Shown here piece after piece: positions 1 to 64,000 of a stretch of 64,000 nucleotides of DNA (position 1 is its first letter; each line of letters starts with the position of its first letter). This DNA comes from Candidatus Latescibacterota bacterium (GTDB lineage Bacteria; Latescibacterota; UBA2968; UBA8231). The position numbers were made by a program, and so were the translations under genes. The notes beneath the pieces were generated by a model. It was not told where the DNA came from, did no database searches, and saw only the letters and a list, made by a program, of their open reading frames with translations. The stretch is from contig OZ244561.1 in the NCBI GenBank assembly GCA_965217585.1, forward strand, positions 3,552,001 to 3,616,000. The letters are read 5' to 3'.

Positions 1-71
1 TCGGCGCAGTCGAACTGGAACAACTCGCGCAAAAGCGTCTGGAACTTGGCGAGGGGATTGGTCATACTCAT
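1..71 (-). CDS. 5' end (window-truncated) of a probable Type III R-M Mod-like adenine DNA methyltransferase
   Basis: Reverse strand reads MSMTNPLAKFQTLLRELFQFDCA, resembling the 'LRELFQFD-ADLDFGIYRI' N-terminus of Mod-type MTases; only 23 codons visible. Confidence 0.5.
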   Translation of the reverse strand, partial: MSMTNPLAKFQTLLRELFQFDCA

Positions 72-166
72 CACCTTTTAAGTCAGGGTCAGTCCACTAG
101 TAAGTCGCCTGAAACGGCGTGAAATTCAGCATATTGTGCTTATATCCAAATGCTACCGAATGGCCT

Positions 167-511
167 TCACACGTGCAATTGCAAGTCGAACACGAGTTCC
201 ATATTGGCCCACCACTCGCCCTCTTTGGCCTCGGGCACCTGCTGCTGAAAGGTCCGCATCAGTTCGTCCCACTCCTTCGCTTTGGGGTTTTGCTCGACGT
301 AGCGCGGGAAGTCGCGGGCTGGATCGAATTCGTCAGTGGCGGTCATGTACATGAACATCCGCTGACCCAAGAGAAAGATTTTCATGTCGGTGATGCCGAC
401 CTCGCCTAGCCCCTGAAGCGGCTCGGGCCAGGGATCGGCGTGATATGCTTTGTACTGGGCGATCAGCTCGGGATCGTCCTTCAACTCAATGGTTAGGCCA
501 AAGTGTTGCAT
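167..511 (-). CDS. L-rhamnose mutarotase family protein
   Basis: 114 aa; LKDDPELIAQYKAYHA..WPE, GITDMKIF, EWDELM and MELVFDL motifs. Confidence 0.8.
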   Translation of the reverse strand: MQHFGLTIELKDDPELIAQYKAYHADPWPEPLQGLGEVGITDMKIFLLGQRMFMYMTATDEFDPARDFPRYVEQNPKAKEWDELMRTFQQQVPEAKEGEWWANMELVFDLQLHV

Positions 512-1833
512 TGCGTTTCTCCTTGGTTTTCAGCGCGATAGGCTGCGGCCAAAAGCGACACGGGGTGGACGACGTCCACGGCGACTTGTGCGCGGCGGAC
601 GCCGTACTGGAGTTGGATGGCGCAGCCCGTGTTGCCCGTAGCCACTGCGGTCGCGCCGGTCGCGCACACGTGCGCCATCTTGCGGTCGAGTAGCTGCATA
701 GACAGTTCGGGCTGGGTGATGTTGTAGATGCCGGCGCTGCCGCAGCACCAGTCGGATTCTACCAGCGGCACGAGCTCCAAATTGGGCACGGCTTGGAGCA
801 CCTCGCGCGGGGCCGCGGAAACCCGCTGCCCGTGCTTGAGGTGGCACGACTCGTGGTAGGCGACCTGTTGTGGAGGCATTGCGGCGCGGGGCTGGCGCAA
901 GCCGATGTCGGCAAGCCACTCGTGGACGTCCTTTACTTTTGCGCTCCACGCCGCGGCCCGCTCCGCATAGGTGGGGTCGTCGGCTAGCAAGCGGTCGTAG
1001 TGCTTACAGTGCAAGCCGCAGCCACCGGCGTTGACGACGATTGCGTCCAAGTTCTCGGCATCAAAGGCGTCGATGTTGAGCCGCGCCTGCTGCCGCGCCT
1101 GTTCGACCGCGCCGTTGTGCGCGTGCAGCGAGCCGCAACACGCTTGGCCTTCCGGCAGCAGCACTTGGCAGCCGTTGTGCTGCAAGACGCATATTGTATC
1201 GGCGTTTACCTCGGCAAAGGATATGTCTTGGACGCAGCCGGCCAACAGCGCGACTCGGTAGCGCGGTGTGGGCGGATTCGCCTGCTGCAAACTTTGGCGA
1301 TACAACTGGTCGGTAAAGCGCGGGGAGATCTGCGGTGCCAGCGGCTCCAGGTCCCCCAAGCCAAAGGGCAGCAGCCTGAGGAGGCCGCTGCGGCGCGCCA
1401 GCGTTTGCAGGCCGCTGCGCTGGAATATGCGCAGCAAGCGCGCTACTGCCCGCAGGCGCGTCTGTTTGGCAAAAAGCCAGCCGAGGACCCAACGGCGCAC
1501 AAAATTCCGCACTGTGCCGTCGAGCAAGCCCTGCCGTTCCACTTCGGCGCGTGCATTTTCAAATAGCGCGGCGTAATCCACGCCAGCCGGGCACGCGGTC
1601 TGACAGGCGAGGCAGCCGAGGCAGAAGTACATCTCTTCGGCAAAGGTCTTACTTGCCTCCAACTCGCCATCGGCTATGGCCCGCATCATGGCGATCCGCC
1701 CCCTCGGCGAAGAGCGCTCGTGCAGGGTCGCGTCGTACGTCGGGCAGGTCGGCAGGCAGAGGCCGCAGTGCATGCACTGCTGGAGGACCGAGTAATCCAA
1801 GTCTTGGAGCAAGTTCAGGCCGTCGTCGCTCAA
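493..1833 (-). CDS. glcF: Glycolate oxidase Fe-S subunit (GlcF-like)
   Basis: Two CxxCxxCxxxCP clusters, SPRGRI and two CCG motifs; TTG start at 1833 overlaps the glcD stop. Confidence 0.85.
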   Translation of the reverse strand: MSDDGLNLLQDLDYSVLQQCMHCGLCLPTCPTYDATLHERSSPRGRIAMMRAIADGELEASKTFAEEMYFCLGCLACQTACPAGVDYAALFENARAEVERQGLLDGTVRNFVRRWVLGWLFAKQTRLRAVARLLRIFQRSGLQTLARRSGLLRLLPFGLGDLEPLAPQISPRFTDQLYRQSLQQANPPTPRYRVALLAGCVQDISFAEVNADTICVLQHNGCQVLLPEGQACCGSLHAHNGAVEQARQQARLNIDAFDAENLDAIVVNAGGCGLHCKHYDRLLADDPTYAERAAAWSAKVKDVHEWLADIGLRQPRAAMPPQQVAYHESCHLKHGQRVSAAPREVLQAVPNLELVPLVESDWCCGSAGIYNITQPELSMQLLDRKMAHVCATGATAVATGNTGCAIQLQYGVRRAQVAVDVVHPVSLLAAAYRAENQGETQCNTLA

Positions 1834-3209
1834 TCGAACATATTCCCTGGGTTTAGGATGCCCTTGGGGTCGAAGGCGGTTTTGACCCGCTTGAGAACTT
1901 CCAGCCCCACCGGCCCGAGTTGCCCCGGCAAGTAGGGCTTTTTGGCCAAGCCGACCCCGTGCTCGCCGGTGATGGTGCCGCCCAATGCCACGGCGTGGGC
2001 AAAAACCTCGGCCATGGCCTTTTCGACGCGGGCCATTTCCGCAGCGTCGCGCTCGTCGCACAGGAAGGTGGGGTGCAGGTTGCCGTCGCCGAAATGGCCG
2101 AAGGTCCCCACCCGCACTTGGTGCCGCTGGCCGACCTCCTGCACGTAGGCGACCATGGCCGCTAGCTCGCTGCGCGGCACGGTGACGTCCTCCAGCACGA
2201 CCGTCGGTGCCAGTCGCGCCAGCGCACTAAAGGCCGTGCGTCGGGCTGCGGCAAGCTGTTGGGCTTCTGCTTCTGAAGCGGCTAGCCGCACCGAGCGAGC
2301 GCCGCCCTCGCGGGCAATGGCCTCGATTTGAGCGGCCTGCTCGGCGACCTGCGCCGGGTGCCCATCTACTTCCATCAGCAGCACGGCCGCGCAATCCGTC
2401 GGTAGGCCAATGCCGGCGTGGGCCTCCACGCATTCGATGGTAGTGCGGTCGAGGAATTCGAGAGTGCAGGGGATGATTTTGTGCGCGATGATCGCCGAGA
2501 CCGTGGCCGCCGCCTGCGTCATTTCGTCGTAGAGGCCGAGCAAGGTCTTCTTGCTCGCAGGTGCCGGGACCAGCTTCAGCACGATCTTGGTAATGACCCC
2601 CAGCATTCCCTCAGAGCCGACGAAGAGATCCTTGAGCGTGAACCCCGCCACGTCCTTGACGCATTTGTTGCCGGTTTCCAACACCCGCCCGTCGGCTAAG
2701 ACGACCTCTAGCCCCATCACGTAGTCGCGCGTCACGCCGTATTTTAACCCGCGCAGCCCCCCGGAATTGTTGGCCACATTGCCGCCGATAGTCGAGATCT
2801 TGATCGAGCCGGGATCTGGGGGATAAAATAGGCCAGCGGCTTGGGCCGCGTCGGCGATCTGCTGAGTGAGAACGCCCGGTTGGACGACCATGACCAGGTT
2901 GGCCGCGTCCAACTCTAGGATTTGGTTGAGCCGGACCAAGCAAAGCGCGACCCCTCCTTGCGAGGGCACCGACCCCCCGGCCAACCCAGTGCCCGAGCCG
3001 CGCGGCACCACGGGTACCTCTCGCTGGTTGCACAGGGCCAAGAGTTGAGCTATCTCCTCCCGACTTTCCGGCAACGCCACGCAAGCGGGTCGCTGGTGCA
3101 GCAGAGCGGTCCCGTCGAAGGCATAGACGCTGCAATCCTCGGCCGAGGTCAAAAGCTGATCCTCGCGTAAAAAGGTGCCGAGATCGCTTATTAGGGCGGC
3201 GTGATCCAT
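1830..3209 (-). CDS. glcD: FAD-linked oxidase, glycolate oxidase subunit GlcD-like
   Basis: PRGSGTGLAGG, YPPDPGS, GSEG, HFGDGNLH, GEHGVG, DPKGILNPG. Confidence 0.9.
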   Translation of the reverse strand: MDHAALISDLGTFLREDQLLTSAEDCSVYAFDGTALLHQRPACVALPESREEIAQLLALCNQREVPVVPRGSGTGLAGGSVPSQGGVALCLVRLNQILELDAANLVMVVQPGVLTQQIADAAQAAGLFYPPDPGSIKISTIGGNVANNSGGLRGLKYGVTRDYVMGLEVVLADGRVLETGNKCVKDVAGFTLKDLFVGSEGMLGVITKIVLKLVPAPASKKTLLGLYDEMTQAAATVSAIIAHKIIPCTLEFLDRTTIECVEAHAGIGLPTDCAAVLLMEVDGHPAQVAEQAAQIEAIAREGGARSVRLAASEAEAQQLAAARRTAFSALARLAPTVVLEDVTVPRSELAAMVAYVQEVGQRHQVRVGTFGHFGDGNLHPTFLCDERDAAEMARVEKAMAEVFAHAVALGGTITGEHGVGLAKKPYLPGQLGPVGLEVLKRVKTAFDPKGILNPGNMFD

Positions 3210-3229
3210 TGCAGGCCTGGACGCAGTAG

Positions 3230-4000
3230 CTACAACTCGTCGGACAGGTGCTCGGTGCGGTTGAGATATTTGACGACTGTGGTGCCGCCGGGCGTGAGCG
3301 CGATGCGGGTGATGGCCGTGTTCTCGTGCTCGTAATAGGTGCCGTCGTCCAGTACCTGGTTACCTAGGGCCGAAAGCAACAGGCTCATAAAGCCGCCGTG
3401 GGTCACGAAGCCAATGCGCGTCTCTTCCCCTGCCCGCGCTAGCAAGTCTGCGGCTACGCCGATAGCACGGCGCTGGGCCTGCTGATCCGTTTCCTTGCCC
3501 GCGTCCCACCATCCGTCTTCGCCGACTTCCGCTGACGCGACGCTGGTGGGAAAACGCGCGGCAATTTCCGCCCGCGTCAGGCCGGGATAGCCAACGACTC
3601 CCCGCTCGCCGCCGTGGTCGAGGTAAATGCCACCCATCTCGTGAATAGCTACCCAGATCTCCGACTTCGATTCCATTGCCTGCCCGATCGCTTGCGCTGT
3701 GTGCAGGGTGCGGATCATTGGACTGCAATAAAGCCGATCGAAAAAGGGCCGATCCTCTGCGCGCTCGGCCGGGGCTAAGTGCAACCCTTCTGCTATATAC
3801 GAGGCTACCCGCTCGGCCTGTGCTCGGCCATTAGCGGTCAATTCGGGATCGGCGACGCGCTGGCTGACATCGGCTAGCGCATTGTTGGTGGACTCGCCGT
3901 GGCGGATCAGAAATAGGTCCATGGCATCCTTGACAGTAGTATGGTTATCGATCAGCGCATTGTTGGTGGACTCGCCGTGGCGGATCAGAAGCAAGTCCAT
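3230..4000 (-). CDS. Histidine phosphatase family protein with duplicated N-terminus (alternative start 3922)
   Basis: RHGES twice, SPMIRT, VTHGG, NTAIT. Confidence 0.85.
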   Translation of the reverse strand: MDLLLIRHGESTNNALIDNHTTVKDAMDLFLIRHGESTNNALADVSQRVADPELTANGRAQAERVASYIAEGLHLAPAERAEDRPFFDRLYCSPMIRTLHTAQAIGQAMESKSEIWVAIHEMGGIYLDHGGERGVVGYPGLTRAEIAARFPTSVASAEVGEDGWWDAGKETDQQAQRRAIGVAADLLARAGEETRIGFVTHGGFMSLLLSALGNQVLDDGTYYEHENTAITRIALTPGGTTVVKYLNRTEHLSDEL

Positions 4001-4022
4001 GGCATTCTTGACAGTAGTATGG
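3876..4022. repeat. Direct repeat, 69-bp unit at 78-bp period (3876-3944 and 3954-4022)
   Basis: Aligned by eye with 4 mismatches; each copy holds the ATG, the RHG codons and a TTGACA. Confidence 0.9.
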
Positions 4023-4068
4023 ATAGTGGTTAGTGGTTAATGACCACCTATTTCCCACCACTAATGCT

Positions 4069-5556
4069 ATGGATATTAAAGTAATTCAAGGAGCCATTCA
4101 AGAACAGGACGCGGACGTCCTCGTGGTCAACCTCTTTGCTGGAGCGCGTCCAGGCGGCGCTACGGGCGCGGTTGACCAAGCCCTCGGCGGCCAAATCTCG
4201 GCGGCGATTGACTTAGGCGACTTCGAGGGCAAGGCCGGCCAGACCCTGCTGCTTTACACGCACGGCCAGATCCCAGCACCGCGCGTCCTCGTCGTTGGCT
4301 TAGGCGAGCAGGAGGGCTTTGACCTCGAACGGGCGCGCCGCGCCGCTGGCACGGCCATCGGCACCCTCGGTGGCTTGGGTGCCAAGAGCGCGGCCACCAT
4401 CCTGCACGGCACGGGCGCGGGCAACCTGCCCGTCGAGCCGGCCGCCCAAGCTGTGGCCGAAGCATCGCTGTTGGCGGCCTATCGCTTTGACGAGTACCGA
4501 TCTCACCCCCGCCCGCAGCCGTTGGCCAAGCTGCACATCGTAGAATTTGACTCGACTAAGCTCAAAGAGGCGCGGCGCGGTGTTCGCCGGGGCCGCGCTC
4601 TCGCCGAGGCCACCTGCCTCGCCCGCGACTTGGTCAACCATCCCGGCGGCGAAGTTACACCGGCCTACTTGGCCCGCACGGCCCGCCGCCTAGCCAAAAC
4701 CTACGATCTGCGCTGCCGGGTCTTCGGCGCAAAGGGTTTGGCCGAGCTAGGTATGGACGCCCTGATGGCCGTTGGTCAGGGCAGTGCCAATAAGCCGCGT
4801 TTCATTGTCCTTGAACACGGCCCCCACGAGGGTACTCCGCTGGTATTTGTCGGCAAGGGCATCACCTTCGACAGCGGCGGTCTCTCGCTCAAAACTGTTG
4901 AGGGCATCCGCACGATGAAGACCGACATGTCCGGCGCCGCTGCTGTCTTGGGCGCGATGCAGGCGGTGGCCGCGCTCGGCCTCAAACGGCGGGTCGTCGG
5001 CCTGATTGCCGCTGCCGAGAACATGCCCTCCAGCACCGCCTTCCGCCCCGACGATGTGCTGCGCACCCTCGCCGGCAAGACCATTGAGATCATCAGTACG
5101 GACGCCGAAGGCCGCCTCGTCTTGGCCGACGCACTGGCTTACGCCACCCGCTACGAGCCAACCGCGGTCGTCGATTTGGCTACCCTCACCGGCGCTTGCG
5201 TAATCGCGCTGGGGCATCACGCTTCGGGCCTGTTTGCCAACGACGACGACTTGGCGGATCAGCTGCTCGCCGCCGGGGAGCAGACTGGCGAGCGGCTCTG
5301 GCGTCTGCCGCTGTGGCCCGAGTATCGCGACCAGATCGACAGCGACATTGCCGACATGAAAAACTCAGGCGGTCGGCCAGCAGGTGCCAGTACAGCCGCG
5401 GCGCTTTTGGCCGAGTTCGCCGACTACTCCTGGGCGCACCTCGACATCGCCGGCACCGCTTGGTGCGAAAAGGCCAAACCCTACGTGCCGCGAGGCGGCG
5501 TCGGCATCGGCGTGCGCCTGTTGACCCAACTTGCCCTCGATTGGAGCCCATCATGA
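4069..5556 (+). CDS. pepA: Leucyl aminopeptidase (M17)
   Basis: VGKGITFDSGG, MKTDMSGAA, STDAEGRL, DLATLTGA, WAHLDIAG. Confidence 0.95.
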   Translation: MDIKVIQGAIQEQDADVLVVNLFAGARPGGATGAVDQALGGQISAAIDLGDFEGKAGQTLLLYTHGQIPAPRVLVVGLGEQEGFDLERARRAAGTAIGTLGGLGAKSAATILHGTGAGNLPVEPAAQAVAEASLLAAYRFDEYRSHPRPQPLAKLHIVEFDSTKLKEARRGVRRGRALAEATCLARDLVNHPGGEVTPAYLARTARRLAKTYDLRCRVFGAKGLAELGMDALMAVGQGSANKPRFIVLEHGPHEGTPLVFVGKGITFDSGGLSLKTVEGIRTMKTDMSGAAAVLGAMQAVAALGLKRRVVGLIAAAENMPSSTAFRPDDVLRTLAGKTIEIISTDAEGRLVLADALAYATRYEPTAVVDLATLTGACVIALGHHASGLFANDDDLADQLLAAGEQTGERLWRLPLWPEYRDQIDSDIADMKNSGGRPAGASTAAALLAEFADYSWAHLDIAGTAWCEKAKPYVPRGGVGIGVRLLTQLALDWSPS

Positions 5557-6545
5557 CTATTCGCACGATCCACGTAGGGGCTGGTGGCCGCGGCCGCTGG
5601 CCCCTAAACCGCTTCCGCGACCGCACTGACTTCGAGGCTGTCGCCTTAGTCGATGTTAGTGCAGAAAATCTCGCGGTGGCGCGGGAGACTACCGGCCTAG
5701 GCGAAGAGGCGTGTTTTTCTGCGCTCGCCGACGCCCTGCAAGCCGTCGAAGCCGACGCCGTGGTGGTCATTACACCGCCCGACCTGCACGCCGGTCAATG
5801 TATAGAGGCAGTCCGTGCCGGTAAGCACGTACTGGTCGAAAAGCCTTTCACCAAAGACCTCAGCCAAGCTCGGCAAATCGTCGCTGAGGCAGCCGAGCGT
5901 GGCCTCAAGGTCGCCGTCACCCAGAACGCTCGCTACTATCCGCCGGTCTTGACCATCCGTCGCCTACTGCAAAGCGGCGAATTAGGCCACCCTTCCTTTG
6001 GCCTGATGACCAAATACGGCTGGCGCCCGCGGGTTCACCATTCGGGCGCGGACCAACACGCCTATTTGTGGGAGCGCGGCATCCACGACTTCGACCAGTT
6101 GCGTCACCTGCTCAGCACCGAGCCGCGACGGCTGTTCTGCCACAGTTTCAACCCGCCCTGGAGCCCGTACAGCGGCGGCGCGGCCATCGACGGCTGGATC
6201 GAGTTCCACAACGGCACTACGTTCAATTTCCAATGCACCTTCGCCACCCACAAAGGCGGCTCTAGTTGGCGGCTGGACTGCGAGAAGGGTACGGTCGAAG
6301 AGATCTCCGGCGGCTTGGCGATCCGGCGGCCTGGAGCCGATGCAGACGAGATCGTGCCGATGGACGAAAACCCCCATCCCGAGGAAGTCCTCTTAGACGG
6401 CTTCCGCGACTACGTGCTCAACGACGTGGAGCCGTCCTTCTCCGGCCCGCGCAATTTGGCTACTGTGGGCCTGATCAACGCCTTAGGGGCCTCGTCAGAG
6501 CAAGGCGTGGTAATCGACTTCGACGAATATATGGCCGCCGAATAG
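5553..6545 (+). CDS. Gfo/Idh/MocA family oxidoreductase
   Basis: GAGGRG, KHVLVEKP, GIHDFD; ATGA overlap with pepA. Confidence 0.85.
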   Translation: MTIRTIHVGAGGRGRWPLNRFRDRTDFEAVALVDVSAENLAVARETTGLGEEACFSALADALQAVEADAVVVITPPDLHAGQCIEAVRAGKHVLVEKPFTKDLSQARQIVAEAAERGLKVAVTQNARYYPPVLTIRRLLQSGELGHPSFGLMTKYGWRPRVHHSGADQHAYLWERGIHDFDQLRHLLSTEPRRLFCHSFNPPWSPYSGGAAIDGWIEFHNGTTFNFQCTFATHKGGSSWRLDCEKGTVEEISGGLAIRRPGADADEIVPMDENPHPEEVLLDGFRDYVLNDVEPSFSGPRNLATVGLINALGASSEQGVVIDFDEYMAAE

Positions 6546-6568
6546 AGGGCGTGCCACTGGATAAAGCA

Positions 6569-7591
6569 ATGGACGAACAGACCGCCCGCCGCCTGCACCA
6601 AGACTCCTTAGTCATCGACTCGCACAACGACAGCATCGTCGCTCTGATCCGTCGGGGCATGTCTTTAGACGGAACACAGCGCATTGACTTCCACCAGCGC
6701 GACGGTGCTGTTGCTTATTTGCGCCAGTACCAGTCGCTGGACGACGGCGTTCAGCTCGACTTGCCCAAGGCGCGCGAGGGCGGACTAGACGCGGCGTTTT
6801 TCGCCGTTGACTGCACCCGCCCTTGGGGCAATCACTTGCTCTACTGCATGGACGCCTTGGGCTATTTTTTGCAAGAAGTGGAAGAGTACAGTGGGGGCAT
6901 TGCCGTGGCACGCAGCGCGGCTGATATTGAGCGCGCCCGCGCCGAGGGCCGCCTAGCGGCCATACTGGCGGTGGAAAACAGCGATGCGCTGGAGAAAAGC
7001 CCCTATGTCCTGCCGCTGCTCTACCAACTGGGCGTCCGCGCCATGACCCTCACCCACAGCACCCGCTCTTGGGCCGGAGATGGCTGCGAGGTCGCGGGCG
7101 GCGGCGGCTTGACCGGCTTTGGCCGCCAGCTCCTAGCGCAGATGAACGAGTTGGGCGTGGTCGTCGATGTATCGCATCTCAACGAGCCGGGCTTTTGGGA
7201 CGTGGCCCAAGCGGCTCAAGCTCCTTTTATGGCCACCCATAGCTGCTGCCGCGCCCTCTGCGACCACCCGCGCAACCTCCGCGACGAGCAACTGCGTGCC
7301 CTCGCCGAAAAGGGCGGGGTAGTGAGTATCACCTTTGTCCCGCCCTTTATCGACGCGCACAACCCCACCTTCGACGGCCTGCTCGACCACATTGAGCACG
7401 CGGTCGCCGTCGCTGGCATCGATCACGTCGGCTTGGGGTCGGATTTTGACGGCGGCGGCTTGCTCTTGGAAGATGCGACCTGTCTCCCGGACATTGCGGT
7501 GGGCTTGGTTGCCCGCGGCTATGCCGAAGCCGATGTCCGCAAGATTCTCGGCGCGAACCAGCTCCGGCTCCTGCAACAGGTCATCGGCTGA
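6569..7591 (+). CDS. Membrane dipeptidase (M19) family
   Basis: DSHND, VDVSHL, THS, RNLRDEQ, GLGSDFDG, KILGAN. Confidence 0.9.
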   Translation: MDEQTARRLHQDSLVIDSHNDSIVALIRRGMSLDGTQRIDFHQRDGAVAYLRQYQSLDDGVQLDLPKAREGGLDAAFFAVDCTRPWGNHLLYCMDALGYFLQEVEEYSGGIAVARSAADIERARAEGRLAAILAVENSDALEKSPYVLPLLYQLGVRAMTLTHSTRSWAGDGCEVAGGGGLTGFGRQLLAQMNELGVVVDVSHLNEPGFWDVAQAAQAPFMATHSCCRALCDHPRNLRDEQLRALAEKGGVVSITFVPPFIDAHNPTFDGLLDHIEHAVAVAGIDHVGLGSDFDGGGLLLEDATCLPDIAVGLVARGYAEADVRKILGANQLRLLQQVIG

Positions 7592-9080
7592 GGCCGTAGA
7601 GCGCCCCGAACTTCTCCTGCAAATAGGCGATGAAGTAATCGGCACTCAGCTTCGCGCCCGTCACCTCCTCGACCAATTCGCTGGCCGTCGCCCGTGAGCC
7701 GCGGGCGTGGATTTTCTCGTTGAGCCAAGTTTTGAGCGGCCCGAGTACGCCCCGCGCGATCTGTGCTTCGAGATCGGGCAAGTCCTGGTGGGCTTGGTGA
7801 AAAAACTGGGCCGCGTACAGGTTGCCCAGCGCGTAGGTCGGGAAATAGCCCAGCAGTCCGCAGGACCAGTGCGTGTCTTGGAGTACACCACGGGCGTCGT
7901 CGGGCGGGCGGATGCCTAAGTATTGCTCCATCCGCTCGTTCCACACCGCGGGCAACTCAGCCACGGCAACCCGCTCCTCAATCAGGTCGCACTCCAGTTC
8001 AAAACGCAGCAGGATGTGGAGGTTGTACGTCACCTCGTCGGCCTCTACCCGGATCAGCGAAGGCTCGACTTGATTGACCGCCGCGTAAAAGGCGTCTAGA
8101 TCAACCGCGCTGAGCTGCTGGGGAAAAAGCGCTCGTAGCTTGGGCAGGTAGTGAGTCCAAAAGGCTTTGCTGCGGCCGACCATGTTCTCCCACAGCCGCG
8201 ATTGCGACTCGTGTATCCCCAGCGAGACGCTTGCGCCGGCCGGGGTGCCGCTGGCGGCGGCGGGCAGGCCTTGTTCGTACAGTCCGTGCCCGCCCTCGTG
8301 GATGGTGCCAAAGAGCGCGCCGGGTAGCCAGTCGGCACTGTAGCGCGTCGTCAGCCGCACGTCATCGCGGGACGTGCCCGAGCAAAACGGATGCACTGCC
8401 AAGTCGAGCCGTCCGGCCTGCATGTCGAAGCCCATGTCCGCCAGTACCTGCCGTCCCAAAAGCTCCTGTTGCTCGATGGGGTATTCTTGGTCGAGTACGC
8501 CCCGCGCTGGGTACTGCCCGGTGGCAGCGATTTGTTCGACTAGCGGCACGAGTTGGGCTTTGAGCTGGTCGAAGACCGGGGCAATCTCCTCGGCTCGCGC
8601 ATAAGGCTCGTACTCGTCGAGCAGCGCATTGTACATCGCGCCTTCGTAACCGACCCGCTCGGCCACTTCTCTTTTGAGCGCAACTATTTTCTCCAGCCAA
8701 GGCTGGAAGAGCGCGAAGTCCGATTTTTTGCGCGCCTCGACCCAAGCCTCGTGCCCCAAGGACTCGGTCTGGCTCAGCTCGACGACCAGTTCCTTGGGCA
8801 GCTTGAGCGACCGGCTCTGCTGGCGGTCGATTTCGCGGACGTTGACGGCCGCGTCGCCTGTTAGCTCGGCGTCCTTGAGGTCTGCTACGAGTGCGACCAA
8901 CTCCGGTGCGGTGAGCCGCTCGTGGTACAGACCGGCGAAGGTCCCCAGCGCGCTGGCCCGCATGGCCGCGCCCCGTGGCGGCATGTAGGTCTCTTGATCC
9001 CAGCTCATCAGCCCCTGTGCGTGGCTTATATCGGCCAGTTCGGAGAGCCGTTCTACAAAGATTTCATACGTCCTGCTCAT
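7581..9080 (-). CDS. Carboxypeptidase M32 (Taq-type)
   Basis: HPF, DVRLTTRY, HEGGH, HESQS, IRVEADE, QDTHW, GYFPTY. Confidence 0.95.
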   Translation of the reverse strand: MSRTYEIFVERLSELADISHAQGLMSWDQETYMPPRGAAMRASALGTFAGLYHERLTAPELVALVADLKDAELTGDAAVNVREIDRQQSRSLKLPKELVVELSQTESLGHEAWVEARKKSDFALFQPWLEKIVALKREVAERVGYEGAMYNALLDEYEPYARAEEIAPVFDQLKAQLVPLVEQIAATGQYPARGVLDQEYPIEQQELLGRQVLADMGFDMQAGRLDLAVHPFCSGTSRDDVRLTTRYSADWLPGALFGTIHEGGHGLYEQGLPAAASGTPAGASVSLGIHESQSRLWENMVGRSKAFWTHYLPKLRALFPQQLSAVDLDAFYAAVNQVEPSLIRVEADEVTYNLHILLRFELECDLIEERVAVAELPAVWNERMEQYLGIRPPDDARGVLQDTHWSCGLLGYFPTYALGNLYAAQFFHQAHQDLPDLEAQIARGVLGPLKTWLNEKIHARGSRATASELVEEVTGAKLSADYFIAYLQEKFGALYGLSR

Positions 9081-9186
9081 GGCATTGCCTTTCTTTGGAT
9101 TGGATTAAATTAATGGTTGCTCGTCTGCGAGTTTTTGCGTGTCTTCTGTCAATCAATCTGTGACCCCATCATCCTCGGAGGCCCCC

Positions 9187-10416
9187 ATGAAGATCACTCA
9201 CGCTGAATCCATTGCCCTCAACATCCCATTCTACGCCGAGCACGTCACCCGCGCCATGCAGCGCGCTTCGACCCACGACGAGCGCGTGTGGGTCGTGCGC
9301 TTAGAGACGGACAACGGCCTCGTGGGCTGGGCCGACAACCACGGCCAGCCATCGGTCGATGGCCTCGTCGGGCAAAACCCAGCCAGCCTGATAAACCGCG
9401 ACGATATTGGCTTTGGCCCGCAAGTCGCTTGCCTCGACCTAGTGGGCCAAGACAACGGCGTGCCCGTACACGAACTGCTCGGCGTCAAGCTCCGCGACCG
9501 CTGCCCCATATCTTGGTGGGACATAGATATGCCACCCCAAGACTGGGTCGCCGAGGCCGAGGAATCGCTAAGGCGCGGGTACACCTGCATTAAGATGAAG
9601 GCCCGCCCTTGGCGCGACATCATCGCCCAAACCGATGCGGTCGCCAAGGTCGTCCCAGCCGACTACAAATTCGACGTGGACTTCAACGGCTTCTTGCTCA
9701 ACCAAGCCAAGGCCGAAATCACCCTGCAAAAACTCGACGAAAACCCCAATGTCGGCATGTACGAAAGTCCGTTTTACCTGCACTCGGACGTAGATGGGGC
9801 ACGGATTTTGCGCGAGCGGGTGCGCAAACCCATTGTCGAGCACTACCAAGACCAGTATCTGCGCAACGACTGCTGCGACGGCTTCGTCATCGGCGGCGGC
9901 GCGACCGATACCCGGCGGTCGGCAACCCTCGCGGCCGCCCAGAACAAACCCTTTTGGCTCCAGCTCGTCGGCGCTGGCTTAACCACCACTTATGCGGCGC
10001 ACCTCGGCTCGGTACTCTCGCACGCCCAACTGCCCTATATTACCTGCCACGAGCTGTGGGAGGACGACCTGCTGCAAGAGCCTATCGAGGTCCGCGATGG
10101 CTATATGCCAGTTCCAGACGCGCCTGGCTTGGGCGTCTCCGTGGATGAAGAGGCGATTGCAACCTACCGAGTGGATCCCGCAGAGCCGACGCCCAAGCAC
10201 CACTACTTGGCCCAAAAGCGCATTCTCCGCGTGTACTGGCCGGGCGACAGCAAAGAGCGGGAGTGGGAATTTACTGCGGAAGACCGCTATCAGCGGGCCT
10301 TCTACGCTGGCAACATTCCCGGCTTTGAGCAAGGCGTCGATTTGGAGGTGATTGAGGACGACAACAGCGCGGCCTTCCAAAAGCGGCACGAGGAGCTGGT
10401 GGCGCAAGGGCGCTAG
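9187..10416 (+). CDS. Mandelate racemase/muconate lactonizing enzyme family (enolase superfamily)
   Basis: KMK, DFN and ESP metal-ligand motifs, VPDAPGLGVSVDE. Confidence 0.8.
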   Translation: MKITHAESIALNIPFYAEHVTRAMQRASTHDERVWVVRLETDNGLVGWADNHGQPSVDGLVGQNPASLINRDDIGFGPQVACLDLVGQDNGVPVHELLGVKLRDRCPISWWDIDMPPQDWVAEAEESLRRGYTCIKMKARPWRDIIAQTDAVAKVVPADYKFDVDFNGFLLNQAKAEITLQKLDENPNVGMYESPFYLHSDVDGARILRERVRKPIVEHYQDQYLRNDCCDGFVIGGGATDTRRSATLAAAQNKPFWLQLVGAGLTTTYAAHLGSVLSHAQLPYITCHELWEDDLLQEPIEVRDGYMPVPDAPGLGVSVDEEAIATYRVDPAEPTPKHHYLAQKRILRVYWPGDSKEREWEFTAEDRYQRAFYAGNIPGFEQGVDLEVIEDDNSAAFQKRHEELVAQGR

Positions 10417-11423
10417 TCCCGTTGTCGGGCGATGGCTTCGTAATCCGTCAGTGCATAGCCGATGCCCACGTAATCGAGCAGGTTGAGCAGCGCTCGCAGC
10501 GCCACTCCGAACCCATCGACGCCGCTGAAGCCGCCAAACTGCCCGCCGCCCTTTAGGTGCGGCTCCAGGTCGAGGAACACGCCGGGAACCCCCTTCTGCT
10601 TCAGCTCGTGCTCTAGGGCTGGGATGCGGGTGCGGAAGTCGCGCAATATGGCCTCGTGCCCGGAATCGCCACGGTCGGCGGGCACAAAGTTTTTGAGCCG
10701 CTCCTCGTCCACGGTGCCCTCCCATTGGAGAGTTGGGTCGATCTTGTAATCCTTGATGTGCATCCAGCCAATTCCCGCGCGCATCGCATGATACTCGGCT
10801 AGGGTTTCGACCGCGGTGAAGTTTTGGCTCGACAGATTGCCGCCGTCGAAAATCAGGCACAGGTTGGGGTGGTCCACCATCTTGTAGAGCTTTTGCAGGA
10901 GCCGTCCGTTCTGGCCGACGAGATTGGCCTCGACCTCTAAGCCGAAAATGGTCCCGCCTCGACTGCAGACCTCGGCGATTTGTGCTAGCCGTTCGGCAGC
11001 CGGCTCCACGTAATTGGCTGGATCCTCGCCCTGGGGATGGTAAAACGAGAACCCGCGGATCAGCCGCGTCTCGAACTCGCCGGCCAGATCCACGGCCCGC
11101 TGCACGTCCTGTTGCAAGTACTGGTCGAACGGGATGTAGGCATTGGTCGAGCCGTCTTCCACATCGAGCAGCTTGACCTTGCCAATCGGCGAGCCGATCG
11201 AGGCTACCGCAATCCCGAATTCGCCGTGCAATTGGCGCAGCCGTGCTATCTCGGGCTGCGTTAGCTGCATCGCGTTTTTGACGCCCTGCCCCATGTCCAC
11301 AAAGCGCAAGCTGTAGTGCGACATGCCCAGCGTCGCGAGCATGGTTAGCTGGGCTTCGGCCTTTTTGTCAGCCGGCCCCTCGTCGGCAAAGCCGCTGATG
11401 ATCACCTTGGGTGTTTCGCGCAT
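10413..11423 (-). CDS. Sugar phosphate isomerase/epimerase (TIM barrel)
   Basis: SGFADE, GSPIGK, IRGFSFY, FDGGN, HIKD, LEPHL. Confidence 0.85.
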   Translation of the reverse strand: MRETPKVIISGFADEGPADKKAEAQLTMLATLGMSHYSLRFVDMGQGVKNAMQLTQPEIARLRQLHGEFGIAVASIGSPIGKVKLLDVEDGSTNAYIPFDQYLQQDVQRAVDLAGEFETRLIRGFSFYHPQGEDPANYVEPAAERLAQIAEVCSRGGTIFGLEVEANLVGQNGRLLQKLYKMVDHPNLCLIFDGGNLSSQNFTAVETLAEYHAMRAGIGWMHIKDYKIDPTLQWEGTVDEERLKNFVPADRGDSGHEAILRDFRTRIPALEHELKQKGVPGVFLDLEPHLKGGGQFGGFSGVDGFGVALRALLNLLDYVGIGYALTDYEAIARQRD

Positions 11424-11540
11424 AATACTCTCCTAAGATTTTCCTAAGTATAGAGCTTGGACAAACCTTGACAAAACGCACCCTCGCTGCTGTCTTAGGG
11501 CGTCCTCCGAACCAATCGAATCGCACAGACGAAACTAAGA

Positions 11541-14096
11541 ATGAAACCTCTACATCGCCTCAATATTATCCCATCTCTGCCCGAGCAGTTGACGCCGCTG
11601 TGGGAGCTGGGGCACAACCTCTGGTGGACTTGGAGCAAGGAGACCATCCGCACCCTCTACCAGATTGACCCGGAAACGTGGACCGAGAGTCAGCGCAATC
11701 CCCTGCGCTTTTGGGCTTCCCTGCGGCCGGAGCAGCTCGACGCCCTAATCGCCGACGAGCAACTGCGAGATCGCATCGAGCGCGTCGTCGAGCAATTCGA
11801 GGGCTATTTGTCTCATCCGACGTGGTTTGGCCAGACACACGGCGAGAGCCAGTTGCAGGTTGCGTACTTCTCGGCGGAATTCGGCTTGACCGAGAGCCTA
11901 CGCATTTATTCTGGCGGCTTGGGCGTGCTCGCCGGCGACCATCTTAAGGCCGCTAGCGATCTAGGCATTCCCCTCGTCGGGGTCGGCTTGCTCTACCGAG
12001 AGGGCTATTTCCACCAAGCCCTCAACGCCGACGGCTGGCAGATAGAGCAAAACCCGGAAAACGACTTCTATCAAATGCCCGTGCAGCCGGTCCATGGCCG
12101 AGGCGGAGAGCACTTGACCATTGATATCCCCTTCGCTCATGGCTTGGTGCAGGCGCGGATCTGGCAGGTGCAGGTGGGCCGGGTGCGGCTCTATTTGCTC
12201 GATACCGACCTCGACGAAAACGCCCCTGCGGACCGCGATATTACCGCTCGTCTCTATGGCGGCGACACGGCCATGCGCATCCGGCAGGAGATTCTCCTCG
12301 GCATCGGCGGCCTGCGCGCCCTCCAGGCCGTGGGCGTCGAACCTACCGTCTGCCACATGAACGAGGGGCACTCGGCCTTTTTGGCCCTAGAGCGGATTCG
12401 CCGGCTCATGGCCGAGCACGGCTATTCGTTTGCCACGGCCCGCGAGGCTAGCATCGTCGGCAATGTGTTCACCACGCACACCCCGGTCGCGGCGGGCAAC
12501 GACTGGTTCCCCGCGCACTTGGTCGAGGCGCACTTGGGCTATTTCCGCGAGTGGCTCGGCCTGTCGCACGAGGAATTTATCGGCTTGGGCCGGGTTAATC
12601 CCCGCGATCCCCACGCCGACTTCTGCATGACGGTCTTGGCGCTTAGGCTATCGGGCCGGGCCAATGGCGTCAGTCGCCTGCACGGCGCGGTTAGCCGCCG
12701 CATGTGGCAGGGCCTGTGGCCCGACTTCTCAGAGCACGAAATCCCCATCGGCCACGTCACCAACGGCGTCCATCTCCACACGTGGATCTCGCTGGAAATG
12801 GCCGAGCTGTTCGACCGCCATCTCGGCGACGCCTGGCGCTTTGTCTCGGCCGACGAGAGCGATTGGGCCCCGGTCTATCAGATCCCCGACCGCGAGCTGT
12901 GGGACACGCACCAGCACCGGCGCAAGCGGCTGATTGACGTAACCCGCCATCACCTGCGCCAGCAGATGCAGGGCCAGGGCGCGCCAGCAGCCAAAATTGA
13001 ACAGGCTCTAGCGCGGTTAGACCCCGAGGTGCTGACTATTGGTTTTGCCCGCCGCTTTGCCACCTACAAGCGCGGCAACCTGATTTTTCGCAATATCGAG
13101 CGGCTCAAGGCCCTGTTTTCCGACGCGCAGCGGCCCTTGCAGATTCTCTTCGCCGGCAAGGCCCACCCCCGCGACGACGCCGGCAAGGAGCTGATTCGCC
13201 AGATCGTCCACCTCGCGCGGCAAGCGCCCTTTAATGGCCGGATTTTCTTTTTGCAAGACTACGACATGAACCTCGCCCGCTACTTGGTGCAAGGGTGCGA
13301 TGTCTGGCTCAACAACCCCCGCCGCCCCTTGGAGGCTTCGGGCACGTCTGGCATGAAGGCTGCGGTCAACGGCGTGCTCAACGTCAGCGTATTCGATGGC
13401 TGGTGGGACGAAGCCTGCGACAAGCACGCTGGTTGGACTATTGGCCGCGGCGAGGACTACGACGACGAACGCTACCAAGACGAGGTCGAGTCCAACTCGC
13501 TCTATGACCTGCTAGAGACTGAGGTTCTCCCACTCTTCTACCAGCGCGATGCGGACGGATTGCCCGGCGGTTGGATCGGTCGCATGAAGGAGACCATCGT
13601 CCAGCTTGCGCCGCAGTACAACACGCACCGCATGGTGCGCGAGTACACCGAGCGATTCTACTTGCCCGGGCAAGCCCGCTTTGCGGAATTGGCGGCCGAT
13701 CGCGAGCGGGTGCAGCAGTTGACGCATTGGAAGTCGCACGTGCGCTCCAAGTGGGCGCAGGTCCAGATTGGCGAGGTGGATGCCGAATTTCCGCGGCTGC
13801 TCAAGGTGGGGATGAAGGTGCCGTTGCGCGCCGCGGTGGCCTTGGGCGAGCTAACGCCAGAGGATGTCCGCGTCGAGATCTACGCCGGCCGCCTCAACGC
13901 CCAGCGCGAGTTCGCGCAGACCGAGGTGTACCCGCTGGAATTGGCCGGTCCCAACGGCGACGGTACCTACCACTTCGTCGGCACCTTCACGTGCGCAGCG
14001 GCCGGCTCGTACGGCTACACCCTGCGCGTGGTGCCCTCGCACCCCGACTTGCGAAATCCCTTGGAGATGGGGTTGGTTCACTGGGCGAGGGGGTAG
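11541..14096 (+). CDS. glgP: Alpha-glucan phosphorylase
   Basis: YSGGLGVLAGD, HMNEGH, GFARRFATYKR, EASGTSGMK (PLP lysine). Confidence 0.95.
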   Translation: MKPLHRLNIIPSLPEQLTPLWELGHNLWWTWSKETIRTLYQIDPETWTESQRNPLRFWASLRPEQLDALIADEQLRDRIERVVEQFEGYLSHPTWFGQTHGESQLQVAYFSAEFGLTESLRIYSGGLGVLAGDHLKAASDLGIPLVGVGLLYREGYFHQALNADGWQIEQNPENDFYQMPVQPVHGRGGEHLTIDIPFAHGLVQARIWQVQVGRVRLYLLDTDLDENAPADRDITARLYGGDTAMRIRQEILLGIGGLRALQAVGVEPTVCHMNEGHSAFLALERIRRLMAEHGYSFATAREASIVGNVFTTHTPVAAGNDWFPAHLVEAHLGYFREWLGLSHEEFIGLGRVNPRDPHADFCMTVLALRLSGRANGVSRLHGAVSRRMWQGLWPDFSEHEIPIGHVTNGVHLHTWISLEMAELFDRHLGDAWRFVSADESDWAPVYQIPDRELWDTHQHRRKRLIDVTRHHLRQQMQGQGAPAAKIEQALARLDPEVLTIGFARRFATYKRGNLIFRNIERLKALFSDAQRPLQILFAGKAHPRDDAGKELIRQIVHLARQAPFNGRIFFLQDYDMNLARYLVQGCDVWLNNPRRPLEASGTSGMKAAVNGVLNVSVFDGWWDEACDKHAGWTIGRGEDYDDERYQDEVESNSLYDLLETEVLPLFYQRDADGLPGGWIGRMKETIVQLAPQYNTHRMVREYTERFYLPGQARFAELAADRERVQQLTHWKSHVRSKWAQVQIGEVDAEFPRLLKVGMKVPLRAAVALGELTPEDVRVEIYAGRLNAQREFAQTEVYPLELAGPNGDGTYHFVGTFTCAAAGSYGYTLRVVPSHPDLRNPLEMGLVHWARG

Positions 14097-14151
14097 GGGA
14101 TGCTCAGGGATGTGAGCTAGAAAAAATAAAAGAAATAGCTTCTCCGAGGTC

Positions 14152-16419
14152 TTATTCGATCTCTGAGGTATATATCGGCTCGGGAATGCCTTCAAGCGAA
14201 CAGAAATTGCTCACTTGGTCAGCTAAGACCTTACCAGCAGGCGCATTGCCGTTGGGATAAATCCTAAAGCTATGTATATCCGCTTGGCTTGCGTCTACTT
14301 CATATCCTAGATCGGCTAATGCTTGAATAGTTATTGCGGTTAAGGCGGCACTGCCTCCAGAGGCGTTGGTGGACATTAGTTCATTGTACATGACTGCACC
14401 GCGCCAATGATGAGGTGTAGGTCCTTGTTCGACGGGAACCTTTTTGCCTCTATAGCTTTGTCCCCCCAAATCATTAAAGGCTTGAATCGCTCTTGAGCCG
14501 ATAAAGTGCGTATCGGATACGTAATCGGTTTCTGAGCCAGGATTTTTTAGTAATCCTAGCTCATCCCATATCGTTCCGATTCCAAGAACATGGCCTATTT
14601 CATGTACGAGCACTAATTCATGCAACCATCCACTTTTGGCTATTTCTACGCATCCAATAGCGGGCAGTTGACTGTCTCGTACTAAATGTGGATAGCCTTT
14701 CCCAAGAGGGCCGTCCTCTTCATGTTCAAAGACCGTTACATAAATACGCAGGTCGTCAATTTTATCACCGGCTGCAATATGGATGGGTTGGTTCCCACAC
14801 GCCGATTGGAAATCATGCTTGAGTGTGTAGTCAGGTATATCCTGTTGAATGATTTGTTCCCAACGCGTTCTTACAGGATCCCAATAGAAAGGAATACCAC
14901 CTGGAAGATCATCGAAAAATTCATTCGCTTCGCCAAGAAAGACGAACTCAATATTAAAGGTCCCCGCAGGAAAATCCCAGTGAACAACTGTTCCACGAGC
15001 CTGTAAGGCGGGTATTGTCTTTTTAATAGAATTCTCTGAGAGGGACGAGCCTCGCAAGTCCACGTATTCTAACATCAGATTTTCTAAGGGAGTAATGTCT
15101 TCTAAGCTTTCAGCAGTTACCTCGGGAAAGGAAAAGTCAAGTGTCTTAAGGTTGGTCAGGTGTTGCATAACGGAAATATCCGTTAGTTTGGGAACTCTTA
15201 TAACTAGGACGCTAAGACTCGTCAAGCCTTGCAATCCTGAAATAGCGGTAAGCAAAGGCCCATCTATATGTAATTGGTTGAGATGCTTTAAGTTGTTCAA
15301 AGATGGCAAACTAGCCGCATGGGTTCTCAACGATAGCCACTCTAGGTTAGTTAATTGAGAAAGAGCATCCGCATTTTGAATTGGGTGGCCACGTACACTC
15401 AGAGATTTAAGTTTCGTCAACGACGCAAGAGGTGCGATCCCGGTTAGTTTACCTATAATCTCCTCTTCAAATGAACCATCTGCATAATGATGTAAAAGTT
15501 CACCGCCACTAATGTATAACTCTGTTAGATTCGTGGCCGCTTCCATCCCTGTTAGAGAGACGATCTCTTTATTTTCGATAGTCAACCGTTCCAAAGAAGC
15601 CATATCGCCCCAAGTAATCGTTGCCCCCGATTGTTTGTTGAGGGCTTCTTCGAGAATTGTTCTAAGCGCCTGATCGGGGACTGAAACAGGGCTGTTTTGA
15701 TCGACTACTACAGAGAATGTATTCTGATTATCAGCCTCCGTCTGGGTCGTAAATTGATGTCCCTCTATCCACTCGGATGCCCCCTGACTGTTTTCGGCTC
15801 GCACGGCCCAGCGATACGTCGTGTTCGGCTCCAATTCACTGATGGTATTATATAGTCCCGTCCCTCTATGCGGTTCGAGTTGCCAACGACCGTTGGGCAC
15901 CTTCTTGTAGTTTAGATCGTAGTCGGTCGCTCCTTCAGAGGCGTCCCACCGAACCGTACACTCCGAACTGGTTGGCGTGTCGAATCGCAGATTGGTTGGC
16001 GGGGCCGGATTTGCCAAAGTAGCTACCGAGGTGTCATCCTCCGTCTGGGTCGTAAATTGAGGTCCTTCTACCCACGCGGATGCTCCCTGACTATTTTCGG
16101 CTCGCACAGCCCAACGATACGTCGTATTCGGCTCCAATTCATTGATGGTATTGTATAGTCTCGTCCCTTTATGCGGTTCGAGTTGCCAACGACCGTTGGG
16201 CACCTTCTTGTAGTTTAGATCGTAGTCAGTCGCTCCTTCAGAGACATCCCAGCGCACGCGACAGGAGGTACTAGTGGGATCGTCGAATCGCAGGTTGGTA
16301 GGCGGAGCCGGGTTTGCCAAAGCAGCTACTGTTTTGCCAGCTGGTGAAAGCGGCGCGGGTTTATCCTTCGAGCAGGAAAGGGCTAAAAACGATAGGGCGA
16401 GCAAGATAATGCGTAGCAT
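14152..16419 (-). CDS. Lipoprotein with two FN3 domains, leucine-rich repeats and a leishmanolysin (M8)-like zinc metallopeptidase domain
   Basis: Lipobox LALSC after RBS AGGAG; two FN3 units (LEPNTTYRWAVRAEN); LTNLxxL repeats; HEIGHVLGIG, HHW, NELMS, ALADLGY; visibly lower GC than flanks. Confidence 0.8.
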   Translation of the reverse strand: MLRIILLALSFLALSCSKDKPAPLSPAGKTVAALANPAPPTNLRFDDPTSTSCRVRWDVSEGATDYDLNYKKVPNGRWQLEPHKGTRLYNTINELEPNTTYRWAVRAENSQGASAWVEGPQFTTQTEDDTSVATLANPAPPTNLRFDTPTSSECTVRWDASEGATDYDLNYKKVPNGRWQLEPHRGTGLYNTISELEPNTTYRWAVRAENSQGASEWIEGHQFTTQTEADNQNTFSVVVDQNSPVSVPDQALRTILEEALNKQSGATITWGDMASLERLTIENKEIVSLTGMEAATNLTELYISGGELLHHYADGSFEEEIIGKLTGIAPLASLTKLKSLSVRGHPIQNADALSQLTNLEWLSLRTHAASLPSLNNLKHLNQLHIDGPLLTAISGLQGLTSLSVLVIRVPKLTDISVMQHLTNLKTLDFSFPEVTAESLEDITPLENLMLEYVDLRGSSLSENSIKKTIPALQARGTVVHWDFPAGTFNIEFVFLGEANEFFDDLPGGIPFYWDPVRTRWEQIIQQDIPDYTLKHDFQSACGNQPIHIAAGDKIDDLRIYVTVFEHEEDGPLGKGYPHLVRDSQLPAIGCVEIAKSGWLHELVLVHEIGHVLGIGTIWDELGLLKNPGSETDYVSDTHFIGSRAIQAFNDLGGQSYRGKKVPVEQGPTPHHWRGAVMYNELMSTNASGGSAALTAITIQALADLGYEVDASQADIHSFRIYPNGNAPAGKVLADQVSNFCSLEGIPEPIYTSEIE
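15735..16322. repeat. Intragenic tandem duplication with 303-bp period encoding two FN3 domains
   Basis: cctccgtctgggtcgtaaattga begins at both 15735 and 16038; near-identical translations. Confidence 0.9.
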
Positions 16420-16607
16420 GGGTAGCTCCTTCGTCAATTTTCGGAAAGTGGGTCTTGAATGTAATTGCTCAAGATCAGAATTACAATCGTTTTCAAGGCC
16501 TGAGTTTAACCTTAACTATTGGTATTGAATATCGGCGTAAGCTATCCGGCGTTTTCAATTGGCTGGTGGAGCTTGACTGAGCGTATCGTTTGCCGTTACG
16601 TTGACAC

Positions 16608-16889
16608 ATGATCAAGAGCTTTGCGGACAAGCGCACTGCGGCGATCTTTTCAGGTCATGCCGTTCGCGGCATGCCCATGCAACTCCAGCGACGAGCGCGG
16701 GTGAAGCTACTGGCGATTGACGCGGCTGGTCGGCTTGGCGATCTGCACACGCCGCCCGGCAATCGCCTTGAAACTTTGCGGGCAGATCGTCGCGGTCAAT
16801 ACAGTATTCGCGTCAATGACCGATGGCGTATCTGCTTCGTTTGGCGCGATGGGGAAGCGTGGGAGGTCGAGATTGTTGACTACCATTGA
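16608..16889 (+). CDS. higB: HigB-type (RelE/ParE family) toxin
   Basis: MIKSFADK, PPGNRLE, GQYSIRVNDRWRICF, VEIVDYH. Confidence 0.9.
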   Translation: MIKSFADKRTAAIFSGHAVRGMPMQLQRRARVKLLAIDAAGRLGDLHTPPGNRLETLRADRRGQYSIRVNDRWRICFVWRDGEAWEVEIVDYH

Positions 16890-16897
16890 GGAGGCAA

Positions 16898-17278
16898 ATG
16901 AATATGACTATCAAGCGGGAAGAACTGGACAGGCGGGAGGTCGATTTCTCGGATGTGGCTTCTGGACGACGGCTGCCGCCGGTGCATCCCGGCGAGATTC
17001 TGCGCGACGAATTCCTGACGCCCATGGAGATCAGCGTGTACCGACTTGCCCAAGCGATCAAGGTTTCGCGTCCGCGACTGAACGATATTGTGCGCGGACG
17101 CCGCGGTATCACGACCGATACTGCGCTGCGCCTTGGGCGCTACTTCGGCATGACGCCTGAGTTCTGGATCAATCTTCAGACGCGCTACGATCTCGATGTC
17201 GCCGAGCGCACGACGCGTCGCCAGATCGAGCGAGAGGTAGAGCCGCATGCTGCTCTGGACGAGACGGCCCTAGATTGA
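16898..17278 (+). CDS. higA: HigA antitoxin (XRE HTH)
   Basis: [23 protein letters not shown]; follows higB. Confidence 0.9.
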
Positions 17279-17311
17279 TGGGCGATATTCATGCCCGGCC
17301 AATCCCACCTG

Positions 17312-17394
17312 CCGCTTGGCCGCCCACACGGTGTTGTAGAGCAACAGCGCGATCGTCATCGGCCTGACTCCATTGGGCATGGGCGTGATCGCGC
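17312..17394 (-). repeat. Displaced copy of the folD 3' end (direct repeat of 21133-21215)
   Basis: 83 bp with 5 transition mismatches; translates [27 protein letters not shown]. Confidence 0.9.
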
Positions 17395-17471
17395 TCTAAT
17401 TTCCCGAGATCAACAGTAGTCTGCCCCAACCGCAAGTTCCGCGCCTAACTTTGGCGGTTTAGGGTGAGATT

Positions 17472-17837
17472 TCAAACTGAGTCACTATCCTCTAAAGGTT
17501 GTTGGCTCGTCGTCAGTGAATCGGCGAGGGTGGTTACGATGGATTTCTCATCCCGTTTCGACAGCTTCCCGACTTTGCGTACCACCGATTTATTATCGAG
17601 CGTGAAGAGCTTGAGGCGGATTTTGTAAGGCACATTGAGACCGGCTTCCTGCCAATCCTCAATGACTACATCGCTTGGCCATTTGTTTTTCGTGCTCGTA
17701 ATCATGGCGAAGATCGTTTGCTTGTGAACCTTATTGAAGCTCACTGAAGAGACGACTAGCGCTGGGCGGCGTTTCTTTTCATTGAGGTCTGCGAAGGGGA
17801 AGGGAACGACGACGACATCGAACGGATCAAAGGTCAC
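17472..17837 (-). CDS. PemK/MazF family toxin
   Basis: GTG start after GAGGAGG; FDVVVVPFPFAD, KRRPALVVS, MITS, AGL. Confidence 0.9.
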   Translation of the reverse strand: MTFDPFDVVVVPFPFADLNEKKRRPALVVSSVSFNKVHKQTIFAMITSTKNKWPSDVVIEDWQEAGLNVPYKIRLKLFTLDNKSVVRKVGKLSKRDEKSIVTTLADSLTTSQQPLEDSDSV

Positions 17838-20800
17838 GCCAAGCCTCCTCATCTTCTGGAGAAGTCCATTCTTCGCTCATCGTCTGATAAAGACCACGCA
17901 GGTAATCGTCCTGAACTAGTGGCCAGCCGCCGTAGGCGTCTATTGTTTTGTCAATGCTGGCCATGATGCGCGGCGTCTCGGCCAAGGCCGCGCAGAGACG
18001 GCGGTAGTGGGCAATGTCGTCGTATGAGAGGGTGCGGTTTTTGCGGTCCTTGAGCCACTTCTCTGCCGACTGGTAGCCACCAATGGTGAATTCCCATGTA
18101 TCTGGTGCAACGCCGTCAAAATACTGCTCGCTGTTGATCCACACCCGCTTCTGTGACGGCGCATAACGCACCTTTTCTACGCGATTGTCGCCAGCGACCG
18201 GAAAGGCGGGGGTCTCGCCGTCATTGGCTTCCATTAAGTGCAAGGCCGTAAGCCGCTTCCCAAACGCGGCGAGCGACTCAAACAGCGCACCGCAGTTGGT
18301 CACGGGAACGCGGGGAAAATCTGACTTGAGGAAGTCAGCGTAGCGGCGGCGGTATTCTGGGCTGTGGAGCACTGCGTAGAGGTAGTGGAGTACATCTTCC
18401 GGGCCGAAGGTAGTTTTGAGGTCGCCGGTGCCTTCGGGGATGAAGTCGAGAGTGGTGGCGGAGGAGAAGGCTTTGACGAAATCGGAGTTCAGGTTGGGGA
18501 CGCGCCTCTCACCGACACGCGCAGATTTTTTTGTTGAATAGATATAGAGCGGGAAGAGACAGTTCCCACCACGTCGAAACAAATTTAAATCCGAGGAAAA
18601 TTTTGAAGCAAAAACGATCTCCCAAGTGTCGGAACCAATAACTTGACCAGCACGGCCGACGCACAACCCCAAGTTCGGGCCTGCCAACATGTGGCGCATG
18701 ACGCGCTCGCGTCTGTGGACAGCGACGTTGCGGTCGAATACTGTGGCCCGGACATCGAACGGTCGGTAGAGGACTGGTTTGATTTGCCCGCGCCAAGAGC
18801 CGCCCGCTAGTTCCTGTTTCGCCCGGTCGTACTGCCATTGATTCTGTGAACACAGACGCCATTGGGCACGTGCCTCATCTTCCGATGAGGTGGCGAGTAA
18901 ACGCTCGACTTTGGTCGCCGCTTCTTCAGGTGTCCATGAGATGGCGAATTGATCGTGCGTAGTTACGATGCCCGGTGCTGGATCGCCATTCGGCGAAAAA
19001 ATCGAGGGGATAGACCACGCCGCCTCGTACTCTTCGATCAATTCTTCGTCGCGCGGAATAAACAGATACAGCGGTGGCTTAGGTGAAAGCTCCGTCCAAT
19101 CAGTAGTTTCAGCGCTGTTGGCGGCGAGCCAGCCATATTTCCCGCCATCTGGACCCGCCTCGCGCTCGCCCCACAAGTCGGCGTGAAACACCTTGGCTGG
19201 GCCGTTGTCGGCATCTTTGCATTTGACGAACAGACCAATGGCGACCCCCTGCTGAATGTCGAACACATTTTCGTCGTTACCGCCATCAGGGGTTTGCTCC
19301 TTCTTCTTGGCGTTGCCGTGCAGATCGAGCAAATAGATCTCGTCAAAGGTTTCCATCAAGCTGCGGCGCATCCCACGAAAGGTCGGGTTGTCCAAGTAGC
19401 TGTGGTTGGTCACGAAGCCGAGCACACCCTCGCCGGTGCGCTCAATGCGCCATTGGGTAAAGCGAATGAATTTCACGTAATCGTCGCTGAGCCACTTAGC
19501 TTGCGCCGGTCTTTCTAATTCGGGGAAACCCTGCTTGTAGCTACCGATCAACTCCGCAATCCACGCGCTCTTGTTGGCGGAGTGTCCGGAATAGGGCGGG
19601 TTGCCCATCACGACCATTACCGGCTTTTCTTGCTTGGCCTCATAAGCACTGGTCGCTTCACGCACAATTTCGGGAGCAAAGAGCGGGAAGCTATGCCCTT
19701 CGTCCGGCCCTTCTAAGGCATTGGTGAGGAAGACATTAAGCCGCTCGCCGGTGGGCATGGCAAAGCCGCGGTCCGTACCGCCAATTTCGAGCGCGAGTTT
19801 TAGATGACAGATCGAATAAGGGGCCATCAGCAGTTCAAACCCGAACAGGCGCGGCAAAAGGTGCTTCTGCACGTAGCCGGGCCAAGCACCGCCTAACCCC
19901 TTCGCCTCAATGGTCTCGCGGATGGTGGCGACTACTTCGCGCAGGAAGGTTCCCGTCCCCGCCGCCGGATCGAGAATCATCACCCGCGGACGGGGAGATC
20001 CGCCGTTTTCGGACGCGACCGTTGCCGTGTCGGCTAGCCCATCGGCTAAGCCAAACCGATCACGCAATAAGTGATCCACGCTCCGCACGATGTAAGACAC
20101 CACGGGTTCGGGCGTATAGTACACGCCGCGCATCTCACGCAGGTGCGGATCATAAGCCGCCAAGAAATCCTCGTAGAAATGCACCACTGGGTCTTCTTGC
20201 CGGGTCTTCTTGCCGAACTCGGACAGGATAGACGCCATGTCCGCCCGGTCTAGCAAGTACGCCAGATCATCGACAATCCAAGCGATCCGCTCGTCCATTC
20301 CCGGGCCGGCAATCCGCCCGAAGACATCTCGCAAAAAGGGCGTGGTCTCGGCAAACGCGGCTGACTGGCGGGTAAAAGGTCCATTGGCGGGTTCGTGCCG
20401 GCACCGTGCCGCAAACAGCCCATAAGCGGCCGTCTGCGCCTGCAGATCGGCGAAGTCTGCTTCCGACAAGCCGGCGATGAGTACCTCTCGGTAGCCGGTG
20501 AGCATGCTGTGGAGGGGGCCGGCCTGAGCTTCTTGAGCAAAGATGCGCTCAATGCTGTCACGGAGTAGCCGCGCCTTGGCCGCCATGCGCTCGGCCAGTT
20601 CACGCGGCCGGCCGATGGACTGCGGGTCGGCGTCAAAGAACGCGGTGAACAATTCGGCGACTTGGCGGGTACCAGCTTGGTCAATAGCGATCCGATCTCG
20701 GCTGTCGATGTGTGCAAGCCGCGCCTTCAGGCGCAAGTCCCCTTCTACATACCAGCGAAACTCTAAATAATCGGTCAGAATCAGATTCGGCAGGCTCTCG

Positions 20801-21093
20801 CGGTAGCGCTTCAGTTGCGTGTCTTTCTCGACAAGATCTAAGGGTACGCCGACATCCTTGCATTCGACATGGCCGATGGGTACCCCTCCCCGCTCGACGA
20901 TAAAATCGGGCGCACCGCAAGCGATGCGCTTAGGCTCATTGAGGGCACGGACTTGTTGGCCACCCAACCCCTGAATCAGATTCTCAAGGGCCGAGCGGTA
21001 GCTATGCTCGGTCGCCTGCTTGGTAGCAAAGGTAGTCTTCAGGCTATTGCAATACGCCTGGAGAGGACTGCTAAGGGCCTGTTTTGTCGTCAT
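17827..21093 (-). CDS. Single-chain restriction-modification enzyme (nuclease + N6-adenine MTase + Type ISP-like specificity domain, no helicase) with antitoxin-like C-terminal tail
   Basis: GAPDF..VECKD nuclease motif; GVYYTP; DPAAGTGTF; GNPPY; YRPFD; DFPRVP; IGGYQ..KWLKDR; tail YLRGLYQTMSEEWTSPEDEEAWRDL. Confidence 0.85.
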   Translation of the reverse strand: MTTKQALSSPLQAYCNSLKTTFATKQATEHSYRSALENLIQGLGGQQVRALNEPKRIACGAPDFIVERGGVPIGHVECKDVGVPLDLVEKDTQLKRYRESLPNLILTDYLEFRWYVEGDLRLKARLAHIDSRDRIAIDQAGTRQVAELFTAFFDADPQSIGRPRELAERMAAKARLLRDSIERIFAQEAQAGPLHSMLTGYREVLIAGLSEADFADLQAQTAAYGLFAARCRHEPANGPFTRQSAAFAETTPFLRDVFGRIAGPGMDERIAWIVDDLAYLLDRADMASILSEFGKKTRQEDPVVHFYEDFLAAYDPHLREMRGVYYTPEPVVSYIVRSVDHLLRDRFGLADGLADTATVASENGGSPRPRVMILDPAAGTGTFLREVVATIRETIEAKGLGGAWPGYVQKHLLPRLFGFELLMAPYSICHLKLALEIGGTDRGFAMPTGERLNVFLTNALEGPDEGHSFPLFAPEIVREATSAYEAKQEKPVMVVMGNPPYSGHSANKSAWIAELIGSYKQGFPELERPAQAKWLSDDYVKFIRFTQWRIERTGEGVLGFVTNHSYLDNPTFRGMRRSLMETFDEIYLLDLHGNAKKKEQTPDGGNDENVFDIQQGVAIGLFVKCKDADNGPAKVFHADLWGEREAGPDGGKYGWLAANSAETTDWTELSPKPPLYLFIPRDEELIEEYEAAWSIPSIFSPNGDPAPGIVTTHDQFAISWTPEEAATKVERLLATSSEDEARAQWRLCSQNQWQYDRAKQELAGGSWRGQIKPVLYRPFDVRATVFDRNVAVHRRERVMRHMLAGPNLGLCVGRAGQVIGSDTWEIVFASKFSSDLNLFRRGGNCLFPLYIYSTKKSARVGERRVPNLNSDFVKAFSSATTLDFIPEGTGDLKTTFGPEDVLHYLYAVLHSPEYRRRYADFLKSDFPRVPVTNCGALFESLAAFGKRLTALHLMEANDGETPAFPVAGDNRVEKVRYAPSQKRVWINSEQYFDGVAPDTWEFTIGGYQSAEKWLKDRKNRTLSYDDIAHYRRLCAALAETPRIMASIDKTIDAYGGWPLVQDDYLRGLYQTMSEEWTSPEDEEAWRDL

Positions 21094-21114
21094 ATCAAGT
21101 TCCCCTTTGCAACA

Positions 21115-21999
21115 CTACGATAGCCCGCACTTCCGCTTGGCCGCCCACACGGTATTGTAGAGCAACAGCGCGATCGTCATTGGCCCGACTCCGTTGGGCA
21201 CGGGCGTGATCGCGCGGACCTTGGGGCGCACCTGTTTGTAATCCACGTCGCCGACGAGTCGCCAGCCGCGTTCGCGCGAGGGGTCGTCCACTTGGTTGAT
21301 GCCCACGTCGATTACTACAGCCCCTTCTTTGACCATATCCGTCGTGATCCCGCGAGGAAATCCAGCCGCCACCACTAGGATGTCCGCTTGGCGCGTGAAG
21401 TGCCCGAGGTCGCGGGTGCCGGTGTGGCACAAGGTCACTGTGGCATTGGCCCCGGCCGCCTTGTGCCCCAGCAAGATGGCTACGGGCCGCCCCACGAGCG
21501 TGCTCCGGCCGACCACGACCACGTGCTGGCCGTCCACCTCGATTCCACTGCGGCTGAGGATCTGCAAGACCCCGTGCGGCGTACAGGGCCAAAAGCACTC
21601 CTCCTGTCGCACGAGGCGGCCCAAATTGACCGGGTGCAAGCCATCGACATCCTTGTTTGGGTCAATGGCGTTGAGGACTTGTTGCTCGTCTTGGCTCGGC
21701 AGTGGTAGCTGTATCAAGATGCCGTGGATCGCGTCGGCGGCGTTGAGCTGCTCGACAGTGGCTAGTACGTCCTCGGTCGCAATAGTGGCCGGCAGATCTA
21801 CTTGCTCGGAGTGAATTCCGAGGGCTTCGCAGGCTCGGCCCTTGGCTCGTACATAGGACTGCGAGGCTGGGTCGTCCCCCACCAGCACGACCGCCAAGCC
21901 CGGCACCAGACCGTGCTCCTGTTTCAGGTGCGCGATGTCCGTCCGCAGCTCTTCTTGCACTTGGGCCGCAATCGCCCGGCCATCGAGTCGCTCGCCCAT
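21115..21999 (-). CDS. folD: Methylenetetrahydrofolate dehydrogenase/cyclohydrolase
   Basis: LDGRAIA, KDVDGLHP, PCTP, GRSTLVGRP, IDVGIN, TPVPNGVGPMT; TAATG coupling to serS. Confidence 0.95.
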   Translation of the reverse strand: MGERLDGRAIAAQVQEELRTDIAHLKQEHGLVPGLAVVLVGDDPASQSYVRAKGRACEALGIHSEQVDLPATIATEDVLATVEQLNAADAIHGILIQLPLPSQDEQQVLNAIDPNKDVDGLHPVNLGRLVRQEECFWPCTPHGVLQILSRSGIEVDGQHVVVVGRSTLVGRPVAILLGHKAAGANATVTLCHTGTRDLGHFTRQADILVVAAGFPRGITTDMVKEGAVVIDVGINQVDDPSRERGWRLVGDVDYKQVRPKVRAITPVPNGVGPMTIALLLYNTVWAAKRKCGLS

Positions 22000-23360
22000 T
22001 ACGCGCCTTTCGGTTGCAGGACGCTTTTCTGCACAACCCGTTGCAGGGCTTCGGGGACCTGTACTGTGCCGTCGGGTTGTTGATAGTTGTCCAGAATGGC
22101 GATCAGCAGTCGGCCCATCGCGCAACCTGTGTCGTTGACGAGGTGGCAAAACCCCCGCCCGCTCGCGCCCTTGTAGCGGATGTTCAAGCGCCGGGCCTGA
22201 TAGTCGGTGGCATTGGTGTCGGTCATTACCTCCATGAACTCGCCCGCCCCGGCCATCCACACTTCCATGTCTCGCTGCCGATGGCTGGCCAGATAGCCCG
22301 CGTCGCCGTGGCACTTATCGACGACCCGGTAGGGCAAGGCCAGCTTTTGCAGGAGCCATTCGTTGATTTGGCCGAATTCCTCGTACAGGGCCGCGGACTG
22401 ATCGGGCAGGCACACGGCGTTCATTTCGATTTTATCGAATTGGTGCATGCGCTTGATGCCCTTCACGTCTTGGCCCCAAGACCCGGCTTCCGAGCGAAAG
22501 CAGGCCGTATAGGCGAAGAGCTTGACGGGTAGCTCGGCTGCGTCCAAGGTCTGCTCCATGAAGTAGCTGAAATTGGCCGGCTCGGACGATCCGACGAGGA
22601 AAAGCTCAGCCCCTTCTTCTACGTTATCGGTCTTGATGGCATAGACTTGGTCGCGCCCTTCGGGAAAGTGCGAAGTGCCGTACAGCGAGCGCTCCCGCAC
22701 TAGGAGAGGCGGCACGAACATCTCGTACCCGCGCGCTAAAAGCTCGTCGATGAGGAGCTGGCTCAGGGCGTATTGCATCCGCGCGACATCGCCGCGCAAA
22801 TAGGCAAAGCGCGAGCCGGAGACTTGGCCGCCCTGCAAGGTGTCGATGCCACCTAATTTGACGCCTAGCTCTGCGTGGTGCAGCGGCGCAAAGGCGTCGT
22901 CTTGGGCGTGTAGCGGGCGCTTGGGCATGTACTGGGCACTGGTGTTCCCGCGGCCCAGTTTGTCGGCCGCTAGGTAGCCCTGCCCAGGAATCCAGGCATT
23001 CTCCTCGACGTTGTCCTCCTCACCCGCTCCGGCGGGCATGTCGGGATGCGGCCAGTTGGGAAACCAATCCATGATTCCCTGCCACTCGGTGACGACGGTT
23101 CCCAACTCGTGCTCCAGCACCCGCCCGCGCTCGCGCAACTCCCGCCCCTTTTCCCGCGCTGCGTCCGGGTCAGTGCGGCCGAGCCGCGCTAGTTGCTTTT
23201 TCTCGCTGTTGAGCGCGTCGATGTCTCGCTGCAGCTTTTGCCGCGCCGCGTCGAGGGCCAACCAGCGATCCACATTGGCTTTGGCCGGGTCAACCTTGCG
23301 CACTCGTATCGCCTCGCGCATGGCGTCGGGATTGGTGCGCACGGCCTTTGCGTCGATCAT
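21999..23360 (-). CDS. serS: Serine--tRNA ligase (divergent)
   Basis: N-terminal coiled-coil arm, CFRSEAG, RMHQFDKIE, DYQARRLNIRY, ILDNYQ..DG..VPEAL. Confidence 0.85.
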   Translation of the reverse strand: MIDAKAVRTNPDAMREAIRVRKVDPAKANVDRWLALDAARQKLQRDIDALNSEKKQLARLGRTDPDAAREKGRELRERGRVLEHELGTVVTEWQGIMDWFPNWPHPDMPAGAGEEDNVEENAWIPGQGYLAADKLGRGNTSAQYMPKRPLHAQDDAFAPLHHAELGVKLGGIDTLQGGQVSGSRFAYLRGDVARMQYALSQLLIDELLARGYEMFVPPLLVRERSLYGTSHFPEGRDQVYAIKTDNVEEGAELFLVGSSEPANFSYFMEQTLDAAELPVKLFAYTACFRSEAGSWGQDVKGIKRMHQFDKIEMNAVCLPDQSAALYEEFGQINEWLLQKLALPYRVVDKCHGDAGYLASHRQRDMEVWMAGAGEFMEVMTDTNATDYQARRLNIRYKGASGRGFCHLVNDTGCAMGRLLIAILDNYQQPDGTVQVPEALQRVVQKSVLQPKGA

Positions 23361-23456
23361 AGATTCTTGCTCTCAGTTTTGGGTCAAAAATGGGTTAAAA
23401 ATAAGAACGCCGCTGGCGCGAATCGTGGCAATATCGCGGGGGCCAAGGACCTTGTA

Positions 23457-24380
23457 TCAGCTTTTCGGAGCGATCTTTTGCAGCCACTGGTCCCTCCCAC
23501 CATAGGCGGCAAACACGGCTTCGAGCAAGAGCCGCACGGCTTGGCCAAAGTAGCGGCCCCGCCGCCAGGCCACGCCGATTTCGCGCTCAAAGGCCACGTC
23601 GCGCACATCCACTGTTTTGAGCGCGCCGCTCGCCAGTGACTCGCGGATGGTCAGTCGCGGCAAAAACGAGATGCCCACCCCGGCCTCCACCAACTTGCGC
23701 ATGGCCTCTGGGCTACGCAGTTCCATCACCGCGCCCGGCACCAGACCGGCTTCGGCGAGCTGTTCGTCAACTACCTTGCGCGAGACCGAGTCGGCGTGAA
23801 AGAGGATCAGAGGCTCTTCCACCACTTCGGCGAGGGCGACGGACTCGCACCGGGCGAAGCGATGCTCTGGCCCGACGACCAAGGGCATGTCGTCGCGGTA
23901 AATCGGCACGGCGTCGATTTTGGGATGGGTATAGGGCAGGTGGATCAGCGCAAATTCAGAGCGCTGGATCAGCAGATCGTCGATGAGGTAACGCGAGGGG
24001 GCGACTTGGGTCTTGAGCGCGACGCCTGGATAGCGGCGCATGTATTCTTTGAGAATTTCCGGTAGGAGATAGATGACGGCCGCGTCCACCGCCCCAAACT
24101 GAAAGCCCCCTCCCGGCTCTAGGTCGCTCCGCTGAAGCCGCTCGCCCGCCTCCTCCAGCAGGTCCTCGACTTGGACGGCATAACTCAGCAGCAGGCGGCC
24201 TTCAGTCGTCAGGGCCACGTGCCGATTGTCGCGGTTGAAGAGCTGGACCCCCATGCTCTTCTCCAGTTCCAAAACCGCGCTGGAAACCGTCGGCTGGGTC
24301 ACGTTCATCTGGCGCGCCGCTGGGGTAAAGCCGCCCGTGCGCGCCACGGCGAGAAAGTAGCGCAGGTGTTGCAGGTTCAT
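23457..24380 (-). CDS. LysR family transcriptional regulator
   Basis: MNLQHLRYF..TQPTVS..LE HTH plus substrate-binding domain. Confidence 0.9.
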   Translation of the reverse strand: MNLQHLRYFLAVARTGGFTPAARQMNVTQPTVSSAVLELEKSMGVQLFNRDNRHVALTTEGRLLLSYAVQVEDLLEEAGERLQRSDLEPGGGFQFGAVDAAVIYLLPEILKEYMRRYPGVALKTQVAPSRYLIDDLLIQRSEFALIHLPYTHPKIDAVPIYRDDMPLVVGPEHRFARCESVALAEVVEEPLILFHADSVSRKVVDEQLAEAGLVPGAVMELRSPEAMRKLVEAGVGISFLPRLTIRESLASGALKTVDVRDVAFEREIGVAWRRGRYFGQAVRLLLEAVFAAYGGRDQWLQKIAPKS

Positions 24381-24404
24381 GGACGCAGCGCGCCGTGTGC
24401 AGTG

Positions 24405-25286
24405 TTAGGTGGGCTGCGCGGCTTTCACCGATCCGAAGGTCGAGTGGCGCAATACGGTCTGGGTAGCGTAGATGGAGCCGCCGACCTTGGCCCCGGGCAT
24501 CGGCATGCTCACGGGCACGTCGGCGACGCGGATGTGCCGGCTCGGCTCGCCGCGCACGAAGGTCCGGCAGTAGCCCTCCCAGTCGGGCGCTGGTACCAAG
24601 GGCCAGGAATCGCCAGCGCAATACTGCAAGAGCAGGAGTCGGCGCGGATGCGGCGAGGTGTTGGGCAGGGAGCCGTGCAGGGCGCGGACGTGATGGATGG
24701 AGATGCCGCCGGCTTTTAGCTCGACCTTTTCGGCGGTGGAGTCGTCGAAATCCGTCGCGGTCACCGCACCGGCAAAATGGCCGTCGAGGTGGTGGTTGTA
24801 GATCGGCCCCTTGTGCGACTTAGGGATGACCAGCAAGCAGCCGTTTGTCTCGTTCATATCGTCGATGCACACCCCCACGGCGAGCAGGTCGTCGTTGGTG
24901 TGTGGATAAAAAGCCCAGTCCTGATGCCACTCCACCGGGCTGCCGAACTCACCGGATTTCATGTTGAGCTTGTCGCCGTTGGTGCGGATTCGCGGGCCGA
25001 TTAACTCGGCGACGATATCCACAATCCGCTCGTGGTGCAGGGTGCTGCGGTAGGTCTCGTGCTGGGCGACCGGGCTTTTGAGCCGCCGCAGCTTGGGGTT
25101 GTCGGGCGCGTGCCCCGGCTCCAAGTCGAATACGGGATCGCTTTCGGTGGCGGTCCGCGACTGCTCGACGAACTCGTTGGTGACCTGCCGCAGCGCCTCT
25201 ACTTCTCCGGGGGACAATACCCCCTCGACGCCGAGGTAGCCCTTTTCGTGGTAGCTGGCGATCTGTTCTTGTGTCAACATGGCCAT
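24405..25286 (-). CDS. PhyH-family Fe(II)/2-oxoglutarate dioxygenase
   Basis: YHEKGYL, WHQD, LHGS, RR. Confidence 0.9.
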   Translation of the reverse strand: MAMLTQEQIASYHEKGYLGVEGVLSPGEVEALRQVTNEFVEQSRTATESDPVFDLEPGHAPDNPKLRRLKSPVAQHETYRSTLHHERIVDIVAELIGPRIRTNGDKLNMKSGEFGSPVEWHQDWAFYPHTNDDLLAVGVCIDDMNETNGCLLVIPKSHKGPIYNHHLDGHFAGAVTATDFDDSTAEKVELKAGGISIHHVRALHGSLPNTSPHPRRLLLLQYCAGDSWPLVPAPDWEGYCRTFVRGEPSRHIRVADVPVSMPMPGAKVGGSIYATQTVLRHSTFGSVKAAQPT

Positions 25287-25293
25287 TTCTCCG

Positions 25294-26037
25294 TTATTTT
25301 AGCCTGAGTATTTCGCGCTGTTGCTCGGGTAATGCCTCGTAGATTTCGTCGCTGAAGCGCAGGTGCTGTCCGCCCCAGTCGGGCATATATCCTGTACTGT
25401 AGCAATAATATAGGGTCCGGCGAGGGCGACCGGAAGTATTGACCCGCGAGCCGTGGGTCAACGCCTCGGTAAAGATGATGGCGTCCCCGGCGGCTGCCGG
25501 CACTGCTTGTAGCGCCGGATTTTCGTCTGGGTGCTGGCCCCAAGGCCTAGGGAAGTTGCTTTTGTGAGCACCGGGGATTACTGAGAAACAACCGTCTTGC
25601 TCGGCGCAGTCGAGCAGGGGAAAGACCGCCTTAGTCAGGGTCGAGACCATCTGCCCGTTGCGGCAGTGATACTGACACTTGGGGATGATGGGCGTGCCGT
25701 GCATGTGCAGGCCAGTGTAGCCGCCGCCCCAGCGATAGATCGCATAGGTGTGGTTGAGTCGGTATGGCCCCCCGGTGACTGTGGCGACGACATCTAGGAC
25801 CGCGGGAATATCGATCAACGGGCGGAGGACTTCGTCCCCTTCGAGAATGTTTGAAATATAGAGGTTCTGCTGCGTGCGCTGGTCGCCCAAACACAGCGGT
25901 GGTGGGTAATCGGCCTCGTCCATAGTCTCGAAGCGGTCCAGAACCTGGTTGCAGGCGGCGACCACCGCTGCGGGCACGACGCCCTTGAGGACGATGTAGC
26001 CCTGCAAGTCGAAGAGGTACTGCTGTTGAGCATCCAT
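25294..26037 (-). CDS. PhyH-family oxygenase with non-canonical metal motif
   Basis: YLFDLQGY, IPGAHK, AGDAIIFTEALTHGS, RRTL; LHMHG in place of HxD. Confidence 0.8.
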   Translation of the reverse strand: MDAQQQYLFDLQGYIVLKGVVPAAVVAACNQVLDRFETMDEADYPPPLCLGDQRTQQNLYISNILEGDEVLRPLIDIPAVLDVVATVTGGPYRLNHTYAIYRWGGGYTGLHMHGTPIIPKCQYHCRNGQMVSTLTKAVFPLLDCAEQDGCFSVIPGAHKSNFPRPWGQHPDENPALQAVPAAAGDAIIFTEALTHGSRVNTSGRPRRTLYYCYSTGYMPDWGGQHLRFSDEIYEALPEQQREILRLK

Positions 26038-26203
26038 GGTGTGTTTCCTTTGCTGGTGTTGCACATTCTCGCGCTTAGTGCCTATCATCAACCCTTTATT
26101 TGAATGTGCGCTGACGGTTGGTACACAAAGCAAGAAATTGCCCCTTGCCGGATAATAGGGCAAGCAGCCGACCGGGCCGCGCCCAAATGGAGGGCCTGCA
26201 CTT

Positions 26204-26998
26204 GTGCCTGACGCCAATTACGATAATCCCTGGTGGCCGCTGATATACGACCCGTGGAACGAGCGGGGCGGAAGGCAGCAGACGCACGAGCGCGAGTTCC
26301 AATTCTACAGCATGCAGCTCGCCGGAGAGACGGGCCCGGTCCTCGAAGCGGCTTGCGGCACTGGTTCGATTCTGCTCCGCCTTTTGCGCCAGGGCGTTGA
26401 CATCAGGGGTTTCGATTGCGCCGCAGGGATGCTGGCCGTTTTGCGCCGCAAGGCAGCGGCCTTGGGGTTGGGCGATATCGACCGCCGCGTCTGTTGTCAA
26501 GACATGGTTGACTTCTGCTACGACCAGCCCTTTGCGGCCATCCTAATTCCGGCCAGCTCGTTCATGCTCTTGCCCAGCCAGGCAGCCCAAATCGCCTGTC
26601 TTGAACGCATCCGCGCCCATCTGGTGCCTGGTGGGCGGCTACTAATGAACTTCTACATCCCGTCGCTTGCCGGCGACCTGCTGGCCCACGTCGATCCGTC
26701 CCCGTCGCTGGAGGAATTCGGCGAATTCCCCCATCCTCAAACAGGCCGCCAAATCAGCGTCTGGTTCAAAAAGACCGTCGATCTGGGTGAGCAAACTGAG
26801 CACTACCAGTGGTTTTTTGCCTACGATGGAGAAACAGCGGCAGTGTCCATGACGGCGCGGTGGATCTACAAAGAAGAATTTCAGCTATTGCTGCGCCTAG
26901 TAGGATTTAGCCGCTGGCAGCTTTTTGGCACCCACGACGGCCAGCCGTACGCGGGTTCAAAAGAGACCGGGACGACGTACTGGGTCGTCGAGCGCTGA
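26204..26998 (+). CDS. Class I SAM-dependent methyltransferase
   Basis: VLEAACGTG, HLVPGGRL. Confidence 0.85.
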   Translation: MPDANYDNPWWPLIYDPWNERGGRQQTHEREFQFYSMQLAGETGPVLEAACGTGSILLRLLRQGVDIRGFDCAAGMLAVLRRKAAALGLGDIDRRVCCQDMVDFCYDQPFAAILIPASSFMLLPSQAAQIACLERIRAHLVPGGRLLMNFYIPSLAGDLLAHVDPSPSLEEFGEFPHPQTGRQISVWFKKTVDLGEQTEHYQWFFAYDGETAAVSMTARWIYKEEFQLLLRLVGFSRWQLFGTHDGQPYAGSKETGTTYWVVER

Positions 26999-27119
26999 GC
27001 GAATCAAGGCGATAAACGCCTCTGAAATCGGCTGCTGGTCGCCGCCAAAGCAGCTTGCATCCCCGCCCGCAATTACAGAAATTATGTCCGTTCATTGCAA
27101 GGAGAATTGAGGGCCTATT

Positions 27120-27608
27120 TTGCTAAACGCGCCGCGCAGAACGCTTAGTCTTTTCGTCCTGTTGTTTTTGACCTGGCTACTTTTGTCGGGCATTTACACG
27201 GGCCTGCTCTTGGGCTTGGGCGCTCTCTCGTGCCTTGTGGTCGTCGCCGTCTGCCGCCGCATGAAGATCATCGATCCCGAAGGGCACCCCAATCACCTGA
27301 TCCCCGGCCTACTGCGCTATATGCCTTGGCTCCTCTGGGCGATAGTCAAAGCCAATATCGATGTCGCGCGGCGGATCGTGCATCCTCGGCTGCCGATGGC
27401 ACCCCGCGTAATCCGAGTCGAGGCAAGCCAAAAAACCCACTTGGGGCAAGTCATTTACGCCAACTCCATCACCCTGACGCCGGGCACGGTCGCCGTTGAG
27501 ACCGACGAAGGCACCATTGATGTCCACGCCTTGACCCGCGAAGCCGCTGAGGACGTGCGCTCTGGGGCCATGGACAGCCGCGTAACCGACATGGAGGGGG
27601 AGAGCTAG
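27120..27608 (+). CDS. mnhE: Mrp/Mnh antiporter subunit E
   Basis: ANSITLTPGT, VHAL. Confidence 0.9.
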   Translation: MLNAPRRTLSLFVLLFLTWLLLSGIYTGLLLGLGALSCLVVVAVCRRMKIIDPEGHPNHLIPGLLRYMPWLLWAIVKANIDVARRIVHPRLPMAPRVIRVEASQKTHLGQVIYANSITLTPGTVAVETDEGTIDVHALTREAAEDVRSGAMDSRVTDMEGES

Positions 27609-27874
27609 TGTTCGCCGCGGCGATGATCGGGGTGCTGGCCACCATGCTGCTGGCCTTGGTTCGCGCCCTAAAAGGCCCCACCGTGTACGATCGCGTGCTC
27701 GCCGTCAATATGTTCGGCACCAAGACCGTGCTGCTTTTGTCGGTCATCGGCTTTTTGACCGGCCGGCCCGACTTTCTCGACTTGGGGCTGGTCTATGCGC
27801 TAATCAATTTCATCGGCACCATCGCCATCCTCAAATACGTCTCGACCGTTGGCGAGGAAGAGGCCCACGCCTGA
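27608..27874 (+). CDS. mnhF: Mrp/Mnh antiporter subunit F
   Basis: GPTVYDRVLA, YALINF. Confidence 0.9.
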   Translation: MFAAAMIGVLATMLLALVRALKGPTVYDRVLAVNMFGTKTVLLLSVIGFLTGRPDFLDLGLVYALINFIGTIAILKYVSTVGEEEAHA

Positions 27875-28188
27875 TGGAAGCACTGATCTACTATGCTAGC
27901 TGGGCCTGTCTGCTGTTGGGGGCTGGCTTTTGCTTCGTTGGCGGATTGGGTCTCCTGCGGTTGCCCGACTTCTACAGCCGCATGCACGGCGGCGGTGTCA
28001 CCGATACGTTGGGCGCAGGTTTGATCCTCTTGGGGCTTATGTTCCAGAGCGGCCTGTCGCTGACAACCGTCAAGCTGGTGATGATCGCGCTCTTCTTGCT
28101 GCTGGCCGGTCCCGTGGCCACCCACGCCATCGCCCGCGCGGCGCGGCACAGTGGGCTTGCGCCCCAAGGCACTGGGGAGGAACAGTGA
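27874..28188 (+). CDS. mnhG: Mrp/Mnh antiporter subunit G
   Basis: RLPDFYSRMH, PVATHAIARA. Confidence 0.9.
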   Translation: MEALIYYASWACLLLGAGFCFVGGLGLLRLPDFYSRMHGGGVTDTLGAGLILLGLMFQSGLSLTTVKLVMIALFLLLAGPVATHAIARAARHSGLAPQGTGEEQ

Positions 28189-29159
28189 CTGCGCTAATTG
28201 ACATCGACGTCGTGTTGATGACGTTCCTCGCCGTTATCGCCGTGGCCATTATCCAGGTGCGGGACCTTTTTGCTGCGGTAGTGCTCACCGGCATCTTCAG
28301 CCTGCTTTCGGCTTGTATCTTTACCTCGCTCGATGCAGTCGATGTGGCTTTCACCGAAGCGGCGGTGGGTGCTGGCTTGGCGACGGTCCTCTTCTTGGCT
28401 GCGCTCTCTTCGACCGGGCCTAGGGAAAAGACCCAACACCAACACTCTTGGAGCGGCCTCTGCGTGTGTCTCCTGACTGGCGGTGCGCTCATCTATGGTA
28501 CGCTGGATATGCCGCATTTGGGCGATCCTAACGCTCCGGTCCACCAGCACGTAGCCCCTCGCTATATCGCCGAGTCCCCCGAGGAAATTGGCATTCCCAA
28601 CATGGTCACCTCCGTGTTGGCCAGCTACCGGGGCTACGACACCTTGGGCGAGGTGACGGTGATTTTTACCGCTGGGCTAGCAGTGATCCTGCTTTTGCGC
28701 GGCAGCGGCGCTAGACTGGATGCGGCCGCCGACCAAGCGATGCGACACGCGATGATTCTCCGCGTCGTCTCCAAGCTCTTCATCCCGCTGATTCTGCTCT
28801 TTGCCCTCTACGTGCAGTTCCACGGCGACTTCGGCCCCGGTGGCGGTTTCCAGGCGGGCGTGCTCTTTGCCGCGGCCTTTATTCTTTACGCCTTAATCTA
28901 CGGGGTCGAGGAAGCGCGCCGAGTGGCCCCACCGGGCCGCGTTCAAGTCTTTTTCGCCTTGGGGCTCCTGCTCTACATCGGCACTGGTTTGGCCTGCCTC
29001 TTGGCCGGGGGCAATTTCCTCGAATACAAGGTGCTGGCCAACGAGCCTACCCACGGCGAGCACTACGGCATTTTGCTGATTGAGCTCGGGGTCGGCATCA
29101 CCGTCGCCGCAGTCGTCATTAACACCTTCTGCTACTTCGCCAGCCGAGGGCGGCCATGA
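28185..29159 (+). CDS. mnhB: Mrp subunit B (DUF4040 + MnhB)
   Basis: DVAFTEAAVG, NMVTSVLASYRGYDTLGE, PGGGFQAG. Confidence 0.85.
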   Translation: MTALIDIDVVLMTFLAVIAVAIIQVRDLFAAVVLTGIFSLLSACIFTSLDAVDVAFTEAAVGAGLATVLFLAALSSTGPREKTQHQHSWSGLCVCLLTGGALIYGTLDMPHLGDPNAPVHQHVAPRYIAESPEEIGIPNMVTSVLASYRGYDTLGEVTVIFTAGLAVILLLRGSGARLDAAADQAMRHAMILRVVSKLFIPLILLFALYVQFHGDFGPGGGFQAGVLFAAAFILYALIYGVEEARRVAPPGRVQVFFALGLLLYIGTGLACLLAGGNFLEYKVLANEPTHGEHYGILLIELGVGITVAAVVINTFCYFASRGRP

Positions 29160-29512
29160 GTTCGTTCCTCGGTCTGTACAACTACTGGATCGTCATTTTC
29201 CTGATGATGGCCGGCTTCTACAACGTCATTGCCCGCGGCAACCTGATTCGGAAACTAGTCGGTCTCAATATCTTCCAGACCTCGGTCTTTTTGCTCTACA
29301 TCAGCATGGGCAAAGTCGAGGGGGGGACCGCGCCCATCCTCGCCGAAGGCGTGACGACGTACTCCAACCCATTGCCCCACGTCCTCATCCTCACTGCCAT
29401 CGTCGTCGGCATCGCCACCACCGCTGTGGGGTTGGCGCTGGTGGTGCGCATCCGCGCGGCCTACGGGACCATCGAAGAGGACGAGATCCAACGCCGGGAA
29501 GAGGGGTTGTGA
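29156..29512 (+). CDS. mnhC: Mrp subunit C
   Basis: NPLPHVLILTAIVVG. Confidence 0.9.
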   Translation: MSSFLGLYNYWIVIFLMMAGFYNVIARGNLIRKLVGLNIFQTSVFLLYISMGKVEGGTAPILAEGVTTYSNPLPHVLILTAIVVGIATTAVGLALVVRIRAAYGTIEEDEIQRREEGL

Positions 29513-30990
29513 TCGCCGCCCATCTACCCGCCTTGCAGATCGTCTTGCCGCTTGCCGCTGCGCCTCTCTGCCTATTGCTGCGTCCGCGGCGCTTGCTATG
29601 GCCGTTTGTCGTGGCCGTCGGCTGGGGCACGCTGGCACTGGCCGTGCTGCTATTGCAGCAAGTACTCTCCTATGGCCCCATCTCCTATGCCTTGGGCGGT
29701 TGGAGCGCGCCTTGGGGTATCGAGTTCCGGGTAGATGTCCTCAATGCGTATCTGATCCTGCTGGTGGCGCTGATCGGGGCCGTGGTCCTGACCTACGCGC
29801 CAGCGAGTGCGGCGCGCGAAGTCGAAGCGGATCGCCATCCGTATTTCTGCGCGATCTTCCTGCTTTGTCTCGCTGGCTTGCTGGGCATTGCCATTACCGG
29901 TGACGTCTTTAACGTCTTCGTCTTTATGGAGATCTCGTCGCTTTCGGCGTATGGACTCATCAGCCTCGGCCGGGATCGCCGCGCCCTTATGGCGACGTAT
30001 AACTACCTGATCTTGGGCACGATCGGCGCGACCTTTATCCTGATCGGCATCGGCCTGATGTACGTGATGACTGGCACCCTCAACATGGCCGATCTCGCCA
30101 CGCGGATCGAAGCCGTTGACCACACCCGCACCATCCATGTGGCCTTTGCCTTTATAAGCGTTGGCTTCACCCTCAAGATGGCGCTTTTCCCGCTGCATAT
30201 ATGGTTGCCCAACGCCTATACCTATGCCCCTTCGGCCGTTACCGCCTTTATCGCGGCGACTGCCACCAAGATCGCAGTGTACGCCTTCTTGCGCTTCGTC
30301 TTCACGATTTTTGGCGCGGACTTCGCCTTTGGCACCATGCACCTCGATGTCCTGCTCTTGCCGCTGGTGCTCCTAGGCATTTTCATCGCCTCGGCCGTAG
30401 CCATCTACCAGACCGATCTCAAGCGGCTTTTGGCCTATTCAAGCGTGGCTCAGATCGGCTACGTAATGCTCGGCATTAGCTTAGGCTCGGCCACTGGGCT
30501 GACTGCTGGCATCGTTCACCTCTTCAATCACGCGCTGATGAAGGCGGCCCTTTTCCTGGCCGCTGGCTGCATCTTCTTTCGCGTCAACTCTCTGCAATTG
30601 GCCGACCTCAGCGGGTTGGGCAAGCGCCTGCCGCTGACTTCGTGCGCCTTTGTCATCGCTGGCTTGGGATTGGTTGGCGTGCCGTTTACCGTGGGCTTTA
30701 TCAGCAAGTGGTACTTGATTTTGGGCGCGCTGGAGCACGGCTGGTGGCCGGTGGCCGCGTTAGTGGTGATCAGCTCGCTGCTGGCGCTGGTCTATATCTG
30801 GCGCTTTGTCGAGATCGCCTATTTCCGCCCGGTGCCCGAAGATGCCGCGCCCGTCGCCGAAGCCCCCCTCTCGATGCAGCTTCCCGTTTGGCTGCTCATC
30901 GCGCTTACCATCGGCTTGGGGGTGCAAACCTCGTTGACGGCTGGGGTTGCCCGCAAGGCGGCGCACTGGCTCTTGGGTGCTGCGCCATGA
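29509..30990 (+). CDS. mnhD: Mrp subunit D family
   Basis: GDVFNVFVFME, PLHIWLP, LKRLLAYSS, NHALMK. Confidence 0.9.
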   Translation: MIAAHLPALQIVLPLAAAPLCLLLRPRRLLWPFVVAVGWGTLALAVLLLQQVLSYGPISYALGGWSAPWGIEFRVDVLNAYLILLVALIGAVVLTYAPASAAREVEADRHPYFCAIFLLCLAGLLGIAITGDVFNVFVFMEISSLSAYGLISLGRDRRALMATYNYLILGTIGATFILIGIGLMYVMTGTLNMADLATRIEAVDHTRTIHVAFAFISVGFTLKMALFPLHIWLPNAYTYAPSAVTAFIAATATKIAVYAFLRFVFTIFGADFAFGTMHLDVLLLPLVLLGIFIASAVAIYQTDLKRLLAYSSVAQIGYVMLGISLGSATGLTAGIVHLFNHALMKAALFLAAGCIFFRVNSLQLADLSGLGKRLPLTSCAFVIAGLGLVGVPFTVGFISKWYLILGALEHGWWPVAALVVISSLLALVYIWRFVEIAYFRPVPEDAAPVAEAPLSMQLPVWLLIALTIGLGVQTSLTAGVARKAAHWLLGAAP

Positions 30991-32441
30991 GTGCCGCCAC
31001 CGCCATTATCGCGGCCGTCCTCCTACCGTTAGGCGTCGCGCCACTGATCGCCCTTTTGGGTCGCCGCCCCAACCTGCGCGAGACCGCGACCCTGCTCGCT
31101 GGGCTAGGCACCTTTGCCGCCGTCTGCACCCTAGTACCCAGAGTCGCCGCAGGAGACCGACCGATGGTGCATCTGGTGGAGGTCTCCCCGGGTCTGTCGT
31201 TAGTTTTTGAGGTCGAGCCACTCGGCGCGCTCTTTGCGCTGATCGCCGCTGGACTGTGGATGGCGACCTCGGTGTACTCCATCGGCTACATGCGGGGCCA
31301 CCACGAGGAAAACCAGACCCGCTTTTTTGCCTTCTTTGCCTTGGCGATCGCCGCGGCCTTGGGGGCTGCCTTCGCCGGCAACATGCTGACGCTGTTTTTC
31401 TGCTATGAGGCGCTGACGCTGTCAACCTATCCGCTGGTCACCCACCACCGCAGCGCGGAGGCCAAAGCGGGGGGCCGCGTCTATATGGGGGTACTGCTTT
31501 CGACCTCGATCTGCTTCCTGCTGCTGGCGATGGTCGCTACCTACCACCTCACCGGCACGCTCGCCTTCGTCCCCGGCGGCATCCTCGCCGGCAAGGCCCC
31601 GACCTGGATTCTCGGCGTCCTGCTCTTTCTCTATGCCTTCGGCACGGGTAAGGCCGCGCTGATGCCCTTCCACCGCTGGCTCCCCGCGGCCATGGTCGCT
31701 CCGGCCCCGGTCAGCGCCCTGCTGCACGCGGTGGCCGTGGTCAAGGCCGGCGTTTTCACCATCCTCAAAGTGGTCGTCTATATCTTCGGTATCGACCTGC
31801 TCGCCGACACCGGCTTAGGCACGTATCTGGCCTACGTGGCCTGTGCCACGATTCTCATTGGCTCGTTGGTGGCCATGACCAAGGACAACCTCAAGGCCCG
31901 CTTGGCGTATTCCACTGTCAGTCAGCTCTCCTACATCGTCCTCGGCGCGGCCTTGGCCAATAGTTGGGGCATCCTCGGCGGCAGTCTGCACATCGCCATG
32001 CACGCCTTTGGCAAGATCACCCTCTTCTTCTGCGCCGGGGCCATCGCGGTCGCTCTGCACAAAACTGAGATCAGCGAGATGAAGGGAATTGGCCGGCAAA
32101 TGCCGTGGACGATGGGGGCCTTTCTCGTCGGTTCGCTCAGCATTATCGGTTTGCCGCCGCTGGGAGGAGCTTGGAGCAAGTGGTACCTAATCCTCGCCGG
32201 GCTAGACGCAGAACAGTACGTGGCCATTGGCGTACTCTTGATAAGCTCGCTGCTCAACATCGCCTATCTGTTGCCGGTGGCAGTCAACGCCTTCTTCTAC
32301 GCAGCACCCGATGAAGAAAGCGGCCTACAGGAAGCCCCGCTGGCCTGCGTCCTGCCGCTGATTTGCACGGCGCTGGGTGGACTGGTGCTCTTCTTCTATC
32401 CCGACCCCCTCCTCGACCTCTGCCGCCAGATCGGAGGATAA
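30987..32441 (+). CDS. Mrp subunit D family (second paralog)
   Basis: PFHRWLP, VSALLHAVAVVK, LKARLAYST, HAFGK. Confidence 0.85.
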   Translation: MSAATAIIAAVLLPLGVAPLIALLGRRPNLRETATLLAGLGTFAAVCTLVPRVAAGDRPMVHLVEVSPGLSLVFEVEPLGALFALIAAGLWMATSVYSIGYMRGHHEENQTRFFAFFALAIAAALGAAFAGNMLTLFFCYEALTLSTYPLVTHHRSAEAKAGGRVYMGVLLSTSICFLLLAMVATYHLTGTLAFVPGGILAGKAPTWILGVLLFLYAFGTGKAALMPFHRWLPAAMVAPAPVSALLHAVAVVKAGVFTILKVVVYIFGIDLLADTGLGTYLAYVACATILIGSLVAMTKDNLKARLAYSTVSQLSYIVLGAALANSWGILGGSLHIAMHAFGKITLFFCAGAIAVALHKTEISEMKGIGRQMPWTMGAFLVGSLSIIGLPPLGGAWSKWYLILAGLDAEQYVAIGVLLISSLLNIAYLLPVAVNAFFYAAPDEESGLQEAPLACVLPLICTALGGLVLFFYPDPLLDLCRQIGG

Positions 32442-32445
32442 GGCC

Positions 32446-32706
32446 ATGACTCAAGAGAAAAAACATCTATTCGACCAGCCGCGGAACGTCCACCGCCTGA
32501 TATGGATCTTCTTCGCTCTCTGCGCCTTGCTCTTGGGCTTGGACTTGCTCGTCCATCGGCACTTGAACTTTGCCGAGGGTGTCTTTCCGGTTGAGGGATG
32601 GTTCGGTTTTTACGCGATATACGGATTTGTCGCTTGCGTGCTCTTGGTTGTGACGGCCACCCAGCTGCGCAAGGTGCTGATGCGCCGCGAGGATTACTAT
32701 GACTAG
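32446..32706 (+). CDS. Small membrane protein of the Mrp operon
   Basis: Two hydrophobic segments, GFYAIYGF, MRREDYYD; overlaps next gene. Confidence 0.75.
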   Translation: MTQEKKHLFDQPRNVHRLIWIFFALCALLLGLDLLVHRHLNFAEGVFPVEGWFGFYAIYGFVACVLLVVTATQLRKVLMRREDYYD

Positions 32707-34387
32707 CCTGCACCCGGCGGCCTTCCTGCTGTTAGGCGGGCTGTTGTTGCCCGTCTTGCCGCTGGCCGTGCGGCGGGTGGCGTTGCTCCTTTTGCCGTTG
32801 GCCGGATTTTACAATCTCCTCGGCTATCAGATAGGCGACGGCCAAGTCGGCTCCCTAGCCGGCTACGAGCTGCACTGGGTGCGCGTTGATCAACTCAGCC
32901 TGCTTTTTGGCTATCTCTTTCACGTGGCCGCCTTCCTCGCCGCGCTCTTCTCGCTGCATTTGCAAGATCGGCTGCAGCAGGCGACCGGCTTCCTGTACGC
33001 GGGCGCGGCCGTGGGTGCGGTCTTTGCCGGCGATCTCATCGCGCTCTTCATCTTTTGGGAGCTGTTGGCGATTAGCTCGGTCTTCCAGATCTGGGCCAGC
33101 CAGAGCGAAAGGGCCATTGCCGCTGGCACGCGCTACCTGCTGATCCACATCAGCTCCGGCCTGCTGCTCTTGGTCGGCACGGCGTGGCACTACCAGCAGA
33201 CCGGCTCGCTGGCGCTGGGGCATCTGGGCATTGATAGCTGGGCCACGCGGCTGATCTTCCTCGGCGTCGGCATTAAATGCGCCTTCCCGTTTCTGCACTC
33301 GTGGCTGGTGGATGCCTACCCGGAGTCCACGCCCACTGGCGCGGTTTTTTTGAGTTCCTTCACCACCAAGACCGCGGTCTATGTGTTGGCGCGCAGTTTT
33401 GCCGGCACCGAATGCCTGCTCTACATCGGCGCGGCCATGGCGATGTTCCCCATCTTCTATGCGGTTATTGAAAACGACCTGCGCCGCGTGTTGGGCTACA
33501 GCATGATCAACCAGATCGGCTTTATGGTCGTCGGCGTCGGCTTGGGGCCAGGTATGGGCGTCAATGGCGCGGTTGCCCACGCCTTCAACGACGTGCTCTT
33601 CAAAGGTCTGCTCTTTATGTCGATGGGGGCCGTGCTCTACCGCACCGGCAGGATCAACGGCTCGGATCTCGGGGGGCTGTACAAATCCATGCCTTGGACC
33701 TGCGGCTTCTGCATGGTTGGGGCCGCGTCGATTTCGGCCTTCCCGCTCTTTAGCGGCTTTGTCAGCAAGTCGATGGTCATGCAAGCCGCAGCTAACGAGG
33801 GACATCTCGTCGTTTGGCTGCTGCTGCTGTTTGCCTCGGCCGGCGTCTTCCACCACGCCGGCATCAAAATTCCCTTCTTTGCCTTCTTCGCCCACGACGC
33901 GGGGATCCGCTGCCGCGAAGCACCGCGCAATATGCTCGTGGCGATGGGGATCGGGGCGGCGTTGTGCATTGGTATCGGCTCGTTCCCGCACTATCTGTAC
34001 AGGCTCCTGCCCTATCCGGTTGACTACGAGCCGTACGATGCAACTCACATCGTCTTACAGCTCCAGTTGTTGTTCTTTTCGGCGCTGGCTTTTGTCGCGC
34101 TCAAGCTGACGGGCATCTATCCGCCGGAGCTGCGCTCGGCCAATATCGACGTGGACTGGACCTACCGAAAGCTGCTACCCGGCGCAGCGCGGTTGTGCGT
34201 ACAGGTGGGGGCACCGCTGCGGGATGGACTGATCTCCTGGGGTAAGCGACGGGTCTTCTCGCTAGTGGACCAAGTGCGCCAGTACCACGGTCCGACTGGC
34301 GTCTTTGCGCGCGCATGGCCTGTCAGTAGCAGCGTGCTGTTGGTGACGATTTTCTTGGCGGTGTACTTGTTTGTGTACTTGGGATGA
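32699..34387 (+). CDS. Na+/H+ antiporter subunit D family (third paralog)
   Basis: LHSWLVDAYPE, FTTKTAVY, ENDLRRVL. Confidence 0.85.
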   Translation: MTSLHPAAFLLLGGLLLPVLPLAVRRVALLLLPLAGFYNLLGYQIGDGQVGSLAGYELHWVRVDQLSLLFGYLFHVAAFLAALFSLHLQDRLQQATGFLYAGAAVGAVFAGDLIALFIFWELLAISSVFQIWASQSERAIAAGTRYLLIHISSGLLLLVGTAWHYQQTGSLALGHLGIDSWATRLIFLGVGIKCAFPFLHSWLVDAYPESTPTGAVFLSSFTTKTAVYVLARSFAGTECLLYIGAAMAMFPIFYAVIENDLRRVLGYSMINQIGFMVVGVGLGPGMGVNGAVAHAFNDVLFKGLLFMSMGAVLYRTGRINGSDLGGLYKSMPWTCGFCMVGAASISAFPLFSGFVSKSMVMQAAANEGHLVVWLLLLFASAGVFHHAGIKIPFFAFFAHDAGIRCREAPRNMLVAMGIGAALCIGIGSFPHYLYRLLPYPVDYEPYDATHIVLQLQLLFFSALAFVALKLTGIYPPELRSANIDVDWTYRKLLPGAARLCVQVGAPLRDGLISWGKRRVFSLVDQVRQYHGPTGVFARAWPVSSSVLLVTIFLAVYLFVYLG

Positions 34388-34394
34388 CTCTGCC

Positions 34395-34889
34395 TCAGAG
34401 CTGCAAGGCCGTGCGGATGGCCGTGGCAATGGCTGCGGGCGGAGGGCCGATGTCCACGTTCAGTGCGTCGCGCGGCTCTTCGAGGGTCGCGAACTGGCTG
34501 TCGAGCAGGCTGGCCGGCATGTAGCGGTGCTGCCGCGTCTCGAGCCGCTGGGCGATGAGTGTCTTCGGGCCCTTGAGATGGACGATCTGCACGCCGGGCC
34601 GCCCACTGACCAAGATGTCGCGGTAGCTCTGTTTGAGAGCGGAGCAGCCGAGTATCGCCCCTTGCTCGGCACAAAGCCACTGGTCGATGGCCGCAGAGAG
34701 GGTCTCCAGCCAAGGCCAGCGGTCCTCGTCGGCAAGCGGCGTGCCGTTGGCCATTTTGTGCACGTTGGTTTCTGGGTGGAAATCGTCCGCATCGTAATAA
34801 GCCCATCCGAGCTGTTGGGCGAGCTGTTCGCCCACTGTTGTCTTACCGCTACCCGTTACGCCCATTAGTACGATGACCATGCGCTTCAT
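34395..34889 (-). CDS. gntK: Gluconokinase
   Basis: GVTGSGKTT, DADDFH, DRWPWL, CSALK, LLDSQFATLEEP. Confidence 0.9.
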   Translation of the reverse strand: MKRMVIVLMGVTGSGKTTVGEQLAQQLGWAYYDADDFHPETNVHKMANGTPLADEDRWPWLETLSAAIDQWLCAEQGAILGCSALKQSYRDILVSGRPGVQIVHLKGPKTLIAQRLETRQHRYMPASLLDSQFATLEEPRDALNVDIGPPPAAIATAIRTALQL

Positions 34890-34946
34890 CTCCCGCGTTG
34901 TGCGCTGCGGGCCTGAACATATAGGAGCGCGTCTGTTGCAACAAGG

Positions 34947-36170
34947 TCAGTTGTCTACTAACGAGGCGTGCGGATTGATGGGCAGTTCCAAGGCTACACA
35001 GGCCCCTTGGGCGCAGTCTTCGACGAATAGGCGGCCGTAGTGTTCGCGAGCAATGCCCGCGCATACGCTCAACCCCAATCCGCTGTTTTGGCTCGACGCC
35101 TTGGTCGTGAAAAACGGCGCAAAAATATCGTTCCGGATTTCCGCGGGAATGCCTGGCCCATTGTCCTCGATCTCCAGCACGATCCAGCCTTGGCGGATCG
35201 CTACCCGCAGCGCGATCCGCCCCGCGCCTCGCGCCTGCTTTATGGCCTCGCGGCTATTTTGGATGAGGTTGAGGACGACCTGTTGGAGCTGGCCGGCATG
35301 AGCCTTGATATAGGGCAGGTTCGGGGCTAGGTCCTCGGCGATTTCGATCTGGTCTTTCAGGAGCGTCCGGCGCATCAGCAGGGCGGTCTCCTGCACGAGG
35401 CGGGTGAAGTTGACCCATTCCTTCCGCGCCTTCTGCTGGCGCGCACACGCCAACAGCCGCTCGCTGGTGCTGCGCGCTTGGAGGCCAGCCTCGTACACGG
35501 CTTGTACGCCGTCGCCGACGGCGGGCGCTAAGTTGTCCTCGAGCAGCAGGCTGGTCTCGCCGATGATCACCTCTAAGTGTTTGTTGATTTCGCCCGCGAA
35601 CTCGGCCGTCAATTGCCCCATCACCCGCAATTTCTGTGCTTGGCGTAGCTGCGCTTCTTTGGCCTGCAACTGCGACAGGTCTTCTTGTCGGTAGTACAGC
35701 CCGCTGAGGACCTCGCCCAAGCCCTTGACCAAGCCGACGTCCGCGTCGCTACAGGCGATGGCTTCTTGGCGATAAACGGCTAGGACGCCTTGATCAAAGG
35801 TCGTTTCGAGTATGGCTTTGACATTGCAACGCATCTGCTGGGCCAGCCAGTCGCATTCTCCGTGGCGGTTCGGCGCTCGATAGCAGGTCGCGGCTGATTT
35901 CCAAGCCCCCAGCACCCACTGCTGTCCTTCCGTTAGCGGGGACCAATACCCGTCGGACGTCAAGGGATGGACGCGCATCTTGCACTCGCCGTTGTCGGCT
36001 TGCACCCGGTACAACCGACAACCGTCGTGAGCGATCCCGGCGTGGTCCAAGGTCTGGCGAATCTGCGATAGGACCATGAATTCGCCCTCCGGTTCTTTGT
36101 GCCGCCAAACCGCGAGCCGCAAGTCTCGCAACAGGTCCTCATTAGCATTGCCGCCGCTGTGTTTGCCCAT
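34947..36170 (-). CDS. Histidine kinase-like protein with degenerate H-box
   Basis: QVVLNLIQNS, EDNGPGI, FAPFFTTK, GLGL; H-box reads AEFAGEINKHL. Confidence 0.8.
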   Translation of the reverse strand: MGKHSGGNANEDLLRDLRLAVWRHKEPEGEFMVLSQIRQTLDHAGIAHDGCRLYRVQADNGECKMRVHPLTSDGYWSPLTEGQQWVLGAWKSAATCYRAPNRHGECDWLAQQMRCNVKAILETTFDQGVLAVYRQEAIACSDADVGLVKGLGEVLSGLYYRQEDLSQLQAKEAQLRQAQKLRVMGQLTAEFAGEINKHLEVIIGETSLLLEDNLAPAVGDGVQAVYEAGLQARSTSERLLACARQQKARKEWVNFTRLVQETALLMRRTLLKDQIEIAEDLAPNLPYIKAHAGQLQQVVLNLIQNSREAIKQARGAGRIALRVAIRQGWIVLEIEDNGPGIPAEIRNDIFAPFFTTKASSQNSGLGLSVCAGIAREHYGRLFVEDCAQGACVALELPINPHASLVDN

Positions 36171-36192
36171 GGTCAGTCCTTTTTCTGCTCTA

Positions 36193-36612
36193 CTAGATAG
36201 AGCTGCGCGGCCAATGCGCACTTTGGATCTCTGAGTACACATCCGACCTATTTTTGTCTAAATGTCTCTTGAGGCTATAGACGAAGCTGTCCAGTAAAAT
36301 GGGTTTCTCGACTAAATCCTGTGCTCCACTCAGCACGACCTCTTGCGCTAGCTGGGGACTAGCCAAATCGCATAGCACGACGATTTTTGTCTGCACGCCA
36401 CGCGCTCGCAGTTTGCGAATGGTGCCGACCGAGAAGTTGGGCAGCGAGGCGTCTATTATGGCTAGGTCGTACTCGTTTGACAGCAGGCTGGCGTACGCAC
36501 AGAAGCCGTCGGTCGTCAGCTCAACGGACTGCCCAATTTGTCTTTTGAGCAAGATCCTATGGATGTAACCACGAGAGAGTGTGTCGCCATCGGCAATTAA
36601 AATTCGGGCCAT
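36193..36612 (-). CDS. Single-domain response regulator
   Basis: RILIAD, YDLAIID, GAQDLVEKP. Confidence 0.8.
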   Translation of the reverse strand: MARILIADGDTLSRGYIHRILLKRQIGQSVELTTDGFCAYASLLSNEYDLAIIDASLPNFSVGTIRKLRARGVQTKIVVLCDLASPQLAQEVVLSGAQDLVEKPILLDSFVYSLKRHLDKNRSDVYSEIQSAHWPRSSI

Positions 36613-37031
36613 GATCAGCACTGTTTCCCCAAGGCGTAGAGATGAATGTGCCCCGCGGACTCACAGCGAGGCCACAGGGCTGAATGGGTAGGTTGTGTTA
36701 TCGGGAATGCGAATAGGCTATGTGTAAAGGCAGAGCAGGCACTAGGAGACGGTCCGTATTTCGATATCAAGCAAACGTTTGTAAAGCAAAGCTGGTACCA
36801 TAGGTTTAATTTCTCAAAAAGTCAATGTTAAACGATGAATTAGAAACACAAGGTTTCACTCCGTTTACCCGCAGTGACGACAAAATTATCGATGCCCCTC
36901 CAAACGACAACTATTTTGTCACAAACAGCTCGTCCGCGCATTGGAGGCGCAAACTCGCCCTTGCGGTATTGACAAAGTGATGCGCTCTGTTTGTGTTTGA
37001 TACGCTGCACAATCAAATCCAAAGAAGCCGA

Positions 37032-38330
37032 ATGGAAACAAATCACACGCTGCACCAAGAACGCGCCATCCTCGTCGGCGTCGCCCTGCCCCAGATGCCC
37101 GCTTGGGAGACCGAGCACTCCCTCGACGAACTCGGCCGCTTAGTCGCCACCGCTGGCCTCGTCGAAGCCGCGCGCCAGATCCAAGCGCGCGACCGCATCG
37201 ACTCGGCCCACTACGTCGGCAAGGGCAAGGCCGCCTCCCTCAAGCAGATCGCGGCCGAGTGCCAAGCCGACGTGATCGTTTTTGACAACGACCTCTCGCC
37301 GGCCCAGATGCGCAACTTGGAGCGCGTCACCAAACGCCGCATTATCGACCGCAGCGCCGTGATCTTGGACATCTTCGCGCACCACGCTCGCACCCGCACG
37401 GCCCAACTCCAAGTCGAGCTAGCCCAGCTCAACTACCTCCTGCCGCGCCTGACTCGCTACTGGACCCACCTGTCGCGCCAAGCTGGCGGCGGGGCCATCC
37501 GCGGCATGGGGGCAGCCGGCGTCCGCGGCCCGGGCGAAACCCAATTGGAAATCGACCGCCGCCTGATTCGCCGTCAGATCAATTCCCTAAAGGCCAAGCT
37601 CGACAAGATTGGCGTGCAGATGGCGACCAACCGCAAAAATCGCTCGGATGTTTTTAAGGTGGCCCTCGTGGGTTATACCAATGCCGGCAAGTCCACTCTG
37701 ATGAGGGCGCTTTCCGGCGCGGATGTCCTAGTCGAGGACCAGCTCTTTGCCACCTTGGACTCGACCACTCGCGCCGTTGACCTCGACCGCAACCACAAGA
37801 TCCTGCTCACTGACACGGTCGGCTTCATAAACCGCCTGCCCCACCACCTGTTCGCCTCTTTCCGCGCCACGCTCGAAGAGGCCGTAGAGGCCGATTTGCT
37901 GCTCCACGTGATCGATTTGAGTTTTCCGTACTACGAGTCGCAGGTCGCCACGGTTGAGCAAGTTCTCCACAGCCTCGGGCTTGCAGACAGCCCCACCCTG
38001 ATGGTGTACAATAAGATTGACCAGGTGGCTTCCGGCGAAGAAGAGCGGATTGTGGCCGCGTACGCGGACCGCGAACACGCCATCGCCGTCTCGGCCAGCC
38101 AAGCCCTCAACCTCGACGCGCTACGCGACAAAATTCTCGCGTACAGCGTCGCTGGAGACGTCACCTTGGAGCTGCAAGTTCCCCAAGCCGAAGGCCGGCT
38201 CTTGGCCCATTTACACCAGCAAGGCCAAGTTCTCGCAGAGACCTATAGGGGCAACGACGTTTGCTTGTGTGTGCGCTTGGAAAAGACTTGGGCTAAGCGC
38301 TGGCGGCTAGATCGTTTCGTCCCCACCTAG
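37032..38330 (+). CDS. hflX: GTPase HflX
   Basis: RGPGETQLE, GYTNAGKS, LFATLD, DTVGF, NKID. Confidence 0.95.
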   Translation: METNHTLHQERAILVGVALPQMPAWETEHSLDELGRLVATAGLVEAARQIQARDRIDSAHYVGKGKAASLKQIAAECQADVIVFDNDLSPAQMRNLERVTKRRIIDRSAVILDIFAHHARTRTAQLQVELAQLNYLLPRLTRYWTHLSRQAGGGAIRGMGAAGVRGPGETQLEIDRRLIRRQINSLKAKLDKIGVQMATNRKNRSDVFKVALVGYTNAGKSTLMRALSGADVLVEDQLFATLDSTTRAVDLDRNHKILLTDTVGFINRLPHHLFASFRATLEEAVEADLLLHVIDLSFPYYESQVATVEQVLHSLGLADSPTLMVYNKIDQVASGEEERIVAAYADREHAIAVSASQALNLDALRDKILAYSVAGDVTLELQVPQAEGRLLAHLHQQGQVLAETYRGNDVCLCVRLEKTWAKRWRLDRFVPT

Positions 38331-38412
38331 CCGACAGGGCTGGTTGACAAGCCCAACTGCTCAGACCTACTATCGACGATTCAGGCTGTTGCACCGGCGG
38401 ATAAAGCGTTGC

Positions 38413-39210
38413 ATGCAAACTAACCGAGAAACGGAACCACAGCTCGCACTTGCCACGACCACGGTGGCCCGACCCCGGCCCGAGGAGTGCGCGGCTGCGC
38501 GCCGCATTGCCGCTGAAATGGGTTGCCCCTACTGGCCTCGGGACGCGCTCGCCGAAACTTGCGCCGACCTCGACGGCCTGCTCGTGGTCGAGCGCGAAAA
38601 CCTGGCCCTGTGGATCGCCGGGCAGCGCTTTTGCTACCATCCCAACATGGCTAAACTGCGGGTGCTCGCTTTGCGGCAACAGAGAAAAGATGCCTTGATA
38701 GAGGCCCTGCAAATCGCACCGGGGGCCAGCGTCCTCGACTGCACCTGCGGACTAGGGGCCGATGCGGTCGTGGCCTCGTACGTAACTGGGCCCGAGGGCC
38801 GCGTGCGCGCCTTGGAAGCCGCGCCGCTGTTGGCGCTCTTGGTCGAGCGCGGCATGGCCGCGTACCCACTCGCCGACGACCCGGATCTCGGCTTGGCCAT
38901 GCGCCGCGTCGAAGTGTGTCGCGCCGACTTTGCGACGTACTTGCGCGAGGAAGCCGACGCAGCGTGGGACGTGGTTTACTTCGACCCTATGTTCGGCGAG
39001 AGCATTGCCCATGCTCGGGGCTTGGACTTGGTCCGTTGCTTGGCGCGGTCGGGCGGCCCCGCACCCGCGGACCTACGCGAGGCCCGCCGCGTCGCCCGCC
39101 GTCGAGTGGTGATGAAGGATCGCCGGCCCGGCTGCGCACTCGCCCGCCTCGGTTTCGCCAAAGTCGAGGAGAGTCGCCGCGTCTGCTACGGCGTGCTGCC
39201 CGCTTGGTAG
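38413..39210 (+). CDS. RsmJ-like class I SAM methyltransferase
   Basis: LDCTCGLGADA, DVVYFDPMF, RRRVVMK. Confidence 0.75.
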   Translation: MQTNRETEPQLALATTTVARPRPEECAAARRIAAEMGCPYWPRDALAETCADLDGLLVVERENLALWIAGQRFCYHPNMAKLRVLALRQQRKDALIEALQIAPGASVLDCTCGLGADAVVASYVTGPEGRVRALEAAPLLALLVERGMAAYPLADDPDLGLAMRRVEVCRADFATYLREEADAAWDVVYFDPMFGESIAHARGLDLVRCLARSGGPAPADLREARRVARRRVVMKDRRPGCALARLGFAKVEESRRVCYGVLPAW

Positions 39211-39273
39211 CTTTATCCGCCGGCTGCTTCACCGTGCCCACGGGCACGACATGGTCGGTGCAAGGAACGGATC

Positions 39274-40047
39274 GTGGAACTATCCTGTTGTGCTTGGGCC
39301 TTGACCGGCTCGGAAGAAGACGCCCTCACCGCGCTGGCCGCTATCGGCTTCCGCTCTATTGACGTACAGGCGAAGACCTTTGTCGGCCCGGCGTCGCGAG
39401 CGCGCATCGACGACCTCGGCCTGTCGGTCTCCTGCCTCGCGCTGTGTTTTAACATGGAAGACGGCGCGGCGCTCGACGGCGCAACAGCCGTCGCTCAACA
39501 AGCCGCCCTCGACCACTGTCGGGAGGCCCTGGACCACGCTGCCGCCCTCGGTGCCGGTACCGCGTATGTTGTCCCAGGGACCGATCCAGCCGCGCTACCC
39601 CAGTTTGGTGAGGCCTTGGGGCAGGTGGCGGACTTCGCGGCCGCGCGCGCGATTCGGGTCGGGGTTGAGCACTTCCCCGGCAAGGCGCTGCCGACGGCTG
39701 CCGGGACCTTGGAGTACTTGTCTCGCCTAAACCACCCCAACCTCTACTTGCTCCTCGACACCGGCCACCTACAGATGTCCAAGGAAAACCCGGCCACTGT
39801 CATAGCCGCCGCCGGAGACCGGCTCGGGTACGTGCATCTAGATGACAACGACGGGAAGGCCGACTTGCACTGGCCCCTACTAGAGGGCGTGCTGACCGAG
39901 GAGGCGCTAACCGCGACTTTCGCCGCCCTCGCCCTAAGCCCGTACGCCGGCCCAGCGAGCATTGAGCTCAGCCCCCAACTCCCCGACCCCGTGGCCGCGC
40001 TGGCCCAAAGCCGCGCTTGCGCCCTGCAAGCGGCTAAAAGAGAGTAG
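39274..40047 (+). CDS. Sugar phosphate isomerase/epimerase family
   Basis: VEHFP, LDTGH, YVHLDDNDG, SIEL. Confidence 0.8.
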   Translation: MELSCCAWALTGSEEDALTALAAIGFRSIDVQAKTFVGPASRARIDDLGLSVSCLALCFNMEDGAALDGATAVAQQAALDHCREALDHAAALGAGTAYVVPGTDPAALPQFGEALGQVADFAAARAIRVGVEHFPGKALPTAAGTLEYLSRLNHPNLYLLLDTGHLQMSKENPATVIAAAGDRLGYVHLDDNDGKADLHWPLLEGVLTEEALTATFAALALSPYAGPASIELSPQLPDPVAALAQSRACALQAAKRE

Positions 40048-40050
40048 TCG

Positions 40051-41778
40051 ATGCCTATTTATATTCTGCTTTTAGCTGGCCTATCCTTCATCGCCTGTAG
40101 TGGCGACGAGGGTGCCCTCAAAAAGGTGCCGCGCAACCGGACCTTGATCATGGACTGCGCCGAGGCCAATTCCTGCTCCGGTCAGATCCAGGATTACAAC
40201 TCCTTCAACCCCTTCATTCCGGGCAGTATCTCGCGGATAGGCTACAACTTCCTCTACGAGCCGCTCTACTTCTTCAATGCCTACGAGGAAGATTCCGAGC
40301 TAATACCTTGGATCGCCGAGAGCCACCGTTTCAACGAGGATTACACCGAACTCGTGGTCAAAATCCGTCCGGGCGTCGAGTGGAGCGACGGGCATCCTTG
40401 GTCGGCGCACGACTTTGTCTTTACCATCAACATGCTCGTGGAGCACGCCCCACAGCTCGTGTACTCGACGGATATGGCGACTTGGGTCGAAGAGGCGGTC
40501 GCCCTCGACAGCCTGACGGCGCGCGTCGCGCTCAAGGCGCCCAACCCGCGCTTCCTCTTCAGCTACTTCGTCCACAGTGGCGACCAGGGCGTCCCCATCG
40601 TGCCCAAGCACATCTGGGAGGGCAAAGACCCGCTGACGTTTGCCAACTTCGACCTGCAAAAAGGCTGGCCGGTTCTGACCGGTCCCTATCGCATTGCGCG
40701 CTCGGAACCGGCTCAACGGATCTGGGATCTGCGCGAGGGCTGGTGGGCTGAAAAACTCGGTTTTCAGGAGCTGCCCCAAGTCGAGCGGCTGATCTACCTG
40801 ACCTATATGGAGGAGCACAAGCGCGTGCAAAATCTGATCGCCAACAACATCGACACCTGCTTGGAGCTGCGCCCGGCCAACATGGTTTCCCTATTGGAGC
40901 GCAATCGCAACATCACGACTTGGACCGGCCGCGAGCCGCCGTATAGCTACATCACTTGGTGGCCCATCTCGCTGGGGTTCAATGGGCTGGAGGCCCCTTG
41001 GTCCGACCCGGAGATGCGCCGCGCGGTCAACTACGCCATCGACCGCGAACAGCTCGTGGCTATCGGCTGGCAAAACTCAGGTTCGTGGACGCTGCTGCCC
41101 TTGCCCGACCTCCCGCAGATGCATCGGTATTTTACCCTCGCCGAGGACTTGGTCGCCAAGCACCAAGTCGGCGTCTTTGACTTGGGAAAGAGCGCGGAGA
41201 TACTCGCCCGCAAAGGATACGTACGCAACGGGGTTTTCTGGGAAAAGGACGGGCAGCCCCTAAGCATGGTCATCGACATCTTCTCCCACTTTCAGGACCT
41301 GACGCCGGTGCTCATCGCCCAGCTCAAAAAGGCCGGCATCAACGCCTCCTTCCGCATGACCTCGGACTTCTCCACGCGCCTGCGCCAGGGCACGGCCCGG
41401 GCGTACCTGATCGGCAACTTCAGCTCCATGCGCGACCCCTATTTTGTGCTGCGCCAGTACCACAGCCGCTTTGTCCAGCCCACCGGAGAGCCGGCCGACA
41501 TGCCGTGGCGCTGGCAAAACCTGGCCTACGATGCGCTGATTGACCAGATGGGTCAGACCCCGACCGACGCCCCGGAGATGGACGAACTCTACCGAGAGGC
41601 CATGGACCTCTGGCTGGCTGAGTTGCCCTCCATTCCCATCGTCCAATGGCCGCACCGCATCCCGCACAACGAGACCTATTGGACCAACTGGCCCAGCGCA
41701 GAAAACCCCTATATCAACAGCGCTTACTGGAGCCGCACCTGGCTTTTGGTGCTGCTGAACTTGCGGCCGCAGATGTGA
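40051..41778 (+). CDS. ABC transporter substrate-binding lipoprotein (family 5)
   Basis: Lipobox FIAC, LYEPL, WSDG, TGPY, RRAVNYAIDRE. Confidence 0.85.
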   Translation: MPIYILLLAGLSFIACSGDEGALKKVPRNRTLIMDCAEANSCSGQIQDYNSFNPFIPGSISRIGYNFLYEPLYFFNAYEEDSELIPWIAESHRFNEDYTELVVKIRPGVEWSDGHPWSAHDFVFTINMLVEHAPQLVYSTDMATWVEEAVALDSLTARVALKAPNPRFLFSYFVHSGDQGVPIVPKHIWEGKDPLTFANFDLQKGWPVLTGPYRIARSEPAQRIWDLREGWWAEKLGFQELPQVERLIYLTYMEEHKRVQNLIANNIDTCLELRPANMVSLLERNRNITTWTGREPPYSYITWWPISLGFNGLEAPWSDPEMRRAVNYAIDREQLVAIGWQNSGSWTLLPLPDLPQMHRYFTLAEDLVAKHQVGVFDLGKSAEILARKGYVRNGVFWEKDGQPLSMVIDIFSHFQDLTPVLIAQLKKAGINASFRMTSDFSTRLRQGTARAYLIGNFSSMRDPYFVLRQYHSRFVQPTGEPADMPWRWQNLAYDALIDQMGQTPTDAPEMDELYREAMDLWLAELPSIPIVQWPHRIPHNETYWTNWPSAENPYINSAYWSRTWLLVLLNLRPQM

Positions 41779-41791
41779 GGGAGCCGGCGCA

Positions 41792-42127
41792 ATGGATCGC
41801 CATGCTAGGGAGACCCTTACTGCGGCGTGGTTGGTGGCTTCAGCTATGCTGCTTTTCATATTGATCACGCCCTATCTTGTGCCGGAGAAAACGCTTTTTT
41901 CTGCAAGCGAGGCTTTTAAGGTGCCGCATCGCAGTGGGGAAACGTGCGCTTTGTGCGGCATGACGCGCGCATTCGCGGCTATTGCACGTGGCGACTTTGC
42001 CACGGCCCTTATGTACAATCGAGGATCGGTCGCCTTTTATGCAGCTTTACTCGCCAATCAGCTAGTGGGCGCCTTTTTCTTGCTGCGTCGAATGCACAAA
42101 AGGAGATACCATCATGCAGGTGCTTAG
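41792..42127 (+). CDS. DUF2752-like membrane protein
   Basis: CALCGMTRAF..GDF..A..YN. Confidence 0.7.
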   Translation: MDRHARETLTAAWLVASAMLLFILITPYLVPEKTLFSASEAFKVPHRSGETCALCGMTRAFAAIARGDFATALMYNRGSVAFYAALLANQLVGAFFLLRRMHKRRYHHAGA

Positions 42128-42362
42128 TTTGCTTTGGGGAATTCTGGCTATCGTTGGAATGGTCGTGGGGTTTTTCCCGTGTCTCGGCTCGCTAAACTGG
42201 CTCAATATACCTTTTGCAGGCATCGGCATCATCGTCAGCGGCCTCGCGCTGGTCTCGGCGGGCAACAACTCCAAAAGCAGCGGTATCGCTGGCTTAGTAT
42301 GCTGCATTGTGGCCCTGTTTTTTGGCATCATACGCCTCGCGCTAGGCGGAGGCGTTTTCTAA
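42114..42362 (+). CDS. Small hydrophobic membrane protein
   Basis: 82 aa, three hydrophobic segments, RBS AGGAG. Confidence 0.7.
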   Translation: MQVLSLLWGILAIVGMVVGFFPCLGSLNWLNIPFAGIGIIVSGLALVSAGNNSKSSGIAGLVCCIVALFFGIIRLALGGGVF

Positions 42363-42377
42363 CGCAGAATCGCAGCA

Positions 42378-43607
42378 TTAACCCGACGCACGGCGTGGAT
42401 CGGGTCCCGTGTACTTAGCGCGTGGGCGTATCAGGCGTCCGGTCTGATACTGCTCAATGGCGTGGGCGATCCAGCCGATGGTTCGGCCGAGACAGAACAG
42501 CAACTGGGCTGCTCCTTTCTCCAATCCTAGGGCACGGCGCAGAGCCACCAGACCCAGATCCACATTGTGGGAAAGACCCGTCCGCTTGCCGACTTCCTCG
42601 ATCAACGCCTTTGCCATCGCCAATTCCAAAGCATTGGGGGCCGCTTCCTCCAGCAGTTCCATGAGGATTTTCGCACGGGGGTCAACGCCGCGATAGACCA
42701 CGTGTCCGAAGCCTTCGATTGTATCTCCCCTCTTGAGCCTGCTGGCAATGGTATCTCCCACGTCGTTCGCTGATTCAGCTTCGTCCCACAAGGCCTCCAG
42801 CCGACCGGTCGCCCCCCCGTGACGGGGACCTTGCAGGGCGCTGAGGCCGGCGGTTACCACCGCATACAGACTGGCCCCGCTTGAAGCCACGGTGCGGCAA
42901 GTAAACGTCGAGACGTTGAGCTCGTGATCGGCACACAGAATCAGGGCCGCTTCGATCAATCGGGCTGTTTCCGGTCGTCCGGGTAGCCAAGCGCTCTGCA
43001 GCGTCTGGGCGATGCCGCTGCTGGTTTTGTCTTGGACAGCGGCAATCAGCGTCATGAACCGGAGGATGCGAGCGCCGCACTGATAGATGTGCGGCGGCGC
43101 AGTGGCGAAAGCCGCGGGGTCTTGGGCTCCAATCACGGGAAGCAGCGCCTGCATCCGCTCGACTTTCGACAGCGGTGCAAGCTCTGAGATGAGCGCTGGG
43201 CTGAGGCCGTTCAGCCGGGAGTCGCCAGCGAATTCCTCGATTTGCAGAGATCTATCTCCCGTCCACAGCAATGCGGCGACCTCCTCCACCGTGTTCTCAC
43301 GCGCCAATTCGCCGACGCTGATCCCCCGATAGTAGAGGTCGTCATCGTCGATCCGGCTCAGAGCCGACTCCAGTACCGGGTCTCCTGCTCTCAGGGCCTG
43401 CTCGGCAGCTACTTCGGGATGCGCCCGAAGCTCCTTGTGGCGGCGGAGACGCTCGATGTCTTCGCGATAGTACTGGCGAGTGCGATGCCGCTGATCCCCT
43501 GTTTCGGAACGGATCAGGCCGCGACTTACATAGGAATAGAGGGTCTGCGGCCGGATTCCCAGCTCGGCACAGGCCTCTTTAGCGGATAAATAGCGCGAAG
43601 GAGCCAT
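42378..43607 (-). CDS. HTH-citrate synthase family fusion protein
   Basis: N-terminal LSAKEAC..TLYSYVSRG HTH; DHELN, HGGA, GFGH, NVD, RPRAKY. Confidence 0.85.
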   Translation of the reverse strand: MAPSRYLSAKEACAELGIRPQTLYSYVSRGLIRSETGDQRHRTRQYYREDIERLRRHKELRAHPEVAAEQALRAGDPVLESALSRIDDDDLYYRGISVGELARENTVEEVAALLWTGDRSLQIEEFAGDSRLNGLSPALISELAPLSKVERMQALLPVIGAQDPAAFATAPPHIYQCGARILRFMTLIAAVQDKTSSGIAQTLQSAWLPGRPETARLIEAALILCADHELNVSTFTCRTVASSGASLYAVVTAGLSALQGPRHGGATGRLEALWDEAESANDVGDTIASRLKRGDTIEGFGHVVYRGVDPRAKILMELLEEAAPNALELAMAKALIEEVGKRTGLSHNVDLGLVALRRALGLEKGAAQLLFCLGRTIGWIAHAIEQYQTGRLIRPRAKYTGPDPRRASG

Positions 43608-43615
43608 CGTTATAG

Positions 43616-43668
43616 ATTGATTTATGAATCAATATTGACAATATAAGTGATCGCGTTATAATCGTCAA
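43616..43668. promoter_or_regulatory. Overlapping divergent sigma70 promoters and palindromic operator
   Basis: + strand TTGACA(43635)-16-TATAAT(43657); - strand TTGACG-17-TATATT; palindrome ATTGATT-tatg-AATCAAT at 43616-43633. Confidence 0.7.
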
Positions 43669-43694
43669 TTAACCAATCCAACGGAGCTTGGGAC

Positions 43695-44807
43695 ATGACC
43701 AATGAGATCAAAGAAGGACTGGAGGGTGTAGTCGCTGCCCGCACGCGGTTGAGCGGGATCGACGGAGAGAAGGGCAGACTGTGGTTGGCGGGCTTCTCTC
43801 TTGAGGAACTTGCCCCCAACGCGCACTTCGAGGAAACGGCCTACCTGTTGTGGCATGGCCAGCTTCCGGATTGCAAGCAGCTTGAGACATTCTGCGCTCG
43901 ACTGTCGAGTTGGTCCCTGCCCGAGTACACCCAATCTCTGATTGAGGCCGCCGTCATAACTGAACAGAGGCCAATCGACGTACTGCGGCTGACCCTTGAT
44001 TCGCTTCGCCTCGAGGGCGCGGAGTCGGATATCGCGCTTGTGGGTGCCACTCCTGTTATCGTCGCTGCCACATGGCGATTGATGGCTCAAAAACCCGTAA
44101 TTCAGCCGGATCCAGGACTTCGTCTGGCGGAGAACTTCCTCTACATGCTGTCAGGCCGTAGGCCGACCGCGGCCATGGCTCGCGCGTTGGACACCTACTT
44201 CAACGCGATGGTTGATCACGGCATGAACGCGTCAACCTTCACCGCTCGCGTTATCACTTCGACGCGCTCTGATCGGAAGTCAGCCGTCGTCGGCGCTCTC
44301 GGTGCCTTAAAAGGTCCACTGCACGGCGGCGCACCGGAGCCGGCCTTGGCCATGCTACAGCAAATTGGCGTTCCCGACCGAGCAGAATCCTTCATTAGAA
44401 ACGTTCTTGAACGCGGTGAACGCTTAATGGGCTTTGGGCACCGCGAGTACAAAGTACGGGATCCCCGAGCGGCCATCCTCGCACAAGCCGCTGAGAAGCT
44501 GTGCGTGGCAAAAGGAGATACGGGCCTGCTCGACTTGGCCAGACTCGTAGAATCAGAGGCGGTTCGACTATTGGAGGAATACAAGCCGGGCCGGCGTTTG
44601 TTTACCAACGCCGAGTTCTATACGGCGGTTCTGCTACGCGAACTTGGCGTCCCGTCGGAGCTGTTTAGTTGCACCTTCGCCGTAACTCGCATGGCAGGCT
44701 GGATCGCGCACTGCCGGGAACAGGAAGCAGTGGAGCGAATTTTTCGGCCGCAGTCGGAGTACGTCGGGTGCGAGGGGAGAGAGTGGGTGCCTCTAGGAGA
44801 CCGCTGA
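43695..44807 (+). CDS. Citrate synthase family protein
   Basis: GLEGVVA, DHGMNAST, GPLHGGA, GFGHREY, TNAEFY. Confidence 0.9.
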   Translation: MTNEIKEGLEGVVAARTRLSGIDGEKGRLWLAGFSLEELAPNAHFEETAYLLWHGQLPDCKQLETFCARLSSWSLPEYTQSLIEAAVITEQRPIDVLRLTLDSLRLEGAESDIALVGATPVIVAATWRLMAQKPVIQPDPGLRLAENFLYMLSGRRPTAAMARALDTYFNAMVDHGMNASTFTARVITSTRSDRKSAVVGALGALKGPLHGGAPEPALAMLQQIGVPDRAESFIRNVLERGERLMGFGHREYKVRDPRAAILAQAAEKLCVAKGDTGLLDLARLVESEAVRLLEEYKPGRRLFTNAEFYTAVLLRELGVPSELFSCTFAVTRMAGWIAHCREQEAVERIFRPQSEYVGCEGREWVPLGDR

Positions 44808-44845
44808 CACTGCCCGCCTCAAGCACTTGGACTTGCTCCACAAGG

Positions 44846-44889
44846 GTCCCATAGCGACTTTTCCGCCGTCCTTCGCCTATACTAACGCA
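44846..44889 (-). repeat. Orphan copy of the ECF sigma leader and start (53555-53599)
   Basis: Exact 23-bp block cgtccttcgcctatactaacgca plus exact 10-bp gtcccatagc at both sites. Confidence 0.85.
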
Positions 44890-44908
44890 AGTGAGGTGCG
44901 TCGTAAAA

Positions 44909-45952
44909 ATGAGAACGTTCAAGCTGTGGGTGGGCGGGGATGCGCACGTGGGCACGGATCTGGCGCGTGCCAATCGCCGTAGTCTTGAGGATGCGATCCT
45001 GCAGGCCGAACAGGGCGGTGCCGGTGGCGGTCCACCGTTCGAGTGGGATATTATGCTGGACGTCGGGGACCTGTCCGGGTCGCAGACACCGCCGGATGAC
45101 GAGGAAGGGGAAGAGGTGGTGCGGCAGTACAGCGCGTCGACCAAACATCCCCGGGAAGATTTCTACAATATTGTGGGCAACCACGACGCCAGCGGCCCTG
45201 ACGAGCCGTGCCAGTGGTGGTTCCGGAAGTGGGTGGATCCCACCGGGGAGAATTCCGAGTATTCCGGCGTTCACGCCGACCGGAGGCCTTATCCGGTCGA
45301 GGGGACCTGGGAGCGGTATTCGTTTCAGGTGGGGAATGTCCTGTTTCTGGCGATGGGTGACCGCAATGACGGCGGGCCTCCGGTTGGGCGGGGCGAGAGA
45401 GGCGGATATCCCGCAGGCGCGGTGACGCGGGAGACGTTCGAGTGGTGGAAAGAGAAGGTCGAAGAAAACCACGACAGGATCATTGTAACGGCCCACCACC
45501 ATATGTTGAGGGACACGACAGTGGCGTCCGGCCCCTGGGAGGGGGTTGACGGAGGCTACCATGGCCGCTTTGAAGACGGGGCGCCCATCGGGGCATCGTA
45601 TCTCTATTTCGTGGGGGGAGAACCGGATGCAGGGGCATTCGAGTCTTATTTGGAGGCGAATCCGGGCGCGGTCGATCTCTGGCTGGGGGGGCATACCCAT
45701 ACGAATCCGGATGATACACACGGCGGGCGGTCTCATGTAGAGCGGAAGTGGGGGGTGACCTTCGTCAATGTGGCGGCAATTTCGAGATATCACGGCAGCA
45801 GGAATATTTCGCTGAGCCGGTTGTTGACGTTTTCGGAAGGGGCGGCGGAGGTCAATATCAGGTGCTACCTCCATATGAGCGACTATGCACCTCAGGGGTG
45901 GTACGACAGGGCGGAAAGGACGACGCCGCTGCGGATGTCGTTCTCATATTGA
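44909..45952 (+). CDS. Metallophosphoesterase (calcineurin-like)
   Basis: DAH, GDL, GNHD, HHH, GHTH. Confidence 0.85.
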   Translation: MRTFKLWVGGDAHVGTDLARANRRSLEDAILQAEQGGAGGGPPFEWDIMLDVGDLSGSQTPPDDEEGEEVVRQYSASTKHPREDFYNIVGNHDASGPDEPCQWWFRKWVDPTGENSEYSGVHADRRPYPVEGTWERYSFQVGNVLFLAMGDRNDGGPPVGRGERGGYPAGAVTRETFEWWKEKVEENHDRIIVTAHHHMLRDTTVASGPWEGVDGGYHGRFEDGAPIGASYLYFVGGEPDAGAFESYLEANPGAVDLWLGGHTHTNPDDTHGGRSHVERKWGVTFVNVAAISRYHGSRNISLSRLLTFSEGAAEVNIRCYLHMSDYAPQGWYDRAERTTPLRMSFSY

Positions 45953-46058
45953 TCGGCGACGGGCGCTCGTATCGCGGTCCGCAGCCGCCGGTTCCTCAAG
46001 CGATGTGGAACCGTATTCGGTGATTGGAGGCGCACCGGCTCGGTTGATCGGGAAGTGA
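45952..46058 (+). pseudogene. C-terminal remnant of a hexapeptide-repeat acyltransferase
   Basis: 46002-46058 reads DVEPYSVIGGAPARLIGK*; out-of-frame IGDG just upstream; no start. Confidence 0.55.
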
Positions 46059-46084
46059 GACGAGAGAGGCGAAAGGATCCCGCG

Positions 46085-47233
46085 ATGACAGGACGCGAAT
46101 ATTTGGAATCGATTATGCCAACGCGCGAGATGGTGGATCATTTTGTGACACCTGCTAAGGCCGATGTGCCGGTAGAGTTGGCGAGGATTATGTGTAATAA
46201 TGCACAGTCGGCGTTTGATCCCGAGATCGGATGGGTGGTTTGCGATGGGTTTCGCGGTGGTGGTGTGGATGATTCGCGCGGGTTTTACGCGTACGAGAAA
46301 GACGGTGCGCGGCGGGTGGTCAATTACGCGGATCGCCCGTGTCGTATCCATACGTATGGGAATAGCTTTACGCATTGCGATCAGGTCAGCAATGGGGAGA
46401 CATGGCAGGAGTATTTGGCCGCGCATCTGCTGGAACCCGTTCGCAATTACGGCATTGGCGGGCACAGTGTGTATCAGGCGTATCGGCGAATGTTAATTGT
46501 GGAGAGGGAATATCCCGCCGAATACGTGATTTTGAATGTGTGGGACGACGATCACTTTCGAAATTTGGATGCGTGGCGGTCCATTCGCATGGGACGACAG
46601 GGGAGGTTTACGCTGCCGCATTTGTGCGTGAATCTGGAAAGCGGAACCGTGGAAGAGCGCGAGAATTTGTGTAAGACTCCCGAACAACTCTATCACTTAT
46701 GCGATGCGGATTGGGTGTGGGAGACTTTTGGCGACGATCCGATTTTGCACGCGGTTATGGCGCGCAAAGGCAGTGTGGAAGATGCGTCGGCAATGGCGCA
46801 AAGTATGGGGGGAGAGTTCGAGAATGCGGGATCAGATGCCGAGGTTTACAGCTTGCATACCGAAGCTGCTCTGTTTGCGACGCGGTTTGTGGTTGAAAAG
46901 GCCGAAGCGTTTACAAAGGCCAATGGAAAAAAGCTGCTGGTGATTTTGTCATTTGGTTCGCACAATGTAGCGAATGCCCTGAAGGGCGAGCCGCTTTTTG
47001 ACCAGACGTTTTTGGATTGGTTGGCGACAAAGGACGTACCGATGATCGATTTGCGCGATGCTTTGCGGGAAGAATACGCGACATATCGAGGGGATGTACA
47101 GACGTTTTTGGCACCGTATTATATCGGGCATCACACGCCGCGCGGGAATTTCTTTTTTGCCTGGGCGATAAAAGATCGAATTGTAGAATGGCTCGATCCA
47201 AAACCATTGCCCTATCAAATAGCGTCGGATTGA
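46085..47233 (+). CDS. SGNH/GDSL hydrolase-like protein
   Basis: YGNSFT, NYGIGG, late GHH; codon usage differs from neighbours. Confidence 0.6.
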   Translation: MTGREYLESIMPTREMVDHFVTPAKADVPVELARIMCNNAQSAFDPEIGWVVCDGFRGGGVDDSRGFYAYEKDGARRVVNYADRPCRIHTYGNSFTHCDQVSNGETWQEYLAAHLLEPVRNYGIGGHSVYQAYRRMLIVEREYPAEYVILNVWDDDHFRNLDAWRSIRMGRQGRFTLPHLCVNLESGTVEERENLCKTPEQLYHLCDADWVWETFGDDPILHAVMARKGSVEDASAMAQSMGGEFENAGSDAEVYSLHTEAALFATRFVVEKAEAFTKANGKKLLVILSFGSHNVANALKGEPLFDQTFLDWLATKDVPMIDLRDALREEYATYRGDVQTFLAPYYIGHHTPRGNFFFAWAIKDRIVEWLDPKPLPYQIASD

Positions 47234-47332
47234 GGCCGGATCGGTCCGGGCGGCGATGATCCTCCCGTTTCAGGAAATGCACATCCACACTCTTCCAAAG
47301 AAAAGTGAACAAACACCCGCAAAGTGAAAGCC

Positions 47333-48571
47333 ATGAACCCCTACCAAACTAATGTCTTTATTAATGCGCAAGCCCACCCTCCACCGGCCTACGGTCCAAC
47401 ACAGCAGGCGTTACTAAATCGAGATGCCTTCGCTGATGTGGAAGTAGAGGTGACACGCTTGCCCGGTTATCAACTGACGCCGCTGATTGCATTGAACGGT
47501 CTTGCGGCGGCGAGCGGTGTTGAAGGCCTGTGGTGCAAGCATGAAGGGTATCGATTCGAGGTGGGGAGTTTTAAACCGACGGGACCCGTTTACGCAATGC
47601 TGTCCGTGTTGAAGGGTGAAATCAAAAAAGCCACCGGTGTGGAAACAGTCACAACACAGGACCTGATAAATCGGCAGTATGAATCGGTGACGAGAGAGGT
47701 TGTCGTCTCGGCGGCAACATCGGGCAATCACGGGCGAGCGTTGGCGTGGGGTGCCCGTATGTTCGGTTGTCGATGCGTGATTTACATGAACGATGGCGTC
47801 AGCGCCGGTAGAGAGGAAGCGATTGCTGCCTATGGCGCAGAGGTGGTGCGGGTAGCGGGAAACTACGATCGAGTGGTGCAACGCTCCTACGCGGACGCTG
47901 AGATGTTCGGCTATTTTGCCATATCGGATGAAAAATCTGCAGATTATCCCCACATCTCCCGTGAGATTATGCAGGGTTACGCAATGGTCGCGGACGAAAT
48001 CGTTCGACAGTTCAGCGACCTCCAGCCGCCCACTCATGTCTTTGTCCCCGGCGGTGGCGGTCGATTGGCCGCGGCGACCTGCGGGCATTTGTGGGAGCGA
48101 TATGAGAGCAACCATCCGCGGGTAGTTGTTGTTGAACCCACCACATCTGCCTGCCTATACCGAAGCGCGCTTGAAAACAGCGCAGCAACCGTCAGCGCAG
48201 ATGGTCGGTCCGTTATGGACGGACTGGTCGTTGAATCCGCTTCGCCCCAAGCGTGGGATATTCTAAGGGCTGGTGCTTTCGCCTTTCTTACTATCCCTGA
48301 CGAAGCGGCTGTTGATGCCATGCGACAAGCGGCGACAGGTGTCGGTGGAGATCCCCCAATCGCGATTGGTGAAACGGGGATTGCAGCGTGGGCAGGATTG
48401 CTGGCAACGACCCGTGACGAAAATCTGCGGCAGCAGCTTGGACTCGATTGCGACAGCCGTATCGTCATCATTGCAACCGAGGGGGCGACCGATCCGGAGG
48501 TTTATTGCAACCTTGTTGGCACGACTCCGGAAGCGGTTTTGGCGGGAACCGAACCTCAACCAACGGAATAG
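47333..48571 (+). CDS. Diaminopropionate ammonia-lyase family PLP enzyme
   Basis: GSFK, ATSGNHGRA, IMQGY, PTHVFV, ATEGATDP. Confidence 0.8.
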   Translation: MNPYQTNVFINAQAHPPPAYGPTQQALLNRDAFADVEVEVTRLPGYQLTPLIALNGLAAASGVEGLWCKHEGYRFEVGSFKPTGPVYAMLSVLKGEIKKATGVETVTTQDLINRQYESVTREVVVSAATSGNHGRALAWGARMFGCRCVIYMNDGVSAGREEAIAAYGAEVVRVAGNYDRVVQRSYADAEMFGYFAISDEKSADYPHISREIMQGYAMVADEIVRQFSDLQPPTHVFVPGGGGRLAAATCGHLWERYESNHPRVVVVEPTTSACLYRSALENSAATVSADGRSVMDGLVVESASPQAWDILRAGAFAFLTIPDEAAVDAMRQAATGVGGDPPIAIGETGIAAWAGLLATTRDENLRQQLGLDCDSRIVIIATEGATDPEVYCNLVGTTPEAVLAGTEPQPTE

Positions 48572-48589
48572 GGAGACGTTCCAACTGCA

Positions 48590-50194
48590 TCAGGCCGGCG
48601 ATTTCCAGTCGTTGCCCCAGAAGCCCCAGTCCAGAACCTCGCCCTCTGAATACACTAGGTAGTCCGGCAGCAATTGCATGTTTAGGTGACTGCCCCAGCA
48701 AATGGCGTCCGGCGCAGTGCCGCCGTGGACGGCGACGTAGCGCTGCGGGTTGCGGGGGTGGGGGAAAACGGCGCAGACAGCGATGCGCTCGCCGCGGTAG
48801 AGGTTGTCGGCCAAGCGGATGGCGTCGCCCTCGAAGGCCAGCGGTAGCTGACCTTCGAACTGCCCCAGCACGGTGTTGGTGGATGGGGTGCCGTAGAGCA
48901 ACAGGTTGTTGCCGTCGCGGTCGTCGTCCCTCAGATCCACATCTCTGACGACCGGCAGATCCACGGTATTCTCGCCCATGATGCCGCCGCGGTGAACGCC
49001 GCCGTTGCGACTGCTGAAGTACCCAGTAGCATGGCCGGCCACCCAGTCGTTGTAGAAACGTTCCTCCTCCGAGCCGGATGTCCCAGGCACCAGCAGCAGG
49101 CCGTCGTAGAACAGATCGCCGATGGGGCCGGAGGACTGGTGCCGTTTCTCGGCTCTGAGGGCGAAAGTGCCCGTTTCCCAGGTGCCGCTCTGGTGGCGAC
49201 GAAAGGATTGGCGGCGGCCCAGGTCGAGACGGCTCAGGGCCTGGCCGTCGAGGATTACTTCTAGGGCGGCATCCTCTTCGATAGGGCCCAGGGAAAGAGT
49301 GTGGACGCCCTTTGTCCGCACGGTCAGGCGTTCTCCTTCCCGGCGGGCATCCACCTCGCCGGACGCTCCGTAGTGTGCGAGTTGGTCTATTTCCACCCAG
49401 TACGAGCGATTGTGGCGCAAGCCCCAGGTGACCAGAGATACATGGGAGGGGGAATCCTGTTTGCGCTGGTCCAGCAGCCAGGGAATCACTTGCTTCCAGA
49501 TATCCGGCGTGCGGCAGCCGTGGCCGGTGCGGGGCACTTCGGTGTAGGTATGGGCAACGCCTTTTTCCGCCAGCAGGCCGGCCATCTGACGCGAGTGCGC
49601 CACGGGCACGCCGCCGCCCACGGCCCGGTCCCATTCTCCGTGGACGATCCACAGGGGCGTGTGCCGCAGGTTCTCCACCAGGAAGGCGGCCGAGCGCGAT
49701 TGCCAGGAGGGTTCCTCCCAGGGGTGCATGTGGAAGGTCAGACCGCCGGGCTTCTCCCACAGGCGATAGTCGCAATAGCCGCAGAAGGGCGCGGCGGCGG
49801 CGAAGAGGTCGGGGTAATGGGAAGTCAGGTACCAGACGGCGGCACCGCCCATGGACGAGCCAGTTATACTGATGCGCGCCCGGTCAATGGCATAGTGAGC
49901 GGCCACGTGCTCGATGGCCTCTAGGACATCGACCTCGCCGTAGTTCTGGTACACGGAGCCGGGGCCCCGCCCGGTGGGTCGCAGGACCACACAGGAGCGG
50001 CCCTCGGCCGCGGCAATGGCGGCCATTTCCTCGGTCAGAGCAACGGTGCCCGGCAGGTGGTGCAGGGCACCGGGACTGACCTCGATGATCAGGGGTTTGG
50101 GGTCGGGACTAGTATCGGTGGCGCAGACGGCGCAGGGGTGGAGCTGGCCGTCGACGGACGAGCGAAAGTATTGGAGTTGGCCGACGGACTTCAT
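48590..50194 (-). CDS. Alpha/beta hydrolase (prolyl oligopeptidase/esterase-like)
   Basis: GEVDVLE, GSSMGG, HGEWD, TGH. Confidence 0.75.
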   Translation of the reverse strand: MKSVGQLQYFRSSVDGQLHPCAVCATDTSPDPKPLIIEVSPGALHHLPGTVALTEEMAAIAAAEGRSCVVLRPTGRGPGSVYQNYGEVDVLEAIEHVAAHYAIDRARISITGSSMGGAAVWYLTSHYPDLFAAAAPFCGYCDYRLWEKPGGLTFHMHPWEEPSWQSRSAAFLVENLRHTPLWIVHGEWDRAVGGGVPVAHSRQMAGLLAEKGVAHTYTEVPRTGHGCRTPDIWKQVIPWLLDQRKQDSPSHVSLVTWGLRHNRSYWVEIDQLAHYGASGEVDARREGERLTVRTKGVHTLSLGPIEEDAALEVILDGQALSRLDLGRRQSFRRHQSGTWETGTFALRAEKRHQSSGPIGDLFYDGLLLVPGTSGSEEERFYNDWVAGHATGYFSSRNGGVHRGGIMGENTVDLPVVRDVDLRDDDRDGNNLLLYGTPSTNTVLGQFEGQLPLAFEGDAIRLADNLYRGERIAVCAVFPHPRNPQRYVAVHGGTAPDAICWGSHLNMQLLPDYLVYSEGEVLDWGFWGNDWKSPA

Positions 50195-50326
50195 TACTCC
50201 TCAGGGCAAATAGAGCAGGGCGCAAGATAAGGTGGGCGGGCCGGGCCGGCAAGCGCTGCAAGGCAGACGGCCTGGACCACCCCGACGCCAAAGGCGAGGA
50301 GCTTTGCTCGCCAATGTAAACATATT

Positions 50327-51952
50327 TCAAAACGCCCGGCTGAAGCGCAGGGACAGATCGAGGTCGCGCGTCTGGTTGGAGACAGGGCGGGCAATGTAGA
50401 GGCGGAAATCATCCTTGTGCAGCCCTAGGCCGCCGCTAACTTGCAGATCGAAATCGGCCTCGTCCGCTAGCCAAGCCGAACCAGCATCGGCGAAAAAGCC
50501 CACATTTACCCGACCTCCTTGCAGCCAGTGCTCGGCGTTGAACAGCGCCATTCTATCGCCGCTGAACTCCTTGAAACCATAGCCGCGCAAAGAAGAAAAA
50601 CCGCCCAAGTCAAAGAGGTACTGCCGCGGTACTGATCCGGTGGCCCGTCCTAGACGCAGACGCAGATCGAGGCGGCTTCCTTGGCTCGTGGGCTGGTAGC
50701 GTCGTACATCGAGGATATAGCGCGCAAAGTCTCGGTCCCCGCCCCAAGCTCCTCCAGCCCGTTCGCCGAAGCCATTGACAAACCAGCCGCGCCGGGGGCT
50801 GTGACGGCTATTGCGGCTGTCCCAGCGCAGTTCGGCCCGCAGGCTTTTGTAGCGCTCCTCATCGATAGCTGGATTGGGGCGGAAGCGGTCCCGGCCTAAG
50901 CGACCCAATAAGGCCCACTGGACACCGTTTTCTAGGGAAGAGAAATCGTCTTGAGTATAGCGGACGGTCAAGCTCAGGTCGGTGCCTAGGCCCTGCACCG
51001 CATATACGCTGAAACCCGTGCGGCGATAGTAATCGCGGAAATCGCGTCGAAACAGCACGGCATCCAGCGAATTTTCCTCGGCCGATAATAGCCAGTGATC
51101 TTGGGTATCGGTCAGATCGTGTAACTCAGCACCTAAACGCGCGACGTACGGTCCCCAGTTCCGTCCCACCGCCAGCCATTCAGCTCCCAACTGGTAATGC
51201 CAGTAGTCGCTGCCCAAGCCCCGACCCAACTCGCCGTATTGCACCAAGCGGGAAAAGTCGTTGAAAGGAATCCGGGGACGCCAGCCTAGATAGAGGCCGT
51301 CAACTTTGTTGTACTGGGCGACCAAGCCCTCTGGCTGCCATTCCAGCAATTCCCTGTGGCCTCGGTCCCACTGGCCCTGCCAGCCGGCGAAATGGCTGGT
51401 CTCTAAGTCGCGGGGGCCCTGCCAGCCGGCGAAACGGCTAGTCCCTAAGTCGCGGGGATATTGCAGAGCCCGGGCGAGCAAGCGCTCCAAGCGACCTTCG
51501 AGGCGCACCAGGATTAGGTCTGTGTCGCTGAGGACGACGAGGTGCATTTGATCGATTGTCTGACCGCGGATGTGGTAGAGCAGCCAGAACACTTCTCGGC
51601 CTTCGCGTACTTTGAGGGCCACTTCCCAATTTTTGCGCGTCAACAATTCTTGGATCCGGGGTGGCATCCCCAAATCCTGCCGGAAAGGAGTGCGGCGGGC
51701 CGTGTACACGCCCACTTTGACCGCGTGGATTTCGCTCAGCATACCGCGTACTCTCCAGCTAGGGGGCACAAAAAAGGTGACCAAACGAGCGAAGCCCACG
51801 CTCATAGGGCCAAAGCTCATTTCAATTTGCCGCTCGTATTGGATCTCCGGTAGTTCCCGCTCTATTTCCCGGCGTAGCTGTCCCAAGTCCGCAGCGCGGA
51901 AACAACCAGTCAGACTCAGCGCAATGATCGCACATAAGGTCAATTTGGTCAT
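50327..51952 (-). CDS. Lipoprotein: DUF4252-like domain fused to BamA/TamA-like outer-membrane beta-barrel
   Basis: Lipobox LTGC; LGGFSSLRGY; FADAGSAW; C-terminal LSLRFSRAF. Confidence 0.65.
   Translation of the reverse strand: MTKLTLCAIIALSLTGCFRAADLGQLRREIERELPEIQYERQIEMSFGPMSVGFARLVTFFVPPSWRVRGMLSEIHAVKVGVYTARRTPFRQDLGMPPRIQELLTRKNWEVALKVREGREVFWLLYHIRGQTIDQMHLVVLSDTDLILVRLEGRLERLLARALQYPRDLGTSRFAGWQGPRDLETSHFAGWQGQWDRGHRELLEWQPEGLVAQYNKVDGLYLGWRPRIPFNDFSRLVQYGELGRGLGSDYWHYQLGAEWLAVGRNWGPYVARLGAELHDLTDTQDHWLLSAEENSLDAVLFRRDFRDYYRRTGFSVYAVQGLGTDLSLTVRYTQDDFSSLENGVQWALLGRLGRDRFRPNPAIDEERYKSLRAELRWDSRNSRHSPRRGWFVNGFGERAGGAWGGDRDFARYILDVRRYQPTSQGSRLDLRLRLGRATGSVPRQYLFDLGGFSSLRGYGFKEFSGDRMALFNAEHWLQGGRVNVGFFADAGSAWLADEADFDLQVSGGLGLHKDDFRLYIARPVSNQTRDLDLSLRFSRAF
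51373..51456. repeat. 42-bp tandem repeat x2 at the domain junction
   Basis: Encodes PRDLGTSRFAGWQG and PRDLETSHFAGWQG; 3 mismatches. Confidence 0.9.
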
Positions 51953-51954
51953 AG

Positions 51955-52542
51955 CTAGTCTTTCCGCGGCGCTTTAGGGCTAGCCGCCCCAAAGTCAATG
52001 CTGTCCAAAGGCGCTATGTCGAACTTGCGGCCAATGCGCCCCACTTGGGCTAGGTCGAGGAGGCCGACGATATTGATGAAGACAAATTCGCGAGGACTGC
52101 CAACCAATACCAAAAGCCCGACGATGGCCTCATCCGCGGAGCGCACGTAGAACTGCATCCGTTCGTCGCGCTCACGCACCTGCACCACCCGCTCCCAGCC
52201 GGGCAAGGTGAGGGCTTTGAGCCGTTCGGCGATGCGCTCGTAATCGTACGATGTGTCTAGGTCTTGACCCTCCGCCTTTTGATAAGCTTGGACGCGGATG
52301 AGGTACAGGGCCTCCAGCATATCGGCTAGTTCTGCGTCTTCAAAGCGGGTAGCCGCAGCCACCAAGTCGAGGAGCGGGTCTTTCAGGTAGATCTCGATCG
52401 CGGCTTCCGGCTCGGGGTCATCGAATAAGCCCAAAGAGGAGAACTCGATGTACCCGGGTTGCTTTTCCAGCGGTGGGGAGGCCCAGGCGTTGGTGGGGCC
52501 GACAGCGGCGGCAAAGAGAAGCAGGGCTAGAAAAAAGAGCAT
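51955..52542 (-). CDS. Secreted DUF4252-like protein
   Basis: Signal peptide, PGYIEF, GWERVVQVRE, FINIVG. Confidence 0.7.
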   Translation of the reverse strand: MLFFLALLLFAAAVGPTNAWASPPLEKQPGYIEFSSLGLFDDPEPEAAIEIYLKDPLLDLVAAATRFEDAELADMLEALYLIRVQAYQKAEGQDLDTSYDYERIAERLKALTLPGWERVVQVRERDERMQFYVRSADEAIVGLLVLVGSPREFVFINIVGLLDLAQVGRIGRKFDIAPLDSIDFGAASPKAPRKD

Positions 52543-52553
52543 GGCAAAACTCC

Positions 52554-53075
52554 TCACATGGTTTGGACGGGTAGGATAGTGTCTAGGTTGAGGCGCAGCG
52601 GCTGGACTAAGCGCGACTGGATCACGTCGTCGCGCACTGTGGTGCCCATGCGGCTGTTTAGGTCGCCCAAATAGGCTAGGGTCCACTCTACTTGGCGGCG
52701 AGCCTGGGCAATTTCTTTAGGACTAAAGGCCGGCGGCACAGGCTCTGGGTCGAATAGGAGACGGCCGGCGATCAAAGCCAGAACGGCTGCGGCTGCAAGG
52801 GGTTTGTACCACCTCTTGGCGGCGGTGCGCCAGCGGTTTTGTCGCGTCCGGTGGATGCGGTCTTGAAGAGCTTGGGAGAGTGCGTCGGGGCAGGTGAGCG
52901 AGGGCAGGGCGCGCAGCGCGCCGACCAGCCGACGGGCGTCTTCCAGCTCGGCGGCGCAGGCCGCGCAAGTCGCTGCGTGGGCCTCGAGGCGGCCCTGTTC
53001 AACAGGCGTCAACTCGCCGTCGATATAGGCTTCGATCCGCTCTTGGGTCCAGGAGCAAGGGGAAGTTGAAGGCAT
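52554..53075 (-). CDS. zf-HC2 anti-sigma factor
   Basis: C..AYIDGEL..HAATCAAC, one transmembrane segment. Confidence 0.85.
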   Translation of the reverse strand: MPSTSPCSWTQERIEAYIDGELTPVEQGRLEAHAATCAACAAELEDARRLVGALRALPSLTCPDALSQALQDRIHRTRQNRWRTAAKRWYKPLAAAAVLALIAGRLLFDPEPVPPAFSPKEIAQARRQVEWTLAYLGDLNSRMGTTVRDDVIQSRLVQPLRLNLDTILPVQTM

Positions 53076-53078
53076 GGT

Positions 53079-53561
53079 CTATTCCTGTAAAAGGGCGCGG
53101 AGGCGTCTCCGTCCGCGGTGGAGATATACTTTGATTGTATTGAGGGGCAACTCCAAGCTCTGGCTGATCTCGTGGTAGGAGAGACCCTCGATTTCCCGCA
53201 GGATGACGATTTCCCGCAGAGGGTTTTCCAGCCGGGTAAGGGCCGCCTCCAACTGCCTACGCAGGTCCACATCGACTGCCTCGACTGCCGGAGTGCGCTG
53301 TAGGACCGGCTCGGGGTCTTGGGCGCTGACCACCGAGCGATAGCGATGCCGCTGGCGCAAGGCGTCCAAACAGGCATTGCGCGCCACCCGGGTCAACCAA
53401 GCCGCCACCCCTTCGTCGTTAATGCGAAGGCCGTGGTGCCACAGACGGAATAGAACCTCTTGGGTAACATCCTCGGCGTCCTCGCGGTTGCCTGTATAGT
53501 AGAAGGCGAATGTGTAGATGCGGTCCCGGTGCTCTCGGCAGAGCCGGCGAAAACGTCCCAT
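53079..53561 (-). CDS. ECF RNA polymerase sigma factor
   Basis: DAEDVTQE, WLTRVARN, LSYHEI, NTIKVYLHRGR. Confidence 0.9.
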   Translation of the reverse strand: MGRFRRLCREHRDRIYTFAFYYTGNREDAEDVTQEVLFRLWHHGLRINDEGVAAWLTRVARNACLDALRQRHRYRSVVSAQDPEPVLQRTPAVEAVDVDLRRQLEAALTRLENPLREIVILREIEGLSYHEISQSLELPLNTIKVYLHRGRRRLRALLQE

Positions 53562-53593
53562 AGCAGCCTTTCCCCTCGTCCTTCGCCTATACT

Positions 53594-53620
53594 AACGCAT
53601 GGCGACGGGGAAAAGTTACA
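53594..53620 (-). promoter_or_regulatory. Putative autoregulatory ECF promoter
   Basis: TGTAAC-17 nt-CGTT upstream of the sigma gene, matching the AAC/CGT ECF pattern. Confidence 0.65.
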
Positions 53621-54911
53621 AGAGCCGTCCCTCTTTTTGGAGGATATCCCCGGCAATCGCGTAGGTCGTCCCGTGCATGGCAATGACGACTAGGCCGAGC
53701 CCGGCCGCGAGATAGCCGCCGATGTACAAGTTGGGGATGTCAATCGACTCGTAGTTGTGGGCGTGGGTCTGTACTTGATCGATTTGGAATCGGTAGTTGT
53801 CGCGCATGGGCGTCAGGGTCAGCGGCGCAAAGCCCTGTAAGATCGAATAGTCGGCCGTGCCGCCGATTTCCTTAACCACGTGATCGACCTCGACCACTTG
53901 GTTTCCTTCGGGCATTTGCAGCTCGACCCGTCCGTCCTCTGCGATCTGCGTCACGTGGGTGTGGTACAAGGTTTGGAGCCGGGGCGAGCGGCTTTCGAGG
54001 ATTGCGGCGATGCGATGGTAATAGGGTAGCCCGTGGCGGCTGTCGTTGATGAGCTGCCAATGGACCGCTGGCCCTTGGCGCATGGCGTAGTACACTTGCT
54101 TGCCGGCGTCGTGCAATTCGGTCGCTGCCCAATCGCCCGAGCGCCCGCCGCCGACGACCAGCACCCGCTCGCCGGGGAAGTCTGCGGGCTTGTCGTAGTG
54201 GGCGGTGACAAAAGGCCAGTCCTCGCCCTCCACGCCGAGGGAGCGCAGGCGACCGCGCTGGCCGGTTGCGAGGACCAAGTACTTACAGGTGTAGCGCTGT
54301 TCAACGCCCGTTTGCACGTGCCGACTGGTGAGTTGAAAGCCCCTTGCGTGCGGCTCAATCCGCTCGACCTCCTCAAAGGTGCGAATGCGCTCTGCCACCC
54401 CAAAGCGCTCGGGCACGCGGTGATAGTACTCGATCAGATCGGTCTTGAGGATCAGGGCGTTGACGTCTAAGGCGCACCCGATTTCTGCGGCGTGCTGCGC
54501 CAGTGGATAAAAGGCAAACTCCATCCACTGACCCGGCGACAAGGTCAGCAGGTTTTGCGGCGCGCGGTTCCACAATCCGCCGACCGGCTCGCGGCTGATG
54601 AGCAGCGCGTCCAGCGGCTCGCCGCGCCGAAAGTCCATGGCGACTTGGTCCAGTTCCTCAAAGAGCTGGCGCGGGTGGTGCAAGGTGCGGAACAAATCGA
54701 CGGGCTTGATGCCGCTCTGTACGAGATGCTGCATATCCAGCCCTAACAGCGTGCGGTCGAACTGCTGCAAGTACCTGGCGAGGGGTGCGTAGCGCGTGGC
54801 AAACATGCGGCTGTTGCGGAAGAAAGGATGCCAGCCGCCCAAGACCACAGCCAACGGCAGGCCCGCCGGCCCACCGCCGACGATGATGACGGTATGGTGT
54901 TCTGGGTTCAT
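53616..54911 (-). CDS. FAD/NAD(P)-dependent oxidoreductase, OSGIN1/2-like
   Basis: GGGPAG, GGLW, TLSPGQWM, LATG, VGGGRSG. Confidence 0.75.
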   Translation of the reverse strand: MNPEHHTVIIVGGGPAGLPLAVVLGGWHPFFRNSRMFATRYAPLARYLQQFDRTLLGLDMQHLVQSGIKPVDLFRTLHHPRQLFEELDQVAMDFRRGEPLDALLISREPVGGLWNRAPQNLLTLSPGQWMEFAFYPLAQHAAEIGCALDVNALILKTDLIEYYHRVPERFGVAERIRTFEEVERIEPHARGFQLTSRHVQTGVEQRYTCKYLVLATGQRGRLRSLGVEGEDWPFVTAHYDKPADFPGERVLVVGGGRSGDWAATELHDAGKQVYYAMRQGPAVHWQLINDSRHGLPYYHRIAAILESRSPRLQTLYHTHVTQIAEDGRVELQMPEGNQVVEVDHVVKEIGGTADYSILQGFAPLTLTPMRDNYRFQIDQVQTHAHNYESIDIPNLYIGGYLAAGLGLVVIAMHGTTYAIAGDILQKEGRLL

Positions 54912-55120
54912 TCGTTCTATATCTTGTGGATTAAATTGAAGGTGAAGGCGAAAAAACCCAGCCCTGTTGAAACTAGCGCTTCCGTAGCGAGACCGCCACC
55001 ATAGGAATTGGACGGATTCTACGAGGCCATACGTTCCCGCGCCGACTTGAGCGATTCGTGCGAATTCGCTAGCATACATAATATGCGTTGGCCGAACTAC
55101 AAAGCAGAGGAGACAAGATC

Positions 55121-56020
55121 ATGACACCGGAACAAATTCAGGAACACCCGCCCAAGATCCTCACCCCGGAGCAGCGGCAATCCTATTTCGACAAGGGCTT
55201 CCTCTTGGTTGAAAACCTCATCGGGCCGGAGTGGATTGAGCGCTTGCTGCTCGTCACTGACGAAATGGTCGAGCGCAGTCGCGGCCTGACTGAATCGGAC
55301 GAGGTCTTCGATCTGGAGCCCGATCACACGGCCGACAACCCCCGCCTGCGACGCCTTACCAGCCCGGTGGACCAGCACCCGGTCTATTGGGAGTTCGCCT
55401 CTCAGTCGATTCTGGCTGACGTGGCTGCCGATTTGATCGGCCCAAACGTCAAGTATCACCACTCGAAATTGAATTTCAAGTGGTCCGAAGGCGGCGAAGA
55501 AGTCAAGTGGCATCAGGACATCACGTACTGGCCACATACCAATTACAGCCCCTTGACCATTGGCACGTACCTCTACGACGTCGATGACGACCAAGGGCCT
55601 TTGGCCGGGGTCGCCGGCAGCCACAACGGGCCTTTGTTCGATCAGTACAACGCCTCTGGACAATGGGTCGGCTGTATCGCCGATCAGGATATACCCCAAG
55701 TTGATCTCGACCGCGTCGAGTATATGCAGGGGCCGGCTGGGTCTATCACCATCCACAATTGCCGCACCGTGCATGGGTCTAAGAAGAATTTATCGCCCAA
55801 GGGACGGCCCTTGTTGCTCAACATCTATTCGGCGGCCGACGCCTTTCCTTATACGGCCAACCCCTTGAACAGCCCACAGTATTCGGGGTCTATTGTGCGG
55901 GGCAAAGCGGCGCGCTGGGCCTATCACGATCCGCGGTCTTGTCTCATTCCGCCGGATTGGTCGGGGGGATATACGTCTTTGTACGCGCTACAGCAGGAGG
56001 AGGATCGGGAGACGCGATAA
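55121..56020 (+). CDS. PhyH-family dioxygenase
   Basis: FDKGFL, WHQD, TVHGS; paralog of 24405-25286. Confidence 0.9.
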   Translation: MTPEQIQEHPPKILTPEQRQSYFDKGFLLVENLIGPEWIERLLLVTDEMVERSRGLTESDEVFDLEPDHTADNPRLRRLTSPVDQHPVYWEFASQSILADVAADLIGPNVKYHHSKLNFKWSEGGEEVKWHQDITYWPHTNYSPLTIGTYLYDVDDDQGPLAGVAGSHNGPLFDQYNASGQWVGCIADQDIPQVDLDRVEYMQGPAGSITIHNCRTVHGSKKNLSPKGRPLLLNIYSAADAFPYTANPLNSPQYSGSIVRGKAARWAYHDPRSCLIPPDWSGGYTSLYALQQEEDRETR

Positions 56021-56217
56021 TAAGCGGAGAACGCAGGCCGGCCTTTATAACCGCCCCGCCGCCTGCATTTCCTCGCTACTAGCCGCCTGCTTTCAACAGA
56101 ACAGCCGGCAGCCGCTTCAGTTCTTCGTTGCACAGATCAACCTCGAAGCCGCCGGAGTCCAATTCTTATGTTATATCTTCTCATCCTATGAGTTAAACTT
56201 CACAGGAGGCGTAGAAC

Positions 56218-56421
56218 ATGAGTTCTCTCGATGTCACGGGTCTTTCGGCAGACAAAATCGACTACTTGAAAACCCTGATTCGCAACTGGCAAAACAACGC
56301 GGCGAGTAGTATGGAAAGTAGCCAGACGGAAATCGCCCTCCGAATGCGCCGGGCGCGAGACGCAATGCCTCCCTTAGATGTCAATATAAAAAGCCTGATT
56401 GAACACGGCCGTGAGCACTAA
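56218..56421 (+). CDS. Small antitoxin-like protein
   Basis: RBS AGGAGG; C-terminal IKSLIEHGR resembles VapB-type tails. Confidence 0.5.
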   Translation: MSSLDVTGLSADKIDYLKTLIRNWQNNAASSMESSQTEIALRMRRARDAMPPLDVNIKSLIEHGREH

Positions 56422-56572
56422 ACGCATTATTGAAAAACACCATCTCGAATTCCTCAGCGATCCAGACCGCGCCCAGGCGTATCTCGAAGTTGCCTTGGAA
56501 GAATACGCCAGAGACCAGAATACATCCGCCTTGCTGCTTGCGCTCAAGGACATCGCCGCTGCGCATTCCTAA
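56411..56572 (+). pseudogene. Truncated addiction-module antidote (HI1420-like) lacking the HTH
   Basis: 53 codons: LSDPDRAQAYLEVALEEY..LLLALKDIAAA then stop. Confidence 0.55.
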
Positions 56573-56590
56573 CCCGGATAGCAGAAAAAT

Positions 56591-57688
56591 ATGGCCCCAT
56601 ACAAAGTAGCTATCGTCGGCACAGGCATGGTCGCCAACGTCGGTCATCTCCCCGCTTGGTTGGAGTTGGCTCCGGCGGTAGAAGTGGTCGGCGTGTTCAA
56701 TCACACCTTGACCAAGGCCCAACAGACCGCCGACCGCCACGGCATCCCCCACGCGTACGACGACTGTGGGCGCATGCTGGACGAGCTGCGCCCCGATATT
56801 GTCTCCGTCTGCACCCCCAATGTCTCGCATCGCGCCTACACCGAAGCTGTCCTCCAAGCCGGTGCCCACGTCTTTTGCGAAAAACCCGTAGCTGCTAGTT
56901 ATGCCGATGCAGTGGCCATGTACACGGCGGCTGAGGCTGCCGAACGCCATCTATTTGTCACCCAGACAGGCCGTTTCTCCGGCACCAATACTGCTGCCAA
57001 GCAACTGGCCGCCAGCGGGCACTTGGGCGAGATGTACTACGCCGAGACCTCGGCCTTCCGCCGCCGTGGCGTGCCCACTTGGGGCCGCTTCCACATGAAA
57101 GAAGCCTCGGGCGGCGGCCCCCTCTACGACATTGGCGTCCACGCGCTCGACGCCCTGCTGTGGATCATGGGCAACCCCAAAGTGGTGGCCGCCTCGGGCG
57201 CGACGTATACCAAACTGGCCGACCAGCGCGAAGACGTGGTCACGTCGCTGGCCGACAGCGGCGCTCCCGAGGGCGTGTTCGCACCCCGGGACTACGACCT
57301 CAGCGAATACGATGTCGAGGATATGGCCGCTGGCTTTTTGCGCTTGGAAAACGACGCCACCATCAGCATTCGGGCCAGTTGGGCGGCCAATCTGCCCGAT
57401 GGCACCGGCGGCACCCTCATCATGGGCACCAAGGGCGGCCTCACGTTTAATCCGCTCACTTTTATCGGCACCTTGGGCCGCTATCAGGCCGACACCCGGC
57501 TCAATGTGCCGCCCGATCCCTCGGTGCCCTTCTCAGGGCACTGGAAAGCCGCGGCCCACTTTGTCGAGGTAATTGAGGGTCGGGCCGAATTATTGGTCAA
57601 AAAAGAGGAAGTACTCAACGTCATGGCCGCCCTCGACGGCCTGTACCGCTCGGCTACCGAAGGCCGGGAAGTTAGGATAGGCTTATGA
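56591..57688 (+). CDS. Gfo/Idh/MocA family oxidoreductase
   Basis: VGTGMV, HVFCEKP, GGGPLYDIGVH, DVED. Confidence 0.9.
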   Translation: MAPYKVAIVGTGMVANVGHLPAWLELAPAVEVVGVFNHTLTKAQQTADRHGIPHAYDDCGRMLDELRPDIVSVCTPNVSHRAYTEAVLQAGAHVFCEKPVAASYADAVAMYTAAEAAERHLFVTQTGRFSGTNTAAKQLAASGHLGEMYYAETSAFRRRGVPTWGRFHMKEASGGGPLYDIGVHALDALLWIMGNPKVVAASGATYTKLADQREDVVTSLADSGAPEGVFAPRDYDLSEYDVEDMAAGFLRLENDATISIRASWAANLPDGTGGTLIMGTKGGLTFNPLTFIGTLGRYQADTRLNVPPDPSVPFSGHWKAAAHFVEVIEGRAELLVKKEEVLNVMAALDGLYRSATEGREVRIGL

Positions 57689-58998
57689 ACCGTCTAAGCG
57701 ATGCAGCCCTGCAGGATTTCATCATCCGGGGATACCGCGTGGTGCAACCGACCGCGACCGCGGACCTACACGGCGAATTGCACCGCCAAGTCGAACGCGT
57801 GCTGGCCACGGGCAATCCGGGCAACGGCCTGATAGATCGCATTCCCCTGTTGCACCAGTTGTTCGCCGACCCGGCAATAGATGCGGCCTTGAGCGGTATT
57901 TTGGGGCCTGGGTATGCCCTCTGCCGCCACTGCCACTGCCACGATCTCGCGCCGGGCAACCAAGCCCAGAATTGGCACAAAGATTATCCCTTCGGCGGCA
58001 ATGTGCGCTACCACCGCCCGCGCTATGCCCTGCTGCTGTACTATCCGCACGAGGTAACGCCGGATATGGGGCCTACGGCGCTGGTGCCTGGGACGCAGTA
58101 CTATATGGATGGACCCGGCGATGAGGTCGAAGGATTGGCCCTGACTTGTGCGGCGGGCACTGCGGTGGTCACTCACTACGAATTGTGGCACCGGGCCACG
58201 GCCAATCGCTCGACCCGGACGCGCTATATGCTGAAGTTCCTCTTCGCCCGCACCGAGGAGAGCCTGCCAGAACAGCGCAGTAAGTGGATGCCGACAGGAC
58301 GTCACGCGGCTCTGTACCGGACGCTGTGGCGCTGGTACGGGGGGCAGGCTCCCGCCTTGAGGCCGCACCGATCGGTGGAAGCCTTGCAGGCGGCTTTGCA
58401 GGATCCCGATGAACGGGTGCGGCTGGATGCCTATTACGACTTGGGGGCGCTAGGAGCCGAAGGGGAGCCAGCATTGATGGCGGCGCTAAAAGACGAGTCC
58501 GCCCGGCGTTGGCAAGCCAATCTCGAGCGCGGCGATTTTACCAATCCCAGTCAGTTGGAAAGCCCCTACGGGCTGGCCGCGGCTGGCGCTGTGGCCGTGC
58601 CCGCGCTCATCGAGGCGTTGCAGGATCGGGATTGGTGGCTGCGCGCCGGGGCGGCCACGGCCTTGGGCTGCATGGGTGCCGAAGCTCAGGGGGCGGCCAC
58701 GGCTTTAGCTGCGGCGTTGCAGGACGACAGCGAATGGGTCTGCCGCAATGCCGCCGACTCCTTGGGCAATATGGGCCGAGTGCCGGCGGCAGTACCGGCC
58801 TTGGCACAGGCGTTGGACGATAGCCGCGCTATGACGCCTTGGTCTCTGTCCGATGCACCGCTGCGCGAAAACGCGGCCATGACGCTGGCCAAATGGCGCG
58901 CACCGGATGCGGCGGTAGTCGCCTTGCAACGGGTGCGTCAGCAGGGCAACGAATACGTGCGGTCCTGGGCCGAATGGGCGTTGGATCGCCGCTTTTAG
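57685..58998 (+). CDS. PhyH dioxygenase-HEAT repeat fusion
   Basis: WHKD, WHRA; AVPALIEALQD..WLR and DDSEWVCRNAA repeats. Confidence 0.85.
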   Translation: MNRLSDAALQDFIIRGYRVVQPTATADLHGELHRQVERVLATGNPGNGLIDRIPLLHQLFADPAIDAALSGILGPGYALCRHCHCHDLAPGNQAQNWHKDYPFGGNVRYHRPRYALLLYYPHEVTPDMGPTALVPGTQYYMDGPGDEVEGLALTCAAGTAVVTHYELWHRATANRSTRTRYMLKFLFARTEESLPEQRSKWMPTGRHAALYRTLWRWYGGQAPALRPHRSVEALQAALQDPDERVRLDAYYDLGALGAEGEPALMAALKDESARRWQANLERGDFTNPSQLESPYGLAAAGAVAVPALIEALQDRDWWLRAGAATALGCMGAEAQGAATALAAALQDDSEWVCRNAADSLGNMGRVPAAVPALAQALDDSRAMTPWSLSDAPLRENAAMTLAKWRAPDAAVVALQRVRQQGNEYVRSWAEWALDRRF

Positions 58999-59010
58999 GA
59001 GGAGAGGGTC

Positions 59011-60426
59011 ATGCAAGCCGAACAATATCTGCTCAGCGACGCCGAGATGCAGCAGTTCATCGCCCGGGGCTATGTTCAGGTGCAGGCGGATTTCCCGGGC
59101 GATTTTCACGCCGCAGTGTGCCGCCAGATCGACGCTGTCTTGGCGGCCGAGGGCAACCCTGGCAACAATATCGCGCCGCGCATACCCGCCATCGCCGAGG
59201 TCTTTGCCCACCCTGCGGTGCGCGGTGCCCTGACCAGTATTCTGGGGGCGGGTTATCTGATGCACCCGCACCGCTACTGCCACCTCAATTCCCCCGGCAG
59301 CGACGGCCAGAGCTGGCACAAGGACGACTATATCTTCGACCAGAATATCCGCTATCACCGCTGCCGTTGGGTCATGGCCTTTTACTATCCACAGGACGTT
59401 ACCCCGGACATGGGCCCCACTGGCGTGATGCCGGGGCGGCAGTGGTACAACGGCATTTCCAATGCCGATCCAGCGCAAGCCACCGAGACAGAATTGGGCT
59501 TGTGCGGCCCGGCCGGCACGGTGTCCATCGTCAACTTCGATAGCTGGCACCGGGCCACGGCCAATCGCTCGGACAAAAGGCGCTACATGCTCAAATACCA
59601 GTTCACCCGCATGACAGAGCCAGAGGCGCCGACGTGGAATAATAAGGTGCCCTACTGGCAGCCGCTCGACGGCGATCCACACCCAGAGTTATCGCGGCAC
59701 GTGTGGGACTGGTTGTGTGGCCGGCCGGCAGCGAGCAGCGGCAGTGCGCGCTGGGAGGATTTGGGTGCCGATTCGGAAACGGCCCGCCTGCAAGCGGCCT
59801 ACAACTTGGGAGGAGACCAAGTAGAGGGGTTGATCGAGGACATGCGGAGCCAAGCCCAAGCTCAAGCCGAGACCAATCTGGCCCATTCGCCGACCAATCC
59901 CCAAGGAGGCAATCCGGGCGAATTGGGCCCGGTACACGCTTTGGCCGCCTTGGGCGCGGAGGCTTTGGATGGACTGTTGGCTGCGGCCCAGCAGGGGCCT
60001 TGGCCCGGTCGGGCCGCGGCGCTAGGTGCCCTGGCGACTATGGGCAAGGAGGCGGCTGCGGCAATGCCGGTATTGCAAGCAGCCTTGAGCGATGACGCTA
60101 TGTGGGTGCGGCGCAATGCCGCCGAGGCTCTGGGGACGATTGGCCCGGCAGCGGTATCGGCGGCTCCGGCCCTCGCTCGCGCTTTGGGCGACGAGGTGGA
60201 GTTGGTCCGCCGCAACGCCGTCTTTGCCCTGAGCAAGATGGCCCCCCCCGACGACGAGTTAGTACCGGCGGTGGCTCGTGCTCTGATCGATCCAAATCGC
60301 TATACGCGCTATTACGCCAGTACCGCTTTGCGCAAGATCGGGACCGCCCACGCCCGCCGCGCCTTGGTCGAAGCGCTGGAGTCGGCCCGCTGGTGCGCCG
60401 TTACTTCGTCGTCCACGCCTTATTGA
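59011..60426 (+). CDS. PhyH dioxygenase-HEAT repeat fusion (paralog)
   Basis: WHKD, WHRA; DDAMWVRRNAAEALG and DEVELVRRNA repeats. Confidence 0.85.
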   Translation: MQAEQYLLSDAEMQQFIARGYVQVQADFPGDFHAAVCRQIDAVLAAEGNPGNNIAPRIPAIAEVFAHPAVRGALTSILGAGYLMHPHRYCHLNSPGSDGQSWHKDDYIFDQNIRYHRCRWVMAFYYPQDVTPDMGPTGVMPGRQWYNGISNADPAQATETELGLCGPAGTVSIVNFDSWHRATANRSDKRRYMLKYQFTRMTEPEAPTWNNKVPYWQPLDGDPHPELSRHVWDWLCGRPAASSGSARWEDLGADSETARLQAAYNLGGDQVEGLIEDMRSQAQAQAETNLAHSPTNPQGGNPGELGPVHALAALGAEALDGLLAAAQQGPWPGRAAALGALATMGKEAAAAMPVLQAALSDDAMWVRRNAAEALGTIGPAAVSAAPALARALGDEVELVRRNAVFALSKMAPPDDELVPAVARALIDPNRYTRYYASTALRKIGTAHARRALVEALESARWCAVTSSSTPY

Positions 60427-60435
60427 GGAGCTGTT

Positions 60436-63126
60436 ATGAACGCGGTTTTTCCCTTTAGCGAAGTAGCCCGACTGCCCATGCCCGGGGACAATGTGGCCAT
60501 TGCCACCCGGTGCTTGGAAGCGGGCACGGGCATCGACTGCAATGGCCAGCCGTTCGCGTTGTCCCACACAGTGATGGAAGGCCATCGCTTTGCCGTCGAG
60601 CCGATTGACCCCGGCCAGTTCCTGCTGTCGTGGCAACTGCCCTTTGGCGTGGCCGAGCGCGCCCTGAAGCCGGGCGACTACGCCTGCAACCAGAGTATGC
60701 TCGACGCATTGGGCATCCGGCAGTTGGACTTCGACCTGCCCGAGCAGGCCAATTTCGTCGATCGCATTGAGCCGTATCAACTAGATCCAGCGAATTTTCA
60801 GCCTGGGGTTGCGCTCGATCCGCATGAGGAGCGGCGGACCTTTCTCGGCTATGGTCGCTCTGGAGGACGGGGCGTGGGCACGCGCAATTATATCGTCGTC
60901 TTGGGCACGTCCTCGCGCACGGCCAGTTATGCCCGGCTGTTGGCCGAGCGCTGGAGCGGACGGTCGGCCGGCGATGGCGTGGTGCCGATTGCCCACACCG
61001 AGGGCGGCGGCTGGTCCGCGCCCAATAACCGCGAACTCTTATTGCGCACGCTGGCCGGCTTTGTCGTCCATCCCAACGTCGGCGCTGTGCTGGCGGTGGA
61101 CTACGGCAGCGAAGCCGTGACTAACAAAATGCTGTGGGAGTACATGGTGGCGCACGGCTACGCCCTCGACCACGTCCGGCACCGCTTTATGAGCTTGGAC
61201 GGCTCCTTTGAGGTGCGTTTGGCAGAGGGCGAGCGGCAAGTGGCCGCTTGGGCCGAGGAAATGGCGGGCGAGGAGCGGGGCGAGCACGACCTAAGCCATC
61301 TCAAGATTGCCTTGCAGTGCGGCGGCTCGGACGCTTTTTCGGGCATTTCGGGGAATCCGCTGGCCGCCTGGGTGGCGCGCGAGTTGATCCGCTACGGCGG
61401 CGCAGCCAACCTCGCCGAGACCGACGAGCTGATCGGTGCAGAACCGTACGTGCTGCAAAACGTCAAGGATGTGGAGACCGCGCGCACTTTTTTGCATATG
61501 GTCGAGCGCTTTAAGGAGCGGGTGTCGTGGCACGGTGCCTCCGCCGAGGGCAATCCCTCCGGAGGCAACAAATTTCGCGGACTCTACAATATCGTGCTCA
61601 AGTCCATTGGCGCGGCGCGCAAGCGCGATCCAGATGTGCGCTTGGACTACGCCATTGAGTACGGCGAGCCGCTCAAAGAGACTGGGTTCTACTTTATGGA
61701 CAGTCCGGGCAACGACTTGGAAAGCATTGCCGGGCAGGTGGCCAGCGGCTGCAACGCCATCTTCTTTGTCACGGGCAACGGTTCTATCACCAATTTCCCC
61801 TTTGTGCCGACGATCAAAATCGTCACCACCTCGGAGCGCTACCAGTTGCTGGCCGCGGATCTCGATGTCAATGCCGGGGCCTACTTGGATGGCACGCCGA
61901 TGGACGAGTTGGGTCAGGCGTTGTTCGAGCGCACTCTGCGGGTGGCCTCGGGCGAGCGCTCGCTGGGTGAGCGGGCCGGACACGCCCAAGTGTCCATCTG
62001 GCGCAACTGGCAACAGACCGATACTAGCCGACTGGAGGAACTGTTGGTCGCTCCCGCGCTCGAGGGCCAACCCGCGCCGGTGCGGCCCGAGGTCGGGCCA
62101 GTAGTGGCGTTCCCCATGCTGGACGGGGAGCGCGGGTCAGCTATCGATCAGGTGGGGTTGGTATTGCCCACTAGCCTGTGCGCTGGCCAGATCGCCCGCA
62201 TGTGCGCCGAGCGGCTCAATGCCCGGCAAGTGGGCCGCGAGCAGGGCCTGTCGCGCTTTGTCGCCTTGGTCCATACCGAGGGCTGTGGGTTGTCGTCGAG
62301 TGGTGCTACCGAGCAAATGCACTTGCGCACCATGATGGGGTACGCAGCACATCCACTGGCGGGGCGCGTTTTGCTGCTGGAGCACGGCTGCGAAAAGACG
62401 CACAACGACTACATGCGCAACGGCCTTGAGGAATGGGGTTTGGACCCGGCTGTTTTCGGCTGGGCTTCGGTGCAGTTGGACGGCGGCATTGTCAAGGCCA
62501 TGGACAAAGTCGAGGCGTGGTTCCGCCAAGCGCTGGCCGAGACGGAAGCGCCCGTCGCCGTGGAAGGTGGCTTGGGTGCCTTGCGCTTGGGGATGCAGGC
62601 AACTGGTGAGCTGGAGGAGGACGCGGCGCAATCTTTTGCCCAATTGACGCGCTGGGTGGTGACCGCGGGCGGCACCGTGGTCGTACCGCACAACGCGGCC
62701 CTGCTGCAGGAACCGGCGTATTTGGACTCCGTGTTAGTCGAGCCGTCGGACGCGGCGACGTTGCCCTATGGACAGGCGACCGTGGAGCCGGGTTTTTACA
62801 TCATGGAGACGCCCACCGACCACTGGGTGGAGACGGCTACTGGGCTGGGTGCCACGGGCGTGGACCTGATCCTGGCCCATAGCGGCGAGCATCCTTTACA
62901 GGGGCATCCCCTGATGCCGGTGGTGCAGGTGAGCGCGAATCCGACGGTAGCGGTGCTCTACGGCGATGATATTGATTTGGCGCTGACGGGTGCGGCGGAC
63001 GATTGGGCCGAGCAACTACTTGCTTTGTTAGCCGAGGTGGTGCGAGGCGAGCACGTTCCCGGTGCCTTGCAGCAGCGCAACGTCGATTTTCAACTAACGC
63101 GGGGTTTGTTGGGGGTTTCGACCTGA
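60436..63126 (+). CDS. UxaA/GarD family dehydratase with SAF domain and duplicated C-terminal module
   Basis: DNVAIA, VGTRN, HTEG twice, LQCGGSD, NPSGGN, FVTGNGS. Confidence 0.85.
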   Translation: MNAVFPFSEVARLPMPGDNVAIATRCLEAGTGIDCNGQPFALSHTVMEGHRFAVEPIDPGQFLLSWQLPFGVAERALKPGDYACNQSMLDALGIRQLDFDLPEQANFVDRIEPYQLDPANFQPGVALDPHEERRTFLGYGRSGGRGVGTRNYIVVLGTSSRTASYARLLAERWSGRSAGDGVVPIAHTEGGGWSAPNNRELLLRTLAGFVVHPNVGAVLAVDYGSEAVTNKMLWEYMVAHGYALDHVRHRFMSLDGSFEVRLAEGERQVAAWAEEMAGEERGEHDLSHLKIALQCGGSDAFSGISGNPLAAWVARELIRYGGAANLAETDELIGAEPYVLQNVKDVETARTFLHMVERFKERVSWHGASAEGNPSGGNKFRGLYNIVLKSIGAARKRDPDVRLDYAIEYGEPLKETGFYFMDSPGNDLESIAGQVASGCNAIFFVTGNGSITNFPFVPTIKIVTTSERYQLLAADLDVNAGAYLDGTPMDELGQALFERTLRVASGERSLGERAGHAQVSIWRNWQQTDTSRLEELLVAPALEGQPAPVRPEVGPVVAFPMLDGERGSAIDQVGLVLPTSLCAGQIARMCAERLNARQVGREQGLSRFVALVHTEGCGLSSSGATEQMHLRTMMGYAAHPLAGRVLLLEHGCEKTHNDYMRNGLEEWGLDPAVFGWASVQLDGGIVKAMDKVEAWFRQALAETEAPVAVEGGLGALRLGMQATGELEEDAAQSFAQLTRWVVTAGGTVVVPHNAALLQEPAYLDSVLVEPSDAATLPYGQATVEPGFYIMETPTDHWVETATGLGATGVDLILAHSGEHPLQGHPLMPVVQVSANPTVAVLYGDDIDLALTGAADDWAEQLLALLAEVVRGEHVPGALQQRNVDFQLTRGLLGVST

Positions 63127-63276
63127 GTGGGGAGAGTGAGCGCTGATATCTTGGCGATTCAGTCACCCTGACCATCTACGATTAATCGAAGGCGGTTTGG
63201 TCAGGACTGCGATGATCTTTATATGACTGCCATAGGCCGCGCATTTGGTAATGTCGGTTCATGTAAGCCGTCGCGG

Positions 63277-63999
63277 TTATTGGATCCCAGAGAGGCCCCC
63301 GTGGAGATGCGAAAGAATCTTGTTTGTCTTGCTAGCAATTACACTGAGCGTCTCGTTGCAAAAGTCGAATTCCCACTTATAGGCTGTCACCGACTTGCCA
63401 GTTCTGTTAGGCGTCTTGCAGCCAGCAATAGGACATGATTCACACAACTCGACGAGGCAGGTACGGATCTCTTGCCAACGATCCCAACGCGCTGCGGTTT
63501 GTTCCTTAATGTCGGCTTTAAGGCGGAAGGTGTCCCCGTTGAATTCCCAGTAGAGTTCGATGGCATCGCTCCCAGAGTCCACTGGAATCCATCCCTTCTC
63601 CCAGTTCATAACAGGATTGTTATGGCCGCTATAGATAGCCCATCCTTGAAAGAGTCCATTTTCAAGATGTACTCGTAACTTGTCGTAGAACATGTAGAAG
63701 ACTGAGAAGCCGCGGGGGCGATAGCCAGTCTTGAGAAGGCGGGTATCCCCTGGACAGTCTAGCCCTGCAAGAGCCTCGTCTATCTGGATAGTGCGAGTGT
63801 GTTCCCCTTGTAGGGAAGCAATCCAATCATCATATACACGGCTCTTGCCCGCTATCGACAGACCCGAAAAAATTTCCAGCGCGCGAAGGAGATCTATCGC
63901 GTGAAATTTCTTTTTCTGAATGTCTTGTAACTGGTGCGTGAGGGTAAACTGACCTGCGCCAACTGCGAGGACGATGACCGAAAAGGGATCGTCCGGCTT
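63277..63999 (-). CDS. 3' part (window-truncated) of a lower-GC hypothetical protein
   Basis: Frame is open from the window end to the stop at 63277; composition differs from the core genes. Confidence 0.6.
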   Translation of the reverse strand, partial: KPDDPFSVIVLAVGAGQFTLTHQLQDIQKKKFHAIDLLRALEIFSGLSIAGKSRVYDDWIASLQGEHTRTIQIDEALAGLDCPGDTRLLKTGYRPRGFSVFYMFYDKLRVHLENGLFQGWAIYSGHNNPVMNWEKGWIPVDSGSDAIELYWEFNGDTFRLKADIKEQTAARWDRWQEIRTCLVELCESCPIAGCKTPNRTGKSVTAYKWEFDFCNETLSVIASKTNKILSHLHGGLSGIQ

Positions 64000-64000
64000 C

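Follow-up and report, generated by a model that had tools for sequence, protein, structure and literature searches.

A Type IIG restriction-modification (R-M) enzyme encoded in the 64,000-nt stretch of Candidatus Latescibacterota DNA analysed here (the window) ends in the C-terminal tail of a MazE/AbrB-type antitoxin and, through this fused tail, very probably acts as the sole cognate antitoxin of the PemK/MazF-family toxin encoded directly downstream; one old deletion probably created the fusion, and an addiction ratchet would follow from it. The features of the locus are the following:

17827..21093, (-): Type IIG/IIL restriction-modification enzyme with antitoxin tail, a single ORF of 1088 aa
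21093-20224, (-): nuclease-bearing N-terminal part, residues 1-290 (rough limits)
20223-19024, (-): N6-adenine methylase domain, residues 291-690 (rough limits)
19023-17917, (-): target-recognition domain, residues 691-1059 (rough limits)
17830..17916, (-): antitoxin-derived tail, residues 1060-1088 (VQDDYLRGLYQTMSEEWTSPEDEEAWRDL), from the antitoxin HMM match
17827-17829, (-): stop codon of the tail
17472..17837, (-): PemK/MazF-family toxin, 121 aa from GTG (PF02452, E 6e-15)
17844..17850, (-): GAGGAGG ribosome-binding site of the toxin, in the tail codons for E-E-A, 6 nt before the GTG
21130..21215, no strand: direct-repeat copy A, inside the 3' end of the intact folD, from repeat comparison
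17309..17394, no strand: direct-repeat copy B, the displaced folD 3' end at the far islet edge, 86 nt, 93% identical to 21130-21215

Enzyme and toxin form an islet next to folD, whose stop codon lies at 21115-21117, with the ATG of the enzyme 21 nt beyond. In genomes that are free of the islet, likeness to the window is lost exactly at 21130.

The enzyme and its C-terminal extension

A single polypeptide combines an N-terminal PD-(D/E)xK nuclease with a gamma-class N6-adenine methylase and a target-recognition domain, the combination that defines Type IIG/IIL enzymes, and sequence evidence places the 17827-21093 (-) ORF among the DrdV/MmeI-like R-M enzymes of Type IIG. It matches the Pfam families Type_ISP_C (E 6.9e-81) and N6_Mtase (E 3.1e-08), and PADLOC assigns it to REase_MTase_IIG (E 1.5e-275). 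Its top fold match is DrdV (7lo5; E 1.9e-42 over about 1140 alignment columns), to which it is also related by phmmer (E 2.9e-41). Among 22 homologues, D63, E77 and K79 are each conserved in at least 90%, while N498-P499-P500-Y501 and D375-P376-A377 are invariant. Cleavage or methylation activity is suggested by one line of evidence, namely purifying selection on the enzyme (pN/pS 0.20-0.27 in six full-length genomes). Of note, the enzyme of genome G145 has a swapped target-recognition segment, with 23% identity over residues 701-800.

A preliminary description of this DNA had noticed that the R-M ORF runs past the end of its family into a 29-aa tail, and several comparisons agree with it. The family domains stop before the tail, Type_ISP_C at residue 1044 and REase_MTase_IIG at residue 1053, and 59 of 76 complete metagenome homologues terminate no more than 10 aa from the GGWP motif. 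A 75% identical homologue (G079) has a stop directly after GGWPLSQ, its DNA likeness to the window ending at 17921. The usual family end therefore lies at or just after GGWPL, and the window enzyme, whose C-terminus reads ..IDAYGGWPLVQDDYLRGLYQTMSEEWTSPEDEEAWRDL before the stop codon, extends 28-29 residues past it. In a monomer model of the enzyme, the tail has a pLDDT of 42-46, as compared with 70-89 for residues 1000-1059; such low values would be expected for a tail that folds only upon binding.

The fusion junction is no artefact of assembly: assemblies of other species contain it unchanged, and contig X5, from another study, spans 17409-17990 with seven substitutions and no gap; a second contig, X1, has no differences from the window and may be the window's own source. 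The check in reads that had been suggested gave the same answer, as a stop after GGWPL was found in no sequencing run checked. Some contigs that cover the tail and the toxin start come from RNA libraries, which can contain DNA.

The tail as the remnant of an antitoxin

The canonical antitoxin of this PemK/MazF subfamily is a 74-aa AbrB/MazE protein, encoded 5' of the toxin in 76 of 77 other loci. In an HMM of 76 canonical antitoxins, positions 48-74 of 74 match enzyme residues 1061-1088 with 29.7 bits (E 3e-11, the value for one sequence searched). By itself, the tail reaches 38.0 bits against a maximum of 11.3 among 1000 shuffles, and by tblastn it is 61-81% identical to the antitoxin ends in 34 of the 77 canonical loci, which bears out its earlier assignment as a genuine MazE/AbrB-type antitoxin tail. 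The Pfam MazE_antitoxin domain covers residues 4-47 of the canonical antitoxin and was found neither in the last 44 residues of the enzyme nor anywhere else in it; hence, exactly the non-DNA-binding part has been retained. According to the available part of a study of E. coli MazE, residues 1-50 suffice for DNA binding and the disordered C-terminus serves MazF neutralisation alone (PMC4333400). The tail has a pN/pS of 0.14, a value that rests on few sites since only 25 codons are free of overlap (codons 1-25; 28 non-independent pairs of eight genomes), and its conservation could partly be owed to the ribosome-binding site and start of the toxin rather than to the peptide.

It had also been remarked that no separate antitoxin gene is present, and this extends beyond the islet, in whose ORF list none occurs: no other cognate antitoxin was found in the whole genome, where the sole full-length antitoxin homologue adjoins a paralogous toxin (41% identity) and differs in its tail.

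The toxin and its predicted complex with the tail

The toxin consists of the PemK domain only, with the PF02452 match covering residues 11-112. Counted from an ATG, its ORF is 17472-17852 (-), while its homologues begin at the position of the GTG at 17837 (MTFEPFD..). The ribosome-binding site (GAGGAGG, 17844-17850) does lie in the tail coding sequence, as first described. The accompanying statement that the tail stop overlaps the GTG is right in that the enzyme and toxin ORFs share 11 nt, but the stop codon itself is clear of the GTG codon. This overlap is the same as in canonical antitoxin-toxin operons, and in 76 of the 77 canonical loci it is an antitoxin frame ending in such a tail that stands directly 5' of the toxin.

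The search for toxin homologues returned 2907 proteins. The window toxin retains all 33 columns that are invariant in 23 homologues, including R29 and T52, the presumed counterparts of the catalytic residues Arg29 and Thr52 in E. coli MazF, and it has a Tyr where at least 90% of homologues have a Cys. Its pN/pS is 0.27 (28 non-independent pairs of eight genomes), and no sequence match was found for it in the PDB at E <= 0.01. When two toxin chains were co-folded with the last 44 residues of the enzyme, the score was 0.77, as compared with 0.01 for the best of three controls; the prediction was built on alignments made in this analysis and may owe its pass to likeness to solved MazE-MazF complexes. 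In a benchmark, 58 of 80 solved complexes got as far as this mark, against 2 of 110 mismatched pairs. Runs shared at least 58% of contacts, with a partner pLDDT of at least 65, and the tail was placed on the invariant Arg/Thr site of the toxin, with W1076, D1081 and W1085 predicted to contact R29 and T52 (numbering of the 126-aa form). Co-folding of tail and toxin had been among the checks first proposed.

Distribution of the fusion and patterns of loss

Matches reaching the tail are present in 10 of 168 genomes of the phylum, all of them in one Latescibacterota genus, which is represented by 31 genomes. The fusion is carried by 33 protein clusters (90% identity), about 20 of which have a length of 1078-1096 aa. 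The junction GGWPL-VQ(D/E)DYL is common to every fused copy, so that a single deletion joining two neighbouring genes is the likely origin. The preliminary description had considered a one-off in-frame deletion as an alternative to a functional fusion; a single deletion remains likely, but with 10 of 31 genomes and 33 clusters the fusion is not unique. Since all copies go back to one event in one genus, these genomes are not independent samples. As asked at the outset, the same fusion does recur with a downstream toxin: 8 of the 76 genomes of the family have a close toxin homologue (at least 83% identity), a tail ORF lies 5' of the toxin in all eight, and none of the eight has an intact toxin without a tail.

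The enzyme part has fared differently. Genomes G134 and G140 share a 2010-nt in-frame deletion that removes 670 enzyme codons and keeps the ATG, the tail and the toxin; the 418-aa product is also represented by a metagenome protein, P0124. In G146, the enzyme is split and a C-terminal fragment with tail and toxin persists 175 kb away. In three of the eight toxin-bearing genomes, the nuclease and methylase parts have thus been deleted or split off while tail and toxin were retained, which indicates that the toxin-tail pair is independent of an active enzyme. Conversely, the toxin is deleted in G118 and G141. A stop codon ahead of the tail occurs in G141 alone, and the G141 tail shows four further amino-acid changes. 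Two genomes call for caution. G146 additionally holds a canonical pair with a very similar antitoxin tail, making cross-protection possible judging by this similarity. In G145, two Arg residues that are invariant in the family are replaced by Cys in the toxin, and the tail ends in AWCAL (both read by eye), so that this toxin may be decaying and the eight intact toxins may be seven.

Proposed mechanism and alternative explanations

Anatomy, homology, conservation, purifying selection and loss patterns were observed directly, and from these and the co-fold we infer binding, neutralisation and toxicity, with the R-M protein itself most likely neutralising the toxin, as had been suggested. One old deletion would have taken the stop codon of a Type IIG gene, the spacer and the first ~46 codons of an adjoining mazE-like gene, i.e., the AbrB DNA-binding and dimerisation domain. 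The disordered toxin-binding tail of the antitoxin would thereby have been left in frame at the enzyme C-terminus, with the original antitoxin-toxin overlap and ribosome-binding site intact. By covering the face of the PemK/MazF dimer that binds and cuts RNA, the flexible tail would keep the toxin inactive, and toxin translation would still be coupled to that of the final enzyme codons. With the loss of AbrB-domain autoregulation, expression would follow the enzyme's own signals, probably by read-through from folD. A frameshift or a nonsense mutation anywhere in the enzyme gene (3.2 kb) would then abolish the tail and free the toxin, and only in-frame lesions, or an earlier loss of the toxin, would be tolerated. 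The toxin would in this way lock in a translatable C-terminus, an addiction ratchet that would also stabilise the islet. The tail is tethered to a protein of 120 kDa that is presumably stable, which does not follow the labile-antitoxin logic otherwise seen in type II systems.

One may tentatively go further and see a two-layer defence unit with a 'reading-frame lock', in which the toxin kills or arrests the cell upon frameshift, nonsense mutation or loss of expression of the enzyme gene, and likewise in infected cells, upon degradation of the enzyme or capture of its C-terminal domain by a phage inhibitor. Since translation of the enzyme gene finishes with the tail, the toxin-antitoxin pair would on this view control the integrity of a defence gene during its translation, with abortive infection as a backup. 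The lock part fits the genomes with an intact toxin, which show only tail-sparing lesions (in-frame deletion in two, a split in one), and the sole nonsense mutation, which occurs where the toxin is already gone. We consider it unlikely that the tail forms a covalent guard as well, releasing the toxin for PrrC-like abortive infection when the enzyme meets a phage anti-restriction protein, is proteolysed or changes its conformation. Such a guard would agree with an enzyme in use, as suggested by its purifying selection (pN/pS 0.20-0.27, six genomes) and by the target-recognition swap in G145, with about 20 of 33 protein clusters being full length, and with the direct attachment of the tail to the target-recognition domain. 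[quoted passage not shown] However, the enzyme core is gone in three of the eight genomes that keep tail and toxin, and the toxin is lost in two genomes that keep the enzyme; since each is lost without the other, the two functions are separable. Furthermore, the sequence yields no trigger, release mechanism or phage partner. The repeated loss of the enzyme part weakens the guard idea, and the addiction ratchet fits at least as well.

It is improbable that a small protein from an internal start or promoter near the enzyme 3' end does the work and the 1088-aa fusion is incidental. Metagenome gene calls of 114, 121, 124, 278, 315, 410 and 418 aa have the same C-terminus, some of them on contigs of 172-407 kb, and indicate that C-terminal fragments can stand alone; Rpn proteins, in which intragenic antitoxins are reportedly known, would offer a precedent. 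In the genomes, however, short versions come from gene deletions or rearrangements rather than from an internal start in an intact gene, a promoter scan gave no more sites than in shuffled sequence, and the deletion in G134 and G140 is in frame and keeps the enzyme ATG, which would be needless if an internal start supplied the tail. An inert relic, with a tail that has ceased to bind or a toxin that is dead or silent, and with a fusion maintained by chance, is very improbable, even though the locus often decays and the window toxin deviates at one near-invariant position. Tail and toxin are both under purifying selection, and none of the 33 invariant columns is changed in the window toxin. All eight toxin-bearing genomes have an intact tail, the only stop that interrupts a tail occurs in a genome with a deleted toxin, and the one large enzyme deletion found beside a toxin is in frame. 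Contigs from RNA libraries that span the tail and toxin start are a weak hint in the same direction, given that DNA can occur in such libraries.

Significance and comparison with known systems

Antitoxins are known to be modular but, to our knowledge, the neutralising tails described to date sit on small DNA-binding domains. The enzyme with the fused tail, which we favour as the sole antitoxin, provides a natural and conserved case of such a tail on a large defence enzyme, and would directly and physically link an R-M enzyme to a growth-arresting RNase in a way that is testable in a few cloning steps. It also illustrates how neighbouring coding sequence can become hostage to a toxin, with the tail still translated after two thirds of the enzyme have been deleted. 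If the frame lock or the guard is true, cells would have a new means of shielding costly defence genes against decay and of connecting first-line with last-line immunity; otherwise, the locus is still a clean example of a toxin-antitoxin pair outliving the loss of its regulator domain.

The enzyme shares its whole-length fold, PD..ExK motif and NPPY motif with DrdV/MmeI-type Type IIL (IIG) enzymes and differs from them by a 29-residue appendix of foreign origin beyond the family end. With the Type ISP enzymes LlaGI and LlaBIII it has the methylase and target-recognition part (Type_ISP_C) in common but, unlike them, it is without a helicase-like motor.

As in MazE-MazF and PemI-PemK (Kis-Kid), a PemK/MazF toxin is preceded by an antitoxin element that overlaps its start. 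The upstream element has the C-terminal toxin-binding region of such antitoxins by HMM match (positions 48-74), geometry and predicted complex (co-fold score 0.77). It is, like MazEF-type tails as depicted in the excerpt available of PMC4333400, acidic and Trp-containing; those are disordered alone and neutralise. The N-terminal AbrB/MazE DNA-binding domain that represses the operon is absent at the window locus, which is consequently without antitoxin dimer or operator autoregulation, and 1059 enzyme residues precede the tail where a canonical antitoxin has a domain of ~46 residues. In PrrC-EcoprrI, a latent RNase is likewise encoded with, and presumably silenced by, an R-M protein, as far as the consulted section of the source describes it (PMC12707154). 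PrrC is an anticodon nuclease with an ATPase domain that cuts tRNA-Lys, is encoded inside a Type I hsd operon and is masked non-covalently by a Type IC enzyme; by contrast, the toxin in the window is a MazF-type RNase made up of a 121-aa PemK domain, and its inhibitory peptide belongs to a Type IIG enzyme. CapRel, with its fused antitoxin domain, is similar in that the neutralising element is not a free-standing classical gene, according to the part of its description at hand (PMC12255303). In CapRel and Rpn, the antitoxin part lies within the toxin's own polypeptide or gene, whereas the fusion partner in the window is a defence enzyme unrelated to the toxin. We found no literature description of such an R-M enzyme with an antitoxin tail, and the locus is a new variant of type II toxin-antitoxin system.

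Identity of the Enzyme and Toxin Genes

The genes considered here lie on the minus strand, past the end of folD:

21115, minus strand: stop codon TAG of folD (ORF reading)
17827-21093, minus strand: enzyme ORF of 1088 codons, from ATG 21093 to 17827, starting 21 bases past the folD end and with AAGGGGA before its ATG
17830-17916, minus strand: the tail, enzyme residues 1060-1088
17472-17837, minus strand: PemK/MazF toxin gene (PF02452, E 6e-15 in Pfam), overlapping the end of the enzyme ORF by 11 nt

The 1088-codon ORF is identified as a predicted single-chain Type IIG/IIL restriction-modification (R-M) enzyme. Pfam reports Type_ISP_C at residues 707-1044 (E 6.9e-81) as well as N6_Mtase, and the match to the PADLOC model REase_MTase_IIG (E 1.5e-275) reaches residue 1053. 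Its nearest solved sequences are 7lo5 (E 2.9e-41), LlaBIII and LlaGI. An AlphaFold2 model, built from an alignment of 22 homologues (mean pLDDT 71.6), has DrdV (PDB 7lo5) as its top Foldseek match, over the whole length and with an E value of 1.9e-42, followed by LlaBIII/LlaGI, BREX PglX, BpuSI, and MmeI. In the 22-sequence alignment, the PD..ExK nuclease motif (D63, E77, K79) is kept in at least 90% of sequences, while NPPY (498-501) and DPA (375-377) are invariant.

One stretch of the enzyme is variable. Over residues 701-800 the copy of genome G145 is only 23% identical, window positions 18702-19027 (residues ~690-800, recognition domain) have no DNA-level alignment with the copies of G145 and G141, and a further version of this stretch is found in G146 and in protein cluster P0122. 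This looks like an exchange of specificity segments, residues 701-800 of the G145 copy having the appearance of a swapped recognition segment.

Toxin homologues begin at the position of GTG 17837. The preliminary description had placed a GAGGAGG ribosome-binding site within the tail and had the enzyme stop overlapping the toxin start; the motif indeed lies 6 nt upstream of the GTG, and the overlap is the 11-nt one between the two ORFs. The toxin has no PDB sequence match at E <= 0.01, nothing was found when it was used as query in a metagenome scan, and a promoter/terminator scan returned sites no more numerous than in shuffled sequence.

An Antitoxin End Past the End of the Enzyme Family

The enzyme family ends at GGWPL or just beyond. 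The enzyme of G079, a genome from another family of the same class, is 75% identical and ends in GGWPLSQ*, and the likeness of its DNA to the window breaks off at 17921, right at the enzyme/tail junction. A 49% identical homologue stops at query residue 1059, homologues of 41-44% identity at about 1043-1055, and 59 of 76 complete metagenome homologues end at most 10 residues from the GGWP motif. The tail is absent from the 80 enzyme homologues (50-67% identity) of a metagenome scan with the last 100 residues.

What follows GGWPL resembles the end of an antitoxin. Homologues of the toxin were found at 80 public genome loci, 77 of them at 45-63% identity (canonical loci) and three fused in the same way; at 76 of these 77 loci, an ORF of ~74 aa ending in ..DDYLQGLSEVLSEWISPEDEEAWRDL lies directly upstream and overlaps the toxin start. 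In the canonical antitoxins, Pfam locates the MazE_antitoxin (AbrB/SpoVT) domain at residues 4-47, and positions 48-74 of an HMM made from all 76 align with enzyme residues 1061-1088 (29.7 bits, E 3e-11). The enzyme has thus acquired precisely the antitoxin segment that lies beyond the DNA-binding domain. The tail alone scores 38.0 bits, a value to be compared with at most 11.3 for 1000 shuffles, and is 61-81% identical to the antitoxin ends of 34 of the 77 canonical loci (tblastn). The 29-aa antitoxin-type tail proposed in the preliminary description is therefore borne out. For E. coli MazE, it is reported that residues 1-50 suffice for DNA binding and that the disordered C-terminus serves MazF neutralization only (PMC4333400).

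The absence of a separate antitoxin gene was likewise confirmed. Searched with the HMM, the six-frame ORFs of the whole genome (25 aa or longer) yielded a single full-length antitoxin homologue, which sits with a paralogous toxin in a second, canonical pair (L002, G000:C1:4562871-4563411): a 73-aa AbrB-type antitoxin and, behind it, a toxin sharing 41% identity with that of the window. This antitoxin, whose C-terminus reads ..LAEWQDEEDDDL (also given as ..AEWQDEEDDDL), was judged not to be the cognate partner of the window's toxin; some cross-protection by it is conceivable.

Since the toxin start is overlapped alike in fused and canonical loci, and the tail corresponds to an antitoxin end, the simplest origin would be one deletion running from the enzyme stop codon into the antitoxin gene. 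The state expected before such an event, with a full antitoxin-toxin pair behind the enzyme, was not found among the 77 canonical loci; a single one of them (L034) has an unrelated R-M-like gene, 4.3 kb off. The contig of G079, which holds the nearest tail-less enzyme, ends 200 nt later and is thus uninformative on this point.

Other additions are seen in this group of enzymes. In a Type IIG relative (L241:5202-5744), the GGWP motif is followed by a domain of the LexA-like Peptidase_S24 kind (Pfam E 7.7e-10), the C-terminal end of a 1325-aa ORF in G108 (L098) is closely similar to this S24-bearing add-on, and at four further loci (L192, L226, L231, and L236) the extensions past the motif measure about 218 aa and match no Pfam family. 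This Type IIG family thus has a recurrent fusion point at its C-terminus, and a restriction enzyme bearing a self-cleaving S24 domain may merit separate study.

Occurrence of the Junction

An assembly artefact or a one-off fusion is ruled out, as the same junction recurs in assemblies of other species, and a contig obtained in a separate study crosses it with seven substitutions and no gap. The junction GGWPL-VQ(D/E)DYL is present in three named Latescibacterota assemblies (L006-L008), in 10 of the phylum's 168 genomes, every one of them among the 31 of the window's genus, and in 33 protein clusters of a collection of 5.8 billion proteins, about 20 of which measure 1078-1096 aa. The fusion with a toxin gene downstream recurs, for instance, in G144, G137, G133, and G145. 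Of the alternative offered in the preliminary description, a one-off deletion, the deletion thus stands as the simplest origin and its uniqueness does not. Another contig, which shows no difference, possibly represents the very material from which the window came.

Toxin start, tail and enzyme 3' end are represented, at 90-96% identity, in contigs of two RNA libraries, one single contig of 1310 nt spanning 17731-18400. As DNA can occur in RNA libraries, this is a weak hint of transcription across the region. The likeness of the 1310-nt contig (run X18) to the window ends at 17731, beyond which come 253 nt of unlike sequence; most of the toxin gene is apparently missing from its organism. Short contigs with differing loose ends account for the depth peaks at 17808-17841 in two runs (X1 and X5; region 17786-17856); these probably stem from canonical pairs of other organisms, in which the antitoxin end and toxin start are conserved.

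A word-based search of longer proteins for the tail gave this enzyme family only (33 of 33 matches). An exhaustive search of 1.84 billion representatives gave five matches, namely three members of this enzyme family, a 31-aa fragment, and a repetitive 1240-aa protein at 23% identity that was taken as spurious. These searches are weak evidence that the tail is absent from proteins of other kinds, since tail-only matches score too low in such large libraries.

Selection and Predicted Contacts

Over the 25 overlap-free tail codons, pS is 0.189 and pN 0.026, a ratio of 0.14, compared with 0.27 for the toxin (28 pairs from eight toxin-bearing genomes in both cases). The pN/pS of 0.20-0.27 for the enzyme (six full-length copies) indicates that it is constrained as well.

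When the enzyme is modelled on its own, pLDDT is 42-46 in the tail versus 70-89 in the last domain, which is thus confidently placed. Co-folding of the tail with the toxin, as proposed in the preliminary description, was run with two toxin chains and the last 44 enzyme residues and scored 0.77, against 0.01 for the best of three controls; that mark is attained by 58 of the 80 solved complexes and by 2 of the 110 mismatched pairs. At least 58% of contacts recur between runs, and the pLDDT of the partner is 65 or higher. The tightest predicted contacts join tail residues E1075, W1076, D1081, and W1085 to toxin residues R29, M50, T52, R79, and K81 (126-aa numbering). None of these five toxin positions varies within the toxin family; among tails, E1075, W1076, and D1081 are likewise invariant, W1085 being variable. 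This pass may express likeness to solved MazE-MazF complexes rather than independent evidence; in sequence, however, the toxin has no PDB counterpart, as noted above.

States of the Locus Within the Genus

Related genomes hold the locus in five states.

States of the fused locus and the genomes in which they occur
(a) Full enzyme, tail and toxin: G000 (the window's own genome), G144, G137, G133, G145
(b) In-frame deletion of 2010 nt, codons ~10 to ~680 lost, enzyme ATG kept: G134, G140
(c) Enzyme broken after residue ~723; C-terminal piece with tail and intact toxin 175 kb away: G146
(d) Enzyme and tail present, toxin deleted past its 11th codon; tail ends AWLDL: G118
(e) Toxin deleted after FDPFDVV; TAG follows GGWPLV, and the dead tail has four more amino-acid changes: G141

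The product of state (b) is a 418-aa protein, recognition domain plus tail, with the toxin intact behind it; the same product forms cluster P0124 (10 member sequences). Close toxin homologues (at least 83% identity) occur in 8 of 76 family genomes, which are exactly those of states (a) to (c). A translatable tail stands upstream of all eight intact toxins, these genomes being kin that share one ancestral fusion and so not independent trials, and the sole nonsense mutation before the tail is that of G141, where the toxin is gone. The G145 toxin, read by eye, has Cys at two family-invariant Arg positions, and G146 also holds a canonical pair with a similar antitoxin tail. In G131 (locus L132), just the first 34 enzyme codons are left past folD, at 60% identity, which is another decay stage of the islet.

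A Mobile Islet at the folD End

Enzyme and toxin form a 3.8-kb islet between 86-nt direct repeats of the folD 3' end that are 93% identical; no integrase is present within it. The repeats and the adjoining genes are:

21130-21215: direct repeat, copy of the folD end
17309-17394: direct repeat, copy of the folD end
16886-17278, plus strand: HTH antidote of 130 aa, named by reading of the sequence, with a 4-nt overlap with the HigB-like gene
16608-16889, plus strand: HigB-like toxin of 93 aa, named in the same way

In islet-free genomes of the genus, likeness to the window ends exactly at the repeat edge, 21130. The folD end is present in two copies in the window, three in G141 (L093), with a short third one in G140 (L097), and the module of G145 lies 1.5 Mb from its folD. 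The folD 3' end is therefore a recombination hot spot where small islets gather, a further folD-end copy closing each of them, and the islet has been relocated in one piece at least once. At 28 other loci of the genus, the enzyme follows folD in seven and a HigB/HigA pair directly follows it in four (G142, G129, G124, and G123, where the R-M islet is absent). The HigB/HigA pair of the window sits just outside the islet and has no PADLOC match.

Further along, 14152-16437 (minus strand) holds a 761-aa predicted lipoprotein-like ORF with two tandem 303-nt repeat units, 88% identical (15731-16329), past which its translation reads as leucine-rich-repeat-like and HExxH metalloprotease-like sequence.

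Proposed Mode of Action and Comparison With Known Systems

The tail is probably the antitoxin of this locus. The C-terminal tail of the enzyme would bind the toxin dimer and block its RNA site. With the AbrB domain lost, operator control would be absent, so that toxin synthesis would be coupled to translation of the enzyme gene's final part, and any stop of translation ahead of the tail would be expected to free the toxin. This would explain why, beside an intact toxin, even lesions that destroy the enzyme leave translation of the tail in place, and why decay of the tail is seen only once the toxin is lost.

Whether the coupling also serves defence, the toxin firing when the enzyme is attacked, is a different matter. 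Such a guard function was suggested in the preliminary description and seems rather unlikely, as the catalytic part has repeatedly been lost while tail and toxin were kept, and the pair can therefore live without a working enzyme. The same losses favour an addiction ratchet, in which the antitoxin tail would be retained on account of the toxin behind it.

In a literature search that did not extend to subscription journals, no paper turned up in which an R-M enzyme carries a fused antitoxin or antitoxin tail. The likeness to PrrC/EcoprrI is in idea only. The closer comparison is with MazEF/PemIK, as the pair of enzyme tail and toxin is predicted to work alike, but here the DNA-binding antitoxin domain that defines the family is absent and a carrier of an unrelated kind has been added.
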